From Anaerolineales bacterium (GTDB taxonomy: Bacteria > Chloroflexota > Anaerolineae > Anaerolineales > E44-bin32), in NCBI GenBank assembly GCA_034430425.1, contig DAOUEK010000032.1:11890-75889 (forward strand): a stretch of 64,000 bases of DNA, in the 5' to 3' direction. Shown here piece by piece: positions 1-64,000 of the stretch. Position 1 is the first letter of the stretch; each line of letters begins with the position of its first letter. The notes beneath the pieces were generated by a model. The model was not told the origin of the DNA and made no database searches. It saw only the letters and a list, made by a program, of their open reading frames with translations. The position numbers and the translations under genes are program-made.

Positions 1-1297
1 CGTTATGCAGCAGGAACACCCGCTTTCCCAGGGCCGAGATGCTCTTATCCGCCTTCGAGCGACTGAAACCACCCTTGCCGGCTTCGATTCCTTCCAGCCC
101 TTCCAAAAGATGGAGCTTATCGCGCTCGGTTTGCAGCCGGCCGATGAACCAGGTGCCTGCGTTGCTCAATCCCTTGTAATCCAGATCAGCCGGATTCTGG
201 GTCGTTAGCAGCAGGCCCAACCCAAAGGCACGCGCCTGCTTGAGCAACCGCAGCAGCGGCGGTTTGGAAGGCGGCTTTGCCACAGGCGGCATGAAACCAA
301 AGACCTCATCGATGTAGAGCAGCGCACGCAGTGAATCCGATCCCGATTGCTGGTACATCCAGGTTTCGAGCGCTGTCAGCAGCAGGGTGACGAAAAACAT
401 GCGTTCCGCGTCCGGCAGATGCGCCAGGTAAAAAATACTCTGCCTGGGCTTGCCGTCTTCACCCCAAAGGAACGCGTCGATATCCAGCGGCGTCCCCTCG
501 ACCCATGCCTGGAATGAAGGGGCGGCCAGTAAATTGTTGAGTGAAATGGCGAGTTCAAATCGATCATCCTCGGGATAGAACTGATCCATCTCGAAAGCGC
601 CCAGTCGGTCGAAGGGGGGATTCTGGATCTGGCGAATCAGTTCGGAAAGATCCAGGTCCACACCGTCTATCCAGGCGCGTTCGATCAGGTTGGACAGGAG
701 AATGTGTTCGCGGGATTTCACCGGATCGGCTTCGATACCCACGAGACCTAACAATGCCGTTGCCGTGCTGGAAATCTTTTCCCGGATCACTTCCCGATTC
801 TCGTCCCACGAAAGCGGCGGCGCCTGCAGCGAGGTGAGGATATTCACAGGAATAGCGGCATCCGATCCCGGCGTGTACACGGCATAGTCGACTGCCTGGC
901 GGACACTTTCAATCCGCCCGGCATCAATGTCCCATTTCGCCAGTCCTGATTTCCACAAGTCCGCGATTTCTTTCGCCATCTCGGCCGTCGACTTGCCTTC
1001 CCGCTGCGCCGTGTCCGCGTCCACCCAGGGTTCGAAATCCTGTGGGCTGAGTGTAGGAAAATGCAGCAGCAAGTTGGCGATGTCACCCTTGGGATCGATG
1101 ACCAGTGCCGGGATGCCGTTCAGCGCTGCTTCCTCGAGAATGTCGATACAAAGACCCGTCTTGCCCGACCCCGTCATGCCTACAACGACGCCGTGCGTGG
1201 TCAAATCGTCCGGATCGTAGAGTGTTGCTTTTTCGAGGATGGCCTTCTTCTTCAGATCGTAGGACTTGCCGATGTAGAATTTACCTTCGGTATTCAA
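1..1297 (-). CDS. P-loop ATPase of the HerA/FtsK-like (DUF87/DUF853-type) family; the 3' end runs off the window
   Basis: Absent from the ORF track because no stop lies inside the window. My minus-strand translation from TTG at 1297 (GAGG 5 nt upstream) is open to position 1. It reads MNTEGKFYIGKSYDL...HGVVVGMTGSGKTGLCIDILEEAALNGIPALVIDPKGDIANLL (Walker A GMTGSGKT), later LRALLYIDEVFGF (Walker B-like) and LLLTTQNPADLDYKGLSNAGTWFIGRLQTERDK. Confidence 0.6.
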   Translation of the reverse strand, partial: MNTEGKFYIGKSYDLKKKAILEKATLYDPDDLTTHGVVVGMTGSGKTGLCIDILEEAALNGIPALVIDPKGDIANLLLHFPTLSPQDFEPWVDADTAQREGKSTAEMAKEIADLWKSGLAKWDIDAGRIESVRQAVDYAVYTPGSDAAIPVNILTSLQAPPLSWDENREVIREKISSTATALLGLVGIEADPVKSREHILLSNLIERAWIDGVDLDLSELIRQIQNPPFDRLGAFEMDQFYPEDDRFELAISLNNLLAAPSFQAWVEGTPLDIDAFLWGEDGKPRQSIFYLAHLPDAERMFFVTLLLTALETWMYQQSGSDSLRALLYIDEVFGFMPPVAKPPSKPPLLRLLKQARAFGLGLLLTTQNPADLDYKGLSNAGTWFIGRLQTERDKLHLLEGLEGIEAGKGGFSRSKADKSISALGKRVFLLHN

Positions 1298-1320
1298 AGC
1301 CGCCTCGCTTTCATGCCTTC

Positions 1321-2421
1321 TCAAGGAAGCGCATCTGCATAAATCTTTTCAAATTCTATCAGGAATTCGGACGCCAAGGCCGGGTCTGCGATGATTAAGA
1401 CATTTTCGTCGTTTCGTTCTTCCGCGCTGCGTGTGAAATTATAAGAACCACAGATCACAATCTCTCCATCCAACAGGATGACTTTGTGGTGCATGGTCCC
1501 GGGATTCCCGTCCAAGCGCACCTCAGCCCCTCCCGCGAGCAGGTTCTCATATTGCCCTCCCGTCGCATTCGCCTGGTCCCTTTCAATCACACCACGCAGG
1601 CGAACACCCGCATCCAACTGGGCGAGCATCGCCGCGGCAATTTCATCCGAAGTGAACGAGAAGGCCATGAACTCAATCGTAGCTTCAGCGTCGGTGATCC
1701 ATGCGATCAGCTCCCTGGCAACCTGATTGTCGGGTGAGAATAAAACTGACCATTTCCCTCCATCGAGCGCAACCGCATCTCGAGACGGATCGGGCAAGGA
1801 AAGTGCACCAAAACGATCCTCGAGGAACATCTCTTCGAACTCCTGTGTATACCAGTGTGCCAATTCAGAGGAACGCACAGCAAGCAAGTTGTTGTTGTTG
1901 ATATACGCCCCTCGAACCGTGAAATTCATCGAGCCCGTCCAGACTTGCATGCCGTCCAGGACGACAAATTTATGGTGCATCAGGTGCTCGCGCATATCTC
2001 CGATGACCTCGATACCCGCTTGCTCGAGTTCGGCTATTTCTGCTTCGGCGTGATAGTCGCTTTCGATGATGAGCCGAACTCGAACACCACGTCGATGCGC
2101 TCGAATTAGCGCATCGCGTATACTCCACAAATCCAGATGATAGATGGCTACATCGAGCGAATATTGTGCCGCATCGATCGCATCTGCCAAGACAGCATCC
2201 GGCCCACCCCGATACGTGGATGCCTGGGGACCACCCGGATCGGTGAAGGCCACCGTCCACGTGCTGTTCTGCTCAACGTGCGGTGTTGGTGATGGTGGTT
2301 CCGATTCTTGTTCACCCTGGAATACAAAAAACAAGGCGACGAGTAAAAGCAAGGTTAATGAAGCGGCGAGTGTTGTCGGTTGGATGGTTAACCGTCGTGG
2401 CACGTCAGACCCCAGTCCCAA
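1321..2421 (-). CDS. Phospholipase D / PLD-nuclease family protein with two HKD motifs and an N-terminal membrane anchor
   Basis: ORF track, 366 aa. Two HxK(x4)D-type motifs are present (HHKFVVLDG...GSMNFT and HHKVILLDG...GSYNFT). Hydrophobic N-terminal segment LAASLTLLLLVALFFVF. Confidence 0.8.
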   Translation of the reverse strand: MGLGSDVPRRLTIQPTTLAASLTLLLLVALFFVFQGEQESEPPSPTPHVEQNSTWTVAFTDPGGPQASTYRGGPDAVLADAIDAAQYSLDVAIYHLDLWSIRDALIRAHRRGVRVRLIIESDYHAEAEIAELEQAGIEVIGDMREHLMHHKFVVLDGMQVWTGSMNFTVRGAYINNNNLLAVRSSELAHWYTQEFEEMFLEDRFGALSLPDPSRDAVALDGGKWSVLFSPDNQVARELIAWITDAEATIEFMAFSFTSDEIAAAMLAQLDAGVRLRGVIERDQANATGGQYENLLAGGAEVRLDGNPGTMHHKVILLDGEIVICGSYNFTRSAEERNDENVLIIADPALASEFLIEFEKIYADALP

Positions 2422-2524
2422 TCCCTAACTTCCCCCTACCGAATGTAAGCGTCTTCCGCGGGACTGCTGTCTTGATTATAACGGGCAGCTGCCCGATGGA
2501 CAAACACCAAGCTGCTCCACCGAT

Positions 2525-2695
2525 TTAAAAACCTTTAACCACAACGCCCAGGAATAAAAGGATGTAGCCAAATAAAACCAACCAGAAGGAAATCGAGGAC
2601 AATACCGGGATCGAGCCAATGTGAGCCAGTAAGCCAACGATGGCAAAGATCAGAGATACAGTGAAAACACTTTTCGACGGTCTTTTGATTCGCAT
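2525..2695 (-). CDS. Small hydrophobic protein (56 aa, about 2 TM), unknown function
   Basis: Below the ORF-track size cutoff. ATG at 2695 is preceded by GAGGAG about 9 nt upstream. Translation is MRIKRPSKSVFTVSLIFAIVGLLAHIGSIPVLSSISFWLVLFGYILLFLGVVVKGF, with TAA at 2525-2527. It lies 40 nt downstream of pyrD on the same strand. Confidence 0.4.
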   Translation of the reverse strand: MRIKRPSKSVFTVSLIFAIVGLLAHIGSIPVLSSISFWLVLFGYILLFLGVVVKGF

Positions 2696-2735
2696 ACAGA
2701 CTTCTCCTCGATAGTTGATTGCTGCTCTCGATAAG

Positions 2736-3773
2736 CTACTGCTTTACAGCGAGCTCGCGCAGGATCGATCGCGCCAATCCAGGACCACGATATACGAGAC
2801 CTGTGTAGACCTGGACCAGGGAAGCCCCGGCATCCAGTTTTTCTTTCATGTCATCGGTGTTGAACACACCACCTACACCAATGATGGGCAGCTTTCCCTT
2901 TGTGAGCTCCCAAATCTGGTGGACCATGGCGGTCGATCGCTCTCGCAGCGGGAGTCCGCTAAGCCCACCACTTTCAACCGCATTGGCAGACAGCAACCCG
3001 TCGCGCTCGATCGTGGTGTTGGTGGCCACGATACCGTCCATCCCGCGTTCCATGATGGTTCCGACGGCATCCTCCAATTCCTGCCGCGTCAGATCTGGCG
3101 CGAGTTTGACCAACACGGGCACGCGCTTCTGCAAATCGGTGGTTAGCGTTTGCCGGGCATCTGAGATTTCGCACAACAGGGAATCCAGAAAATCACGCGC
3201 CTGCAAACGCCGCAGGCCGACCGTATTGGGCGAGGAAACATTCACCACGAAGTAATCGACGAATGCATAGAAAGTCCGCAGCAGTTGGAGATAGTCGTCA
3301 GCGGCCGCTTCCAGCGGCGTATTTACCCCTTTACCGACGTTGAGCCCCACAACGACATCACTCGCCCTTCGATTTCGAAGATGTTTGAAAAGCGTCTCGG
3401 CGCCCTTGTTGGGAAATCCCATGCGGTTGATCAAGGCACGATCTTCGGGCAAACGAAAGATCCTCGGGCATGGATTTCCCGGCTGCGGTAACGGTGTTAC
3501 TGTACCCAATTCAACGTGGCCGAAGCCAAGGCAAGCCAATCCCTGCAGCGTACAACCCTCTTTGTCGTAGCCCGCGGCCAATCCCAGCGGATTGGGGAAA
3601 CGGATGCCAAAGACCTCAACCGCCAAGGATGGATCGTGAAACGAAAAAGCCCGCCGCAGCAACGCCCGTGTTACCGGGGAGGAAGACGCAAACGTCAGCG
3701 CACTCAACGTCAGATGGTGTACCCGCTCGGGGTCGAGGCGGAACAACAGCGCCCGGACACATTCATACCACAT
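2736..3773 (-). CDS. pyrD: Dihydroorotate dehydrogenase (quinone), class 2
   Basis: ORF track, 345 aa. N-terminus LLFRLDPERVHHLTL, plus FPNPLGLAAGYDK, GFGHVELGTVT, NVSSPNT and IIGVGGV motifs typical of class 2 DHODH. It is the last gene of the pyr operon. Confidence 0.9.
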   Translation of the reverse strand: MWYECVRALLFRLDPERVHHLTLSALTFASSSPVTRALLRRAFSFHDPSLAVEVFGIRFPNPLGLAAGYDKEGCTLQGLACLGFGHVELGTVTPLPQPGNPCPRIFRLPEDRALINRMGFPNKGAETLFKHLRNRRASDVVVGLNVGKGVNTPLEAAADDYLQLLRTFYAFVDYFVVNVSSPNTVGLRRLQARDFLDSLLCEISDARQTLTTDLQKRVPVLVKLAPDLTRQELEDAVGTIMERGMDGIVATNTTIERDGLLSANAVESGGLSGLPLRERSTAMVHQIWELTKGKLPIIGVGGVFNTDDMKEKLDAGASLVQVYTGLVYRGPGLARSILRELAVKQ

Positions 3774-3842
3774 GAGTCTCTTTCCAAAATGCGTTCATTG
3801 ATATTGAAGTAGAGGCAAGTCTTGACATACAGGACACCGAAA

Positions 3843-5258
3843 TCAAATCTCCAGAAATTCCCGCACAACTGCCGCTTGCTGCGCAGAGATCTTGCCGGTA
3901 TTTTCCCAATGATCGATCAAATCTGTGAGCTCGAAAACGGCATGCAGCCGATAACCCGCTTGCGCAAGTGTTTCTCGCGCCCCGCTCTGACGGTCGATCA
4001 GCACCAAGATATCCGTCACTTTCAGCCCGACTTCCTTCAGACGCTCGATGGCCTCGAATTTGCTCCCTCCGGTGGTCACCAGATCGTCGATCACCAAAGC
4101 CGTCTGACCCGCTTCATAATGACCCTCGACTTTTGCCCGTGTACCGTAGGCTTTCACTTCTTTACGGGGATAAATCATCGCTTGCCTGCTTTGCAGCGAA
4201 AGCGCCGTCGCGATCGGCAATCCTGCATACGGCAAGGCGGCCAAACGATCGAATCCCAGGTTGTCTGCGTGTGAACGATAGGCAGCCGCAGCTCGGGCCA
4301 GTAAAGCCGGATACGAAGCGAGCAAACGCAAATCGATATAAATCGGTGAAATCTTCCCCGACTTTAATTCAAACGATCCGAAACGGACGCATCCCGCCTC
4401 GAGTAACCCATCCGCCAATCCGACCAGGTGAGCTGGCAGGATCGATCGTCGGGGAGACGGGAATGATTCTCGAACGTTTTGGATTTTCTCGTGCAGCTGA
4501 GCTGCTTGCGCACGACGATCCCCGGCAGAGGAAATCCCTCGGGAAACCGGGACGATCATCCCCAGGCCATCCGGTCGCAATCCCGCATGTAAGGCAGTCT
4601 CAAGATTGCCGCCCTGCGCACCGACACCCGGCGCGAGCAGCCAAAGGTCCGGCGCCGCTTCACGGACCGCAGCCAGCGCCGAAGGATCCGTCGCCCCAAC
4701 AACCAGGCCGACGTTCCCAAACTCGTTCCATATTTGTGCCTTGCGCGCCAGACGAACGTAGAGCGGCTCGAAGCTGTCGATCAGCAAGGTCTGCAGATCA
4801 TCCGCTCCGGGATTGGATGTTTTACAGAGGATAAAGACACCCTTGCCGGGATCGCGCAGGAAAGGTTCAAGGGAGTCGTGACCAAGAAACGGACTCGCCG
4901 TGACAGCATCTGCACCCAAAGTGTCGAAGAGCGCCCGCGCGTAGGCCTCCGCCGTGGATGCGATGTCGCCCCGTTTCGCATCCAGGATCACGGGAATGCC
5001 GTCGGGAACGAAGGCGATCACTTCACGAAGGGCATCCCATCCTGCAGCGCCAAACTGTTCGAAGAAGGCGCTGTTGGGCTTGAAGGCACATGCCAACTCA
5101 TGGGTCTCTTCGATGATGCGCCTGCAGAAGTCCAACGCCGCCTCGGCGGTCGGCTCGGGCAGCTGTTTGGAATGGGGATCAAGGCCAATACAGAGCAGTG
5201 AATCGACGGATTGAACCCGCTCTCTCAGTCTCTCAAAAAACGTTGATATTCCTGTCAT
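3843..5258 (-). CDS. pyrF/pyrE: Fused orotidine-5'-phosphate decarboxylase (N-terminal, type 2) and orotate phosphoribosyltransferase (C-terminal)
   Basis: ORF track, 471 aa in a single frame. The N-terminal half has LCIGLDPH and ILDAKRGDIASTAEAY (type 2 OMP decarboxylase signature). The C-terminal half has FELKSGKISPIYIDLR and ALVIDDLVTTGGSKFEAI (PRPP-binding motif of OPRTase). Confidence 0.85.
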   Translation of the reverse strand: MTGISTFFERLRERVQSVDSLLCIGLDPHSKQLPEPTAEAALDFCRRIIEETHELACAFKPNSAFFEQFGAAGWDALREVIAFVPDGIPVILDAKRGDIASTAEAYARALFDTLGADAVTASPFLGHDSLEPFLRDPGKGVFILCKTSNPGADDLQTLLIDSFEPLYVRLARKAQIWNEFGNVGLVVGATDPSALAAVREAAPDLWLLAPGVGAQGGNLETALHAGLRPDGLGMIVPVSRGISSAGDRRAQAAQLHEKIQNVRESFPSPRRSILPAHLVGLADGLLEAGCVRFGSFELKSGKISPIYIDLRLLASYPALLARAAAAYRSHADNLGFDRLAALPYAGLPIATALSLQSRQAMIYPRKEVKAYGTRAKVEGHYEAGQTALVIDDLVTTGGSKFEAIERLKEVGLKVTDILVLIDRQSGARETLAQAGYRLHAVFELTDLIDHWENTGKISAQQAAVVREFLEI

Positions 5259-5303
5259 CGTATTCTCGAGGTCTGTTCGATTTCCGTGGACGTTTCCTAC
5301 GTC

Positions 5304-6302
5304 CTACGCTTTGCCCAGCACCAGTGCCAACAAGGCCATACGCACGTATAGACCATATTCCATCTGTCGGAAGTATGCCGCCCGTGGATCCTCGTCCAAC
5401 TCCATGCTGATTTCTCCCACACGCGGAAGCGGATGCATAACGATCATCTCATCCTTGGCGGCTTTCATCGTCTCCGGTGTGATCACATAGGCGCCTTTCA
5501 CCTTCTCGTATTCATCCAGGTTCTCGAAACGCTCCTTCTGCACGCGGGTGATGTAGAGCACATCCGTTTCGGGCAGAACCGACTCGAGGGACTCATGCAT
5601 CGCCTGAGGGATCTTGCGTGCATCAAGTTCTTCGACCACCTCCTGCGGCATATTGAGAATCTCGGGCGAGACGTAATTGAGATGAACATCAAACAATGAA
5701 AGCAGTCGCGACAATGAATGAACCGTACGACCGTACTTCAAATCGCCCAGCATGGTGACGGTGAGACCGTCCACATGCCCCAGTTCTTCAGAGATCGTAA
5801 AGAGATCGAGCAGCGCCTGGGTGGGATGCTCGCCAATGCCGTCACCTGCGTTGATGATCGGTTTATAGGCGTACTTCGCAGCGAGTGCAGCGGCACCGAC
5901 TTCAGGATGGCGCAGCACAATCACGTCCGAGTAACATTCCAGCGTGCGGATGGTGTCCGGAAGCGATTCGCCCTTCGCCACCGACGAGTACGTCACCTCA
6001 TTGATCGGTATTACGCTGCCGCCAAGACGTTCCATAGCCGCCAGGAAAGAAGATGACGTGCGCGTCGAGGGTTCGTAGAACAAGTTAGTCAAAATTTTGC
6101 CCTTGAGCAAATCAAAGGTTCCCACCCGCTCGACCATCGCCCGCATTTCTTTGGCGACACCAAAAATATATTCCAGATCCTCGAGGGCGAATTGTTTTAC
6201 CGAGAGGATATCCTTGCCGTAAAACGGGGCTTCCTGGCGATCGCCGAGGGGCAGGTGTGGGTTACGCGCCTTTCGTTGGTTCGGGGGTATAAAGGTTGCC
6301 AT
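5304..6302 (-). CDS. pyrB: Aspartate carbamoyltransferase catalytic subunit
   Basis: ORF track 5304..6314. Motifs [20 protein letters not shown] and MHPLPR. I place the start at ATG 6302 (MATFIPP...) because GGAGG lies about 6 nt upstream; the track's TTG at 6314 sits immediately 5' of and partly overlaps that SD. Confidence 0.9.
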
Positions 6303-6326
6303 ATATTCCTCCAATATTATTTTTGA

Positions 6327-7391
6327 TTAAACTGAGGCGACATTTCTCCCGAAACCCTTCGGAACGAGAATCTCGCCATCTTGATATGCCAATTGGTCGT
6401 GTAATTTCACCCGGCGCACACGTCCCCGCAGCTGCATGCCTTCAAAGGGGCTCCAGCCACAACGGCTGTGGAAGTCTTTCGCGCCTACATTCCAGACGGC
6501 ATCCGGGTCGAATTCGACTTCCGCATCCGGATTCTCCGGCAGACCGAAAATCCTTCTCGGATTAAGATGCATGCGGGCGATAAGATCATCCATCGACAAC
6601 CGCCCTTCATGTACGGCGGTGGCGAACAACGCCAATGATGTCTCCAGGCCGGGGAAGCCGGGAGGAGGATCCTCGCTGTCCTTCTCCTCCAGCGTATGGG
6701 GTGCATGATCCGTAGCAAAACAGTCGATCACCGACAGGTTGTCCCACAATGCCGCTTGATCCGCTTTCGCAGCCAGGACCGGCCGCACCTCACTCCTGCC
6801 CGGACCGATATGGGAGGTATCTTCTTCGCTGAGGAACAAGTGGTGGGGAGTCACCTCGCAGGTGACCGGGTAGCCTCGCTGCTTCATCTCACGAATAAGC
6901 TGGATTTCGATTTGCCGACTGACGTGACAGATATGGATCGGCCGCTCCTGCAGCATTGCCAGAAGCAGGATCGCTGCGAGACTGCGCCTTTCCGCATGAG
7001 CTACCAAAGGACGATCGGACGGCCATGCTTCCAGGTGACGCCTTTGCAGCTCGAGTCCCTTGACTTGCAAGGGACCATAGGTCAGATCCAGGTACAGCTT
7101 CAGCCCACAAGCCTGTTTTGCAAGTGATGTATAAGTTTGATGGTTGTCCGCACTGGCGCCGAGGTAAATGCCGTAATCACAGCGAGCTTTATCCTGCGCC
7201 GCCTGGCGGGCTTGATCGAAACTCACCTGATCGACCAGGGGAGGATTCGTGTTGGGCATCGCCAGAACGGTGGAGTAGCCGCCAGCCAAAGCCGCTGCGG
7301 TTCCCGTGTCGAAATCTTCCTTGTGTGTTGCGCCCGGCTCCCGCAGATGTACGTGTGGATCGATGAGACCGGGCAGCTGGATCATGGCCAT
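6327..7391 (-). CDS. pyrC: Dihydroorotase (short form beginning directly at the metal-binding HxH motif)
   Basis: ORF track 6327..7421. Motifs LIDPHVHLREPG and FATDHAPH. The track's TTG start (7421) lies inside the U-tract of a terminator-like hairpin, so ATG 7391 (MAMIQLPG) or ATG 7385 (MIQLPG) is more plausible. Confidence 0.8.
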   Translation of the reverse strand: MAMIQLPGLIDPHVHLREPGATHKEDFDTGTAAALAGGYSTVLAMPNTNPPLVDQVSFDQARQAAQDKARCDYGIYLGASADNHQTYTSLAKQACGLKLYLDLTYGPLQVKGLELQRRHLEAWPSDRPLVAHAERRSLAAILLLAMLQERPIHICHVSRQIEIQLIREMKQRGYPVTCEVTPHHLFLSEEDTSHIGPGRSEVRPVLAAKADQAALWDNLSVIDCFATDHAPHTLEEKDSEDPPPGFPGLETSLALFATAVHEGRLSMDDLIARMHLNPRRIFGLPENPDAEVEFDPDAVWNVGAKDFHSRCGWSPFEGMQLRGRVRRVKLHDQLAYQDGEILVPKGFGRNVASV

Positions 7392-7419
7392 AAACAATTT
7401 CTTCTCGCGTGGATTGGAC

Positions 7420-7443
7420 AAAAAAAGAGAGCCGACCGGCTCC
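7420..7443 (-). terminator. Leader hairpin 2 with a U7 tract (candidate attenuator immediately upstream of pyrC)
   Basis: Minus-strand RNA reads GGAGCC-GGUC-GGCUCU followed by C-UUUUUUU. This is a 6-bp stem (one G-U pair), a 4-nt loop and 7 consecutive U. It lies about 29 nt upstream of ATG 7391. Confidence 0.55.
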
Positions 7444-7455
7444 GTTTTGGCAGAT

Positions 7456-7495
7456 GAAAAATCGCCCGCTCTGAGGCTCTTACCTCATGGCGGGC
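7456..7495 (-). terminator. Leader hairpin 1 with a U5 tract (candidate attenuator)
   Basis: Minus-strand RNA reads GCCCGC-ca-UGAGG-uaagag-CCUCA-ga-GCGGGC followed by GAUUUUUC. This gives 6 + 5 bp with a small internal loop. Confidence 0.5.
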
Positions 7496-7548
7496 CAAGT
7501 TCTTTGATGCTATGTACGCGCGATGATACATCATATTCCTAAAGAACT

Positions 7549-7577
7549 AATTTACGACCAATTTACCGGATTGTCAA
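7549..7577 (-). promoter_or_regulatory. Sigma70-like promoter of the pyr operon leader
   Basis: The minus strand has TTGACA (7577..7572), a 17-nt spacer and TAAATT (7554..7549). It lies between the upstream nuclease gene and the two leader hairpins. Confidence 0.5.
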
Positions 7578-7675
7578 GCATTCTGCCTTTCGATTTGGAA
7601 ATCTAACGACTTGCCAAAGGGACCCACTCGCCGTGTTGATATCACCGCACGGACATAATTACAGCGATATCACAA

Positions 7676-8353
7676 TTACCAGTCACTCATCCGAGTGCGC
7701 TGCCGATAATCACAATATCCGCAGTCCGGATTTGCATCCGGCGGTTCAGGACATTCCAGGATCGTCAGGACCTCGTCGATAAATTGGAGAAACCGGTCCA
7801 TATCCTTGGGAATCTCGGTCCACGAAGATTCTCCCAGATAGGCAATCCGTCCATCGTCAAAGCGCTGTAAATCCGATGGCGAAACGTTCAATAATCCCAG
7901 ATGGGTGATGGGGCTGAGAGAAAACCCTTTTGGCGCCGGGTTTTCCAAAGCATATGCGTAGGCATGAAGCTGCCGGCCGTAGAATTCGATATGATGCGCT
8001 GCCGGTTGGGTGGTTTTAAAATCAACCACAGCATAACTCCCGTCGATAAAACGGATGGCGGTATCGAAACGACCCCGGATGTAGCAAGTGTGGTCGTGAT
8101 TGGGCAGCTTGATTTCCGCCGATCGCACCCACTTTTCACCATAGGTTACTTCCCCTTCCGGCAGATCGGGGGAAATTATTGAACTCGGTTTTCCCATGAA
8201 ATAGGCATTCATGAGACGATCGATCTTGCCGAAGATACTCGGGAAAGGCGCTCGCGGTCGATTGAACTTTGATACGATTTTCAAATAGAAGCAGCGTTTG
8301 CATTCATCCCAGAGAAATGTCAAATCCGAGGGACTCAATTTCCAGGTTTGCAT
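7676..8353 (-). CDS. PD-(D/E)XK nuclease family protein, Cas4/RecB-like with a cysteine cluster
   Basis: ORF track, 225 aa. It has the core GRFD...YAVVDFKTT (D...D-x-K) and cysteines at both ends (DECKRCFY near the N-terminus, CPEPPDANPDCGYCDY at the C-terminus), as in Fe-S Cas4/AddB-type nucleases. Confidence 0.6.
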   Translation of the reverse strand: MQTWKLSPSDLTFLWDECKRCFYLKIVSKFNRPRAPFPSIFGKIDRLMNAYFMGKPSSIISPDLPEGEVTYGEKWVRSAEIKLPNHDHTCYIRGRFDTAIRFIDGSYAVVDFKTTQPAAHHIEFYGRQLHAYAYALENPAPKGFSLSPITHLGLLNVSPSDLQRFDDGRIAYLGESSWTEIPKDMDRFLQFIDEVLTILECPEPPDANPDCGYCDYRQRTRMSDW

Positions 8354-8382
8354 GATCGCTCCTCTCGCCCATTAAGCAAAAC

Positions 8383-8411
8383 GCATGGGCCCTCGCAAAG
8401 AGAACCCATGC
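8383..8411 (-). terminator. Hairpin followed by a U-rich tail, downstream of the lipoprotein gene
   Basis: GCATGGG (8383-8389) pairs with CCCATGC (8405-8411) as a perfect 7-bp inverted repeat. On the minus strand it is followed by GUUUUGCUU. Confidence 0.35.
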
Positions 8412-8503
8412 ATTTTACACATTCTGATTACAATTATAAATCGAACAGCACATTGTTACTGCGAATTGAACTGTTACATCGTCGATTCGCATCATCCCAT
8501 CGA

Positions 8504-9007
8504 TTACTCTTCTACAACGACGTCTTCACATTCCATGCCAGTCCAATCGTCCATCGTAAATTCACCCGCCGTCCACTGCGCCATGACAGCCGCCAGGCGT
8601 TCGGTGTCGACCCGACAAATCTGGTTGAGCTGCTCCTGATTTGCTGCATCCTCCGTCATTTGGATCTGTTCATCGATCATTTCCTGGGTCAGACCCATCT
8701 CCAGCATCTGGTCCATGGCTTCCTCTGAGAATTCAACCTCGACACCTTCCGAAAGAATCTTGAACACGCAAAGGCCATCCTCCTCGCCCACGATCTCTTG
8801 ATAGGAGGTTGAAGTTATTTTTATACCCATCATTTCAAGTTCGATTGGGAAAAGGACTTTGGCGGGTTCGCATTTTTCCGCGGCTTCGGTGAAACACTGC
8901 ATGTCCTCCCCACAATCCTTGACACCCGATGCGCCCGGCATGTTGCATGCCGCGACAATCAACAGCAAGGCAATCAAGGCCACCAATGTAACGATTCGTT
9001 TGAACAT
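8504..9007 (-). CDS. Hypothetical lipoprotein
   Basis: ORF track, 167 aa. Signal peptide with a lipobox, MFKRIVTLVALIALLLIVAAC. AAGGAG lies 7 nt upstream of the ATG. The mature part is acidic. Confidence 0.55.
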   Translation of the reverse strand: MFKRIVTLVALIALLLIVAACNMPGASGVKDCGEDMQCFTEAAEKCEPAKVLFPIELEMMGIKITSTSYQEIVGEEDGLCVFKILSEGVEVEFSEEAMDQMLEMGLTQEMIDEQIQMTEDAANQEQLNQICRVDTERLAAVMAQWTAGEFTMDDWTGMECEDVVVEE

Positions 9008-9488
9008 AAGCCTGCTCCTTTAGCAATTTTCCACCGAGTCCAAACTGGATGTGACCTCGATGGTTGAGTGATCGACTCAATCCAACTGCGATGAGGCGAT
9101 TTCGGATATTCCACCCTTACAATGAAAGGTCTGAATGGATTTTAACACAGAGAACTGGCATTTTCCCCCTTTCGCAAGAGGAAAGCATATACAATCCAAG
9201 ACGCCATCCTCCAACAGGTATTACATTTTCATTAGCCCGCCATCTCAATATCTGAGTCTCTTCCAAAAACGAATTACACTTTGGCACGATCGCAAACATT
9301 ATTGAGAATAACCAATCGCCACGCTGAATATAAACAACCCGGCAGCTGACATTCGAGTGTGAGGCTGATATCTATCGGGCAGTCAATATACCTGTAGCAA
9401 GATATCAATTCCAAGTAAACCGCAAATATTCATTTCGGCTTCTCTACAAATACAGATCGATCTTGAGATGCATGCCGAACGATGCCGA

Positions 9489-11915
9489 TCAGGCCACATT
9501 CAAACGCACGACCGTCACCCCGTCACCGCCCTCAGCGGGCTGCCCCGACTCAAAGGAAGCAACATAGGGGCTTCTCTGGAGCACCTGCCGAACTGCACGA
9601 CGCAAGCGGCCGCTCCCCTTTCCATGAACCACTCGCAGGTAGGGCATTCCCGCTAAAAAAGCGGCATCCAATCGGCGGTCCAGTGCCTCGAGGGCATCAT
9701 CGATGGTCCATCCGTGGATGTGCAGTTCAAGCGGCGGGCTATCGATTATGGGCGTGGATATCGATCGCCTGTCACGCGAGGCGTTGCCTTTCTGCGTCCC
9801 TTTTTTTCGTTTCGGTAACGATCCCTCTCCCGCCGGCAATAATTCGTTAAGCGCGGCCCTGACCCGCAGGCGACCCACCTGGACTTCCGCATGGTCTTGA
9901 TCCAATGATTGAATCACCCCTTCAACAGCGATCGTGCGTAGGAATACCGCATCACCTTTTTTATATGCATGGACAGGTTTTTCCCCATCATCTATTTGGA
10001 GTGAATCGCTTACCGATTTTGTCAGTGTTTCAATTTCCTTCTCTGCGTCCTTCAAAGCTTCTTTCGTCCGTCGAGTTTGAGAGAATTCCTTTTTGATTTT
10101 ACGCAGTTCGGTGCGTAAATTCTCAAGCTCGAGATCGGCTTTTTGCTGTGCCGCAAGCAGGATTTCATCGCGCTCCTTATCGATGTCCTTCAAACGTCCG
10201 GAGAGTTCTTCTTTCATTGCAAAGGCTTGCTGGCGTTTCACTTCGGCTTCACTTCGGTCTTTTCGCGTCAGTTCGCGCTGGGTATGGATCTCATCCAACA
10301 ATTGCTCGGCTTCCAGGTCAGCCGTGGAAAGCATCGCCCGAGCATTCTCGATAATGGTCTCTTCCAGCCCCAACCTCGCAGCGATCGCCAGTGCGTTGGA
10401 ACGCCCCGGCAGACCGATATGAAGGCGATATGTCGGGCGCAAACTTCGCAAATCGAATTCCATGCTGGCGTTATTCACTCCAGGCGTACTGTGTGCATAG
10501 GTTTTCAGTTCAGGATAGTGGGTTGCAACCAATGTGGTAATCGAGCGCGCAAGCAGCTCTCCGAGGATGGCTCGTGCCAGGGCAGCTCCCTCCTGCGGGT
10601 CCGTGCCTGCCCCCAACTCATCGAGCAATACCAGGGACTTCGAGGTCGCTCGATCGAGAATCGCTTTGATATTGGAAACATGGGATGAAAATGTTGAGAG
10701 CGATTGCTCAATGGATTGCTCGTCGCCAATATCGGCATATACCGCATCAAAGATTGAGAGCTCCGATCCGGATTCCGCCGGGATATGAAGCCCGCACTGC
10801 GTCATCAAGACAAGCAGCCCAGCCGTCTTCAACGTAACCGTCTTTCCCCCGGTGTTGGGGCCGGTGATTACGAGAGCGTAGGTGTCCTTTTTCAAAATCA
10901 AATCGACCGGCACGACACGATCAGCGTTTAGCAATGGATGCCGCGCATCGATTAACCGCATCGTCGACCCGGGATGAGGTGACGCAGTGCCGTCCTGAAC
11001 AGGTTTAAGGATCGGCTCGCTGGCATCGATCGATCTCGCATAGCGCGCCTTCCCGAAGGCGAGATCGAGCCCGGCAAGGCCATCAACATTGCGATGGATC
11101 GCCTCTGTTTGTTCACCAATCTGCAGGGACAGCTCAGCCAGGATCCGTCGGATTTCATCACGTTCAGCCAGCTGAAGCTCACGAACCTGGTTGTTGAGAT
11201 CCACGACCTGCAGAGGCTCGACGAACAATGTCGCTCCTGAAGCGGACTGATCGTGAACGATTGCCTCGATCCGCCCCTTGAAATCCGCCTGCAGGGGTAT
11301 CACAAAACGGCCTTCGCGCTGTGTGATAATGGGTTCCTGCAGCAGCTGTGCGGTCTTGGGATTATTAATCATGCGCTCGAGTTTACCCATCAATCGGTCA
11401 TGTGCAACCCGCAGGTCCTTACGAATCGTACCCAATTTCTGCGAGGCGCCATCCAGCACCTCACCGCGATCGTCGATAGTTTTCGAGATCGAATCGATCA
11501 ATCCCGGAAGCGATTCCAGGCTCGACGCAATCGCTTTAAGCAGCGGGAATGATTCGTTCAACTTGTCGAATCGCCGACGCTGCTCGCGAGCAGCGATGAG
11601 CATGCTCTTGACATCCAACAGATCCGCCGCCTCAAGCACCGCACCGTGTGCGGCCGCATCGACCTGGGCTCGAACGTCACGCGCTCCGCCGATACTTACA
11701 TCAGGTTGGATACTTAACAGCAAACATGCCTCCGAGGTTTCCGCCTGGCGATGACGGACAGCCTCCAGATCCGTCAGGGGCTGCAGTGCCAGCGCTTTTT
11801 CCCGGGAAGCCGAAAACGCGGTGCAACTTGCCAAACGCTGGAGAACAAGGTTCAATTCCAACGTCTCGTTGGACTTTACATCCATAGCGAAGGCAGTGTA
11901 ACATGATTTCATCAT
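9489..11915 (-). CDS. mutS2: Endonuclease MutS2 (MutS domain V ATPase plus C-terminal Smr domain)
   Basis: ORF track, 808 aa. Walker A ITGPNTGGKTVTLKT, then LVLLDELGAGTDP, and a C-terminal Smr domain LELHIHGWTIDDALEALDRRL...LRVVHGKGSGRLR. The true start may be the internal MDVKSNETLE. Confidence 0.9.
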   Translation of the reverse strand: MMKSCYTAFAMDVKSNETLELNLVLQRLASCTAFSASREKALALQPLTDLEAVRHRQAETSEACLLLSIQPDVSIGGARDVRAQVDAAAHGAVLEAADLLDVKSMLIAAREQRRRFDKLNESFPLLKAIASSLESLPGLIDSISKTIDDRGEVLDGASQKLGTIRKDLRVAHDRLMGKLERMINNPKTAQLLQEPIITQREGRFVIPLQADFKGRIEAIVHDQSASGATLFVEPLQVVDLNNQVRELQLAERDEIRRILAELSLQIGEQTEAIHRNVDGLAGLDLAFGKARYARSIDASEPILKPVQDGTASPHPGSTMRLIDARHPLLNADRVVPVDLILKKDTYALVITGPNTGGKTVTLKTAGLLVLMTQCGLHIPAESGSELSIFDAVYADIGDEQSIEQSLSTFSSHVSNIKAILDRATSKSLVLLDELGAGTDPQEGAALARAILGELLARSITTLVATHYPELKTYAHSTPGVNNASMEFDLRSLRPTYRLHIGLPGRSNALAIAARLGLEETIIENARAMLSTADLEAEQLLDEIHTQRELTRKDRSEAEVKRQQAFAMKEELSGRLKDIDKERDEILLAAQQKADLELENLRTELRKIKKEFSQTRRTKEALKDAEKEIETLTKSVSDSLQIDDGEKPVHAYKKGDAVFLRTIAVEGVIQSLDQDHAEVQVGRLRVRAALNELLPAGEGSLPKRKKGTQKGNASRDRRSISTPIIDSPPLELHIHGWTIDDALEALDRRLDAAFLAGMPYLRVVHGKGSGRLRRAVRQVLQRSPYVASFESGQPAEGGDGVTVVRLNVA

Positions 11916-12002
11916 GTTTTCTATTTCGTTGAACTGCAGTGCGTTCTAACACGCACAGGCATACTGTTTCCAAATCCAAGGTGAGGGGATAAGAGAGATA
12001 TC

Positions 12003-12269
12003 ATGCCCATCAAACGTAAAACCAACGATCCCGGCGATCCTTCGTTCAAACCATTGATGCGCAGTTTGGCGCTGGAGCTCTGCATCTATGCCCCACTCGT
12101 TACGGTTTACTTCATCGTGGTCTTACATTTCGCCAAGGAGCCGTTGGTACAGCTCTATCAGGAAGGCGCAACGAGCTATGCCTTCATCACGTTAATTCTC
12201 ATCCTGGCGCAGGGTGTTTTATTGGAAGCGTTCACGTCCTGGCTGCTGCGTAGAATCGGTTTGAGGTAA
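12003..12269 (+). CDS. Hypothetical small membrane protein (2 TM)
   Basis: ORF track, 88 aa with two hydrophobic segments. It ends 6 nt before the TSUP transporter gene on the same strand. Confidence 0.4.
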   Translation: MPIKRKTNDPGDPSFKPLMRSLALELCIYAPLVTVYFIVVLHFAKEPLVQLYQEGATSYAFITLILILAQGVLLEAFTSWLLRRIGLR

Positions 12270-12275
12270 TCGTAA

Positions 12276-13166
12276 ATGGAGTTCCCCATCGCAGGCGTGA
12301 TTGTCAATCCCTTCTTGCTCGCGGGCACGGGGTTTATTGTCGGCATCTTGGGTGGGTTTTTGGGAGTCGGCGGCGGCTTCCTGGCCGGCCCCCTCATGTT
12401 TTGGGCCGGCGTGCCGATCGACTTCGTCGTAGGGACCGACCTGGCTCACATGACGGGAAAATCGCTCGTCGCCGCTCGAAGCCACCGCGCCCTTGGACAC
12501 GTCGACATCCGTTTGGCGATGCTCATGATCCTGGGAACCGTACCGGGAGTCGAGATCGGCGCACAAATCATCGAAGCCTTAAAACCAAAAGGCAACACGG
12601 AGCAGGTTGTCGGAATCTTCTACGTGATCATCCTCACATTGATTGGATCCTTTACGGCATGGGAAAGTATGCGTACCATCCGGATGAGACGTACGGAACA
12701 AATCGCCGCACAAGATGCTGTGGAGAGAAACGGCCTGCTTTACCAATCGCGTCTTTTTCGCATTCCCCCGTTTGTCAAACTGCCCGTATCCGGTGTTGGG
12801 AAGGTTTCCGTTTGGGCCATCCTGTTTGTTGGTCTGCTGACCGGCGTTCTCGCCGGATTCCTGGGCGTCGGCGGGGGTTTTTTACGCATGCCCTTGATGG
12901 TATACGCGCTGGGCATCCCCACCCACGTCGCCGTGGGTACAGATCTTTTCGAAATTGTGATCTCGGCCGGTTACGGCACGGTCAGCCATGCACTCAAGGG
13001 CAATGTGGACGTTCTCATCGCACTGACCATGCAAACCGGTGCTGCCATCGGCGCGCAGATCGGAGTCGCTGCAACACGCTACGTTTCCGGCCCAGGGATT
13101 CGATTGGTCTTTTCCTTTCTTCCCTTTATAGCTGCCGCCATGGTCCTTCTACGGATTGCTTTTTAG
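12276..13166 (+). CDS. TSUP (TauE/SafE) family anion exporter
   Basis: ORF track, 296 aa, polytopic. The family motif occurs twice (GGFLGVGGGFLAGPLM and AGFLGVGGGFLRMPLM). Confidence 0.8.
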   Translation: MEFPIAGVIVNPFLLAGTGFIVGILGGFLGVGGGFLAGPLMFWAGVPIDFVVGTDLAHMTGKSLVAARSHRALGHVDIRLAMLMILGTVPGVEIGAQIIEALKPKGNTEQVVGIFYVIILTLIGSFTAWESMRTIRMRRTEQIAAQDAVERNGLLYQSRLFRIPPFVKLPVSGVGKVSVWAILFVGLLTGVLAGFLGVGGGFLRMPLMVYALGIPTHVAVGTDLFEIVISAGYGTVSHALKGNVDVLIALTMQTGAAIGAQIGVAATRYVSGPGIRLVFSFLPFIAAAMVLLRIAF

Positions 13167-13179
13167 TAACGGAGGTTGA

Positions 13180-14031
13180 ATGGATCATTCGATAAATTCA
13201 GAAGCGAAACCACTGGCTCTATTCGGTATCGGGAATCTCCCGCTCGATCAAAATGCGCTTGCCTACTCGAAAATGATCACCAAGTCGCTCGGTCTGCGTC
13301 CTGTCCTTGTACACGTTGCAAAGAAAGGTTCCTCACGCGCAGAAACCGAGGCGATACTCAATGATACAAAAGATCAATACCCGGAAGATGAGGCCGATCG
13401 TTTGATTCTGAAGGGCTCACCCAAAACCGAGATCTTACACGAGCTCGAAAGTAAGAACTATAAACTTTTAATCGTGGGCAGCTCGTTTCGTGAAGCGGAG
13501 CAACCGATCCCATCGCTCAGCCGTGAACTTGCCCTGCGGTCGAACACCAGCGTTCTCATCGTTCGCAATCCTCCGCAGCGTTTTCATCAGATCCTTATCT
13601 GCACCGGCGCCCATACTATATCTCTCGACTCTATCGCCTGGGGAATCCAACTTGCCAAATCCGCTCATGTAAAGGCTACGATTCTGCACGTTGCATCCGG
13701 CGCCCCGGCCATGTACACCGGTCTCTCCGCCCTCGAAGAAGGTCTCTCTGAAGTACTCGAACGCGATCATGCATTAGCCCAGCACCTGCGGCAATCGGCG
13801 AATATGGCTGAAGAAGCCGGCGTGGAAGCGAGAATAGAATTCCGTCACGGAATGGTTCTCGAGGAAATCTTGCGGTCGTGCGAGATGGATGTTTTCGATC
13901 TGGTGGTCATCGGTGCTCCCCTGCCACTCATCCGTATCGAACAGCTTCTTATGGGGCGCGTAGCGCCCAAACTGCTGGCAAGCTGCAAATTTCCGATCGT
14001 GATCGTGCGCAACAACAACACATCCTTTTAA
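13180..14031 (+). CDS. Universal stress protein family, tandem Usp domains
   Basis: ORF track, 283 aa. Two halves each end in Usp-like strands (LLIVGSS...SVLIVR and LVVIGAP...PIVIVR). Confidence 0.6.
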   Translation: MDHSINSEAKPLALFGIGNLPLDQNALAYSKMITKSLGLRPVLVHVAKKGSSRAETEAILNDTKDQYPEDEADRLILKGSPKTEILHELESKNYKLLIVGSSFREAEQPIPSLSRELALRSNTSVLIVRNPPQRFHQILICTGAHTISLDSIAWGIQLAKSAHVKATILHVASGAPAMYTGLSALEEGLSEVLERDHALAQHLRQSANMAEEAGVEARIEFRHGMVLEEILRSCEMDVFDLVVIGAPLPLIRIEQLLMGRVAPKLLASCKFPIVIVRNNNTSF

Positions 14032-14182
14032 GCCATTTTCGCTGTTCCAGAGATCCCCGCAGCATACTTCTTCTCGGGAATGCCGCGTTCCACAGTAGAA
14101 CTGGCGGATTATCCATAATCGGTATACCCTCAACCGGATCGATTTCCACAACACGCCGATATCAATACAGGAAGGATTTCCG

Positions 14183-15055
14183 ATGCGAGATCTCCGTGAT
14201 GCGTTTGTTGAGTTGATCCGACTGGCATCCACCGACCTTTCACCCGACGTCGAGAAAGCACTCATCGCTGCCCGCGAGCGAGAAACCGAAGGTTCCGCCG
14301 CCAGGGGCGCGATGGACAGCATCGTAGACAACGTCGCTTTGGCGCGGGAAAATTCGACACCCATTTGCCAGGACACCGGCACGCCGATTTTCTACGTCCG
14401 GCATCCCCGGGGATGGAGCATACGCACATTAAGAGAACAAATCCGCGCGGCAACCGCCCGGGCAACCGCTCACACCTATTTGCGCCCCAACGCCGTTGAC
14501 GCCATCAGCGGCGTGAACAGCGGGACCAATCTGGGTGATGATGCTTTTCCCACAATTCACTTCGAGGAAGTTGACGATGAGGTATTAACTGCTGATCTCA
14601 TGCTCAAAGGGGGCGGCTGTGAAAACGTTGGCGCGCAGTACTCACTGCCAAATTCAACCTTGGGCGCAGGAAGAGACCTGGAAGGCGTACGCAAGGTTGC
14701 CCTGGATGCCGTTTATAACGCCCAGGGAAAAGGCTGTTCACCGGGGATTCTCGGCATTGCAGTTGGCGGGGACCGAGGTTCCTCGTACGCCGCATCGAAA
14801 AAAGTCCTCCTCCGAAAGATGGACGAACCCAATCCGATCGAAGAACTCAATCGGCTTGAAGAACGCCTGACATCGGAATCCAACCAACTTGGCATCGGAC
14901 CGATGGGATTCGGCGGTGAGACGACTGTATTGGGCGTCAAGCTGCGCGGGATGCACCGCCTGCCCGCCAGCTACTTTGTCTCTGTATCCTATATGTGCTG
15001 GGCGCACCGCAGAAGGCGCATGATTGTACGGGGCGATGAAGTGATCTACGAATAG
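14183..15055 (+). CDS. Class I (Fe-S) fumarate hydratase / tartrate dehydratase, alpha subunit
   Basis: ORF track, 290 aa. Motifs PICQDTGTPIFYV and LKGGGCENV are typical of the FumA/TtdA N-terminal-type subunit. Confidence 0.85.
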   Translation: MRDLRDAFVELIRLASTDLSPDVEKALIAARERETEGSAARGAMDSIVDNVALARENSTPICQDTGTPIFYVRHPRGWSIRTLREQIRAATARATAHTYLRPNAVDAISGVNSGTNLGDDAFPTIHFEEVDDEVLTADLMLKGGGCENVGAQYSLPNSTLGAGRDLEGVRKVALDAVYNAQGKGCSPGILGIAVGGDRGSSYAASKKVLLRKMDEPNPIEELNRLEERLTSESNQLGIGPMGFGGETTVLGVKLRGMHRLPASYFVSVSYMCWAHRRRRMIVRGDEVIYE

Positions 15056-15065
15056 GAGCAAGTCC

Positions 15066-15689
15066 ATGGTTGCTTTACACATTCCCATCGATGACGAAGC
15101 CATCCGTGATCTTCATTTCGGCGATTCGGTATCCCTCTCCGGGGTTCTGATCACGGGACGAGACACGGTTCACAAATGGATGATCGAGACTTTCATCAGG
15201 CAAACCCGGGAACCGCAAGGCGATGATCAGCAGGTGTATGACATCATCCAACCCATCCTCGATGGTGGCGCCATTTATCACTGCGGACCGGTGGTCGCAG
15301 GCCTGGATACTGCTGCCTACCGATTCGTCGCCGCGGGCCCAACGACGAGCATTCGCGAAGAGCCCTACCAGGCTGAGGTCATGCATCATTTCAACCTGAA
15401 GGCAGTGATTGGCAAAGGTGGAATGGGGGAAAGCACCCTGGCAGCTTGCCGGGAAGTGCCGGGTGTCTATTTACATGCCATCGGTGGCGCGGCATCGCTG
15501 ATCGCCCAATCGGTTCGCAGCGTGTGCGGCGTGTACAAACTGGATTTCGGCGTCCCGGAAGCGATCTGGGTGATCGAAGTCCGGGATTTCCCTGCAGTAG
15601 TGACCATGGACGCACACGGCAACAGCCTGCACGCCGAAGTCGCCGCGCACTCGAAGATGGTGCTGGAAGAATTGATCGGCGCTGATTAA
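15066..15689 (+). CDS. Class I fumarate hydratase / tartrate dehydratase, beta subunit
   Basis: ORF track, 207 aa. Motifs LITGRDTVHKWM, IYHCGPV and GKGGMG. It starts 10 nt after the alpha subunit. Confidence 0.85.
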   Translation: MVALHIPIDDEAIRDLHFGDSVSLSGVLITGRDTVHKWMIETFIRQTREPQGDDQQVYDIIQPILDGGAIYHCGPVVAGLDTAAYRFVAAGPTTSIREEPYQAEVMHHFNLKAVIGKGGMGESTLAACREVPGVYLHAIGGAASLIAQSVRSVCGVYKLDFGVPEAIWVIEVRDFPAVVTMDAHGNSLHAEVAAHSKMVLEELIGAD

Positions 15690-15761
15690 CCCGCCAGTTG
15701 CAGTCTAACGGATAAGACCAAGCAATCGAAAACAAAGATACACCTCACCCGATGACTTTGT

Positions 15762-15941
15762 CTACCGGCTTGGTTCGCCGGCGTCCTCCCTTTCAATAGC
15801 TTCACAGACCTCTAACTCACGACGCAGGTGTCGAAAACGAAGTGCAAGGCTGGCGATATACAACACGACGCAGCCCAGGATGACTGCATAACCCAGGACC
15901 ATGTAGTTAAACGTATCGATAGGTGTATCGATTGGATTCAT
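15762..15941 (-). CDS. ccmD: Heme exporter protein CcmD-like (59 aa, single TM)
   Basis: One residue below the ORF-track cutoff. My translation is MNPIDTPIDTFNYMVLGYAVILGCVVLYIASLALRFRHLRRELEVCEAIEREDAGEPSR, with TAG at 15762-15764. It has one TM helix followed by a basic RxRxLRREL tail, and sits directly downstream of ccmC, as CcmD does in ccmABCD operons. Confidence 0.6.
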   Translation of the reverse strand: MNPIDTPIDTFNYMVLGYAVILGCVVLYIASLALRFRHLRRELEVCEAIEREDAGEPSR

Positions 15942-15986
15942 GATGGCTCACTCCACAAAGGTACAAAACGCCTGCCCGCCACAACA

Positions 15987-16694
15987 CTAGCTGTCATGAG
16001 ACAACAACTTCATTTTCCGAATTTCCAGCTTTTCCGACAGCTCCTGTAAACGCAAGCGATGCCACAACAACGTCCCATAGATGAAAGAAAATGTCAGCAG
16101 GCTGAAGAAAAAAGCAATCTGCATCCTCGGACCACTCATTCCCGACGATAAAGCATCCCCGGCTCCAAAAACCACCGGATGGATAGAGCGGAAAATGCGA
16201 ATGGAGAAGAAAGTCAGCGGCACGCTCATAAAGCCGAGAATGCTGTACACAGCGGCGAAACGCGCCCGACGATCCGGATCATCCACACCCTGGCGCAGCA
16301 TGATATAGGCCAGGTAGACCAGCTCCATAACCGTAGCCGTAACCAGACGGGGATCCCACGTCCACCAGGTATTCCAAATCGGCCGCGCCCATATCGAGCC
16401 GCTCACAATGTTGATAAAGGTGAAGACTACGCCAATCTCTACCGAAGCCATCGCCACGCGATCCCAGCGTCGCTCACGGCGGATCAGGAACAGCGCTCCC
16501 GACAATGCGGCAACAAGGAAAGCCAGTGCGCCAACCCATCCCGCAGCAACGTGGAAATAAAACACACGCTGCACGTCACCCATGATCGCTTCACGGGGTG
16601 CATACCAGATCGACAAATACAACCCAACGGCAACCAACGCGATGGTCAGCCAGTTCAGTATCTTCAATTGCCTGGGCATCGGCTCCATCTTCAA
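15987..16694 (-). CDS. ccmC: Heme exporter / heme-handling protein CcmC
   Basis: ORF track, 235 aa, polytopic. Contains the tryptophan-rich WWD motif WNTWWTWDPRL. Confidence 0.85.
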   Translation of the reverse strand: MKMEPMPRQLKILNWLTIALVAVGLYLSIWYAPREAIMGDVQRVFYFHVAAGWVGALAFLVAALSGALFLIRRERRWDRVAMASVEIGVVFTFINIVSGSIWARPIWNTWWTWDPRLVTATVMELVYLAYIMLRQGVDDPDRRARFAAVYSILGFMSVPLTFFSIRIFRSIHPVVFGAGDALSSGMSGPRMQIAFFFSLLTFSFIYGTLLWHRLRLQELSEKLEIRKMKLLSHDS

Positions 16695-16779
16695 ATCTCC
16701 ACCGATTCCGCTCCAATCGATACCTTCGGAGCAGGAAATGGAAAATTATCTTTCAGTATACACATCCTCAATGCCTGAT

Positions 16780-17508
16780 CTACTCTTCAACCACGTATTC
16801 AAAAACCAGGAATGCGATCGCCGTAAAGATCAAATCATAAGCAATCAAGAGATTCATCCAGGGCATGATATCACCCACTTCGAAGGCCTGTAAAAAGGCG
16901 TTGCTGGCTTTGAGCGCAGGTATCAGCACGGGAAGCACGATAGGGAAGAGTAAGGTCGGCAAGAGCACATCACGCGTGCGGGTTTGCACCGTCATGGCAG
17001 CCAATAACGTCCCCACGGCGACATATCCCCAGGAACCCAGGATAATGGCCAATACAAGCCCGGGCACGAACAGGTTGACACTGTAGAGGACACTATACAG
17101 CGGGAGAATGATCGCTTCGACAATCAGCATGAAAAGTAAATTGCCAATCACTTTCCCAAAATACAGGGCACTGCGATCGATCGGCGCCAACAACAAACCA
17201 TCCAGACAGCCACGGTCTTGTTCCATGGTCATGGAACGATTCAGCCCCAATGTCCCTGCAAAAGCAAACGTCACCCATAAAACACCGGAGGTGACGGACT
17301 CGCGGGTTACGATATCGAGTTCGAGCGCAAAATTAAAAATGAGAACCACAAGCAAGGCAAACACCAACATGGCGCTGATCATCTGCCGATTGCGCAATTC
17401 CGCAGCAATATCCTTCCATACGATGGCGCCGATAACATGTAAATACCCTCGCAGAGATGCTCTTCGGGATTTTGATATTTGGGTTTCGGATTCGACGCGT
17501 TTAACCAC
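16780..17508 (-). CDS. ccmB: Heme exporter permease CcmB
   Basis: ORF track, 242 aa, about 6 TM. Has a CcmB-like EQDRGCLDGLLLAP segment. It overlaps the ccmA stop by 8 nt. Confidence 0.75.
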   Translation of the reverse strand: MVKRVESETQISKSRRASLRGYLHVIGAIVWKDIAAELRNRQMISAMLVFALLVVLIFNFALELDIVTRESVTSGVLWVTFAFAGTLGLNRSMTMEQDRGCLDGLLLAPIDRSALYFGKVIGNLLFMLIVEAIILPLYSVLYSVNLFVPGLVLAIILGSWGYVAVGTLLAAMTVQTRTRDVLLPTLLFPIVLPVLIPALKASNAFLQAFEVGDIMPWMNLLIAYDLIFTAIAFLVFEYVVEE

Positions 17509-18199
17509 GGGTCACCGACCGATACATCTCAAGCAATTGCTGCGTCTCGATTTCCCCTTGTTTGAACGAAGCCGCAATTTTGCCCCTGGACAGAAAATCA
17601 ACCCGGGTTGCAAGATCGGAAGCCCGCTGTAAATCGTGCGATGTCATCACGATCGTGCGGCCGCGCTGGGCAACTTCCCGCAGCAGGCCATCCAACATCT
17701 CCGCCGCATCAGGGTCGAGTCCCGTATGCGGCTCATCTAAAAGCAGCAATTCAGGTTCATGCAGTATCGCCCGGGCGATCGCCAGACGCTGCTGCATCCC
17801 ACGCGAGAACCTGCGCACCAGATCGCGGCGACATCGTTGTAATCCAACCAGACTGATGGCATCGCGGATTCGCTCTTCCAGGTTTTGAACGGCGTACATC
17901 TTGCCATAGAAGCGCAGGTTCTCCTCCGCCGTCAGATCCCCGTAGAGCAAGGCCTGGTGTGACAGCATCCCGATCTTTCTCCGTACGTCGGCCGCTTGCG
18001 CCGGCAAAACGAAACCGGCCACGCGCAAAGTCCCGGCATTCGGCCTGGCGAGTGAGGCGAGGATACGCAAGAAGGTAGTTTTTCCGGCTCCGTTAGGACC
18101 GACGATGGCCACAAATTCTCCACGATCAACCATGAAATCAATGTCATGCAGAACAGGCTTGAGGCCATAATGCTTTAATATATGCCTGGCCTCAATCAT
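17501..18199 (-). CDS. ccmA: Heme exporter ABC ATPase CcmA
   Basis: ORF track, 232 aa. Walker A GPNGAGKTT, signature FSRGMQQRLAIARA, Walker B LLLLDEP. Confidence 0.85.
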   Translation of the reverse strand: MIEARHILKHYGLKPVLHDIDFMVDRGEFVAIVGPNGAGKTTFLRILASLARPNAGTLRVAGFVLPAQAADVRRKIGMLSHQALLYGDLTAEENLRFYGKMYAVQNLEERIRDAISLVGLQRCRRDLVRRFSRGMQQRLAIARAILHEPELLLLDEPHTGLDPDAAEMLDGLLREVAQRGRTIVMTSHDLQRASDLATRVDFLSRGKIAASFKQGEIETQQLLEMYRSVTRG

Positions 18200-19463
18200 C
18201 GTCCCCTCGTAAGATATAAAGCGCTTGCTTCTTTAGCTTTGCACGTTCTCGCTGATAGACATCCTCGACCAGTTCTCCAGCTTCGAAGGCATCATCCAGC
18301 GTTGCAATCGCCTTGATGAATGCCTGACAATCATCTTGGAGATTCTGTGGGATTGACTCAACTTCTCGATCTACCTGTTTCATACGAATGAATCGAAGCA
18401 GCCCAAACAGCGCCACAACGACCAACAAAATCGCAGCGGAGACATACCCGATCAACGCATTGCCCCCGTGTAACATGGCGGCCTTCGATCCAAGACGCAG
18501 CGTAAGTGCATCTCCAGCCTGCAACGTCCCCATACCATAGCTGCGTATGGAAAACCCGGCCACATCTCTGCGCCCTAAATCCTCCAGTTCATCGGCCTGG
18601 ACGGTGAGTTCTTCACTCACCAGCATGACAACCACGGCATCCACAGGGTAGATTAACCTTTGGGAATAATCAGATCCGGATTCGTAGGGCAGGGTGAAAG
18701 TAAAAACCAGCTCAGCCGGCTTCGCGGGTTGTACGGGTGCTCGATCGATGAATCCTGTATCGCTGAGAAGATAGCGTCCCTCCGGGCTGATGGAATCATT
18801 GATCCCCAAATTGGAGAACCCTGCCGGCAATCGAATATCGACAACCCCTGCGCCATCCCCCTCGATGACCGTTCGATCTTCAAGCCCGTCAATGATCCAT
18901 ACCTGCGTCACGCCGATCTGGTTTTCAGCAGCCAGTTCGAAGATCAAGTGCAATCGCCTGACGCGCAGCCCCGAGCAATCTTCCGTCGTTTCGAAGATCT
19001 GCAGCGAGAGATCGAGCGAAGCATCTCCCTCGGGAAAATAAAGCGCATCGGAGACATAACGCACTTCCTGGTAATCAACGTAAGTAAGATAGAACCTGTC
19101 CGGGACGATATCGACGTCATCGAAGGCAAATCGACCGTTCTTATCGACAATCGTTGTTGTGGAGAACACAAACGCCCCCTCGTCGGAGGCGACCAGAGTC
19201 ACCTCCAGATCGCCGGGCACCGATGCACCAGTTGTCTCATTCTCGATCACCCCGATGACGCTGCCCTTCGATGAGTAACTCCCCTGCTCTTGTGCTTCCG
19301 AAGGATGGGTTGCTTGAGCCCCGGCGCCCGTATACTGCCCAGGATTATCCGCGATGGGCGTTAGGCCACTATCAATTTGGGCCGGCGGGGTAATATCTCC
19401 CCCCAGCGAGCAGCCCGCCAGCGCGACCGGAAGTAAGGCCATCCACAAGCCGTGCTTGTTCAA
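18192..19463 (-). CDS. Hypothetical lipoprotein-like protein: ectodomain, C-terminal TM helix and a short cytosolic helix; embedded in the ccm operon
   Basis: ORF track 18192..19550, but the extended N-terminus overlaps the upstream gene. Candidate starts are TTG 19463 (TTGA overlap with the upstream stop) or ATG 19442, giving (MNKHGLW)MALLPVALAGCSLGG (lipobox). There is a late TM segment LIGYVSAAILLVVVALFGLL. The stop overlaps the ccmA start by 8 nt. Confidence 0.5.
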   Translation of the reverse strand: MNKHGLWMALLPVALAGCSLGGDITPPAQIDSGLTPIADNPGQYTGAGAQATHPSEAQEQGSYSSKGSVIGVIENETTGASVPGDLEVTLVASDEGAFVFSTTTIVDKNGRFAFDDVDIVPDRFYLTYVDYQEVRYVSDALYFPEGDASLDLSLQIFETTEDCSGLRVRRLHLIFELAAENQIGVTQVWIIDGLEDRTVIEGDGAGVVDIRLPAGFSNLGINDSISPEGRYLLSDTGFIDRAPVQPAKPAELVFTFTLPYESGSDYSQRLIYPVDAVVVMLVSEELTVQADELEDLGRRDVAGFSIRSYGMGTLQAGDALTLRLGSKAAMLHGGNALIGYVSAAILLVVVALFGLLRFIRMKQVDREVESIPQNLQDDCQAFIKAIATLDDAFEAGELVEDVYQRERAKLKKQALYILRGDDD

Positions 19464-19939
19464 CGTCCAATTTCCTGCGCAGAAAGTTTGGCGCCACAGG
19501 CGACACAGAATCGATCCCCAACCAGGACCTTCGCCCCACAATGCGCACAATGATCCTGCCCCCGACGGATCGTGGCCTGTCGCAATTGCGCCACAGCAGC
19601 TTCCAGTTCATCCTCCGAACTGCGTTCGCCATCCCCCCGCTCATCGTTGGCGAGAGACATCTTTAGCAATTCATCCAGCGCCTTGAGGTTTTCGGCGCCC
19701 TGCTGCAGTAAACGTGAGCGTTCTTCTTCGTAGCCTTCGTCATCAACCTTCCCAATGGCATGATCCATGTCCAATTCCTCGATCGAGGCCAGAATGCGAT
19801 CCTGTTGCGCTTGCAGCGACGATCGCTCTCGATCCACTTCTCGGATTCCTTCATGACGATACGCTGTAAGCGGACGGACAATGAAAACCCCTGCGATCGT
19901 CGCGATGGCTATGCCGATCAAGATAGCGACAAGATCCAT
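19460..19939 (-). CDS. Membrane-anchored zinc-ribbon protein, possibly a CcmI/CycH-N-terminal-like accessory factor
   Basis: ORF track 19460..20005. I prefer ATG 19939 (GGAG upstream), which gives MDLVAILIGIAIATIAGVFIV (TM). It continues with LEELDMDHAIGKVDDEGYEEERSRLLQQGAENL, which resembles the helix motif I recall from CcmI N-termini, and a C-terminal CAHCGAKVLVGDRFCVACGAKL zinc ribbon. Confidence 0.4.
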   Translation of the reverse strand: MDLVAILIGIAIATIAGVFIVRPLTAYRHEGIREVDRERSSLQAQQDRILASIEELDMDHAIGKVDDEGYEEERSRLLQQGAENLKALDELLKMSLANDERGDGERSSEDELEAAVAQLRQATIRRGQDHCAHCGAKVLVGDRFCVACGAKLSAQEIGR

Positions 19940-19982
19940 GTTTCTTCTCCAATCCTGCAAGTGGTGGAAATGTTCCTGCCGC

Positions 19983-20543
19983 TCAAGAATCCAGGGCCAT
20001 TTCAATCGCCTGCACGATCTCTTCCAGTGAGGTGTATGCGCCGATCTTCACACTGGAAAGGCGTCCGGCGGAATCGATGATGAAAGTCTCGGGAACGCCT
20101 TTGAGGCGATAATCTTTGTATATGCGGCCCGCCAGATCGGGGCCATTGGGATAGGTTATACCGAAACGCTGCAGATACTCAATTGCTTTGGCATCCGTGT
20201 CGGACCAGTCAACACCCAGAAATACAACTCCCCGCTCACGGTACATCTGATACGCCTGTTCCAATTCTACAGCCTCGTACACACAGGTTGTGCACCAGGA
20301 AGACCAGACGTTGACCACAATTACCTGCCCGCGCAATTCGCTTGTATCGATCCGATCGCCATCAAAGGTGTTCAATACAAAGTCCGGCACCGGTTCACCC
20401 ACCTTCAACGGACCGCGATTTGCCTGCAGTAATCCCAGGGTGAGCAAAGCCAATACCAGAAGAAGAAACGCCCCGGTGATAACGCCGCGCCAATTAATTG
20501 CAGCCTTATTTTTCTTTGAGTCTGCTATCGATTCTTCCATCAC
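19983..20543 (-). CDS. ccmG: Thiol:disulfide oxidoreductase CcmG/DsbE/ResA-like (TlpA family)
   Basis: ORF track, 186 aa. N-terminal TM helix and a thioredoxin fold with WSSWCTTC (CxxC). Confidence 0.8.
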   Translation of the reverse strand: MMEESIADSKKNKAAINWRGVITGAFLLLVLALLTLGLLQANRGPLKVGEPVPDFVLNTFDGDRIDTSELRGQVIVVNVWSSWCTTCVYEAVELEQAYQMYRERGVVFLGVDWSDTDAKAIEYLQRFGITYPNGPDLAGRIYKDYRLKGVPETFIIDSAGRLSSVKIGAYTSLEEIVQAIEMALDS

Positions 20544-20580
20544 GGTTCCAATTCCTGTTAACCATCGACATCGTTATCAA

Positions 20581-21069
20581 TCAAGCATCATCCTGACGCC
20601 GGCGAAGTTCGTCTTCCATGCGAGTCATGTAAAAATCCTGCTCATCCGGCGACAAGCCAGGGGACTCTACAGGCACGTGTTTCCGCCATCCTCGAACGGC
20701 ACGCATCAGTATTAAGATTCCCACGAATAGAATCAGCGGCGGGACAATGTAAATAAAGAGGTAAAATCCCTCTGCTGGAGGTTGTATCAAGATCTGCATC
20801 CCGTGCCGATCGACGAAATACTGAATGATTTCTTCCTCGCTCCATCCCGCAGAAAGTTTCTGGCGAATTTCTGCCCGCCAGTCAATACATGCCTGCGTTC
20901 CACAAACGTCAAGCGGTGTGTTCTCACAAACCGGGCAATAGAGCTGCCTGGCGATCGCATTGACATCATCATCCGTAGGCTGACCTTCCTGTGCGCTGGC
21001 GCGAACAACCGCAAAGGAAGTAATCACGACGATAAAACAACAAGCTGCTGTATTGATCTTCTTACGCAT
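20581..21069 (-). CDS. ccmH: Cytochrome c-type biogenesis protein CcmH/CycL
   Basis: ORF track, 162 aa. Signal peptide, the motif LYCPVCEN (CxxC) and a C-terminal TM helix. Confidence 0.8.
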   Translation of the reverse strand: MRKKINTAACCFIVVITSFAVVRASAQEGQPTDDDVNAIARQLYCPVCENTPLDVCGTQACIDWRAEIRQKLSAGWSEEEIIQYFVDRHGMQILIQPPAEGFYLFIYIVPPLILFVGILILMRAVRGWRKHVPVESPGLSPDEQDFYMTRMEDELRRRQDDA

Positions 21070-21085
21070 GCCGCTCCTCTCTCAA

Positions 21086-23140
21086 TCAAGCACGCGCTGC
21101 AGACAAACTCGCTCCGGGCCTGCGACGTATGTTTTCCCGATCTTTCTCCGGCCAGGCGGCAACGGCGGTCCCCAGGATAAACACTGCCGCTCCCAGCCAT
21201 AGACAGGTCATCAACGGGGTATGATAGACCTTGAAAGTAGCCCCTTCCAAACCAATCGACTCCCATCCAACCAGGAGCACTTTGAGATCCGCATTCAATC
21301 TCGAACGCAGCCCCGGAACCGCCATCGACTGACGGGAATCTGGGAAATAATCTTGACGGGGATAAATCTCTCCCAGCAGCCGCCCATCCCGAAAAATCGA
21401 AACCACTGCACGCGTAATGAATTGTCCTCCCGGTATATAAAACTGCGTTAAAGAATCATAACGCAGTTCATACCCTTCCAGGCTGAGGCTCTCGCCTACG
21501 GCCAGGGCACCTTGTGTTTCTGATTGGTACAATTCCGCGCCGATGATTCCCAACGCCATGAGCACGACCCCAAGATGGATGATGTAACCGCCATAGCGAC
21601 GTCGATTTCTTCGAAACAAGCTCAATAAGCCGATTAGAAAATACTCTCCATGGCGCTTTTGCCTGGCACGAGCACCACGCCAGAATTCATACCCTGTTAC
21701 TGCCACGACGAAAGCGAGAGTCCAGATACCCAGATAAGCAGCAAAATTGCGGATTCCAAAGAAAAATAGAGTGATGGGGATCAACAATGAGAATCCGAAG
21801 GGAATCCAAATCGACCGCCCGAGCGTCTTGGCAGAATGTCGTCCATAAGCCGAGAGAGGCGCCAAACCCATTAGAACTAATAATATGAACATAAGTGGCG
21901 CCGAGATGCTCTCGTACCAATCCGGACCGACGCTTTGCTTCATACCTGTGAACACTTCCGATAGAATAGGGAAATTCACGCCCAATATATAAACCGCAGC
22001 AAGAATGACAAAGAGTAGATTGTTCAGCAGAAAGAGCATCTCACGTGACAACCAGGAAACCAGGGGATGCTCTCCCCTCAACATATCCCACTGCCGAATA
22101 AGCAAAATCGCCGAAGAGATAAACATGAATGCGATAAAGATCAGAAACACCGGCCCGATTGCGGATTGGGCGAAGGTGTGAACCGAATCAATCACTCCCG
22201 AGCGGGTCAGGAAGGTTCCATAGATGACCAGGGAATAGGTCAGGATGATCAAGAACATGTTCCACTGCTTGAACATGTCGCGCTTCTCCTGCACCATAAC
22301 CGAGTGCAAGAATGCGGTGCCAACAAGCCAGGGGATAAGCGCCGCGAGTTCAACAGCATCCCATCCCCAGTAGCCGCCCCAGCCCAACACATCGTATGCC
22401 CATCGGGAGCCCAGAACCAATCCCAGGGAGAGAAACAACCAGGCAACCAGGGTCCAGCGACGGGTGATGCGAATCCAACGGTCATCGCTGCGGCCTGTGA
22501 TCAATGCGGCAATCGCAAAGGCGTAGGGGATGACGAATGACACAAAACCCAAATAGAGCATCGGGGGATGGATAATCATCCCCGGATGGCGCAGCAATGG
22601 ATTCAAACCGAGACCATCGGAGGGGACAAACGGCATCGTACCTGACGGTTGCAGCATGGCTAAAACCTGTTGACCAGAGCCCGTGATCCACAAACGGCGA
22701 AAGGGGTTTTCGAAGAAAACAACCAGGGAGAGGAAGAAGAGCAGTGTGACCATGGTGACAAATATGACCCACGGCAGGAACTCGCGGTCCCGATCCCATT
22801 TGCGAACACTTACCACAAATGCGCAAGCCGCCATCATCCAGGTCCAAAACAACAGGGAACCCGCCTGCCCTCCCCACAGCGCGGTTATTTTGAGGTACAT
22901 CGGCATGGCGTTGCTTGTAACCGATGCCACGTATTGAATCTGATACTGACCATCGACAAGCAGCCAGATCAGCGCCAGCGTCGGCAGTGTGATCAGCGGC
23001 CAAGCCAGCAGCATGCCATGTCGGGCGCTCTCAACGTAACTCGGCCTATCATTTCGGGCACCATAGAACGCCGCAACAGCGCTGTACAGCGCCGTCAACA
23101 ACGCAAGGATGAGAGAAATAAAGCCGATATCCGCAATCAA
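21086..23140 (-). CDS. ccmF: Cytochrome c heme lyase subunit CcmF
   Basis: ORF track 21086..23167, polytopic. Contains the WWD motif LGWGGYWGWDAVE. I place the start at TTG 23140 (MIADIGFISL...) because GGAGGG lies 5 nt upstream. Confidence 0.85.
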   Translation of the reverse strand: MIADIGFISLILALLTALYSAVAAFYGARNDRPSYVESARHGMLLAWPLITLPTLALIWLLVDGQYQIQYVASVTSNAMPMYLKITALWGGQAGSLLFWTWMMAACAFVVSVRKWDRDREFLPWVIFVTMVTLLFFLSLVVFFENPFRRLWITGSGQQVLAMLQPSGTMPFVPSDGLGLNPLLRHPGMIIHPPMLYLGFVSFVIPYAFAIAALITGRSDDRWIRITRRWTLVAWLFLSLGLVLGSRWAYDVLGWGGYWGWDAVELAALIPWLVGTAFLHSVMVQEKRDMFKQWNMFLIILTYSLVIYGTFLTRSGVIDSVHTFAQSAIGPVFLIFIAFMFISSAILLIRQWDMLRGEHPLVSWLSREMLFLLNNLLFVILAAVYILGVNFPILSEVFTGMKQSVGPDWYESISAPLMFILLVLMGLAPLSAYGRHSAKTLGRSIWIPFGFSLLIPITLFFFGIRNFAAYLGIWTLAFVVAVTGYEFWRGARARQKRHGEYFLIGLLSLFRRNRRRYGGYIIHLGVVLMALGIIGAELYQSETQGALAVGESLSLEGYELRYDSLTQFYIPGGQFITRAVVSIFRDGRLLGEIYPRQDYFPDSRQSMAVPGLRSRLNADLKVLLVGWESIGLEGATFKVYHTPLMTCLWLGAAVFILGTAVAAWPEKDRENIRRRPGASLSAARA

Positions 23141-23257
23141 ATCGCCCTCCGCACTATACCCGCACACATCGAATGATCGATGCGCTGTTTATACTTCACA
23201 TCAACCCATGCGTCGCAGCCTGAAGAAGAGAACTTTGCATACCCCTGTGCCCGGGAT

Positions 23258-23779
23258 TCATTCTTCTTCGGCTTGAAGCGGCAACTCGTCTTCATAACGC
23301 GTCGGGCATTTGAGTAGCAGTTCATCCGCATAGAAAACACCATCATCGCCGATTTGGCCGGTGATGATCGCTTGCGCCTCGTGACGCAGCAAATCGGGCT
23401 TCGGCCCAATATACTCCACCTGAAGACGAGATGCTGTCGGATCATTGACCGCGCGATAAAGCACTTCTGACAGTCCGCCAGCCTGTTCGATGACATTCAT
23501 ATCTGCCGGGATATTGACCAATGTAAAGCGTAAAGTTAACGCCTCAGAATCGTAGTAGATCGTTTCTCCGTCGACGGCACCCGAGATTTTTAGATTGCGG
23601 GCTCGAACTTCCTCCCCCCTGGCGAGCAGTTCATCGATCGTGAGATAGTATTGCGCAGCTGTAGCGGTGGAAGATACGATCAAATAAATCAACGCCCCCA
23701 GGATCATCAATCCGCCGATGAATAACTTTCCCCGGCCTATAGACCCCTCATCCATATTGCCTTTTGTAGCACACGTCAT
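23258..23779 (-). CDS. ccmE: Heme chaperone CcmE, CXXXY variant
   Basis: ORF track 23258..23818. ATG 23779 has GGGGAGG about 9 nt upstream. It has an N-terminal TM helix (LFIGGLMILGALIYLIV), an OB-fold-like body, and LLLKCPTRYEDE near the C-terminus where canonical CcmE has H-x-x-x-Y. Confidence 0.75.
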   Translation of the reverse strand: MTCATKGNMDEGSIGRGKLFIGGLMILGALIYLIVSSTATAAQYYLTIDELLARGEEVRARNLKISGAVDGETIYYDSEALTLRFTLVNIPADMNVIEQAGGLSEVLYRAVNDPTASRLQVEYIGPKPDLLRHEAQAIITGQIGDDGVFYADELLLKCPTRYEDELPLQAEEE

Positions 23780-24024
23780 GCAAATCGCCTCCCCAAGAAT
23801 AAATGCTTCAGGAAACACGCATCTACTCGATAGAGCATCAATCTCGTCTCAATCCCACCACGGTCACAAACACTATCACGTGAGTATCTTCACACAAACA
23901 CATTAATACAACATGAAAGCACTGATTGCTTAATTATAGGCTTCTCATTGGAAGGAAAACCTGCGAACGGGGAAAAATGATCGTGAGAAAATTGGCGCCG
24001 CAAAAAGCCCAGCGCGATTAACCA

Positions 24025-24954
24025 CTATCCCCGTCGCAATTTTGTGCCGCAGTTCCGGCAGAAGTTATCATCGCGATGTGCACGCGTGCCGCAATAATGA
24101 CAGAACCGTTCCGCCCGAGTGGTTTGACCGGGTTCTGCTTCGTTATTCTTTTGTTCTTTTTCCCCGAACCAACTGCCGCTCCCCATTCCAGGGTGTAGAC
24201 GAGACCAGAAGATGAATCCGAAAATGAGTATCAAGGCACCAAATCCACCGATCACATACGGCAGCCAGGCACTCACATCCGGTGTACTGCCTTGCGTTTC
24301 CTCGGGCCTGATAATCGTCGCCGGATTGGTAAGTTGTCCGATGGTATTGGTGTAGGAAACATCAACCTGAATGCTTTGCGAAGTTGTTAATGCCCCAAAA
24401 TCAACAACGTGATATTTCAAACCTCCATCTTCAACGATATCCGCTGCGCCTGATACATGCATCGACTCGGCAGTCTTGGGTTGTTGTACCTTGCAGCGAA
24501 ACGATCCGATTTCGAAACCGCCCAACCATTGAAACGTGTAGCTGCGCTCGCTGCCTTCCAATGTGAGCGCGTCGTAATATTCCAGCCAAATACCCGATGT
24601 ATCTGTCTCTATTACAATCCTGATCCACTCACCATCTTCCACACTACTCCATCGAACCTGATCATTCGGCCCAGTGTTGGGATCCCATTTCGCAACAGCC
24701 GACGGGCCTCCCACACGTCTCGGAATGGAAAGTTCGACCGTCGTTGGCAGTAGGACGTCGTCCGCCAATTGTAGTCGCAGGATAACGAGCATCTCGAGTC
24801 GATCATACTCCGGCCATAAATCTATCTCGAGTCGCTCAACACGCGGCACGTCTTGGGCCAATATCGAGGAAGGTATGAGGTATGAAGCAATGAAGAGTAT
24901 AAAAAAAACACGCTTTCGCATGGAAACCCGGATGAGTTGCTTGATAGTTAACAC
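24025..24954 (-). CDS. Hypothetical membrane protein: signal peptide, ectodomain, TM helix and a cytosolic zinc ribbon
   Basis: ORF track, 309 aa. Signal-like FFILFIASYLIPSSILAQD, late TM LPYVIGGFGALILIFGFIFW, and C-terminal CHYCGTRAHRDDNFCRNCGTKL. The start is uncertain (GTG 24954 or ATG 24921). Confidence 0.45.
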   Translation of the reverse strand: MLTIKQLIRVSMRKRVFFILFIASYLIPSSILAQDVPRVERLEIDLWPEYDRLEMLVILRLQLADDVLLPTTVELSIPRRVGGPSAVAKWDPNTGPNDQVRWSSVEDGEWIRIVIETDTSGIWLEYYDALTLEGSERSYTFQWLGGFEIGSFRCKVQQPKTAESMHVSGAADIVEDGGLKYHVVDFGALTTSQSIQVDVSYTNTIGQLTNPATIIRPEETQGSTPDVSAWLPYVIGGFGALILIFGFIFWSRLHPGMGSGSWFGEKEQKNNEAEPGQTTRAERFCHYCGTRAHRDDNFCRNCGTKLRRG

Positions 24955-25227
24955 TTAATCCACCTGCAAACGGCGTATCTGCACCGAAACCTGGCCTGCG
25001 TTTCCTGTCATGCAATCACTCCTTGTGGCGATATTTCAAAAGGTAGACTTGTAACCGAGATACGTGGGATGCAGTCAATGCCACGTGCACATGCAGCAAT
25101 TATATTATTAGCACACGCCCAGCGATGTGTCAATTTTGACCACCCACCCATGCCTCCTGGTGATGATGCGGCGAAAAACGCCTTCAGTTGTACAATCCAT
25201 CCTGTGATCCTGAACTGAACGTGTATA

Positions 25228-26385
25228 ATGATAGCCATGAATTCCACCCAACTTAAACCACCAAAACTCGTCGCGGACAACGATTCTCTCCGTTCGATGT
25301 TGAAATCACTCGGCAGACAACCTCTTGTCGCTGTAGATACCGAATCGAACAGCATGTACGCATATCAGGAGCAAGTCTGCCTGATCCAATTCTCGATACC
25401 GGACCAGGACTACCTGGTCGATCCTCTGGCATTCTCGTCGTTAAGCGATCTGGGTCCACTTTTCTCCGATCCCCAAATCGAGAAAATCTTCCACAGTGCG
25501 GAATACGACATCATGTGTTTGAAACGTGATTTTGGATTCACATTTCACAATTTGTTCGACACACGCATCGCCAGCCGCACATTGGGCAGAAAACAAAGCG
25601 GGCTGCGCGATCTGATCGCTGCGGAGTTCAATACTGAGATTGATAAACGCTATCAACGATCCAACTGGGGAAAAAGACCGCTTCCAGATCAATGGCTCGC
25701 ATACGCCAGGCTGGATACATACTACCTTATCCCGCTGCGCCATCGTTTCTATGCAGCGCTCCATGAAGCAGGACGGTTGGAAGAAGCACTCGAAGCTTCC
25801 GAATACATCACCCGGATACAACCCCACCATAACGGCTTTGATCCCAATGGCTTCTGGCGAATCCGCAACGCACGCGAACTTGCACCACAGCAATTGGCTA
25901 TGCTCCGTCGTCTTTATCTCTACCGGGACTCACAAGCCAAACGCATGGACCGGCCTCCGTTCAAAGTAATGGGTGATCGAACCCTGCACGACCTGGCTGC
26001 TGCGGCGCCCGATCGGATCGAGGCGTTGGGCGAGATCCACGGCATGACTCCCGGGCAGATCCGCCGACTTGGCGAAGGAATCCTCGAAGCCATCCGCCAA
26101 GGAAAAAGAGACCCGATTCCGCGTCGTCCCCGAAGCAATCACATAGACGATGATATCCTCGAAAGATATGAAGCACTTCACGACTGGCGCAAGCGGACAG
26201 CCCGAGCGAAAAAAGTCGATTCGGACATCATCCTGCCGCGTGAGGTGCTTATGGACATTGCCGAATCCACTCCGCGCAGCATGGATGCGCTGCGACAGGT
26301 GATGTCTCCGCTTATGCATCGAGCGGAGAACTTTGGAGAAATGATCCTCCAGGTCCTATGGGGAGACAATAACATTCACGAATGA
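25228..26385 (+). CDS. rnd: Ribonuclease D (DEDD 3'-5' exonuclease plus HRDC domain)
   Basis: ORF track, 385 aa. Exo motifs VAVDTESNSMYAYQEQVCLIQF, HSAEYDIMCL and YARLDTYYL, with a C-terminal HRDC-like region. Confidence 0.85.
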   Translation: MIAMNSTQLKPPKLVADNDSLRSMLKSLGRQPLVAVDTESNSMYAYQEQVCLIQFSIPDQDYLVDPLAFSSLSDLGPLFSDPQIEKIFHSAEYDIMCLKRDFGFTFHNLFDTRIASRTLGRKQSGLRDLIAAEFNTEIDKRYQRSNWGKRPLPDQWLAYARLDTYYLIPLRHRFYAALHEAGRLEEALEASEYITRIQPHHNGFDPNGFWRIRNARELAPQQLAMLRRLYLYRDSQAKRMDRPPFKVMGDRTLHDLAAAAPDRIEALGEIHGMTPGQIRRLGEGILEAIRQGKRDPIPRRPRSNHIDDDILERYEALHDWRKRTARAKKVDSDIILPREVLMDIAESTPRSMDALRQVMSPLMHRAENFGEMILQVLWGDNNIHE

Positions 26386-26392
26386 GGCAAGC

Positions 26393-27793
26393 ATGAAAAT
26401 TACATTCCACGGCGCCGCACAAACGGTTACCGGTTCCCGACACTTAATCAGTCTTAACAAGCATAGATTGCTGCTTGATTGCGGACTTTACCAGGGTCGC
26501 CGCAAACAAACGTACGAACGGAATCTCAATTTTCCATTCAATCCCAAGAAGATCGACTCCGTGATCCTCTCCCATGCGCATATCGATCACAGCGGGAATT
26601 TACCCAACCTGGTCCGTCAGGGCTATGAAGGTCCAATCGATGCGACACAGGCGACCATTCATCTTACCGACATCATGACCCGCGATTCCGGCCACATTCA
26701 AGAGGCGGACGCGGAATTTGTCAACAAGAAACGCGAACGCCGCGGAGAGCCCCCAGTCGAACCACTCTATACCATCGCCGATGCCGAAAAGGCGGCTCAG
26801 TTCCTGAGTCCAAAAAGCTACGACGAACTCTTCGAACCGATTCCGGGCGCACGAGCAACTTTGCTTGAAGCGGGGCACATCCTCGGATCGGCCGGGATCA
26901 TTCTCGATTTGGAAGAAAACCATCGCACGGTTCGGTTGATGTTTTCGGGGGACATCGGCCGCTTCGATCTTCCCATTCTGCGGGATCCCGTCCTGCCTCC
27001 CGAGGACATCGATTACCTGATAATGGAATGCACCTACGGAAACCGTTCCCACAATCCACCGTCGCAAGCCTACGATGCCTTACAGGACGTAGTTACACGC
27101 ACCGTCAATCGCGGCGGCAAGATCATCATCCCTTCATTCGCAGTCGGTCGCACGCAAACACTGGTGTACTACCTTCACCGCATGATCAACCACGGAGATA
27201 TCCCTCGCGTGCCGGTATTCGTGGACAGCCCGCTTGCCATCAATGTCACCGAGATCACCCGCGCTCACCCCGAATGTTACGACAAGAAGATATTAAAATT
27301 CATCCGCGAAAACACCAACGGCTCGGCTTTCGGCTTCGATCTTCTCACCTACACCCGCTCCGTGGAAGAAAGCAAAGCGATCAACACACTCGACGGGCCT
27401 GCAGTGATCATTTCCGCTTCCGGCATGGCGGAAGTGGGACGTATCCTGCATCACCTGCGAAACAACATCGAAGATCCTAAAAACACCATCCTGATCACCT
27501 CATGGATGGCACCGCACACACTCGGCCGCAGATTGGTCGAAGGGGTGAAAAAAATCAAGATCTTCGGTGAACCCCACACCGTCCGCTCCGAAGTGGCCAC
27601 GATCAACGGCCTGTCTGCACACGCGGGACGGGAGCTCCTGTTGGAATATGCCCTGAAAGCGAAAGAGAACTTGAAAGGTATTTTCCTGGTCCACGGCGAG
27701 CAAGAATCCGCCGATGCTCTGATGGAAAGTATCAAAGCACAAGGATTCGAGAAGGTACATTACCCCGAATTGGGTAGAGAAGTGGAAATATAG
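26393..27793 (+). CDS. MBL-fold metallo-hydrolase of the beta-CASP RNA-metabolising type
   Basis: ORF track, 466 aa. HxHxDH motif LSHAHIDHSGNLP. The length and C-terminal region match the beta-CASP/RMMBL architecture. It starts 7 nt after rnd. Confidence 0.8.
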   Translation: MKITFHGAAQTVTGSRHLISLNKHRLLLDCGLYQGRRKQTYERNLNFPFNPKKIDSVILSHAHIDHSGNLPNLVRQGYEGPIDATQATIHLTDIMTRDSGHIQEADAEFVNKKRERRGEPPVEPLYTIADAEKAAQFLSPKSYDELFEPIPGARATLLEAGHILGSAGIILDLEENHRTVRLMFSGDIGRFDLPILRDPVLPPEDIDYLIMECTYGNRSHNPPSQAYDALQDVVTRTVNRGGKIIIPSFAVGRTQTLVYYLHRMINHGDIPRVPVFVDSPLAINVTEITRAHPECYDKKILKFIRENTNGSAFGFDLLTYTRSVEESKAINTLDGPAVIISASGMAEVGRILHHLRNNIEDPKNTILITSWMAPHTLGRRLVEGVKKIKIFGEPHTVRSEVATINGLSAHAGRELLLEYALKAKENLKGIFLVHGEQESADALMESIKAQGFEKVHYPELGREVEI

Positions 27794-27811
27794 ACCAGCC
27801 CGCGCTATAAT
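27783..27811 (+). promoter_or_regulatory. Candidate promoter for tRNA-Ser
   Basis: TGGAAA (27783-27788), a 17-nt spacer and TATAAT (27806-27811). The tRNA starts 16 nt after the -10 box. Confidence 0.4.
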
Positions 27812-27826
27812 CGCATCACGGTACAT

Positions 27827-27920
<94 letters not shown>

Positions 27921-27930
27921 ATCGAAATTT

Positions 27931-27957
27931 TCCGGAGGCGATACGCCTCCGGATTTT
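27931..27957 (+). terminator. Rho-independent terminator after tRNA-Ser
   Basis: TCCGGAGGCG-ATA-CGCCTCCGGA (10-bp stem, 3-nt loop) followed by TTTT. Confidence 0.75.
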
Positions 27958-28025
27958 CGTTACTCCTATGGGGATTTCGGCTTCGAAATGAATTCGCCAG
28001 CGAGCGATGGACGAAGCATCAAATA

Positions 28026-29807
28026 TTAGCCAGGGATCTCAAGCGCTTCCAGCCGCTCCAAACTCGCCTTCAAAACATCGAAACCGCCTTGCCAAAAGGC
28101 CGGCGAGCGAATGTTGAAGCCTGCTTTGGTTAGAATTTGCTCGGGTGATTCCGAGCCGCCAGCAGCTAGAAGCTCCAGATAGCCAGGTTTGAAGGCATCT
28201 CCCTGCTCCAGGAATCGCTGATAGAGCGAAAGCACGAGCAGTTGTCCAAATGAATAGGCATAAACATAAAACGGTGCAAAATAAAAATGGGGGATCGCCA
28301 CCCACTCCACTCGAAAATCTTCAGTCAGATCGAGCGAATCACCAAATTGATCCTTCAAATTCTCCAGGTAGAGATCCGATAGCTCGTCAACTTGAGCGCC
28401 GCTGGTGATTTGTTCGTGGGCCGCCCGTTCAAACATGGCGAAATACGCCTGACGCATGATCGTGGCATAGGCGTCATCCATCTGGCGGAAAAGCAGGTCG
28501 CGCTGCACTTCCTCGTCGGGATCCGTGGCAAGCAGCTTGTCGATAAGCAGCATCTCACCGAATGTCGAAGCCGTTTCTGCAAGCGGAAGGGATGAATGCT
28601 GCGTCAGCGCGGTGTGATGGTCGGCCAGGAGCGAATGGACGGCATGCCCCATCTCATGGGCCATCGTGGCCACATCTTCCGGTTTGCCTTGAAACGATTG
28701 CAGTACCCACGGTGTGAGATCAGGTGTCACAGTGGCGCAAAACGCGCCGCTGCGTTTTCCCTTTCGCACTTCGCTGTCGTAATGCCCTGCATGGAAAACC
28801 TTCTGTGCAAGTTCTGCCATTCGAGGGTCGAACTCCGCAAAGCTCCCCAAGACCATATCGACAGCCTGGTCGAAATCGTAGACCTTCTCGGTCTTGACGA
28901 CGGGTGCATAGATGTCGTATCGGCGCAGGCTATCCATCCCGATCCATTTTGCCTTCAGTTTGAAAAATCGATGGAACAAGGTCACATTTTTCTTGCAAAC
29001 TTCGAGCAGCGTATCAACTACTTCATCGGTAACGTCGTTGGCAATATTACGAACAGAGATCGGCGAAACATAGCCGCGCAGTCCCATGCCTTCGCTGCGC
29101 CAGTCGCGGGAGATGAATTGATAAATCTGGCCCAGGATGACTGCATCACGGTTGTATACTTCACTAAAGGACTGATAAGCCGCTTTTCGCAGATCCGCAT
29201 CCGTACTTCGCCAGAACACCTGTAATTCGCCCCGTGTGAATTCCTTTTGTTCACCATTAACTTCCAATGGAAATGTATAGCGATTGGTGATCGACTGATA
29301 AAGCGTAACCAGCGCATGGGGGCCATTGACGTCCTTAACGTTGATGATCTTCTCCTCTGCTTCCGTCAACGTGTATGGTTTCTTCAACCGCAGCGCCTCC
29401 AGCCAATAGCAGTAATCTCCGGCGAAATCCAACAACCGCTGCGCCGCTGTAGCCTCCAATCCCTTCCACCACAGGGTAAAAAACATCATACGGTTATCCA
29501 CATCGGCAGACAATTGCTGCATCTGTGCTTGAAATGTTTGTGCCGCCTGGTCCTGTGTGTCCTCGGAAAATCGTAAAGACCCATAGGCGCCCAGACGAGA
29601 TAGTATCCTTACTGCATTTTCATAATCCTCGATGATTGCGAGGAAGACTTTATCATCCAGGTCCGGACTCAATTGATCTCGATATCCCTCAAATTCTTTC
29701 AGGATCGTTTCAAGACTTTGCCGGGCTTTCTGAACTTCGGGCGAATCGATCGAAGCATACAAATCCGCCAGACTCCAACGTCCTTGTTTATACGCCTTCG
29801 CACTCAT
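28026..29807 (-). CDS. pepF: Oligoendopeptidase F (M3B family)
   Basis: ORF track, 593 aa. Zinc motif HEMGHAVHS with a downstream glutamate (LPLAETAST). Length and overall pattern are typical of PepF. Confidence 0.85.
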   Translation of the reverse strand: MSAKAYKQGRWSLADLYASIDSPEVQKARQSLETILKEFEGYRDQLSPDLDDKVFLAIIEDYENAVRILSRLGAYGSLRFSEDTQDQAAQTFQAQMQQLSADVDNRMMFFTLWWKGLEATAAQRLLDFAGDYCYWLEALRLKKPYTLTEAEEKIINVKDVNGPHALVTLYQSITNRYTFPLEVNGEQKEFTRGELQVFWRSTDADLRKAAYQSFSEVYNRDAVILGQIYQFISRDWRSEGMGLRGYVSPISVRNIANDVTDEVVDTLLEVCKKNVTLFHRFFKLKAKWIGMDSLRRYDIYAPVVKTEKVYDFDQAVDMVLGSFAEFDPRMAELAQKVFHAGHYDSEVRKGKRSGAFCATVTPDLTPWVLQSFQGKPEDVATMAHEMGHAVHSLLADHHTALTQHSSLPLAETASTFGEMLLIDKLLATDPDEEVQRDLLFRQMDDAYATIMRQAYFAMFERAAHEQITSGAQVDELSDLYLENLKDQFGDSLDLTEDFRVEWVAIPHFYFAPFYVYAYSFGQLLVLSLYQRFLEQGDAFKPGYLELLAAGGSESPEQILTKAGFNIRSPAFWQGGFDVLKASLERLEALEIPG

Positions 29808-29902
29808 TTTTACTCCTCGCCAAACGAAATTAATCGCGGTTAGTTATCTACATATTGTAACTACAAGGACAGGGAATGTGGATAAACGCGCAGAATAACC
29901 TG

Positions 29903-31000
29903 CTACACATTAAAGCGAATATAGATCACATCTCCGTCTTCAACGATGTATTCTTTCCCTTCCAGGCGCAGCTTTCCCTCAGCTCTTGCAGGTGCCAAAC
30001 CGCCCAATTCGATTAACGATTTCCAGGCGATTACTTCTGCGCGAATAAAGCCGCGTGCCAAATCCGAGTGGATCGCCCCCGCCGCATCGAGCACACTGCT
30101 GCCGCGTTCCAGGGTCCAGGCGCGCGCCTCGCTTTCATTGACGGTAAAAAACGACAGCAAATCGAGCAAATCGAACGAGGCACGCACGATCCCCTTTCGT
30201 CCAGACTCCTGAATCCCATACTCGGCGAGAAATTCCTGCGCTTCTTCGGCAGTCAGCTGCGCAATTTCCATTTCCAACTTTCCGTACAGCTGCATCACAT
30301 GCATCCGGTCAGAATGCTGCTCGATCATAAGAACATCCTGCCCTTCAGCTTGATTGACCACGATCAGAACCGGCTTTACCGAAAGCAATCCATAGCCCGA
30401 TAATGCCTCCTTCTCTTCCGGTTTGATATTTTGCTCGCGCAATGGCGTGCCATCTTCGAGGGCGGCGGCGATACGTTCGAACAGCGCAATTTCACGACCG
30501 ACGATTGCTCGATCGCGCCTTCCTTTTTGTCGCTCTTCCGCAAGGCGTTCGAGACGTCGTTCGACCATCAACATATCGTGTAAAAGGAATTCCGTCTCCA
30601 GTGTGGTGATATCGCGTTCGGGATCGATGCTCCCCGCCGGATGCGGAGCAGACGGATCGTCGAACGCCCGAACGACATGAAGTAGACCATCCACATGTTC
30701 CAGCTGGTTAACCACCTGACCGGGGAGCTCGGCAGCCCGTGCTTCCCCCTGAAAACCACCCACATCCGCATATACGATTTTGGTATAGGTCTTCTTGCGG
30801 GGATGGAGAAGGGCACTCAAACGATCGAGTCGGGGATCAGGCACATCGACGGTGGCGGTATGAACCTCGAACCTCGTCGAAGCGCCCGATGGCCCGAACG
30901 GAAGATCCGCACCGGTCAGCATGTTGTAAATCGTCGTCTTTCCACTCGACGGTAATCCCACAATCCCAAGTTGAATCACTTTGTTTCCCCTCGCATGCAT
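29903..31000 (-). CDS. ychF: Ribosome-binding ATPase YchF
   Basis: ORF track, 365 aa. G1 motif GIVGLPSSGKTTIYN and a C-terminal TGS-like domain (GFIRAEV...EGKEYIVEDGDVIYIRFNV). Confidence 0.85.
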   Translation of the reverse strand: MHARGNKVIQLGIVGLPSSGKTTIYNMLTGADLPFGPSGASTRFEVHTATVDVPDPRLDRLSALLHPRKKTYTKIVYADVGGFQGEARAAELPGQVVNQLEHVDGLLHVVRAFDDPSAPHPAGSIDPERDITTLETEFLLHDMLMVERRLERLAEERQKGRRDRAIVGREIALFERIAAALEDGTPLREQNIKPEEKEALSGYGLLSVKPVLIVVNQAEGQDVLMIEQHSDRMHVMQLYGKLEMEIAQLTAEEAQEFLAEYGIQESGRKGIVRASFDLLDLLSFFTVNESEARAWTLERGSSVLDAAGAIHSDLARGFIRAEVIAWKSLIELGGLAPARAEGKLRLEGKEYIVEDGDVIYIRFNV

Positions 31001-31117
31001 ATGGATTTCACATCACACATATTCCGATCATCCATGACATTATTTGGGCAAAGGCATATGAAAGGGATATCCGCTGTGCCGTAGAAACCCCGACTGGCAG
31101 CTTGTTGCGACGAAAGC

Positions 31118-31146
31118 TTGACCGTCCGCCAGCGTTTGAATATACT
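31118..31146 (+). promoter_or_regulatory. Sigma70-like promoter for tRNA-Leu
   Basis: TTGACC (31118-31123), a 17-nt spacer and TATACT (31141-31146). The tRNA begins 9 nt after the -10 box. Confidence 0.6.
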
Positions 31147-31154
31147 AGCCTTAC

Positions 31155-31236
31155 GCCGAAGTGGCGGAACTGGCAGACGCGCGCGACTCAAACTCGCGTT
31201 CCTTCGGGATTGTGGGTTCGATTCCCACCTTCGGCA
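31155..31236 (+). tRNA. tRNA-Leu, anticodon CAA, class II
   Basis: Manual fold. Acceptor GCCGAAG/CTTCGGC. Anticodon stem CGCGA/TCGCG with loop CTCAAAC (anticodon CAA). Variable arm of 13 nt. T arm GTGGG-TTCGATT-CCCAC. Discriminator A. CCA is not encoded. Confidence 0.9.
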
Positions 31237-31256
31237 TCAGTCGATTATAGCATAGC

Positions 31257-31289
31257 CGACCCCAGCAGATCAGATCGATGCTGGGGTCG
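31257..31289 (+). terminator. Strong hairpin downstream of tRNA-Leu (no U tract)
   Basis: CGACCCCAGCA pairs with TGCTGGGGTCG as an 11-bp perfect stem around an 11-nt loop (GATCAGATCGA). No T run follows, so a terminator role is uncertain. Confidence 0.4.
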
Positions 31290-31420
31290 AGCGCGCCAGA
31301 AAGCGGAGCTGCGCACATCATCATGTGTAAAATAATGCACATCCAGAGGCAGCATCTGTGCCGTAATTGCTCTCACCTGTTGCAGAGCCGGGCGCAATGT
31401 GGCAAAATCCATCCGATACG

Positions 31421-31783
31421 ATGAAAAATACTACCCTTTCCCGTTTGATCATTGGCATCATCATCGGCCTCGTTCTTGGTGTACTCTACGGTTGGATCAT
31501 TCGTCCCGTGGAATACATCGATACCACCCCGAACACGCTGCGCGCCGACTATCGAACGGATTACGTACTGATGATTGCCGAAACCTACAGCGGGGATGGG
31601 GATCTCGATTCCGCCCTTGTCCGGCTCGCAGCACTCGGTTCTCAGTCTCCCATCGAGATTGTGTTGGAAGCCATCGATTTCAGTATCGAAGCCGATCGCC
31701 CCCGTTCTGAATTGGAAGTCCTCAACCATCTCGCCAATCAAGTACGCGATCTGCAAACCTCTCCCGAGATTGGCGGGCCATGA
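31421..31783 (+). CDS. Hypothetical single-pass membrane protein (paralog of the next gene's N-terminal domain)
   Basis: ORF track 31367..31783. I prefer ATG 31421, which gives MKNTTLSRLIIGIIIGLVLGVLYGWIIRPVEYIDTTPNTLRADYRTDY. The stop overlaps the next start (ATGA). Confidence 0.5.
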   Translation: MKNTTLSRLIIGIIIGLVLGVLYGWIIRPVEYIDTTPNTLRADYRTDYVLMIAETYSGDGDLDSALVRLAALGSQSPIEIVLEAIDFSIEADRPRSELEVLNHLANQVRDLQTSPEIGGP

Positions 31784-32580
31784 TGAAAGCAAAGTGGTTT
31801 CCGCTCCTTTTCGGCATGATCCTGGGGCTCGGCCTGGGTGTTTATTACGCATGGGTGGTCAATCCCGTCGAATACCTGGAAACCGCACCGGCAGCACTGC
31901 GGGACGAATACAAAGCGGATTATTACAACTTAATTGCCCTTGCATATGCCAGCACAGGAGATCTCGAGCGCGCCCAATCGCGGCTTGCGCAGGTCCCGGA
32001 TCCCAATCCCGCCGGCACACTCAGCCAACTGGCACAGACGCGTCTGGCGGCAGGCCGGCCCGAGAATGAAGTTCGTGCGCTTGCCGTGCTCGCCGCTGCG
32101 CTTGGTGAACGTCCGGCTCCCGTCGAATCTTCTCCATCACCCCAAAGTGATACTTCGCCAGCCCCCGCAACGCCAACACGAACGGCCACGATTACCCGAC
32201 CGCCACGCACAAATACACCCACAGCAACGCCCGGAGCCCCCTTCGAAGTCGTTGAAAAAGAGTTGATCTGTGATCCGGACCTGGCAGCGCCATTGATCCA
32301 GATCGAAGTCATCGATGCCGCCGGAGATCCCGTAGCCGGGATCGAAACGCTCATCGTTTGGGATGAAGGCGAAGATCACTTCTTTACCGGCTTGAAACCG
32401 GAACTGGGTATTGGCTATGCGGATTTCGCCATGCAGGTGGGGGTCTTCTATACCCTGCAGCTCGTCGATTCGAATTTCCCCGTAACCGGGTTGTCCGCTG
32501 AAGCATGTGCTGGAGAAGATGGAGAATCTTTCTTTGGTTCGTGGCTGCTTACATTCCAACAACCGGCTGCGGAACCTTAA
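31780..32580 (+). CDS. Hypothetical single-pass membrane protein with a Pro/Thr-rich linker and an unknown C-terminal domain
   Basis: ORF track, 266 aa. The N-terminus FPLLFGMILGLGLGVYYAWVVNPVEYLETAPAALRDEYKADY parallels the upstream gene. A PT-rich linker (SPAPATPTRTATITRPPRTNTPTATP) precedes the C-terminal domain. Confidence 0.5.
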   Translation: MMKAKWFPLLFGMILGLGLGVYYAWVVNPVEYLETAPAALRDEYKADYYNLIALAYASTGDLERAQSRLAQVPDPNPAGTLSQLAQTRLAAGRPENEVRALAVLAAALGERPAPVESSPSPQSDTSPAPATPTRTATITRPPRTNTPTATPGAPFEVVEKELICDPDLAAPLIQIEVIDAAGDPVAGIETLIVWDEGEDHFFTGLKPELGIGYADFAMQVGVFYTLQLVDSNFPVTGLSAEACAGEDGESFFGSWLLTFQQPAAEP

Positions 32581-32612
32581 TCCATTCCGTTCTCATTATC
32601 CTTATCGATAGG

Positions 32613-33089
32613 TCAGGAACCGCTTGGGATCAGATGTTCTGGCACCTGAACGGCCACCACCTCTCCACGCGCACAAAGCTCGCCTTGGGCGTAGAGACCG
32701 GAGGTGACAATTACTTTCCTGCCTTTGATCTCCTTGATCATGCTGCGAATCTCCAACGGCACGCCCATAGGCGTCGGTTTGATATAGTCCACATGTAAAG
32801 CCGCGGTCAGAAAGCGCAGCGGTGGATCTGTGTCCATGGCTCGCTTCTCAGCGCGATACGCTGCTGCAGCCGCGGAGCCCGTGCTGTGGCAGTCAATCAG
32901 TGAGGCAATCAAACCCCCGTAGACATAACCTGGAATGGCAATATGGCAGGGTGACGGAGTGAAGGTCATCACGGTTTCATCCCCATCCCAATAACTCTTG
33001 ATTTGCAAACCATGGTCGTTCAAACGTCCGCAGCCATAGCAATGACTGTATTCATCCCGGTAGTAATCTTGGAATGCCTTCTCCGTCAT
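32613..33089 (-). CDS. PaaI-family (hotdog-fold) thioesterase
   Basis: ORF track, 158 aa. N-terminal CYGCG element and the core GYVYGGLIASLIDCHSTG, typical of PaaI/4HBT-type thioesterases. Confidence 0.7.
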   Translation of the reverse strand: MTEKAFQDYYRDEYSHCYGCGRLNDHGLQIKSYWDGDETVMTFTPSPCHIAIPGYVYGGLIASLIDCHSTGSAAAAAYRAEKRAMDTDPPLRFLTAALHVDYIKPTPMGVPLEIRSMIKEIKGRKVIVTSGLYAQGELCARGEVVAVQVPEHLIPSGS

Positions 33090-33130
33090 TCGAATTTCTC
33101 CTCGAAACCATGCAGTTCGTTATTCGATGG

Positions 33131-34021
33131 TTAGTCCTGACTATTTCGACGGCGCTCCCGCAGAACTTCCCGGATGCGTGGCCCCAATTCAGCAATAATG
33201 GGGGATGGCTCACTGGGCTGCCAGGCTTTCTGCGCCTCCGCTGCAGGCTGCGGCCAGGACTCCTGCGAGTGGACGATTTCACCCGGGGTATCGGCGTTCG
33301 TCAGCACTTCCAAGCACTGACGAAGCACACGCATCTGCTGCGCTGCATCATGCGCCCGGCCTAAGGTCTGCCCGAAAGGAAATTCAACGGCCAGCGTACG
33401 CGGGACACCGGTTTTTTCCACCCAAAACGGCATCATCGTCACCAATATCGTGCAAAGACCGGCTTGCTCCAATGTGCGTGCCAACACGGGCACATTAATC
33501 GCACAATCCGGTCAAGCGGGCGTAAGCAGCACACAATGCACTCCCTCGGCATGGAATCGATCAGCGACCTGGGGGCCATAGGTCTCACGCCATGCACTCG
33601 CATCCGGCGGGTACCCTTGAAAACCCATGAAAGAGTATGCATTCTCCGCCAATCCACCGATCCGCTTCGCATCCACCAATTCGCGCATGCGATCGATAGG
33701 CAGCAATACATTAATATCGTCAAGTACCATGGCTTGATTGATGTGCAGGTGGCTGATGCGGATTTGATCGAAATCAACATCCGTAGGAATCGTGCGGAAG
33801 GTTGGGTCACCCCAAGTTGGTTCTTGCTTTTCTCGTTCGAGATCGAAAGGCGGCTCACTACCGTTGTGATAGAGACCACCCGAGGTCACCAACCCGAAGG
33901 TACACTCCTCCACCGGGCGCGGCAGCGGCGTCCAGGGTATGGGAAACTCCGCTTCTCGTGTTGTTGATTGATAAAACATCGCAATCAGACGGGGTAAGTA
34001 TTTAAAACTATCGACCGGCAT
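33131..34021 (-). CDS. Glycine/sarcosine/betaine/D-proline reductase selenoprotein B (GrdB/PrdB)-family protein, with selenocysteine at an in-frame TGA
   Basis: Two ORF-track entries (33512..34021 and 33131..33493) are in the same frame, separated only by TGA at 33512-33514 plus 6 sense codons. The joined reading is ...GVHCVLLTPA-U-PDCAINVPVLARTLEQAGLCTILVTMMP..., which gives a U-x-x-C redox motif. The N-terminal half (GLVTSGGLYH...) matches my recollection of the GRDB family. Confidence 0.65.
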
Positions 34022-34122
34022 ACTATTCTCCCATTCCAGTTTAAACGCACACCAAAGATCGTCTGCGCCCGAATTCTAACCATAAAGCCAAATATCTAAA
34101 ATGGGAATGCAGAACAGTGCTT

Positions 34123-34587
34123 CTACGACTCTTCCGCAGATACCTCAGAAGGAGCTTGCGCTTCATCGAGAGATTCCTGCGCTTCATCCTCCTCCAGTTC
34201 CGGGGTAAAACCGAGATCGAGCTCTTCCTCCATGGTGATTTTCCCCCGCAGAAAGGCGCCTTCTTCCGTCGAAAATGAGGTCGTGACAACATCCCCCCAG
34301 ACGCGGCCGTTTCGAGTGATCTCGACTTTTCGCGCGGTGATGCTGCCCTTGACCGAACCGGCGACGACCACTGTCACCGCTCGGATTTGTTCGCAAGTCA
34401 CTCGTCCCTTTTCCCCCACCACAACAAGTCCTTGCAGAGAAATCTCTCCATCGAAAACCCCCTCGATACGAACACCGCCTGTGCCGGAAATCTGTCCTTG
34501 CCAGATGATGCCAGGTCCAAGTACGGAATCCACCCTCTCCGGCACCGGTCGAGTTACGTCCGGCTCATCACCCGTTCTGCGAAACAT
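34123..34587 (-). CDS. Bactofilin (polymer-forming cytoskeletal protein) with an acidic tail
   Basis: ORF track, 154 aa. The repetitive beta-helix pattern GTGGVRIEGVFDGEISLQGLVVVGEKGRVTCEQIRAVTVVVAGSVKGSITARKVEITRNGRVWGDV is typical of DUF583/bactofilin. Confidence 0.8.
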   Translation of the reverse strand: MFRRTGDEPDVTRPVPERVDSVLGPGIIWQGQISGTGGVRIEGVFDGEISLQGLVVVGEKGRVTCEQIRAVTVVVAGSVKGSITARKVEITRNGRVWGDVVTTSFSTEEGAFLRGKITMEEELDLGFTPELEEDEAQESLDEAQAPSEVSAEES

Positions 34588-34699
34588 GCATCCTCCAATG
34601 TCTACCGAATGGGAGCATAATCGTTCCGAGGATAGATGTCAATAAAGCCTGAGTCCGATTGAAACATCGCTCCGCCTGTCGAAAAAATCCGCCAATCGC

Positions 34700-35704
34700 T
34701 TACCCTGATTGGATATTCGCTGCCGCCGGCAAACCGCCAGCGCCTTCCGCCTTCAGCACGGCGTTCACAATGGCCCGGGCAACGACTTCAGCGCCGTAGG
34801 CACCGACAAGATTAACATCCGTCATTTTCTTTCCCGTGGCGAGCGCAATGAGTGTATCGCCATCATACATCGTATGCGCCGGTCGTACCGCGCGGGCGAC
34901 GCCATCCTGTGCCATCTGCGCCACTTTATTCACTTCTTCCTTGTTCAGCTGCGCATTCGTGGCCACAACCCCAATCACCGTGTTGCTTTTAGCGGCAAAC
35001 CGCAGGGCGGTCTTGCCCACCATGCCCTTCATGGCAGCAAGTGTATCCGCGAAAGGTTTATCGCCCCCGAGATTAATGGGACCCAACTTCGCAGGACGTG
35101 CACCAGCAAGGATGTTCCCCGTTTGAGGGTCCACCACGTCGCCAAGTGGATTTACAGCGATAATCGCGCCAACGATGATGCCGCCGCCCAAATCAATACT
35201 TGCGCTGCCGATGCCACTCTTCATCGCACCCGCCATTCCCAGGATTTTTCCGACGCTGGCACCCATCCCCGCACCAACGTTGCCTTCTTGCGGACGATCC
35301 GCTGAGGCATTTTGGCAGGCGAGATATCCCATGGCGGCGTCTGGCCGCACGTCCGATCTCCCGATCCCCAGATCGAATAGTATTGCTGCGGGCACGATGG
35401 GCACTTTTGCAACCGTCGTGTCGTGCCCGATGTCGCGCTCCTCGAGATAACGCATCACGCCGGCCGCGGCATCCAGGCCGAAAGCCGAACCCCCGGCCAG
35501 CAAGACCGCATGAACCTTTTGGACCAGATGGGAAGGGCGCAGCAAGTCCGTCTCGCGCGTACCCGGTGCGCCGCCGCGTTGGTCGACTCCACCGACGGCC
35601 CCATCCGTACAAAGCACCACCGTGCAGCCGGTCATCGCCTGCGCATCATCCGCATGGCCAACCATGATGCCCGGTACATCTGTAATCGCATCTGCTAACT
35701 TCAT
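34700..35704 (-). CDS. P1 family peptidase (DmpA/S58 L-aminopeptidase-like)
   Basis: ORF track, 334 aa. Motifs GCTVVLC, GAPGTRETDLL and SNTVIGVVATNAQL are typical of the DmpA-like Ntn family. Confidence 0.75.
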   Translation of the reverse strand: MKLADAITDVPGIMVGHADDAQAMTGCTVVLCTDGAVGGVDQRGGAPGTRETDLLRPSHLVQKVHAVLLAGGSAFGLDAAAGVMRYLEERDIGHDTTVAKVPIVPAAILFDLGIGRSDVRPDAAMGYLACQNASADRPQEGNVGAGMGASVGKILGMAGAMKSGIGSASIDLGGGIIVGAIIAVNPLGDVVDPQTGNILAGARPAKLGPINLGGDKPFADTLAAMKGMVGKTALRFAAKSNTVIGVVATNAQLNKEEVNKVAQMAQDGVARAVRPAHTMYDGDTLIALATGKKMTDVNLVGAYGAEVVARAIVNAVLKAEGAGGLPAAANIQSG

Positions 35705-35787
35705 CTGACACCCCCGATTCCCATCATCAAGACCGCCCCGCTGACGGCAACAGACCAGACCATGAGGTCCGATATTGGATGGTTAAT

Positions 35788-36273
35788 TCATCCCAGCTTA
35801 TAGCCAAACTTCCGCAGCAGGGCAATGCGTTCCCGGACTTCCTCTTCGCCCTCAACACCGGCGCTGATAACACCATCGATCACCCCCAGCACCCCGCGAC
35901 CTTGTTCGCTTTCGGCAAGAATCACTTCAACGGGGTTCGCTGTAGCGCAGAATACGCGGCATACTTCTGGCACAGTTTTAACGGCGTTGAGCACATTCAC
36001 CGGGAACACATTCCCCAGGCAAATGATAAACACGTGTCCCGCGGATAACGCCAAGGCGTTTTCCTTCGCCAGTTCGATCATCGACTCATCCGTGCCACTC
36101 ACACGTACGAGCGCCGGTCCGGAAGCTTCACAAAAAGCCAGACCAAACTCGATCCCCGGCACAGCGCCAACCAGCGCCTCATGAAGATCCTCAACCGTTT
36201 TAATAAAGTGGGACTGGCCGATAATCACGTTTAACGATTCAGGTTTCTCGATCTTGACGGTCAATAACTCCAT
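35788..36273 (-). CDS. Adenosine-specific kinase family protein (PF04008-like)
   Basis: ORF track 35788..36348. ATG 36273 has GGAGGAG upstream and gives MELLTVKIEKPESLNVIIGQSHFIKTVEDLHEALV...GLAFCEASGP...VFCATANPV, which matches my recollection of this family. Confidence 0.55.
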   Translation of the reverse strand: MELLTVKIEKPESLNVIIGQSHFIKTVEDLHEALVGAVPGIEFGLAFCEASGPALVRVSGTDESMIELAKENALALSAGHVFIICLGNVFPVNVLNAVKTVPEVCRVFCATANPVEVILAESEQGRGVLGVIDGVISAGVEGEEEVRERIALLRKFGYKLG

Positions 36274-36591
36274 TTGTTTAACTCCTCCCCGGAAATGGGC
36301 CTGGGCCTTTCTCCAGGCATATTCGCATATCTGCATAATTAAGTGCACACATATCCGCTTTCATTCTAGCGCAGACGAAATGAAATAACAGCACACGAGC
36401 ACCGTCGAAAACGTTCTTGAAGCTGACGTTAAACAAACCCGGGCAACACATCACCTTCGATATTTCTAATTTCGTAGAGGAATATACCACGCTTGCCATC
36501 GATCGCCACAGGCAACCACCCGGAAAAAACCCATGGGACTTCATCACGCAAGCCATTCGATCAATTTCGATCCAACCTGCGAGTCGTTGTC

Positions 36592-37404
36592 TTATTTACA
36601 CTCGAGATCCAACTGGGGATTCGAGGCATCTATATCCGGCGGCCGGAGGGGGTGATTGAGAAGCGCGGCGAATTGACGCACACTTTCAGGACTGTGGCCG
36701 GCAAAATGATTGTTGAAGAAGCCGTATACATCAACACCGGCATCCAAAAATCCATCCACGATTTGCGCCCACGCTTCGAGCGCTTTTATCCGATCGATCT
36801 GAATACGGTCAAATACCTGAATGTCTTTACGCCTTCCCAGCCAGCGTATCACGCTGAAATCGGCGGTAACCCAATCCAGCCGCGGCATGTAATGCAAATC
36901 TTGAAGCACGAGGGCCACATTATGACTGGCAAGCATTTCACGAAAGGCGGGGGTTAGCCATTCTCGGCTGCGTACCTCTACAGCATAGCGCTGGCCACCC
37001 GGAAGGGACTCCAGGAAACCATCCAGACGATCGAATTGTTCGGATTTGAAGTCATAGGCAAACTGCAAGGTGAGTACAGCCAACTTGTCTCCCAGAGCTT
37101 GCATGCTGCCGATGAAGGCTTCTGCATCCCCTAGAGCGTTTTCCAGTTTTTTCTCGTGTGTGATCAATTGGGGAAATTTTGCGGCGAACTTGAAATTTGC
37201 AGGTGTGCGTTGATCCCAGCCTTGAATCGTCATCGCCTTGGGCACACCATAAAAAGTAGAATCGATCTCTACACTTGGAAAATGACGAACATACGCCTCC
37301 AGGTAAGATCGGGATGGCGTTCCCTCCGGGTAGAAAGGTCCCACCCAATCCTTGAAAGAAAAGCCCTGCGTGCCTAAATAGAGATTCCCTGTTCGATCTT
37401 TCAT
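36592..37404 (-). CDS. DUF72 family protein
   Basis: ORF track 36592..37485. The internal ATG 37404 gives MKDRTGNLYLGTQGFSFKDWVGPFYP, the typical DUF72 N-terminus. Confidence 0.7.
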   Translation of the reverse strand: MKDRTGNLYLGTQGFSFKDWVGPFYPEGTPSRSYLEAYVRHFPSVEIDSTFYGVPKAMTIQGWDQRTPANFKFAAKFPQLITHEKKLENALGDAEAFIGSMQALGDKLAVLTLQFAYDFKSEQFDRLDGFLESLPGGQRYAVEVRSREWLTPAFREMLASHNVALVLQDLHYMPRLDWVTADFSVIRWLGRRKDIQVFDRIQIDRIKALEAWAQIVDGFLDAGVDVYGFFNNHFAGHSPESVRQFAALLNHPLRPPDIDASNPQLDLECK

Positions 37405-37498
37405 ATTGAAATTTACATCGCATCCAAGCGAGGGGCAATTAACAATGATTGTGAAGGCAAAACTCTCGTGCAACTCGTTTCCCACACTTGAACGAGAC

Positions 37499-38737
37499 TC
37501 AATCTGCTGATGCCAACAATCCTACAACGTGACCCAGAATATAATCCGCGACCTTATACTTACTCATGACAGGCAATTCAAGCGGCTCGCTGTCTTTCAC
37601 CAATACGGTAACACGGTTGGTATCCACTCCGAAACCCGCATCGACAGCCGTGATGTCGTTGGCCACGATCAGATCCAAACCCTTCTGCTCCAACTTCCCC
37701 CGTGCGTTTTCAATCAGGTCCTGACTCTCGGCAGCGAAACCGATAACCACAGCGGGCTTCTTGGTTTTCTTACGTCTCCCGGCAACAAGCGCAAGGATAT
37801 CGTCTGTGGGTTCTAATTTCACTTCAGGCACTCCCAGCACCCGTTTGATCTTTTCATCAACTCTGCGATCTGGTCGGAAATCGGCCACTGCCGCAGCCAT
37901 GAGCAAGACATCCGCATCGTCGCTGCGTGCCAGCACCGCCTGGCACATTTCCTCCGCAGTATCGACATCGATACGTTCAGCGCCGTACGGCGTGGGCAGC
38001 GTGGTCGGTGCGCTGATCAGGATTGTCTTCGCACCACGGTCGATCGCCGCTTGTGCCAGAGCATATCCCTGTTTGCCAGAAGATCGATTGGCAATCACGC
38101 GTACCGGATCGATCGGCTCCTGGGTGCCTCCGGCCGTGACGATAACTGTTCGACCACGAAGCTCCCCCTGCTGACCGAGTAATAACCGTACGTGGCCGAA
38201 TATCTCATCGGGCTCCACCATACGGCCTTTACCGACCAACCCGGACGCCATCCGGCCTTCAGCAGGCCCGAGGATATGCGTCCCTCGTTCCTTCAATGCT
38301 TCCAGGTTCGCCTGGGTGGCCGCATGAGCGAACATCCCCGCATCCATCGCCGGGGCAATGACAAGCGGACATGTCGATGCCAGCGCGGTTAGAGTCAGGA
38401 GATTATCTGCCTGTCCGTGAGCCAATTTGGCGATTGTGTTCGCGGTCACCGGCGCTATGAGGCTCAAATAGGCTTCGTGCGTCAAACCGACATGGATCAC
38501 ATGCGCTTCACTCCCCCACAGGTCATCATCCGTGTACGTACGCCTTCCGGTAACCGACTGGAACGTCAACATGGAAACAAATTGCTGCGCCGCCCGTGTG
38601 AGAATAACGTCTACGACGGCGCCTGCTTTCGTCAATCTGGAAGCCAAATCCACGGACTTATAGACCGCGATCGAACCGGTCACGCCCAAGAGTACGTGGC
38701 GGTCCGCGAAAACGGGGATGGTCTCCTCTTGTGCCAT
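37499..38737 (-). CDS. coaBC: Bifunctional phosphopantothenoylcysteine decarboxylase / phosphopantothenate-cysteine ligase
   Basis: ORF track 37499..38899. ATG 38737 (AGAGGGA upstream) gives MAQEETIPVFADRHVLLGVTGSIAVYK (flavoprotein domain). The CoaB half has PIDPVRVIANRSSGKQG. Confidence 0.9.
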   Translation of the reverse strand: MAQEETIPVFADRHVLLGVTGSIAVYKSVDLASRLTKAGAVVDVILTRAAQQFVSMLTFQSVTGRRTYTDDDLWGSEAHVIHVGLTHEAYLSLIAPVTANTIAKLAHGQADNLLTLTALASTCPLVIAPAMDAGMFAHAATQANLEALKERGTHILGPAEGRMASGLVGKGRMVEPDEIFGHVRLLLGQQGELRGRTVIVTAGGTQEPIDPVRVIANRSSGKQGYALAQAAIDRGAKTILISAPTTLPTPYGAERIDVDTAEEMCQAVLARSDDADVLLMAAAVADFRPDRRVDEKIKRVLGVPEVKLEPTDDILALVAGRRKKTKKPAVVIGFAAESQDLIENARGKLEQKGLDLIVANDITAVDAGFGVDTNRVTVLVKDSEPLELPVMSKYKVADYILGHVVGLLASAD

Positions 38738-38929
38738 ACACTCATTCCCTCTATGCCGGGCCCCAGCGCTTACAGCTCGAGTCCGGAAAGAGAAAAGTGG
38801 ATACGAAGCCGGCTGCATCGACCCGACTGGCTGCAAGCGAAAGGTATCAAATTGTACCGTTTCCAGAAGCTCTCGGCCAATACGTTCTGACATGACCAAG
38901 AAAATGGTTAAACAAGAAGAACGCCAGAC

Positions 38930-39862
38930 TCAATCGAAATACCAAACGGCGAAATCATCGAAGCTTACACTTGCATTGGGTTTCTGCGCCGTCCCCAGGT
39001 AAAGTGCGAACTGGCCATGGATGCCTTCAAACCACCCGGATGGAATCATGCGACTGTCCAACCACGCTCCGTTAACATAGAAGTTAACTTCCACACCTTC
39101 CGCCTTGATCCCCAAGCGGTTGATCGCTCCCGGACCGGATTGGATCAGCGCGCTGGGGGTCATCTCGCGCTTTTCACAGTCAAGCGACCACCCACCACGC
39201 CATGTGCAAACCGGGCTATCGGTTGGCGGCCAGCAGGTCTTCCCGATGAAATACTCCCCTCCGCAGCTGATACCGAACATCAAGCCTCTGTCGTCGACTT
39301 TATCGCCGCGAATTACCATTCCGGCGCTGTCGTCAGGCACGCATTGATCGCTGTTGAAAATGACGACGTCGACATAGAAATTTTCGGCATCGATGGATGA
39401 CCAGTACCAGGTCCAGAGACCGCGAGAGGTGAAGGTGATGTTATAGCGTCCACCGCCGTACCAGGCATTGGCTGCGCCTGCGGAATTGGAAGGAAATAAC
39501 CCCTCTGCATCATCGAAATGATCCCGGTCGTGGCCGTCACCCCATCCGTAGGCCGGGTCGAAAGCTGCACGTACAAGACTTCCCTCCACCGCCCCGCTCA
39601 TGTCTTCGATCGTCTCAGCTGTCGGTGTGGCTGGTTCTTCCGCCTCGGGTTCTGAGGTGTTTGTCGCCGTACTCGGAGGTGCAGCCTGTGATCCCGCCTG
39701 CTGTGTGATCCTGGCCTTTTCAAATGCCAAAGTTGTTGCTTCCACATGAAGTGCCTGTTGAGTCGCTTCGATTGAAGCGGCCATCCGTTCGGATGGCAAG
39801 CTGCACGCCAGGGAAACGACAACCAGTATTGCGAGGCATAAAGGGATGGGAAATTTGTTCAT
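38930..39862 (-). CDS. Secreted/lipoprotein with a concanavalin-A-like (LamG/DUF1080-like) C-terminal domain, paralog A
   Basis: ORF track 38930..39910. ATG 39862 gives MNKFPIPLCLAILVVVSLACSLPS. An acidic linker precedes a domain ending FALYLGTAQKPNASVSFDDFAVWYFD. It is collinear with the next gene. Confidence 0.5.
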   Translation of the reverse strand: MNKFPIPLCLAILVVVSLACSLPSERMAASIEATQQALHVEATTLAFEKARITQQAGSQAAPPSTATNTSEPEAEEPATPTAETIEDMSGAVEGSLVRAAFDPAYGWGDGHDRDHFDDAEGLFPSNSAGAANAWYGGGRYNITFTSRGLWTWYWSSIDAENFYVDVVIFNSDQCVPDDSAGMVIRGDKVDDRGLMFGISCGGEYFIGKTCWPPTDSPVCTWRGGWSLDCEKREMTPSALIQSGPGAINRLGIKAEGVEVNFYVNGAWLDSRMIPSGWFEGIHGQFALYLGTAQKPNASVSFDDFAVWYFD

Positions 39863-39952
39863 GCTTGAACGACCCCCCATCCCTTTTCGAGTTAACTTTT
39901 TCCTTACCAAATTACACTACTCTTTGCAACGCATCTGTCGCGATACAGAACA

Positions 39953-40921
39953 TCAATCAAGATACCAGATATTGAAATCATCGAAGCTCACACTGGCATC
40001 CGGTTTCTGTGCGGTCCCCAGGTAGAGCGCGAAATGGCCGTGCACAAAAACCATTGGTGTATAAATTGCCACAGATCGGTTAGCGACCCATTTCCCATTG
40101 ATGTAGAAATCGAGATCGTCCCCGCGCGCCATGACCCCAAGACGGTTGACTGCACCAGGACCGGTCTGGATTAAATCACTCGGATACAATGTCCGAGCAG
40201 TCGGATCGATAAGTCCCTCTGCTGAGAAATCGAAGATAACGCCGTCCGAGCCCGGAATAGCCGTGAAGCCGATGAAGTATTCCCCACCGCAGCTGATGCC
40301 GAACATCAACCCATAATCGGCAGTCTGTTCCCCTCGGAAAACGAAACCCGCTGTGTCCCCGGGCACACACTGGTCGCCGTTGTACACCAGGAAATCGGCG
40401 TAGAAATCCGCAGCATCGATGAACGACCAGTACCAGGTCCAGCGATTGCGTGAAGTGAAGGTGATGTTATAGCGTCCATCCCCATACCAGGAGGTCGCCG
40501 CCCCAGCACTGCTGGAGGGGAATTTGCCCTTCGTGCCATCGAAATTATCACTGTCATGTCCGGCACCCCAGCCGTAAGCCGGATCGTAGGAAGCCCGTTC
40601 CACACTCCCCGCCACCGCCTCTGACGAGTCTTCCGGGGTTTCTTCTGTGGCGGTAGCCGTAGCCTCTTCAGCCTCATCCCCTTCATCCGGGGCTGGCTCC
40701 TCAACATCCGGTTGATCCGCTGATTCTTCTTGCTCTGCCGCCTGGGTGAGCACAGCCTTTTCCAGGGCCAGCGTTGTGGCTTCCACCTCAAGTGCCAGTT
40801 GCGTAGCTTGTACTGATTCAGACGACTGGTTTGAGGGAAGACTGCAGGCCAAACTGGCCAGGATCAGGACAAGAAGACACATCCACACAGCAAACGGATT
40901 CGGGCGAAATTTATTATTCAT
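39953..40921 (-). CDS. Secreted/lipoprotein with a concanavalin-A-like C-terminal domain, paralog B
   Basis: ORF track 39953..40933. ATG 40921 has GGAGG 6 nt upstream and gives MNNKFRPNPFAVWMCLLVLILASLACSLPS. It ends FALYLGTAQKPDASVSFDDFNIWYLD. Confidence 0.5.
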   Translation of the reverse strand: MNNKFRPNPFAVWMCLLVLILASLACSLPSNQSSESVQATQLALEVEATTLALEKAVLTQAAEQEESADQPDVEEPAPDEGDEAEEATATATEETPEDSSEAVAGSVERASYDPAYGWGAGHDSDNFDGTKGKFPSSSAGAATSWYGDGRYNITFTSRNRWTWYWSFIDAADFYADFLVYNGDQCVPGDTAGFVFRGEQTADYGLMFGISCGGEYFIGFTAIPGSDGVIFDFSAEGLIDPTARTLYPSDLIQTGPGAVNRLGVMARGDDLDFYINGKWVANRSVAIYTPMVFVHGHFALYLGTAQKPDASVSFDDFNIWYLD

Positions 40922-41189
40922 GAGAACCTCCATCGTCAGACTCGATATCGGGTAGAAGTAAGTGTCTCAGAGCTTCGCTACCCGTCTTTAGAAACAAAAC
41001 GGATATGGTCAACTGTTTGTGACATGGCAGGCACGTTGAGCTGCTCTTCCACCATAATAGACTCAAGCCATGTGATCGGCAAATCCATTTTGGCCAAGAA
41101 AACAATGCTGCCGGCATAGAAATCCCTGGCATATGCGCAGACACCGTCGCGCAGTGTGATCCTCTGATATACTTCATCACCGCGTTGGA

Positions 41190-42794
41190 TTGAATCCCGT
41201 GGCGGAGACAGCGATGACAGAAAATCCCGAAGCATTCATCGCCGAGGTGACCGGGCGTGTGCGAACGCTTTACATACGCTATTCACGCGCCATGTGGCAA
41301 TCTGCCACGACAGGTTCAGAAGATGCTGCGCAGCACGAGAAAGAAACCAAGGCCGCTTTAATGCGATTCTGGGCGGATAAAAGCCTCTACGAGACCGCCA
41401 GAAAACTCAACGAAAGTGACGCCGCAGACGGCCCCATTCAACGCCGCACGATAAAACGGATTTATCTTTCCAGCGCAAAAGCCCAGCAAGACGATGCGAC
41501 CATCGAAGCCGTCACCCATCTCGAGACCCAGGCCCAACACAGCTTTTATAATTTTCGTGCACTCGTCGATGGAAAATCAATCAGCGATAATGAAGTGGAG
41601 AACATGCTGCGTACCAGCCGCGATCCTGCATTCGTGCGCCAGGTCTGGGAAGCGAGCAAGCGGATCGGCGAGCAAGTCGCCGATCACGTGCGTGAATTGG
41701 CCCGCCTTCGTAATCAAGCGGCCCAGGCACAGGGTTTTCGCGATCACTTCCAACGTTCATTGGTGCTGAATGAAATTGACGAAGCACAGTTGACCTCGCT
41801 TTTCATCGAGCTTGAAACAACGACACGGAACCCGTATTTGGAACTGAAGAAAACGATCGATCAGATTCGCTCGAAGCATTTCGGAATCGACGAGGCCGAT
41901 CTGCGGCCCTGGCACTACGGCGATCGCTTCTTCCAGCGCGCGCCGGAGATCACGAACGCCTCCATGGATCCTTATTTCGCAGATCGAGATCCCGTCGAGC
42001 TGGCGCTGAAAACCTACGACGGCGTGAAAATGGATGTGCGTGGCATCATCGAGCGATCCGATCTCTACCCCCGGGAAGGCAAAGATCAGCATGCTTTCTG
42101 CCTCGATATCGATCGTGAAGGCGATGTACGCACACTCAACAATCTGGAGTCTTCTCATCGCTGGACGGCAACCCTGCTCCACGAACTTGGTCATGCCGTT
42201 TACGATCAATACATCGACCATACACTCCCATGGGTTATTAGAACGCCACCGCATTCGCTCTCTACGGAAGCCATTGCGCTGCTGATGGAAGCCCTGACCT
42301 ACGATTCTGATTGGCTGAGGAGTGTCCTGGGTATTAAAGACAACGAAGCCAAACGCTTATCCATCGCTGCAGCCGAACAGGAACGTGCCCAACGCCTGAT
42401 TTTCACCCGCTGGGCGATGGTGATGACCGATTTCGAGCGTGCCCTCTACGCCGACCCGGAACGGGACCTCGATACCTTGTGGTGGGACCTGGTGGAGAAA
42501 TACCAAGCCGTACAACGACCGGAAAACCGTCGCGCGCCGGATTGGGCGGCGAAATACCACATTGCACTCGCACCCGTGTATTATCACAGCTACGAATTGG
42601 GGCACCTTGTGTCGTCTCAACTGCAAGCCTTCCTGCGCAAGAAATTCGGAGCGATCGTTGGACAGCCCAGGGTGGGTCGATGGCTGATCGATAATTATTT
42701 TAAACCCGGCGCAGAAGAGGATTGGGCCAGTCACGTCGAAATCGTAACCGGTGAGCCATTAAACCCCGGGTATTTCGTCGATACCATCCGATAG
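41190..42794 (+). CDS. Gluzincin metallopeptidase (M2/M3-like, HExxH...E)
   Basis: ORF track, 534 aa. Zinc motif LLHELGHAVYDQ with a glutamate 24 residues downstream (LSTEAIALL). No signal peptide was seen. The alternative start is ATG 41214. Confidence 0.6.
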   Translation: MNPVAETAMTENPEAFIAEVTGRVRTLYIRYSRAMWQSATTGSEDAAQHEKETKAALMRFWADKSLYETARKLNESDAADGPIQRRTIKRIYLSSAKAQQDDATIEAVTHLETQAQHSFYNFRALVDGKSISDNEVENMLRTSRDPAFVRQVWEASKRIGEQVADHVRELARLRNQAAQAQGFRDHFQRSLVLNEIDEAQLTSLFIELETTTRNPYLELKKTIDQIRSKHFGIDEADLRPWHYGDRFFQRAPEITNASMDPYFADRDPVELALKTYDGVKMDVRGIIERSDLYPREGKDQHAFCLDIDREGDVRTLNNLESSHRWTATLLHELGHAVYDQYIDHTLPWVIRTPPHSLSTEAIALLMEALTYDSDWLRSVLGIKDNEAKRLSIAAAEQERAQRLIFTRWAMVMTDFERALYADPERDLDTLWWDLVEKYQAVQRPENRRAPDWAAKYHIALAPVYYHSYELGHLVSSQLQAFLRKKFGAIVGQPRVGRWLIDNYFKPGAEEDWASHVEIVTGEPLNPGYFVDTIR

Positions 42795-42837
42795 ACCCTA
42801 AACAAGCGAGATCATCTACGCAGAGACTACCTCTACG

Positions 42838-43446
42838 GTGAAAACGATGAGTAACCCCAAGAATAATCCAAAGATACCGAACACTATTATCGTTGTATCT
42901 GGACTTCCCCGTTCCGGAACGTCCATGATGATGAATATGCTGGAAAGCGGTGGGCTCGAGCTTCTCACTGATGGTGTTCGAAAAGCGGACGATGATAATC
43001 CCCTCGGATATTATGAATATGAAGCGGTGAAACGTCTAAGGGAAGGCGACAATTCCTGGGTGAAGAATGCCCGAGGGAAAGTTGTCAAGATCATCTCCTA
43101 TTTGCTAACCAATCTTCCCGAAAAGAACCACTATCACGTGATTTTCATGCAGCGTGATCTTGATGAAGTGCTTGCTTCACAACGCAAGATGATTATCCGT
43201 CGCGGGGAAAACCCCGACAAAATCGATGACAAGAAGATGAAAACGATCCTCCAGAATCATTTAGACGAGATCGATGCGTGGATCAACCAGCAAGACAACA
43301 TTGCCCGGATCTATATGCCGTATAGAAAAATAATCAATGATCCACATCTCTACATTGAGAAACTCACGCAATTTCTTGGATTCCCCCTCGACACCGAGTC
43401 CATGATTCGCGTCGTCGATCCCGGCCTCTACCGGCAGCGCAGCTAA
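42838..43446 (+). CDS. Sulfotransferase family protein
   Basis: ORF track, 202 aa. It has a PAPS 5'-phosphosulfate-binding-loop-like motif, GLPRSGTSMMMNML, near the N-terminus. Size is typical of small cytosolic bacterial sulfotransferases. Confidence 0.6.
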   Translation: MKTMSNPKNNPKIPNTIIVVSGLPRSGTSMMMNMLESGGLELLTDGVRKADDDNPLGYYEYEAVKRLREGDNSWVKNARGKVVKIISYLLTNLPEKNHYHVIFMQRDLDEVLASQRKMIIRRGENPDKIDDKKMKTILQNHLDEIDAWINQQDNIARIYMPYRKIINDPHLYIEKLTQFLGFPLDTESMIRVVDPGLYRQRS

Positions 43447-43516
43447 TTCCTGGTATATAAAGCAGTCATCAGTACGATTGTACTGATCGTCGATGGACGA
43501 TCTGGCTGTAAACAAC

Positions 43517-43542
43517 CTCCGACATCGTTTATAATGTCGGAG
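43517..43542 (+). promoter_or_regulatory. Perfect 9-bp inverted repeat overlapping a TATAAT box (candidate operator/promoter of the downstream array)
   Basis: CTCCGACAT (43517-43525) pairs with ATGTCGGAG (43534-43542), with an 8-nt spacer. TATAAT lies at 43530-43535, straddling the spacer and right arm. It sits about 120 nt upstream of ATG 43662. Confidence 0.35.
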
Positions 43543-43661
43543 ATCGTAAAACAGCAGCGTCTCACAAGGACATTCGCTATTGCGATATGGATGTGCTTCA
43601 TCGTTATATTGTCCTCGATCGCAGAACGTATTTACATCAAGAAGATCACCGAGGTGTAATC

Positions 43662-43862
43662 ATGTACATTGATCCAAACACTGGGGGCCAAATATTCCAG
43701 CTCTTAGCGGTCATATTTGCAGCACTCTCAGGGATTGTCTTGGTATTCTCAAGCAAGATCCGCATGTTTTGGTCAAGGCTAAAACGGCGATTTCGGGAAT
43801 CGGGCAGTGAAAACCTCACAGAAATCGAAAACGTTGATGCAAGCCAAAACCCGGATGATTGA
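43662..43862 (+). CDS. Small membrane protein (66 aa) with an MYIDPxTG N-terminus
   Basis: ORF track 43587..43862. The internal ATG 43662 has GAGGTG 5 nt upstream and gives MYIDPNTGGQIFQLLAVIFAALSGIVLVFSSKIRMFWSRLKRRF..., with one TM helix and a basic/acidic tail. Confidence 0.45.
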   Translation: MYIDPNTGGQIFQLLAVIFAALSGIVLVFSSKIRMFWSRLKRRFRESGSENLTEIENVDASQNPDD

Positions 43863-43887
43863 AACCGTGGATTACTGCGATATTTAG

Positions 43888-45732
43888 ATGAAGACCATTA
43901 TTATCGGATTCGATGCATTCGATCCTGCATTTTTCGAACGTTTACACGATCAAGGGAAACTGCCGCATCTTGACAAGTACGTCGCCAACAAGGGATACGT
44001 CCATTTGGCAGTTGCCAATCCCGCACAAAGCGAAGTGTCCTGGACCAGTATTGCCACAGGCAAGAATCCCGGCGAGCATGGACTATTCGATTTTGTACAT
44101 CGAAATCCATCCAATTACGCGCTGCACGTTTCCTTGTTGCCGACAAAAAAATCAACCTTCGGCGTACAATTTGTTCCACCGTATAACACCCCCACCGTCT
44201 TTGATCACGCTGTAGAGATGGGGTATCCTGCTACAACACTCTGGTGGCCGGCGACATTTCCTGCCCGCAGGCAATCGCCTGTACGCACAATCCCTGGGTT
44301 GGGTACACCCGACATCCTGGGCCGCCTGGGCGTAGGAACCTACTTCAAACTCGATCCGAATCCCGCGGATAAGACGTATAAAACCAATCTTGAAAATCTT
44401 TCGGCATATGGAACACAAAAAGCGCGAGGTATCCTAAAGGGACCGCTGCTGAAATCGAAGAATGCAGAGGATAAGCAAGCAGCGCTCGCCTTTGAGATCG
44501 AATGGATTGACGCCAATACAGCCAACATGCGTATCAATAACAAAACTATTCCGCTTGAGAAGGGTCGCTGGAGTTCTTTTATCGAGCTCAATTTCAAACT
44601 CCGGCTCGGCGTATCCATTCGCGCCACCACCCAAGCCCTGCTGACAGAAAATTCCCACGGGCCGGGAGTGTATTTCCTCCCGCTGCAGATTCATCCGCTA
44701 AAGGCCTTATGGCCTTACGCCAATCCGGGCAGTTATGCCAAGGGATTATGGAAAAACATCGGTCCATACCACACACTTGGATGGCCGCAGGACACGACCG
44801 CACTGGATGAAGGATTCATCCAGGACGATCATTTCCTACGTTTATGTGAGGCGATCCTCGAGACGCGCGAAAAAGTTCTGATGAAAGAAATTCAGGCCCT
44901 CAAGGAAGGCATTCTCGCCATTGTATTCGACTCTCTCGATCGGATTCAGCACATGTTCTGGCGAGATCGAGAGGATATTATCGAATCCTGGTACCTGAAA
45001 TTGGATGCCTTGCTTGGCCGCATCGAAACTCAAATCAAAACCTGCAGCCATCAAGATGCAAGGATATTGGTGCTCTCCGATCATGGTTTCAGCGATTTCA
45101 ATACCAAAGTCCACTTGAATCGCTGGTTAATCGAGCATGACTACCTGCTTTCTGCAAACGAACAAGAACGAGGCGGACTGCAGGATGTCGTCTGGCAGAA
45201 GACGCGCGCCTATACTGTAGGGTTATCGAGCATCTATCTCAATCGATCCGGACGGGAAAGGGACGGCATTGTCATGGATAACGAATATGATTCGTTATCC
45301 ACCGAGATCAAAGAAGCGTTGCTTTCCTGGGAAGGTCCGGACAAGCGTAAGATTGTGCGATCGGTTTGGACGGGCGAAGAAGCCTTCCCCGGCCCACTCA
45401 CTCCCTATGCCCCCGATCTAGTCATCGGTTTCAATGCGGGTTATCGTGCTTCGGGCCAGACAGGCCTTGGAAACTGGGAACCTCATGCACTCGAAAAGAA
45501 CCTCGATCATTGGGGCGCGGATCACTGCATCGACCCCGGCCTCGTTCCGGGCGTGCTCTTTGCGAATACGAACCTGGAGCATCTTTCCTCCCCTTCGTAT
45601 GCCGACATTCCGGATCTGGTCATCGGCGGAAAATTCAAGCCCCGCAAATCCGCGGCATCACGTCCACCAGTTACGAGCGACGAGGATCGCGAGACGCTGG
45701 AAGAGAGGCTCAAGGACCTTGGCTATCTTTAA
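43888..45732 (+). CDS. Alkaline-phosphatase-superfamily phosphohydrolase/phosphomutase (type I phosphodiesterase/NPP-like, COG3379-like), cytosolic
   Basis: ORF track, 614 aa. Metal-ligand and nucleophile-region motifs are IIIGFDAFDP, QSEVSWTSIATGKNPGEHG and ILVLSDHGF. No signal peptide was seen. Confidence 0.7.
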   Translation: MKTIIIGFDAFDPAFFERLHDQGKLPHLDKYVANKGYVHLAVANPAQSEVSWTSIATGKNPGEHGLFDFVHRNPSNYALHVSLLPTKKSTFGVQFVPPYNTPTVFDHAVEMGYPATTLWWPATFPARRQSPVRTIPGLGTPDILGRLGVGTYFKLDPNPADKTYKTNLENLSAYGTQKARGILKGPLLKSKNAEDKQAALAFEIEWIDANTANMRINNKTIPLEKGRWSSFIELNFKLRLGVSIRATTQALLTENSHGPGVYFLPLQIHPLKALWPYANPGSYAKGLWKNIGPYHTLGWPQDTTALDEGFIQDDHFLRLCEAILETREKVLMKEIQALKEGILAIVFDSLDRIQHMFWRDREDIIESWYLKLDALLGRIETQIKTCSHQDARILVLSDHGFSDFNTKVHLNRWLIEHDYLLSANEQERGGLQDVVWQKTRAYTVGLSSIYLNRSGRERDGIVMDNEYDSLSTEIKEALLSWEGPDKRKIVRSVWTGEEAFPGPLTPYAPDLVIGFNAGYRASGQTGLGNWEPHALEKNLDHWGADHCIDPGLVPGVLFANTNLEHLSSPSYADIPDLVIGGKFKPRKSAASRPPVTSDEDRETLEERLKDLGYL

Positions 45733-46237
45733 GGATCGGTTTACATCAAACGATCTGGTTCACATTTTTGTATTTTGCGCCCTGCCGATCCACCTGTGGT
45801 CCATCATTATCATGTTCAGACTTGTTCCCTCCTGGTTGTTATACCTCAGCCAGTCTGACATCATCGGCAGTACGGCTTACCATCTGATGTTTACTATCTT
45901 CGAGACGGTGCTCGTCTTTATCATCCTGCTTGCAGTTGGGCGCTTGATACCGAAGAAATGGACCCCGGAGCCGTTTCTAACGCTGTGTTCCGTATTGCTC
46001 ATCGAACTAGCCATTATGGCGATCGTCTTTCAGCATCTTGTCCAACAGTATTCCTCATTACGTTGGATGTTCGTGAGCTGTGCGATCATTCTGGCTCTTT
46101 CTATTGTTGTCGTACCGAAAATCTCCAAGCTGCAAGCACTGAATCGCAGCCTGGCGGAACGTCTTACCGTTTTGACTTTTATATACGTGATGATTGACGT
46201 CATTGGCGTCATAGTTGTCATCGTTCGCAATCTGTGA
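45719..46237 (+). CDS. About 5-TM membrane protein, partner of sulfatase-fold enzyme 1 (module copy 1)
   Basis: The ORF track gives 45434..46237, but the first 95 codons overlap the AlkP gene. TTG 45719 gives (M)AIFKDRFTSNDLVHIFVFCALPIHLWSIIIMFRLVP..., 172 aa. This is collinear with copies 2 and 3 (172 and 173 aa); copy 2 also starts TTG-GCx-ATx-TTx. Confidence 0.6.
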   Translation: MAIFKDRFTSNDLVHIFVFCALPIHLWSIIIMFRLVPSWLLYLSQSDIIGSTAYHLMFTIFETVLVFIILLAVGRLIPKKWTPEPFLTLCSVLLIELAIMAIVFQHLVQQYSSLRWMFVSCAIILALSIVVVPKISKLQALNRSLAERLTVLTFIYVMIDVIGVIVVIVRNL

Positions 46238-46243
46238 GTAATT

Positions 46244-47788
46244 ATGAGACCAAAGATTAATCGACGCGGTTTTCTAAAAATGGCATCGCTCTTCTCACTT
46301 GCCACTCCCTGGATTGCGAGTTCAAATCCCTCCTTGGGCCAAAGAAAAACCGATGCGAATACGCCCAACATTCTGATCCTGGTCTTCGACACCCTCACAG
46401 CGCATGATGTGTCGCTATATGGATATCACCGAGAGACAACGCCCAACTTGAAACGGTTCGCGGAAAAAGCAACCGTCTACCACAACCATTACGCCGGCGG
46501 CAATTTCACCACCCCCGGTACTTCTTCGATTCTCACTGGAACGCTCCCCTGGACACATCGGGCATTCAGCCACCACGCAACACCGCTTGACACCTTCATT
46601 TCCAGGAATGTCTTCAGCGAATTCAACGATGATCAATACACCCGCATCGGGTTTTCGCACAATCTATTGGTAAATATTATCTTGTACCAGCTCCAGCAAA
46701 ATCTTGATCTTTTCACATTACCCAATCAAGTCGCAATGGTGGACTTTAATGTTACCGATAACCTTTTCAAAAGAGACTTTGGTATTGCCGCCCAAAGCGA
46801 ACGCAGTCATTACAAGCAACCGGGAGAATCGTCCGGTTCGCTGTTCTTGTACCCGCTATTTTGGTCGATAAAGGATTTCGTTTACCAATCCTTAAATAAA
46901 CGCTTACAGCGGAGATTCCCCCGCGGCATCCCTGGATACCACGACATGCTCTACCCACTCGAAGACACGATCGATTGGATTCGGGATCAATTAATCGAGT
47001 GGCATCAACCTTTCGTCAGCTACCTCCACATGATGCCGCCACACGATCCTTACTGTCCGCGCGAGGAATTCGTAAATATTTTCTGGGATGGTTGGGTGCC
47101 AGAATCGAAACCCGACCATTTCTTTGCCAACTTCGCAGATCGCCAGAACGTTCTGAACGAGAAACATGTTTTCTACGACGAATACATCGCATACGTCGAT
47201 GCGGAATTTGGGCGATTGGACAATTATCTGGAAAGCAATGGTTTTTATGACAACACAATTGTCGTTTTAACCTCCGATCATGGCGAGATGTTCGAACGAA
47301 AGATTTGGAAACATACTACCCCGACACTCTTCCAACCAATCATTCATGTTCCATTGCTAATCTCCGTTCCTGGACAGACAGCACGTCAGGATGTGCATGC
47401 TTCAACGAGTTGCGTCGACCTGCTGCCAACCCTGCTTCAACTTACCGGTCGTTCCATCCCTTCATGGTGTGAGGGCGTGGTGCTGCCCCCGTATGCCGAC
47501 CAAGAACTCTCCGACGATCGAAGCATTTTTATTGTCGAAGCAAAAAGCAACCCCAAAATCGCTCCTCTGCGAAAAGCGACGGTGGCGATGATCAAGGGTG
47601 ACTATAAATTGATCCACTATCGAGGCTACGAAAGCTACGATGGTTTGTATGAACTTTTTAACTTGCGCGAGGACCCCGAAGAATTAGATAATCTTTATTC
47701 AACGCATCCAGCAATCGCATCTGAACTGCGGCAAGAATTACTTATTAAGATCGAGGAAATGGATGCGCCGTTCACACCATCCAAGTAG
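46244..47788 (+). CDS. Sulfatase-fold (PF00884-like) enzyme with a Tat signal and Thr at the nucleophile position, copy 1
   Basis: ORF track, 514 aa. Twin-arginine signal INRRGFLKMASLFSLATPWIASS. Metal ligands ILVFDTLTAHD and LTSDHGEMFE. GNFTTPGTSSILTG occupies the place where sulfatases have C/S-x-P-x-R. It starts 6 nt after the membrane partner. Confidence 0.8.
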   Translation: MRPKINRRGFLKMASLFSLATPWIASSNPSLGQRKTDANTPNILILVFDTLTAHDVSLYGYHRETTPNLKRFAEKATVYHNHYAGGNFTTPGTSSILTGTLPWTHRAFSHHATPLDTFISRNVFSEFNDDQYTRIGFSHNLLVNIILYQLQQNLDLFTLPNQVAMVDFNVTDNLFKRDFGIAAQSERSHYKQPGESSGSLFLYPLFWSIKDFVYQSLNKRLQRRFPRGIPGYHDMLYPLEDTIDWIRDQLIEWHQPFVSYLHMMPPHDPYCPREEFVNIFWDGWVPESKPDHFFANFADRQNVLNEKHVFYDEYIAYVDAEFGRLDNYLESNGFYDNTIVVLTSDHGEMFERKIWKHTTPTLFQPIIHVPLLISVPGQTARQDVHASTSCVDLLPTLLQLTGRSIPSWCEGVVLPPYADQELSDDRSIFIVEAKSNPKIAPLRKATVAMIKGDYKLIHYRGYESYDGLYELFNLREDPEELDNLYSTHPAIASELRQELLIKIEEMDAPFTPSK

Positions 47789-47862
47789 AAAAGCCTTGCA
47801 CACGGGGATGCTATAACTGGTGGAAAATCTCAAAGCAATTCGATCATTTCCGGATTAATCAC

Positions 47863-48381
47863 TTGGCAATTTTCCATAAATACTATTCCTCACGAGATCT
47901 GATGCAATTAACAGTATTTGTTGCGTTCCCCATCCATGTATGGAGCATTGTTAATATGTTGCGTGCTGTTCCTTCGTTGATCCTTTCCATGTCTGCCTCC
48001 GAAATCATAGGCAGTTGGTCTTACAATATGACTTTCACCCTGCTCGAGACTATCATCATTCTCCTGTTCGTTCTCACAATTGGAATTGCATTGTCGATCC
48101 GCTTGACCATGACCACGTACGTTACGCTCAGTTCATTCTTTCTTACTGAGATTGCTCTCATGAGATTTCTCTTTGAAGCTCTCACCAATGTCTTTGCGCC
48201 TATGGGTCTTCTCATTGCAGCTTGCTTTGTCGTTCTCATTCTGACCTTGTTGCTCGTACCTAAAAATCCAAAATGGAAGGACATCACTCATGAGGTTGCG
48301 ACTCGTCTTGCAGTGTTGACTTACATCTATATTTTCATTGACATTGTCGGTGTGATCATTGTCATTGTAAGATTGGTATGA
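47863..48381 (+). CDS. About 5-TM membrane protein, module copy 2
   Basis: ORF track, 172 aa, TTG start. MAIFHKYYSSRDLMQLTVFVAFPIHVWSIVNMLRAVP...IDIVGVIIVIVRLV is collinear with copies 1 and 3. Confidence 0.6.
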   Translation: MAIFHKYYSSRDLMQLTVFVAFPIHVWSIVNMLRAVPSLILSMSASEIIGSWSYNMTFTLLETIIILLFVLTIGIALSIRLTMTTYVTLSSFFLTEIALMRFLFEALTNVFAPMGLLIAACFVVLILTLLLVPKNPKWKDITHEVATRLAVLTYIYIFIDIVGVIIVIVRLV

Positions 48382-48388
48382 GTGTGAG

Positions 48389-49939
48389 ATGTCATTAAAA
48401 ATCAACCGCCGGGATTTTCTTAAGCTGAGTTCGCTGATTTCATTGGCCACGCCCTGGATCAGCGCGTCGAATCCGAAGGTAGAATCTCACAAGACTCCTC
48501 CAGAAACGCCGAATATTCTCATCATCATCTTTGATGCCCTCTCTGCGCTCGATGTCTCGCTCTACGGTTATCACCGAGCGACAATGCCCAACTTGGCTCG
48601 CTTCGCCGAGAGGGCAACCGTTTACCACAACCATTATTCCGCTGGCAATTTCACCACTTCTGGCACAGCTTCGATCCTCACCGGAACCTACCCATGGACC
48701 CATCGCGCTATTCATCTCTACGGAACCGTCTTGGATTCTATTGAATCTCACAATGCCTATGCCGAATTCGGCCGATACGATTACACACGTGTTGGTTTCT
48801 CCCACAATCTGCTGGTGAATGTGTTGTTTCACCAGTTCATAGATCATATCGATGTATACACGCCTCCGCACGATGTGGCTTTGGTGGATTTCGATATCTC
48901 CGACGATCTCTTCGATTCGGATTTCAGAATTGCGTATCTGAGTGAAAACCGATACTTTATGAACCCAAATCCGCCGTCTAATTCTCTCTATCTTCATCGA
49001 ATCCATTCAGCCTTACGAGCGTTGATCGGAAGGATCTTGAGCAATCGTCTTAAGCAATCATTTCCCCGCGGAATTCCGGGAAATCAAGACATGCTCACCC
49101 CCCTCGAAGATACGGTTGATTGGATTATGAAACAACTCTTGCAGTGGCCACAGCCATTCTTCAGTTATTTACACTTGATGCCGCCTCATGATCCATATTG
49201 CCCCCGTGCAGAATTTGTTGATATTTTCTGGGACGATTGGAAACCCATCGAGAAACCCGATCATTTCTTCTCAGCCCATGGTGAAGACCCACACTCGATA
49301 TACCAACGACGAGTAATATACGATGAATACATCGCTTACGTCGATGCAGAATTCGGAAGACTTCACGACTTCATGGAAGAGAATGGCTTTGACGAGAACA
49401 CGATTGTTATCTTCAGCTCCGACCACGGGGAGATGTTCGAACGCAAGATTTGGGGGCATGGCGGTCCCACACTTTATGAACCAGTTATCCGTATACCCCT
49501 GCTCATATCACTGCCCCATCAAACATCTCGCTACGATGTGTACACGCCTACCAGCAATGTCGATATCCTGCCAACTCTCTTTCACCTCACAAAACACCCC
49601 ATCCCGGACTGGACTGAAGGCTTGATATTACCTCCCTTCACAAATGAGCCTCATTCTTCCGAGCGCAGCCTATTTGCTATCGAGGCAAAAAGTAATCCAA
49701 AAACAGGTCCGCTTAGAAAGGCCACGGTAGCCATGATCAAGGGAAAATATAAGTTGATCCACTACCGTGGATATAAAGGCTTCGATAACGAATACGAACT
49801 CTATGACCTCGACGAAGATCCAGAGGAATTGCAGAACTTATATCCCATTCGTGTAGAAATCGCTGCGGCAATGAGGCAGGAGTTACTCGCTACAATTGAG
49901 GAGAAAGACCATCCCTTCTCCATATTGGAACAGGATTAG
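48389..49939 (+). CDS. Sulfatase-fold enzyme with a Tat signal and Thr at the nucleophile position, copy 2
   Basis: ORF track, 516 aa. Motifs INRRDFLKLSSLISLATPWISAS, IIIFDALSALD, GNFTTSGTASILTG and FSSDHGEMFE. It starts 7 nt after the partner. Confidence 0.8.
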   Translation: MSLKINRRDFLKLSSLISLATPWISASNPKVESHKTPPETPNILIIIFDALSALDVSLYGYHRATMPNLARFAERATVYHNHYSAGNFTTSGTASILTGTYPWTHRAIHLYGTVLDSIESHNAYAEFGRYDYTRVGFSHNLLVNVLFHQFIDHIDVYTPPHDVALVDFDISDDLFDSDFRIAYLSENRYFMNPNPPSNSLYLHRIHSALRALIGRILSNRLKQSFPRGIPGNQDMLTPLEDTVDWIMKQLLQWPQPFFSYLHLMPPHDPYCPRAEFVDIFWDDWKPIEKPDHFFSAHGEDPHSIYQRRVIYDEYIAYVDAEFGRLHDFMEENGFDENTIVIFSSDHGEMFERKIWGHGGPTLYEPVIRIPLLISLPHQTSRYDVYTPTSNVDILPTLFHLTKHPIPDWTEGLILPPFTNEPHSSERSLFAIEAKSNPKTGPLRKATVAMIKGKYKLIHYRGYKGFDNEYELYDLDEDPEELQNLYPIRVEIAAAMRQELLATIEEKDHPFSILEQD

Positions 49940-50012
49940 TGCCATCACAGGGATTGCATTCCTGCCTGCAAACAAAATAGCGAAAGGGATTATTGACAAA
50001 GAGTAACTATCA

Positions 50013-50534
50013 ATGTTGGGTACCTTCCGCAAACACTTCGCGAAACAGGATCTGATCCAATTGGGTGTGGTTTGTGCCTTCCTGATTCACATCTGGGCCA
50101 TTATCAACATGTTTCATGATATCCCTGCCATGCTGCTGTATATGACCAGAAACGAGATCATCGGCAGTCTGGCCTACAATATGCTTTTCGCCCTCTTCGA
50201 AACCATAATTGTTTTTCTCATCATGGTCGCATTGGGATTGATCCTGCCAAGCCATTGGACACGATCCAACTTCTTCCCGGTCAGTTGCTTTCTGCTTATT
50301 GAACTAACAATCATGATCACCCTCTTCAAAATACTTGGATTCAGACCTTATTCCAGGGTACTGCTTGGTGGCGTTTGTATCGTAGTCCTGTTTCTGACAG
50401 CCCTGGTCGTTCCTAAGTTTTCAAAAATGAGCGAGATCGCCCGTTCTATCTCGACGCGCCTGACGCTGTTGACCGCCGTTTATATCCTGATCGATTTGGT
50501 CGGGGTAATCATCGTTATCGCCAGAAACGTGTGA
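50013..50534 (+). CDS. About 5-TM membrane protein, module copy 3
   Basis: ORF track, 173 aa. MLGTFRKHFAKQDLIQLGVVCAFLIHIWAIINMFHDIP...IDLVGVIIVIARNV. Confidence 0.6.
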   Translation: MLGTFRKHFAKQDLIQLGVVCAFLIHIWAIINMFHDIPAMLLYMTRNEIIGSLAYNMLFALFETIIVFLIMVALGLILPSHWTRSNFFPVSCFLLIELTIMITLFKILGFRPYSRVLLGGVCIVVLFLTALVVPKFSKMSEIARSISTRLTLLTAVYILIDLVGVIIVIARNV

Positions 50535-50541
50535 GCATGGC

Positions 50542-52071
50542 ATGCCACTGAATATCAGCCGTCGTGATTTTCTCAAGTTGGCTTCACTGCTTCCCCTGGC
50601 CACACCATGGGTAAGCGCTTCAAACCCGACTCCGCGAAATCGTCGGATAAACGACCGCGCTCCAAATGTGCTCATAGTGGTCTTCGATACACTCTCCGCC
50701 CTCGATCTCTCACTCTACGGATTCCACCGACAGACGACGCCCCATCTGGCCCGTTTCGCCCAAAACGCCACGGTTTACCACGCGCATTATTCCAGTGGCA
50801 ATTTCACTTCTCCGGGTACGGGATCGATTCTGACCGGTACTGCCCCCTTTACCCATCGTGCCATTAACATGCTTGGGTCAGTCGAGGAATCCTTCACGTC
50901 AAGGAATATTTTCAGCACATTTGATGATTACACACGAATTGGCTTCTCTCACAATCATCTCGCCAACCTCCTGTTGTACCAATTTCAAGCCCACCTTGAC
51001 GAATTTATACTTCCGGATGAAGTCGCCATCGTGGATTTTAACTTCGCAGATGACTTATTTCCGAATGACTACAGCATTGCTTCCCAGAGTGAACGCCGCT
51101 ACCTGAAAAAACCAGGGGAAACCTCCAACTCTCTTTTCCTGCATTCACTCCTAATGTTATTGAAGGACATCGTGGATCGTTATACGTTGAAACAATTAAA
51201 GGAATCTTTTCCTCGCGGAATACCCGGTTTTCACGATATGGTCTATCCCCTCGAAGACACTATTACCTGGATCAGAGAACAACTGGTGAAGTGGCCACAA
51301 CCCTTCATGGCATATTTACACATGATGCCCCCGCATGACCCCTATTGCCCGCGTAAGGAGTTTGTGGACATTTTCCAGGACGGTTGGGAACCGATCCACA
51401 AGCCCAAGCACATGCTCTCGAACTCGATTTTTCCACCGGACGTACTCAATGTGCAGCACCAGTACTACAACGAATATATCGCCTACGTGGATTCCGAATT
51501 CGGCCGACTGCATAACTTTATGCAGGAACATAATTATTACGAAAACACCATCGTGGTCTTTACCTCGGATCACGGGGAGATGTTCGAACGGCAGATCTTC
51601 AGACACGTCACACCCACACTCTATCAGCCAATCATTCGTGTGCCGCTGTTGATTTCAGTGCCCCAGCAGACATCTCGCCAGGACGTCTACACTCCGACGA
51701 GCTGCATCGACCTGCTGCCCACACTGCTTCATCTGACCGGACATCCGATCCCAACATGGTGTGAGGGACTGGTGCTGCCCCCGTACACAACAGAAGATAT
51801 CCCCAGCGAGCGGAGTATTTTCGCCCTCGAAGCGAAAGAGAATCCAAAAATGGCGCCTCTTAACAAAGCGACCGTAGCGATGATCAAGAATCCATTCAAA
51901 ATGATTTATTATCGTGGATATGAAACATACGACGGTGTTTTTGAATTATACAACCTGTACGATGATCCAGAAGAATTGGATAATCTCTACACAACACATC
52001 CGGAGATCGCTTCCGAACTGGAGCGTGAATTACTTGCCAAGATCGAGGAAAAGGACGCTCGCTATCGATAG
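50542..52071 (+). CDS. Sulfatase-fold enzyme with a Tat signal and Thr at the nucleophile position, copy 3
   Basis: ORF track, 509 aa. Motifs ISRRDFLKLASLLPLATPWVSAS, IVVFDTLSALD, GNFTSPGTGSILTG and FTSDHGEMFE. It starts 7 nt after the partner. Confidence 0.8.
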   Translation: MPLNISRRDFLKLASLLPLATPWVSASNPTPRNRRINDRAPNVLIVVFDTLSALDLSLYGFHRQTTPHLARFAQNATVYHAHYSSGNFTSPGTGSILTGTAPFTHRAINMLGSVEESFTSRNIFSTFDDYTRIGFSHNHLANLLLYQFQAHLDEFILPDEVAIVDFNFADDLFPNDYSIASQSERRYLKKPGETSNSLFLHSLLMLLKDIVDRYTLKQLKESFPRGIPGFHDMVYPLEDTITWIREQLVKWPQPFMAYLHMMPPHDPYCPRKEFVDIFQDGWEPIHKPKHMLSNSIFPPDVLNVQHQYYNEYIAYVDSEFGRLHNFMQEHNYYENTIVVFTSDHGEMFERQIFRHVTPTLYQPIIRVPLLISVPQQTSRQDVYTPTSCIDLLPTLLHLTGHPIPTWCEGLVLPPYTTEDIPSERSIFALEAKENPKMAPLNKATVAMIKNPFKMIYYRGYETYDGVFELYNLYDDPEELDNLYTTHPEIASELERELLAKIEEKDARYR

Positions 52072-52188
52072 AAATGATCACATCTGAGGACCTGCATGAC
52101 AAGCCGGTGAATATAAAGTTCAGGCCATATCGTTCGTAAAAGTGCAGCGGCCTCGAACCCGAATACGCAAAAAACCAAGGAGGTAAAC

Positions 52189-54231
52189 ATGGCAACGTTA
52201 AACCCCGCTTTCAATGGCATCAGTGACCAGGAATACAAACGCCGTATCCGTGCCTGGACGCTGTACGACTGGGCAAATTCCGCCTTCGCCACGACGATCC
52301 TGGCTGCCGTGCTCCCGATTTATTACAGCCAGGTGGCCGGCGCAACTCTCCCCAGCCGGGCAGCCGCGACGGCACTTTGGAGCCTGGGTTTATCCATCTC
52401 GCTCTTCGTCATCGCTATTCTCTCGCCGATCCTCGGCACCATATCCGATATCAAGCGAGGCAAAAAGGGTTTCCTCACGGTTTTCGCGGGTATCGGCGTC
52501 GTAGCCACCGGATCGATGGTTTTGATTCAGACCGGCGATTGGGTGCTGGCGTCGATCTTGTTCGTGCTCGGCCGCCTGGGATTCACAGGCGCGAACGTCT
52601 TCTACGACGCGCTGCTTCCTCATGTGGCCAAAGAAGACGATCGCGATCGGGTATCGACGCGAGGTTACGCACTCGGATACCTTGGCGGAGGCATCCTCCT
52701 GGCGGTCAATGTGGCCATGATCCAAATGCTGCCCGGGACATTGGGCTCCCGCCTATCCTTCCTCAGCGTCGCCATTTGGTGGGCGGTGTTCACGATCCCC
52801 CTCCTGCGTACGATCCCCGAGCCGCCCGCTGCCACCGCCAAACTCGGATCTGGAGAAAATGTGATCTTGGAAAGTTTCAGCCGCCTACGCGAGACGTTCA
52901 AAGACATCCGCCAATATGGTCAACTTTTCAAATTTCTGCTCGCCTTCTTGATCTATAACGATGGCATTGGCACGATTATCGGAGTCGCTGCGATATACGG
53001 CGCCGAACTGGGTTTCGGAACGGTCGAGTTGATCCTCGCCCTGCTGCTTGTGCAGTTTGTCGGCATTCCCTTCAGCTTGATCTTCGGCCGCATCCCCAGC
53101 CCTCAAGAAAAACGCAGGGCCTTCTATCTGGCTTTCATCGTCTTCAACATGGTCATGCTTCCCCTCACCGGCACGCTTGGCCTTCAGCTTTTTCCCGCAG
53201 ATGTGACGGGAGCGAAACCTTCGGCTTTTGAATCCACTGCCTCGGCAGTAGGTGAAGGAATCCACGAGGTTGATGCACAGATCGTGTCCTTCACGGGCAC
53301 CTGGCTGGAAGAGGATGTCTCCGCCAGTGAGATCAGCGGCGGCGGTTTCTTCGAGTTTATCAACCGCTTGTTCGGCGAGAGTGTCGCAGATGTCACCTAT
53401 CGACAATCCGCCGATCCAGGCGGCCGCCTCGATTTCACTTTCAACGGGCAGAATGTCCAATTCACATACAGCGAAGGACCGGACCGCGGCATTTGGGCCA
53501 TCGAAGTGGATGGGGAAGTCTATCTGGACGCCGAGAATAAACCCGTCCTTCTCGATGCGTATGCCGCCACCGCACGTTACGGAGCCATCTCCGAGATCAT
53601 CGAGGTCGAAGAAGCCGGAATCCATACCCTTTCCCTTGTAAACACACTGGATCGCAATCCGGACAGCGCTGGAAATACAATCTCGATTGCCGCATTCGAA
53701 GTCTTGCCTGCCGCGCGCCAGCAAAACCTACTCATCATTCTCGGTCTGATCGTCGCATTACAGGTCGTAGGGTTGTTGTTTGCCTGGCTCCTCGGAGAGC
53801 GCTTGTTCTCCAAACTCGCCGAACGTTTGAACACCAAACGCAGCATCATTTTGGCGCTTCTGACCTACGCCATTATCGCCGTCTGGGGATATTTCCTCAA
53901 CTCGACGATCGAATTCTGGTTCCTGGCCTGGATGGTGGCTACTGTTCAGGGCGGCAGTCAAGGCTTAAGCCGCAGTCTATATGCCGTTATGTCTCCAGCC
54001 GTGAAAAGTGGTGAATTCTTCGGCCTGTTCGGCGTGATGGAGAAATTCTCCGCCGTCCTGGGCCCGATCTTGTTCGCCGCAGCCGGAGCCGCCTTTGCCA
54101 GCAGCCGGCCTGCCATCCTGAGTCTGATTGCCTTCTTCATCATTGGTGGTTGGCTGCTAGCCAAGGTGGACGTGGAGGAAGGACGCAAAGTGGCCCGGGC
54201 GGAAGATGCGGAATTTCTAACTGCATCGTAA
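52189..54231 (+). CDS. MFS transporter of the UMF1/Atg22-like type, with a roughly 175-aa soluble domain inserted in the C-terminal half
   Basis: ORF track, 680 aa. AAGGAGG lies upstream. The N-terminus YKRRIRAWTLYDWANSAFATTILAAVLPIYY is typical of the UMF1 family. Residues about 337-512 lack hydrophobic helices and look beta-rich (VSFTGTW...LDFTFNGQNVQFTYSEGPDRGIWAIEVDGEVY...). Confidence 0.75.
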   Translation: MATLNPAFNGISDQEYKRRIRAWTLYDWANSAFATTILAAVLPIYYSQVAGATLPSRAAATALWSLGLSISLFVIAILSPILGTISDIKRGKKGFLTVFAGIGVVATGSMVLIQTGDWVLASILFVLGRLGFTGANVFYDALLPHVAKEDDRDRVSTRGYALGYLGGGILLAVNVAMIQMLPGTLGSRLSFLSVAIWWAVFTIPLLRTIPEPPAATAKLGSGENVILESFSRLRETFKDIRQYGQLFKFLLAFLIYNDGIGTIIGVAAIYGAELGFGTVELILALLLVQFVGIPFSLIFGRIPSPQEKRRAFYLAFIVFNMVMLPLTGTLGLQLFPADVTGAKPSAFESTASAVGEGIHEVDAQIVSFTGTWLEEDVSASEISGGGFFEFINRLFGESVADVTYRQSADPGGRLDFTFNGQNVQFTYSEGPDRGIWAIEVDGEVYLDAENKPVLLDAYAATARYGAISEIIEVEEAGIHTLSLVNTLDRNPDSAGNTISIAAFEVLPAARQQNLLIILGLIVALQVVGLLFAWLLGERLFSKLAERLNTKRSIILALLTYAIIAVWGYFLNSTIEFWFLAWMVATVQGGSQGLSRSLYAVMSPAVKSGEFFGLFGVMEKFSAVLGPILFAAAGAAFASSRPAILSLIAFFIIGGWLLAKVDVEEGRKVARAEDAEFLTAS

Positions 54232-54257
54232 GTAAAGCAACCATAGACTTTATATTA

Positions 54258-54292
54258 AAAGTGGGGCTGTTCTAGTAGAACAGCCCCACTTT
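54258..54292. terminator. Bidirectional rho-independent terminator between convergent genes
   Basis: AAAGTGGGGCTGTTC-TAGTA-GAACAGCCCCACTTT is a perfect 15-bp stem with a 5-nt loop, with A/T-rich flanks on both sides. It lies between the MFS stop (54231) and the EamA stop (54345). Confidence 0.85.
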
Positions 54293-54344
54293 ATATCCGA
54301 TCAGACAACACACTGATCCTCACAACCATGAAAACGACTGCCTA

Positions 54345-55325
54345 CTAGGAGTATCTTCTTCCATATCGATCCCGGAAAACGCCCGCTACCCCCAGCAGCA
54401 CCAGGCTTGCACCCGCGAAGGTCCACAGTGTGATCTCTTCGCCTAAAATGATCGCCCCCAATATCACCGCGATGACCGGATTTACGTAGGCATAGGTCAT
54501 GGCAACGCTGGTGGGCAGGAGCTTGAGGGTCTGCGTGAAGGCCGTGAAACCCAGGACCGAACCGATCAACACAAGATATCCCCAGGCCAACCAGGCTTCG
54601 TTCGTTGGTGTTGGTAATGGATCGCCGACAAGAAGAATCGTGATGATAAACCCAAGTCCTCCAATGAGCTGCTGGTACCCCGAACTCACCTCTGGCGAGA
54701 GTGCAACTTTGCGTCTGCTCTGGAGCACAGAACCGAGGCCCCAGCTGCACGAAGCGCCAATCAGCGCGATCAACGAGTAAAGATCGGCTCGTACACCGCT
54801 TTGCAGCGAAGGGACGCTCAAAAGAACAATGCCGCCAAACCCAAGCAGCAATGAGAACAGGAGCAACAACGACGGCGGACGGCGATCGATCAGAGACTCG
54901 ACAAATGCAACCCAAATCGGTGTGAAGGCGACGATCAGCGCAGCCAGGCCCGAGTCGGCTCGCATTTCCGCCCAACCCACGAGCCCGTTGGCGATCGTCC
55001 AAAAGAGGACGCCTGATCCGATGAGAATAAACCATTCCTCCCGTTTTGGAAGCATACGTTTTCTGCGAAACGCACCCCACGCAAGAAGAATAACCCCCGC
55101 CAGTATGAGACGCATGAAACCGAGTGTGAATGGCGAAAACCCACCGCCAGGGCGCACGGCGACACGAATTGCCAGGTAGGTACTCCCGTAGGCAATATAG
55201 ACGATCAACAGGTTGATCAATCCGATGGGATCGACCACCGCCCTTGCGTCGTCCTTTGGTTTCCCTACCGGCTGTTCCTCTATTGAAACCAGGGGCTCTC
55301 CGGTTCGGGCTTCACCATGATTCAT
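54345..55325 (-). CDS. DMT superfamily transporter (EamA family)
   Basis: ORF track, 326 aa, about 10 TM, with the two-EamA-repeat architecture (LLIVYIAYGSTYLAIRV...; ...GEEITLWTFAGASLVLLGV). Confidence 0.8.
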   Translation of the reverse strand: MNHGEARTGEPLVSIEEQPVGKPKDDARAVVDPIGLINLLIVYIAYGSTYLAIRVAVRPGGGFSPFTLGFMRLILAGVILLAWGAFRRKRMLPKREEWFILIGSGVLFWTIANGLVGWAEMRADSGLAALIVAFTPIWVAFVESLIDRRPPSLLLLFSLLLGFGGIVLLSVPSLQSGVRADLYSLIALIGASCSWGLGSVLQSRRKVALSPEVSSGYQQLIGGLGFIITILLVGDPLPTPTNEAWLAWGYLVLIGSVLGFTAFTQTLKLLPTSVAMTYAYVNPVIAVILGAIILGEEITLWTFAGASLVLLGVAGVFRDRYGRRYS

Positions 55326-55419
55326 GCGTGTCTCCTAGGATACAAAGCAGAAGTGTACCAAGAACAAGCGCAGTTATCCACATTGGACTTCGTTTTCGTT
55401 GCTATCGATTGGAAGACGC

Positions 55420-56184
55420 TCAGCAGTTCATGTCCCAGATGAGGCGTAGGCCGTCGAGCGTGAGCCACGGGGCAACGATTTGGATCACCTTCGTCTCTGC
55501 CGCGATGATCTTGGTCAAACCCCCTGTGCCGATGACCTTCATCTCGGGTCCCAATTCGGTTCGGAAGCGTTCCACCATGCCTTCCACCAATCCCACATAA
55601 CCATAGAGCAGACCGGACTGCATGGCGTGAACCGTGTTCCTCCCGATCGCTGCCGGCGGCCTGGAAAGATCGACACGCGGCAGCTTCGCCGTGCGTTGAA
55701 AGAGCGCATCGGCGGCGATGCCAATTCCCGGCGCGATGGCGCCGCCCAAATAATCCCCCTCGGCGGAAATGGCGTCGAAGGTCGTCGCGGTACCGAAGTC
55801 TACGACGCACGCCGGGCCGCCATATAGGTGCTGCACGGCAGCTGCGTCGACCACCCGGTCGGCGCCGACGGCCTTCGGATCTTCATAGCGGATACGTACG
55901 CCGGTCTTCACGCCGGCATCAACCACCAGCGCTGTCTGGCCGATGTAGTCCACACATGCTTGCTGGAATGTACCGGTGAGCGGCGGTACCACGGAAGCCA
56001 TCACCACCGCGTTCACATCGCCCGGCTCGCAGTCGACGTGCTGCAGTAAACCCAGCATTTGCACGCCGTATTCGTCGGGCATACGCTCGTGCGCCGTCGC
56101 CAGACGCCAGGCCGCCTTCATCTCATCCGCTCGATACAAACCCAAAGTGATGTTTGTGTTGCCGATATCAATGGCTAACAACAT
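55420..56184 (-). CDS. coaX: Type III pantothenate kinase
   Basis: ORF track, 254 aa. Motifs LLAIDIGNTNITLG, VVDFGTATTFD and IGTGGL. Confidence 0.9.
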   Translation of the reverse strand: MLLAIDIGNTNITLGLYRADEMKAAWRLATAHERMPDEYGVQMLGLLQHVDCEPGDVNAVVMASVVPPLTGTFQQACVDYIGQTALVVDAGVKTGVRIRYEDPKAVGADRVVDAAAVQHLYGGPACVVDFGTATTFDAISAEGDYLGGAIAPGIGIAADALFQRTAKLPRVDLSRPPAAIGRNTVHAMQSGLLYGYVGLVEGMVERFRTELGPEMKVIGTGGLTKIIAAETKVIQIVAPWLTLDGLRLIWDMNC

Positions 56185-56208
56185 GATTTTCTCTCCTGAT
56201 CTGGTCGC

Positions 56209-57045
56209 TCAGTCACACACCAGCATGTTGTCGATTAAGCGCGTCTCGCCGATAGTTACGGCCATCGAAAGCAATGCCTGTGTGATCTCTCCTGACAATT
56301 CATCCAGGCTGTCCGGATCGGAGACGGAAACATACTGTACCTTCGCCAATGGCTCGCCTCGCAATACCGCCATCATCTTTTCCCGCAGTGTTTCCGTATC
56401 TCGACCGCCGGCTTCGAACGTTTCCACCGCCGCCGTCAGCGAACGGAAAAGCACCGTGGCGGCTTTTCGCTGCGCTTCATTCAAATGGGTATTTCGACTG
56501 GATTTCGCCAGGCCATCCGCCTCGCGTACCGTCGGGCAAACCACCACTTCGATGGGGAAATCCAGATCGGCAGTCATGCGCCGAATCACCGCCGCCTGCT
56601 GGGCATCTTTCTGCCCGAAATAGGCGCGATCCGGTCCGACAGCATTGAACAATTTCGCCACGACCGTCGTCACGCCACGGAAATGCCCCGGCCGCTGCAG
56701 GCCTTCCAGATGCTGGGTTAATTCATCCACCGAAACCCACGTTTGAAAATCCTCGGGGTACATCGTCGCCGAGGTTGGCGTCCAGACCAGATCGACTCCT
56801 TCGGCTTTCAGCAGTCCCAGATCGCGCTCGAGATCCCGCGGGTAGGCTCCCAGATCCTCCTGCGGTCCGAACTGTGTGGGATTGACGAATATGCTCACCG
56901 CGACGCTCTCACAGTCATCCCGCGCTCGCCGCACGAGTGACAGGTGACCTTCGTGTAAAAAACCCATGGTTGGAACGAAACCCAGCGGCGCAGCAAGACC
57001 CGCACGCGCAGTCCGCAATTCCTGTATGCTCTCAACGATTCTCAT
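56209..57045 (-). CDS. panC: Pantoate--beta-alanine ligase
   Basis: ORF track 56209..57051. Motifs GFVPTMGFLHEGHLSL and SIFVNPTQF. ATG 57045 forms an ATGA overlap with the panE stop. Confidence 0.9.
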   Translation of the reverse strand: MRIVESIQELRTARAGLAAPLGFVPTMGFLHEGHLSLVRRARDDCESVAVSIFVNPTQFGPQEDLGAYPRDLERDLGLLKAEGVDLVWTPTSATMYPEDFQTWVSVDELTQHLEGLQRPGHFRGVTTVVAKLFNAVGPDRAYFGQKDAQQAAVIRRMTADLDFPIEVVVCPTVREADGLAKSSRNTHLNEAQRKAATVLFRSLTAAVETFEAGGRDTETLREKMMAVLRGEPLAKVQYVSVSDPDSLDELSGEITQALLSMAVTIGETRLIDNMLVCD

Positions 57046-57965
57046 CCCCAATCTCCCTGTTTGCCTGAATCCATAGCGTGAACTAAATGCCAGAACGTTT
57101 CGATGATGGGCACATCCACATTCGCTTCCCGCGCCGATCGTACGATAGCCCCATTGATGGCCTCGATCTCGGTCGGTGCACCGCGAGTGACGTCTTGCAG
57201 CATGGAGGAATGATTCTGCGCCGTTTGATATGCAACCCGCGCTACCTCGGCAGCAGGATCATCGTAGGGCAGGACTACACCCAGCGCCCGCGCCACGGCA
57301 GCCGCCTCTTCTGCGATCGACTGCATCAACTCGCCTGCATGCGGCCTTTCCAACAGGATGCCATTCGGCACGCCCAGGATCGCCGTCAAGGGATTGATGG
57401 CCGCATTGACGATCAATTTTCCCCAGATGACGCTTTCCAAATCGGCAGTGGTTTCAACTTCGAAGCCTGATTCTCGCAACAACTTGATGAATGGTTCCAA
57501 ACGAGGTCGTTCGGCGACGAGGATAGGTCCTTTCCCCCCTTCGCGAACGTGACCCGGGCCCAATAACGTCGCGCCGGTTGTGGTCACGCCCTGTGTCGTG
57601 CGCGATTCGCCCAGCAGCTCCGCGAGAATTTCCCGATTGCCCAAACCGTTCTGCAGCGTCAACGCCACGCCATCATCACGCAGACAGGCAGCCAGCTGTT
57701 GCGCCGCACGTTCGGTTTGCCAGGACTTCACCAGAACCAACGCGCAGGAATGTCCCCGACAATCCGCCGGATCGTTCGTCGCACGGACTGTAAAGACGCA
57801 TTCCTCACCATCCGCCGTGGTCAGGCGCACGCCGTTTTCATTCAGCGCCGCCAGACCTTGCTCCCAGGTTCCCAGCAGGGTAACTTCGACATGCGGCGCC
57901 AGACGGGCAGCGAAGTAACAGGCCAGGGCCCCCGTGCCGGCGATTAAAATCGGCTCACAACCCAC
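57042..57965 (-). CDS. panE: 2-dehydropantoate 2-reductase
   Basis: ORF track 57042..58010, which overlaps panB. GTG 57965 (GAGGGA upstream) gives (M)GCEPILIAGTGALACYFAARL (Rossmann fold). SSMLQD...EIEAINGAIV is also present. Confidence 0.8.
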   Translation of the reverse strand: MGCEPILIAGTGALACYFAARLAPHVEVTLLGTWEQGLAALNENGVRLTTADGEECVFTVRATNDPADCRGHSCALVLVKSWQTERAAQQLAACLRDDGVALTLQNGLGNREILAELLGESRTTQGVTTTGATLLGPGHVREGGKGPILVAERPRLEPFIKLLRESGFEVETTADLESVIWGKLIVNAAINPLTAILGVPNGILLERPHAGELMQSIAEEAAAVARALGVVLPYDDPAAEVARVAYQTAQNHSSMLQDVTRGAPTEIEAINGAIVRSAREANVDVPIIETFWHLVHAMDSGKQGDWG

Positions 57966-57976
57966 GGTTTCGTCCC

Positions 57977-58849
57977 TCAACCATCGAGCAGCGCGGTCAA
58001 GGCATCCCATTCTTCATCCGGCATTTCAATGCTGTGCTCTTCTGCCGGAAAGCGACCGTTTTCGACGTCATCTTTATAGGCACCAAACGCCGTGGCCATC
58101 TCGCCATGCAAGTCGGCGTATTTCTTTACGAATCGCGGCGTGAAGCGATCGAACAGCCCCAGCAAGTCATGTGTGACCAGCACCTGTCCGTCACAACCAA
58201 CACCCGCGCCGATGCCGATCGTGGGAATCTCCAGCCGTTCTGAGATCAGACGGGCCAGGCGCGTGGGGATTGATTCAAGCACGATGGAAAAGCAACCCGC
58301 CTGTTCCAGCAGTTGCGCATTTTCGATCAGCCTATGTGCTGTCTGCGCCGATTTGCCTTGCGCTCGGAAGCCTCCGAATTGATGCACGGACTGCGGGGTG
58401 AGACCAAGATGCCCCTGCACAGGAATGCCTGCGGAAACAATGGCTTCGATCGCCGGAAGGCGCTCACGGCCGCCTTCCAGCTTCACCGCGTCCATCCCTG
58501 CTTCCTTGAGGAAGCGACCTGCATTCCGTACCGCATCCTCCACACAAGCTTGGTAGGAGAGAAAGGGCATGTCGCCAATCAGCAAGGCGTATTGGGCGCC
58601 ACGCGCCACGGCCTTGCAGTGATGGATCATGTCGTCCATCGTCACCGGTAAGGTGTTCTCGTAGCCCAGGACCACCATGCCCAGCGAATCTCCTACCAGG
58701 ATGGAATCGATCTCCACCCGGTCGAGGGCCATGGCAGTGGCATAATCGTATGCGGTGAGCATGCTGATCTGCTCGCCGCGCGCCTTTTTCTGCCGAAAGG
58801 TACGTGTGGTGACTTTCTTGCGTTGAACAGAATCTGATGATTTTGACAC
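57977..58849 (-). CDS. panB: 3-methyl-2-oxobutanoate hydroxymethyltransferase
   Basis: ORF track 57977..58933. GTG 58849 has GGAGGAG upstream. Motifs MLTAYDY, ILVGDSLGMV and VKLEGG. Confidence 0.9.
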   Translation of the reverse strand: MSKSSDSVQRKKVTTRTFRQKKARGEQISMLTAYDYATAMALDRVEIDSILVGDSLGMVVLGYENTLPVTMDDMIHHCKAVARGAQYALLIGDMPFLSYQACVEDAVRNAGRFLKEAGMDAVKLEGGRERLPAIEAIVSAGIPVQGHLGLTPQSVHQFGGFRAQGKSAQTAHRLIENAQLLEQAGCFSIVLESIPTRLARLISERLEIPTIGIGAGVGCDGQVLVTHDLLGLFDRFTPRFVKKYADLHGEMATAFGAYKDDVENGRFPAEEHSIEMPDEEWDALTALLDG

Positions 58850-59041
58850 GGCTATCTCCTCCTTCGAGTGAGATGCCCAACAGTCCGAGGTACGTGCCCG
58901 CCTGGACCTGGGCGGGATATCGAACGATTTCACTCCCGTCGTCTCGGTCCATCGGATCCGAGCGACCGGCGTATTATAGCAGAAATCTCAGAAGCGGGAC
59001 GGCAGGATTATTCTGGATTGCGATAGAATAAGTAACGGCCT

Positions 59042-59506
59042 ATGACCACAACACCAGTCACACTCGCCCTGGACGCACTCGGCATCCCCCACAGACTGCA
59101 CGTGCACGCCACGCCGCTGCGTTCGCTCGAACAGGCGGCGAGCGAACGAGGGCTGGCGCCGGATCAAATCGTGCGCAGTTTGGTTTTTCGACTCGAAAAT
59201 GAAAATTACATTCTGGTGCTCATGCCGGGTCCGGGAAAAGTCGACTGGCCCAAATTACGCCATCACCTGGGCGTATCACGCATCACCACAGCGGAAGCAG
59301 ATGAAGTCCTCAAAGTCACGGGCTACAAGGCCGGTGCGGTCTCGCCCTTCGGCTTGCCCGAACCCCTGCGCATCCTCGCCGACCGCAGGATCATGGACTA
59401 CGAAACCATCTCCATCGGCGCCGGGATCCGCAACGCGGGGATCATTCTCAAACGGGACGATCTGTTACATGCAATCCAGCCGGAAATGGGCAACTTCGCA
59501 TCGTAA
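59042..59506 (+). CDS. YbaK/EbsC-family aminoacyl-tRNA deacylase
   Basis: ORF track, 154 aa. VRSLVF...ILVLMPGPGKVDWPKL...GYKAGAVSPFGL is typical of the YbaK/ProX trans-editing domain. Confidence 0.7.
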   Translation: MTTTPVTLALDALGIPHRLHVHATPLRSLEQAASERGLAPDQIVRSLVFRLENENYILVLMPGPGKVDWPKLRHHLGVSRITTAEADEVLKVTGYKAGAVSPFGLPEPLRILADRRIMDYETISIGAGIRNAGIILKRDDLLHAIQPEMGNFAS

Positions 59507-59527
59507 ATTACACACGGTTTTCCCTGA

Positions 59528-60571
59528 TTATTCCGGCAGTTCTGCGTCCCAAATCGAATCGCGCATCACAAAAAGCACCACTATCGCCAGACAAAGCAAT
59601 CCGAATATCCCAAGCCCGAAGGAGAGTAATATATCATCCGGACGCACGATGTAATCCAGCATGAAGGCATACACGCTGTTCACCACGCCGTGCATAAAAG
59701 CCGCCACCCAGATGCTTCCGGTTTTATATACGGCATAACTCTGAATAACGCCCCACAATGCAAAGAAGACCAAACCCAATCCCAGAATCGTCGACGGATA
59801 GGTGTGAACGCCGCTCATGATGATGGGGAAATGCCACAGCCCCCAAATCAACCCCACGATCAGCGCCGTGCGACGCTTCCCCGTTGGAGACAATTCATCC
59901 TGCAGGAACCCTCGCCAGCCATATTCTTCACCAAATACCAGCGCCAATCCACTGAGCGGGATTCCCGTGACGGCCAGCCCGAAAGCCACGATCAACGCCA
60001 GAGGCCGGATGCCTGCGGAAATCGGTATTCCATACACCTGCTGAACCTGGCCCTGGAATTTTCCCAGACCCAGCAGCAGGTTAAGTCCTGCCTGCAGAGC
60101 GAAGAAAAGGATCACCCCCAATATGAATTTCACACCGCGGTCTACATCCCCGAGCTGTAATCCGGCCCTTTCGAGCTCCGCTTTGCTGCTCTGTCCGGCG
60201 ATCGAAATCACAAGCAGCGTCCACAACGTCAGCAGCAGGCTGCCTGCGCCGCGGAAAACCGCGGATTGCCCCTGAGCGCCCGTACCGACCAACGCTACCA
60301 CGGAGTAGATCGCGGTCAGCAGCAGAAATCCGTAGAGAATCAAGCGAGGTTTTCCTTGATAGGTTCGGAAATATACGGAGCTGTCTTTAAAGAGGAAGAG
60401 CCGAAGGACAATGGCGACGAAGGCGGGGAAAAACATACCCAGCGGCGATAAACCCCGGTCCAGATAGGCCGAGTGCCCGATCGTGGCCGCAAGCAGCCCA
60501 TCGAAGCCCCATGAAAGCGCAAAAGTGAGCGACAAGAAGAGACCGATCCGACCGATTCGGAATTCACGCAT
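59528..60571 (-). CDS. CPBP family intramembrane glutamic endopeptidase (CAAX/Abi-like)
   Basis: ORF track 59528..60688. ATG 60571 (AGGA 6 nt upstream) gives MREFRIGRIGLFLSL; ATG 60586 is an alternative. Motifs FGEEYGWRGFLQ (EExxxR) and WGLWHFP...FMHGVVN. Confidence 0.75.
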   Translation of the reverse strand: MREFRIGRIGLFLSLTFALSWGFDGLLAATIGHSAYLDRGLSPLGMFFPAFVAIVLRLFLFKDSSVYFRTYQGKPRLILYGFLLLTAIYSVVALVGTGAQGQSAVFRGAGSLLLTLWTLLVISIAGQSSKAELERAGLQLGDVDRGVKFILGVILFFALQAGLNLLLGLGKFQGQVQQVYGIPISAGIRPLALIVAFGLAVTGIPLSGLALVFGEEYGWRGFLQDELSPTGKRRTALIVGLIWGLWHFPIIMSGVHTYPSTILGLGLVFFALWGVIQSYAVYKTGSIWVAAFMHGVVNSVYAFMLDYIVRPDDILLSFGLGIFGLLCLAIVVLFVMRDSIWDAELPE

Positions 60572-60749
60572 GAATTTTCCTGTCATTTGTATGAACGATA
60601 ATCCTGACCGCCTCGTGCTTAAATTCAAGGTTTCTTGAATCACGCATATTATTTTCCGAACTTCCGACCCGCACAAACAGCGAATCATGCAGCCGGAAAC
60701 CCCACATCACGAAACTTGTCGTTCAGGTCCTGGCCGGGTGAGGCTCAGG

Positions 60750-61478
60750 CTATTGATACCCCCGCCGTTTCGCTTCCTCGAGGATCTCGGACGTCGAAGT
60801 GGCCCCGATACGTGTTACGCCCAATTCGCGTACCCGCAGCAAGTCATCCAGCGTCCGCACCCCACCAGCCGCTTTCACCCCCATTTCAGGGGCAGTATGC
60901 TTGCGCATGAGGCGCAAATCGTGGTCGGTCGCACCAGCGTAGGTATACATGCCGTTGGTCTGCTTCACAAATCCATATCCGGTAGAAGTCTTGACATAGG
61001 CTACACCACACTGCGAACAAATCTCACACAATCTGCGGATGTGCACGTCTTCGAGGAAATCGTTCTCGAAAATCACCTTGAGGATCGCCCCCTGCCCCGT
61101 CACGGCCTCGTTAACCGCGGCGATCTCTCTGGCCACGTAATCCCAATCACCGCCGAGGACCTTACCGATGTTCACAACCATGTCGATTTCAATCGCGCCA
61201 TCCCACACCGATTTCTCGGCCTCCCGGACTTTGATTTCCGTGGTGCTGTTGCCGTGCGGAAAAGCGGCAACACCACAAACACCCACATCAGACCCCTGCA
61301 GCACATCAGCCGCCACGCGAACGGCGTACGGTTTCACACACGCCGTGGCTACGTAATACTTGCTCGCCAATTCGCAGCCTTCTACAATCGCATCATCAGT
61401 GAGTGTGGGATGGAGCAGCGAATGGTCGATCATCTTGGCCAGGGTCTTTAGGTGAAGGGCTTTTTCCATTTGAAACAC
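60750..61478 (-). CDS. deoC: Deoxyribose-phosphate aldolase
   Basis: ORF track, 242 aa. Motifs MIDHSLLHP, YVKTSTGY (Schiff-base Lys) and VKAAGGVRT. Confidence 0.9.
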   Translation of the reverse strand: MFQMEKALHLKTLAKMIDHSLLHPTLTDDAIVEGCELASKYYVATACVKPYAVRVAADVLQGSDVGVCGVAAFPHGNSTTEIKVREAEKSVWDGAIEIDMVVNIGKVLGGDWDYVAREIAAVNEAVTGQGAILKVIFENDFLEDVHIRRLCEICSQCGVAYVKTSTGYGFVKQTNGMYTYAGATDHDLRLMRKHTAPEMGVKAAGGVRTLDDLLRVRELGVTRIGATSTSEILEEAKRRGYQ

Positions 61479-61584
61479 TCACTTGCCAGATTGGAATGAT
61501 CGCGGTCCTTTGCAATCTACTTGGTGATCGGGTAGCACACCTCGATGTTGCAGCTCTACAAGTCGGCCTATGTATTGTCACTTA

Positions 61585-62244
61585 TCAAGTTAAGCCGGTC
61601 TGTAGAAACGCAACAGCTCCTGTAACCACCCGCTTCACAGCCTCCACGGAAGCATCGATATCTCCCAGCACGTCCATGCTGTGATCGGCTTCCTTGATTA
61701 CACACAATTCGAAAGTCCGGGAAGCACGCAGCGATTCAATTGCCGCTGCTTCGTAAAAACGATCCGCCGTGCCAGTTACCAGGAACGCCGGCTGTGTGGT
61801 TTCAACAAACGTATTGTCGAAGAACGCATGTCCAAGCGGCGGGTTGAGCAAGACCAGGCGTGCCGCCTCCAGCGCGGGTTCCACCTGACAGATATGCGCG
61901 GCGATGCTGGCGCCGATCGATTTTCCTGCCAATGCCACTCGGGGATACGCACGCTCGGAGATTATGTACTGAACCGCGGCGATGCATTCACCAACCAGCC
62001 CGGGGATGGTCTCCACAGAGAGTTCTTCCATGCGCGTCTGGTAACCATAGGTCACGGCGAGCGAATCCCAGCCGGATGCCTGCAGCATCTCGCTGAGGTA
62101 ATACAGCATCGGCCCATCGACTCCGTAGTTGCCACCGGGCAAAAGGACGATCAAACCCTCCGGATCATGTTGTTGGCGATAGAACTTATGCATTAAGGGA
62201 CGCCCATCACTCGTCTGAATGGGTAGACGGATTAAGTCCACCAT
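61585..62244 (-). CDS. Alpha/beta hydrolase (dienelactone-hydrolase-like)
   Basis: ORF track, 219 aa. Nucleophile elbow LAGKSIGAS (G-x-S-x-G) and a late ADH (EADHSM) consistent with the catalytic His. Confidence 0.55.
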   Translation of the reverse strand: MVDLIRLPIQTSDGRPLMHKFYRQQHDPEGLIVLLPGGNYGVDGPMLYYLSEMLQASGWDSLAVTYGYQTRMEELSVETIPGLVGECIAAVQYIISERAYPRVALAGKSIGASIAAHICQVEPALEAARLVLLNPPLGHAFFDNTFVETTQPAFLVTGTADRFYEAAAIESLRASRTFELCVIKEADHSMDVLGDIDASVEAVKRVVTGAVAFLQTGLT

Positions 62245-62295
62245 GCGTACCTCCCGAAAAAACCTTTGGATAAAATTCTGGAGTGTTTAATCTCG

Positions 62296-63705
62296 CTATG
62301 GAACCCATTGTGGCGCATAGCCTCTCGCCACCAGCAACTGCAATCCTTCGCCATCGACAGCGGTCACCCAAAGTTCGATCGGCTGCGTGATGTCGCCCTG
62401 ATCCTTGCGCACAAAGACCAGCATTTGCGCATCCGGACTCCAGACCATGGAGGATACGTGCAAATTCGGTTCTGCGGTCAACTGTCTGGGATCCGATCCG
62501 TCCGAGCGCATGATCCAAAGCTGACGGCCGAGTGTCCAGCGATCGGCTTCGAGGTACTTGCGCGTAAAGGCAATCCATTCTCCATCCGGGGAGTACCTCG
62601 GCGCGGCATCCTCAACCAGACCCACTTTTTCCCCCGTCAGATCTGTCACATTGCCGCTTTCAACATCCATGCGGTAGATGTGGCTGTAGAAACCAACCTT
62701 CGAATCATCTGCGGCGTTGTCCTCCTGGATCACAATGGATGCGTAGATCAAGTGCTTGCCATCTGGCGACCAGGAACCACTCATGCCGAGATCGTTGGGG
62801 ATGAAGTTGAATGGTTGCGCATCGAGGCCGTTTTCGAAATCCACGAGAGCGATGGCCTTCAAGGTATCATCGTAGTATGCCAATCGGCCGGCCGCCGACC
62901 AGTTGGGGCTGGAGGTTACGTGATCCATGTTGCCGATCGGAAACGCTTCGTCCTCGGATCCCAGATCCAATATCCAGACACTGCTCGGGCCAGGAAATGG
63001 CTGTCCTCCCTGTCCGGCGAAAAAACCAAAGCGCTGGAAAGCAATTCTGTCACCGCCTGGCGCGTGGACGATCGCCTGACAGCAATCATTCTGCGGGCAT
63101 GGATAGAGCTGCCGATCCTGCACCGTCGAGAACGTTATCTGTCGCAGTTCGGTGCTTCCATCTGCCAGCGCCGCTGCGTAAACAACGCTGTCGCCATCGG
63201 GACTCAAACTGTAATCGAGAATGCCTGACTCCGTCTGCGTGAGACGTTCCGCTTCCTCATCCTCTAGATGGCGGATATACAGATCCGCCGGACCGGATTC
63301 AGGCCACAGGTAAATCACCCGTCTCTCCGCGATTTGAAATGACCAGGTGTAACTGCGCAGCATCGGCAAGAATATCTTCGCGCTCGCTCCGGATTCCAAT
63401 CGCAGCGTTATCGTCTCGCCTTTGGGCCAGTTTTCGTCCGGCTGAATCGTCAGGGTCCGATTCTCCCATGTGAAACTTCCATCCACATCGGGACTGATGG
63501 AAATTCGGGATTCCACCGTGTCCGGGTCCATCTCATGGGTGAATACAAGCTGCAGCGGGCGTTTCGACGAGATGTCGATACTTCCATCTTCCGGGACGAT
63601 CCGCGCAACACGCGGTGTGGCGAGCAGTACAATCGCCAAAAGTGCGAGAAATAAAACCACGCCGCCGAGTAATGATCGCGGCAGGCGAGCAGTTCGATCC
63701 CTCAT
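62296..63705 (-). CDS. Membrane-anchored protein with an Ig-like (SbsA-type) domain and a TolB-like beta-propeller (PD40 repeats)
   Basis: ORF track, 469 aa. TM segment LLGGVVLFLALLAIVLL. Repeated PD40-like units are present (YSLSPDGDSVVY, SWSPDGKHLIY, RYSPDGEWIAF, VWSPDAQMLVF). The ATG overlaps the upstream stop (ATGA). Confidence 0.55.
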   Translation of the reverse strand: MRDRTARLPRSLLGGVVLFLALLAIVLLATPRVARIVPEDGSIDISSKRPLQLVFTHEMDPDTVESRISISPDVDGSFTWENRTLTIQPDENWPKGETITLRLESGASAKIFLPMLRSYTWSFQIAERRVIYLWPESGPADLYIRHLEDEEAERLTQTESGILDYSLSPDGDSVVYAAALADGSTELRQITFSTVQDRQLYPCPQNDCCQAIVHAPGGDRIAFQRFGFFAGQGGQPFPGPSSVWILDLGSEDEAFPIGNMDHVTSSPNWSAAGRLAYYDDTLKAIALVDFENGLDAQPFNFIPNDLGMSGSWSPDGKHLIYASIVIQEDNAADDSKVGFYSHIYRMDVESGNVTDLTGEKVGLVEDAAPRYSPDGEWIAFTRKYLEADRWTLGRQLWIMRSDGSDPRQLTAEPNLHVSSMVWSPDAQMLVFVRKDQGDITQPIELWVTAVDGEGLQLLVARGYAPQWVP

Positions 63706-64000
63706 TCCGCGGTTCGCTCCAAAAGTTCCTTAAGCCTGACTTTCAAATCCTCGATGGCCGCTATCGGCGTTGGATTTTCTCCATACGCCATCGCCAGATA
63801 ATACGAGACGTAATCCCCAAAATGCAGCGTTGTCCATTGCTGCGCCAGCAGGGAATCCCCACAGGCTTCTACGATATCCGTACCGAATCCCTCGACCATA
63901 AGTAATTCTTTGGTGACATGGATGCGTGCCAGATTGCGGGGATGGTTCAACGAACCACGCAGGAAAAGAACCATCGTGCTGTCGAACAATGCCTGCGGAT
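63702..64000 (-). CDS. Bifunctional phosphoglucose/phosphomannose isomerase family protein, C-terminal part (5' end outside the window)
   Basis: The frame is open to position 64000. The C-terminus ...HFGDYVSYYLAMAYGENPTPIAAIEDLKVRLKE matches my recollection of the PGI/PMI C-terminal domain. Only about 99 codons are visible. Confidence 0.45.
   Translation of the reverse strand, partial: PQALFDSTMVLFLRGSLNHPRNLARIHVTKELLMVEGFGTDIVEACGDSLLAQQWTTLHFGDYVSYYLAMAYGENPTPIAAIEDLKVRLKELLERTAE

Follow-up and report, generated by a model that had tools for sequence, protein, structure and literature searches.

The window analysed here, a stretch of 64,000 nt from an Anaerolineales bacterium (contig DAOUEK010000032.1, positions 11,890 to 75,889), contains three consecutive gene pairs on the plus strand. 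In each pair, a gene for a small membrane protein of 172-173 aa, called the partner below, is followed by a gene for a sulfatase-fold enzyme of 509-516 aa. These modules and the adjoining genes are arranged as follows:

42838..43446, plus strand: PAPS-type sulfotransferase, first gene of the cassette (202 aa; PF13469 and PF00685)
43662..43862, plus strand: single-pass mini-protein preceding the PF01663 enzyme (66 aa; M-YIDPNTGG, TM helix, basic tail)
43888..45732, plus strand: alkaline-phosphatase-superfamily enzyme of the NPP type (614 aa; PF01663, Pfam E 4e-30)
45719..46237, plus strand: five-TM partner, copy 1 (172 aa, TTG start, predicted N-in/C-out; ORF and five helices in the AF2 model)
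46244..47788, plus strand: Thr-type sulfatase-fold enzyme, copy 1 (514 aa; PF00884 and SGSH_C, Tat motif)
47863..48381, plus strand: five-TM partner, copy 2 (172 aa, TTG start; ORF and copy alignment)
48389..49939, plus strand: Thr-type sulfatase-fold enzyme, copy 2 (516 aa; PF00884 and SGSH_C, RRxFLK-type motif)
50013..50534, plus strand: five-TM partner, copy 3 (173 aa; ORF and copy alignment)
50542..52071, plus strand: Thr-type sulfatase-fold enzyme, copy 3 (509 aa; PF00884 and SGSH_C, RRxFLK-type motif)
52189..54231, plus strand: Atg22-like MFS transporter downstream of the third module (680 aa; PF11700 and PF07690)

The ORF calls bear out the pairs, the protein sizes and the short intergenic distances of the original prediction, which had been made from the sequence alone. 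The gaps within the pairs are 6, 7 and 7 nt (copies 1, 2 and 3), those between the modules 74 and 73 nt, and the start of partner copy 1 overlaps the end of the upstream PF01663 gene (45732) by 14 nt. Public gene calls on the same DNA agree, except that partner copy 2 is shortened to 141 aa; partner copy 1 is identical to a public protein (P0001). For partner copy 2 the longer TTG start is the better one, because the F22/W27 region, which is conserved in the family, lies 5' of the short start. As predicted, the three modules are collinear over their full length, the partners being 40-42% and the enzymes 59-63% identical among the copies. The fraction of differing synonymous sites is 0.70-0.81 and thus saturated, versus 0.22-0.39 for non-synonymous sites. 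Therefore the duplication is ancient, and all copies have stayed intact, each of them under purifying selection.

All three enzymes match PF00884 (Sulfatase, E ~1e-38) and, in addition, SGSH_C, the sulfatase C-terminal subdomain (E 1e-11 to 1e-14), in line with the fold proposed originally. Among the NCBIfam models, the choline-sulfatase and arylsulfatase models gave 112-132 and 106-111 bits, respectively, versus 30-40 bits for YejM, 26-32 bits for LtaS and 21-31 bits for EptA. The best 60 of 84 PDB sequence matches and the Foldseek top 50 of the enzyme model consist entirely of S1 sulfatases, phosphonate monoester hydrolases (PMH) or choline sulfatases and include no LtaS, EptA or YejM; against many S1 sulfatases the Foldseek probability was 1.00. 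Among solved structures, PMH and choline sulfatase (e.g. 4upk, 2vqr and 6g5z) come closest, with E ~1e-23 to 1e-19 at the level of sequence and Foldseek E ~1e-18 and TMt 0.6-0.69 for the predicted fold. With EptA overall, hhalign gave a probability of only 53% over 98 columns. As judged by sequence and predicted fold, the enzymes group with soluble S1 sulfatases, PMH and choline sulfatase and not with LtaS/EptA.

The active site differs from that of the sulfatases. The key residues of enzyme copy 1 are D49, T89, D345-H346 and H357, next to the RRGFLK motif at its N-terminus. In the alignment with PMH 4upk, T89 stands opposite the Cys. At this position, where sulfatases have Cys or Ser, Thr is invariant; it was found in all 27 aligned sequences and in 95/95 matched locus enzymes. 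The CxPxR sulfatase signature is absent and T-x-P-G-T is present instead in all members. DHG and the His at +11 are each present in 90/90 locus enzymes, and in 90/90 this His (H357) replaces the sulfate-binding Lys of sulfatases. Its counterparts in the alignments are the Lys of PMH and, in E. coli EptA, the His of the motif 'GIYLH'; hhalign places the enzyme sequence 'SDHGEMF-ERGIWKH' on the EptA motif 'SDHGESLGENGIYLH'. Thr-type enzymes of the alkaline-phosphatase superfamily are phosphoryl-transfer enzymes, and a Thr nucleophile together with this His constellation is used by EptA/MCR-1, LtaS and NPP.

The twin-arginine signal suggested for the catalytic part is widely conserved: an RRxFLK-like motif is present in 104/106 enzymes, and R7, R8 and K12 are invariant in the 27 aligned sequences. 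The enzymes have the order S/T-R-R-x-F-L-K at the N-terminus, followed by a moderately hydrophobic stretch, as expected of a Tat substrate. Since the signal regions of the three enzymes contain no Cys, they are not lipoproteins.

The partner was expected to have about five hydrophobic helices, and the AF2 model of copy 1 shows five long helices (pLDDT 87). From the K+R counts, the N-terminus and loops 2 and 4 lie on the cytoplasmic side, so that by the positive-inside rule an N-in/C-out topology with five TM helices is predicted. W27, Y54, E62 and R170 are invariant or nearly so across the family; with Y156 they form a conserved polar set in the mid-to-outer membrane plane, E62 being placed mid-membrane. 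The relatives, 130-241 aa long and all encoded by separate genes among those listed, fall into no fewer than 1,100 clusters at 50% identity. The partner is covered by neither a Pfam nor an NCBIfam family and has no match in the PDB, which agrees with the earlier view that this family is undescribed. No significant similarity to the membrane domains of EptA and YejM (PbgA, LapC) was recovered: Foldseek of the partner model gave nothing below E 0.9, hhalign gave a probability of 0.1% for the TM domain of E. coli EptA and of 0.3% for that of LapC, and the partner members had no weak Pfam matches to known TM-domain families. The TM chains of YejM (E ~5, TMq 0.30-0.35) had the highest, non-significant TM-scores among the Foldseek matches of the partner.

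The adjacency of the two genes is conserved across genomes, as anticipated. A match to the partner HMM lies directly upstream on the same strand in ~72/79 enzyme-seeded genome loci, and three of the exceptions are located at contig ends. Conversely, a Sulfatase/SGSH_C gene follows directly in 6/6 partner-seeded contexts, with partners down to 23-29% identity. The median gap is ~6-7 nt, and many pairs overlap by 1-4 nt. Pairwise identities among the partners correlate with those among the enzymes (r = 0.80), and the nearest neighbours of the paralogues are congruent between both proteins, which indicates that the modules were duplicated as units before speciation. Of 106 enzymes, 23 have no partner gene directly upstream; these are mostly extra copies in arrays, such as a locus with a single partner followed by six enzymes (L042), and three loci (L051, L078 and L084) are without any partner. 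Therefore a 1:1 complex is not obligatory. No fused form was found among the ~350 partners and ~225 enzymes listed (enzyme relatives 469-521 aa, all separate genes among those listed).

One cognate pair was concatenated and modelled with AF2. For this artificial fusion, with an unpaired alignment, pTM was 0.88 and pLDDT 88 over 686 residues, with low confidence only in the signal-peptide linker. Two domains moving freely relative to each other would have a pTM ceiling near 0.70-0.75. The model thus implies a defined interface and a probable complex of partner and enzyme.

Several known systems resemble these modules. In LtaS, EptA (MCR-1), OpgB, CptA and YejM, a five-helix N-in/C-out part likewise precedes an extracytoplasmic PF00884 domain; they share with the modules the Thr nucleophile, Asp/His metal ligands (DHG) and an envelope-related role, and EptA also has a His 11-12 residues after DHG that is aligned with the His of the enzymes. 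In contrast to the modules, they are single polypeptides exported by Sec, with Glu instead of Asp as the first metal ligand; the enzymes described here belong to the S1 sulfatase/PMH branch and keep SGSH_C, and their membrane part is not detectably homologous. The idea of a split LtaS/EptA gene is not supported. Both the grouping of the enzymes with soluble sulfatases and the dissimilarity of the partner to LtaS/EptA-type TM domains had been named beforehand as results that would speak against it. Since no fused form was found among the relatives listed, the enzymes go with the sulfatases and the partner shows no significant similarity, the architecture is analogous to that of LtaS/EptA and probably convergent rather than a product of fission. 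PMH and choline-O-sulfatase have PHxPY, DHGE and the C-terminal subdomain in common with the enzymes, but use formylglycine (CxPxR) and Lys where Thr, Thr (for Arg) and His are found here, and they are soluble homo-oligomers, whereas the enzymes here carry a Tat signal and are paired with a membrane protein of their own. In DmsAB-DmsC and FdnGH-FdnI, a Tat-exported, folded and cofactor-loaded subunit is retained by a polytopic membrane subunit whose gene adjoins its own. The likeness lies in the docking of a Tat-exported subunit on a separate membrane subunit and is an analogy only: those are redox enzymes with quinol-binding anchors, while the modules have a hydrolase/transferase fold without redox cofactor motifs. 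PhoD and PhoX are Tat-exported metallo-phosphoesterases, but with unrelated folds and no dedicated polytopic partner.

The genomic context of the modules is biosynthetic and envelope-related, often in surface-glycan and sulfation gene clusters. The PF01663 enzyme, which lacks a signal peptide and for which no solved relative was found by sequence, adjoins the cassette upstream in 37/55 loci with room for it. Homologues of the 66-aa mini-protein, which has no Pfam or NCBIfam match, were found in ~40 loci. The sulfotransferase adjoins in 13 loci, upstream or downstream, and PAPS synthase in six; such links, present in ~19/79 loci, could point to sulfate rather than phosphate chemistry. The Atg22-like transporter is kept in close relatives only (L006, L008 and L010). 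The context further includes a Wzm/Wzt ABC exporter, GT4, PMT_2 and AlgX-like genes, PAPS synthase, NeuB, CMP-transferase and KpsS/C-like genes, and a PAP2 lipid phosphatase gene; these genes vary by clade, and each theme may represent few independent observations.

The explanation that we favour, and to which we give about an even chance, is that each module encodes a two-subunit, Tat-dependent enzyme at the outer face of the membrane, a convergent analogue of LtaS/EptA. The catalytic subunit would be a metal-dependent enzyme of the alkaline-phosphatase superfamily, descended from the S1-sulfatase/PMH/choline-sulfatase branch, in which the formylglycine machinery (CxPxR and Lys) was swapped for a Thr nucleophile and His. 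It would fold in the cytoplasm, be carried out by the Tat pathway and dock on its dedicated five-TM, N-in/C-out subunit, which would keep it at the membrane and probably present a lipid-linked or membrane-proximal substrate via W27, Y54, E62, Y156 and R170. The two parts would be encoded by separate genes because Tat exports a pre-folded domain. A covalent Thr-phospho intermediate (less likely Thr-sulfo) would then hand its group over to water or a surface-glycoconjugate acceptor, by the same logic as in LtaS, EptA and OpgB but arrived at independently, and the three diverged paralogous modules may have three substrate or acceptor specificities. More tentatively, we speculate that the modules represent a hitherto unrecognised, Tat-assembled class of extracytoplasmic two-subunit transferases found almost only in Chloroflexota, which arose from soluble sulfatase-like hydrolases by convergence on the LtaS/EptA design and moves a phosphate-linked group off a membrane lipid, to which the five-TM subunit binds, onto exported surface glycans, the three modules making different decorations. 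A sulfate-linked group would also be conceivable because sulfotransferase and PAPS-synthase neighbours recur.

Alternatively, the enzyme could be a secreted soluble hydrolase, i.e. a phosphodiesterase or phosphatase for processing or scavenging, with the five-TM protein as its passive anchor, which would keep the Tat-exported protein from being lost by diffusion from a monoderm cell. We consider this possible but doubtful. It would fit the soluble-hydrolase class of the enzymes, the partner-less extra copies in arrays and the existence of Tat-exported phosphatases such as PhoD and PhoX, and the AF2 packing suits an anchor equally well. However, a passive anchor requires neither five helices nor a Glu and Tyr/Trp within the membrane that stay nearly invariant across more than 1,100 clusters, and the neighbouring genes are for making and exporting glycans rather than for phosphate uptake or catabolism. 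It is unlikely that the partner serves as a small transporter or channel through which the substrate or product of the enzyme passes, coupled to the enzyme only by the operon and without a stable complex. E62 could act in mid-membrane like the Glu of small multidrug-resistance-type carriers, and metabolic coupling would also lead to tight adjacency, but the defined interface implied by the pair model argues against it, as do the size of 172 aa and the odd helix number, which are atypical of known carriers, the lack of a transporter fold at a significant level in Foldseek and the possibility that one partner serves up to six enzymes (L042).

Still less probable are genuine sulfatases or sulfate editors of sulfated surface glycans with a non-formylglycine mechanism. 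The S1 fold class, the retained SGSH_C, the recurring sulfotransferase and PAPS-synthase genes and an FGE-domain gene near the cassette in one locus (L006) would agree with such a role; against it stand the phosphoryl transfer known for Thr-type enzymes of the superfamily, the His in place of the sulfate-binding Lys and the absence of a maturase gene within the window. Moreover, every member has TxPGT instead of CxPxR, and formylglycine cannot be made from Thr (PMC5066984). True fission of an LtaS/EptA-type gene, to which the gene order, the topology, the Thr nucleophile, the EptA-aligned His and the highest, though non-significant, TM-scores of the YejM chains might point, is hardly credible in view of the bit scores, the Foldseek matches of the enzyme, the hhalign probabilities of the partner and the lack of fused forms among the relatives listed.

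The three old, intact pairs may thus quite plausibly be an undescribed two-part envelope enzyme of Chloroflexota, laid out like LtaS/EptA and unrelated to them. Many Chloroflexota proteins annotated as "arylsulfatase A-like" are members of the Thr-type family described here, which makes it very unlikely that they are sulfatases, and such annotations serve in metagenomes to infer the degradation of sulfated polysaccharides. The five-TM partner in turn represents a sizeable family that has no structural assignment. Both lipoteichoic acid synthesis and colistin resistance depend on the design of a membrane module plus a sulfatase-fold Thr enzyme. Provided that the complex is real, this design would have been invented independently here and built by Tat export and docking, not by gene fusion. 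The modules offer an entry point to the cell envelope and the surface glycans of Anaerolineae, about which little is known.

The genes for a small 5-TM protein (the partner) and for a sulfatase-fold enzyme with a Tat signal form three tandem pairs, or modules, within a cassette on the plus strand of the window.

Genes of the cassette in the window
42838-43446, plus strand: sulfotransferase, first in the cassette order
43662-43862, plus strand: single-pass mini-protein of 66 aa, after the sulfotransferase
43888-45732, plus strand: 614-aa PF01663 (NPP-type) enzyme without signal peptide, before the three modules
45719-46237, plus strand: partner copy 1, ORF with TTG start
46244-47788, plus strand: enzyme copy 1, ORF with PF00884 and SGSH_C
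47863-48381, plus strand: partner copy 2, ORF with TTG start
48389-49939, plus strand: enzyme copy 2, ORF with PF00884 and SGSH_C
50013-50534, plus strand: partner copy 3, ORF
50542-52071, plus strand: enzyme copy 3, ORF with PF00884 and SGSH_C
52189-54231, plus strand: Atg22-like MFS transporter of 680 aa, after the three modules

The ORF check and the public annotation of this DNA place the six ORFs of the modules as in the original prediction, except that the public annotation shortens partner copy 2 (3038-3463 of locus L089) to 141 aa. Since this shorter call drops the family-conserved F22/W27 region, the TTG at 47863 appears to be the better start with respect to the family sequences. The TTG start of partner copy 1 lies within the end of the upstream gene, giving a 14-nt overlap; a 267-aa ORF starting with ATG at 45434 was rejected as partner copy 1, since family members measure 170-195 aa and this ORF overlaps the PF01663 gene. 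The gaps are 6, 7 and 7 nt within the pairs and 74 and 73 nt between the modules, and the genes of partner 1 and enzyme 1 share one reading frame with a stop codon between them. When aligned, the partner copies are 40-42% identical without internal gaps and the enzyme copies 59-63% identical. Between copies, the fraction of differing synonymous sites is 0.70-0.81 and thus saturated, while that of non-synonymous sites is 0.22-0.39. Therefore the array is an old duplication with its copies intact, as was originally proposed, and is under purifying selection. Scanned for promoters and terminators, the region 41.0-54.6 kb gave counts at chance level and no terminator between the modules, which is no more than compatible with a single operon. 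Across the cassette (42001-52000) the G+C content drops to 46-51%, and within the three modules to 46-48%, compared with 54-57% in the flanks; the cassette could be of foreign origin or have a distinct codon usage.

The partner-enzyme pairing is real in both directions, as found in six partner-seeded contexts and in enzyme-seeded loci. A Sulfatase/SGSH_C gene lies directly downstream in all six contexts of distant partners (23-29% identity). The enzyme-seeded scan, with one genome per species, yielded 79 loci, almost all from Chloroflexota/Anaerolineae MAGs, and in about 72 of them a partner-HMM match is located immediately upstream on the same strand, so that the adjacency expected from the window is kept across genomes. 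Among the loci without an adjoining partner, three lie at the end of a contig, another pair occurs close to one, and three are truly partner-less. A 150-aa gene upstream of partner-less enzymes (loci L078 and L084) was discarded as an alternative partner due to its lack of hydrophobic stretches; judging by eye from its sequence, it may be a GNAT-type acetyltransferase. The partner-enzyme gaps cluster at 0-15 nt, and overlaps of 1-4 nt are common. The identity matrices of partners and enzymes correlate with r = 0.80, and the nearest neighbours of the paralogues are congruent between the two families, which means that whole modules were duplicated, and this before the species separated. The ratio of partners to enzymes varies: in several loci (L001, L042, L048) one partner is followed by two to six enzymes. 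In such arrays several enzymes may share one partner, or the additional copies may work on their own. At 7436-17963 of L042 and 560-5923 of L048, a single 5-TM gene precedes three to six enzyme paralogues.

The PF01663 enzyme gene adjoins upstream in 37 of the 55 loci with room for it and is found elsewhere in the locus in four more. About 40 loci contain the mini-protein and 13 the sulfotransferase; the MFS transporter is limited to close relatives. The 614-aa PF01663 enzyme has no match among PDB sequences. It lacks a signal peptide, and its gene ends inside the first 5-TM gene; the cassette thus probably pairs a cytoplasmic and an exported enzyme of the alkaline phosphatase superfamily. Both of these enzymes are preceded by a small membrane protein. 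The 66-aa mini-protein, always just upstream of the 614-aa enzyme, matches no Pfam or NCBIfam model; its M-YIDPNTGG stretch, TM helix and tail rich in Arg/Lys are arranged like a C-terminal sorting signal (GlyGly-CTERM or LPXTG type) that stands alone. Homologues also occur at 5898-6176 of L018 and 5003-5329 of L023, and some have a signal peptide with an AxA site before YIDPNTGG. The two halves of the MFS transporter are separated by an insert of some 180 residues (about 340-520) that is apparently soluble; in L006 the transporter gene is followed by one for an FGE-sulfatase/BNR protein. Genes for a Wzm/Wzt-type ABC exporter, GT4, PMT_2, AlgX-like and BNR proteins are neighbours in about 12-16 loci, those for a bifunctional ATP-sulfurylase/APS kinase, NeuB, CMP-sugar synthetase and KpsS/C-like proteins in 4-6 loci, and that for a PAP2 lipid phosphatase in one context. 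In L026 (9867-16944; also in L035, L036 and L046), ATP-sulfurylase/APS kinase, SDR, CMP-sugar synthetase, NeuB and KpsS/C-like genes are directly downstream of the module. The theme of the neighbours is surface glycoconjugate biosynthesis, export and sulfation, not nutrient scavenging, and each component of it may represent few independent lineages.

The AF2 model of the partner (46-sequence alignment; pLDDT 87, pTM 0.79) has the five long helices that had been anticipated. The Lys+Arg counts are higher at the N-terminus (3.9) and in loops 2 (2.5) and 4 (2.9) than in loops 1 and 3 (0.9 and 1.5), which indicates a predicted N-in/C-out topology. Conservation is strongest at W27, Y54, E62 and R170 and next at F22, P78, R148, Y156 and G163; W27, Y54, E62, Y156, G163 and R170 are predicted to lie in the mid-to-outer membrane half and may form a functional site that faces outwards. 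The family matched no Pfam or NCBIfam model, a search of PDB sequences gave nothing at E <= 10, and members compared one by one with Pfam at E <= 10 gave scattered noise (PalH in 6/60, DUF6057 in 4/60). A word-indexed search found 77 members, and in an exhaustive profile search the family amounted to 1,340 clusters at 50% identity, 1,107 of them with E <= 1e-10. All members listed stand alone, with 130-241 aa and no fused sulfatase domain, and the 120 enzymes listed are all too short for a partner-type domain. The literature searched contained no description of the module.

For the cognate pair 1, partner and enzyme were literally concatenated as an artificial fusion with an unpaired alignment, and AF2 returned a pLDDT of 88.3 and a pTM of 0.88 over 686 residues, with low confidence only at residues 175-201, the signal peptide. 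With arbitrary domain placement, pTM should not be much above the share of the larger domain (514/686 = 0.75). The higher value implies that in this fusion the two proteins are packed in a defined way. Such a model suits a two-subunit enzyme, which would be Tat-assembled at the membrane surface. That the partner is a passive anchor for a secreted hydrolase seems somewhat unlikely to us, and that it is a small transporter coupled to the enzyme by the operon, improbable.

On the enzyme side, an RRxFLK-like motif in 104 of 106 sequences bears out the proposed twin-arginine signal, and since the signal regions contain no Cys, lipoprotein anchoring was ruled out. R7, R8, K12, D49, T89, H262, H267, D345, H346 and H357 of enzyme copy 1 are invariant in 27 diverse relatives. 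The enzymes of 80-odd loci have Thr at the position of the nucleophile in 95/95, DHG in 90/90 and His as the eleventh residue after H346 in 90/90. This His occupies the position of the catalytic Lys of sulfatases and phosphonate monoester hydrolases (PMH), and its counterpart in the alignment with E. coli EptA is the His of GIYLH. Within the alkaline phosphatase superfamily, phosphoryl-transfer enzymes such as EptA/MCR-1, LtaS and NPP have a Thr-type constellation, and judging from the alignments the catalytic constellation of the present enzymes is the same. In the alignment with PMH 4upk, CgPsR corresponds to TtPgT, and the sulfatase signature is gone; formylglycine maturation is impossible from Thr (PMC5066984). 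That the enzymes are sulfatases working without formylglycine is thus very improbable, in spite of their ancestry.

The fold lineage is that of sulfatases and PMH. All three enzymes match PF00884 (E about 1e-38), as had been expected, and the C-terminal subdomain SGSH_C. Their NCBIfam scores, all under the family cut-offs, are 112-132 bits for choline-sulfatase, 106-111 for arylsulfatase and 76-92 for PehA, but only 21-40 for the YejM, LtaS and EptA models. The best 60 of 84 solved relatives found by sequence are all PMH, choline sulfatases or carbohydrate sulfatases, and the 50 best Foldseek matches of the predicted structure belong to the same classes (E 1e-19 to 1e-16). The original prediction of a split LtaS/EptA-type enzyme, set apart from soluble sulfatases, stands with respect to architecture and pairing, but not to gene fission. 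Like LtaS and EptA, the module combines five TM helices in predicted N-in/C-out orientation with a presumably extracytoplasmic Thr-type PF00884 domain, and its gene order equals their domain order. However, the catalytic domain falls among soluble sulfatases and PMH, and the partner shows no significant resemblance to LtaS/EptA-type membrane domains: Foldseek found no significant PDB neighbour (best E-value 0.9), YejM/PbgA chains (E about 5, TM-score 0.30-0.35) are within chance for helical bundles, and profile comparison with the membrane domains of E. coli EptA and LapC/YejM gave probabilities of 0.1% and 0.3%. A true fission of an LtaS/EptA gene is thus hardly credible.

The most economical explanation of the likeness is convergence, in which a soluble sulfatase-like hydrolase lineage would have swapped its nucleophile and gained a membrane subunit of its own. 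That Tat exports an already folded domain may be the reason for two separate genes, since a Sec-inserted polytopic and a Tat-exported domain would be hard to join in one chain. We give an even chance to the module being an enzyme of two subunits that is assembled by way of Tat at the membrane surface; it would act on an envelope substrate, either lipid-linked or close to the membrane, through a Thr-phospho intermediate.
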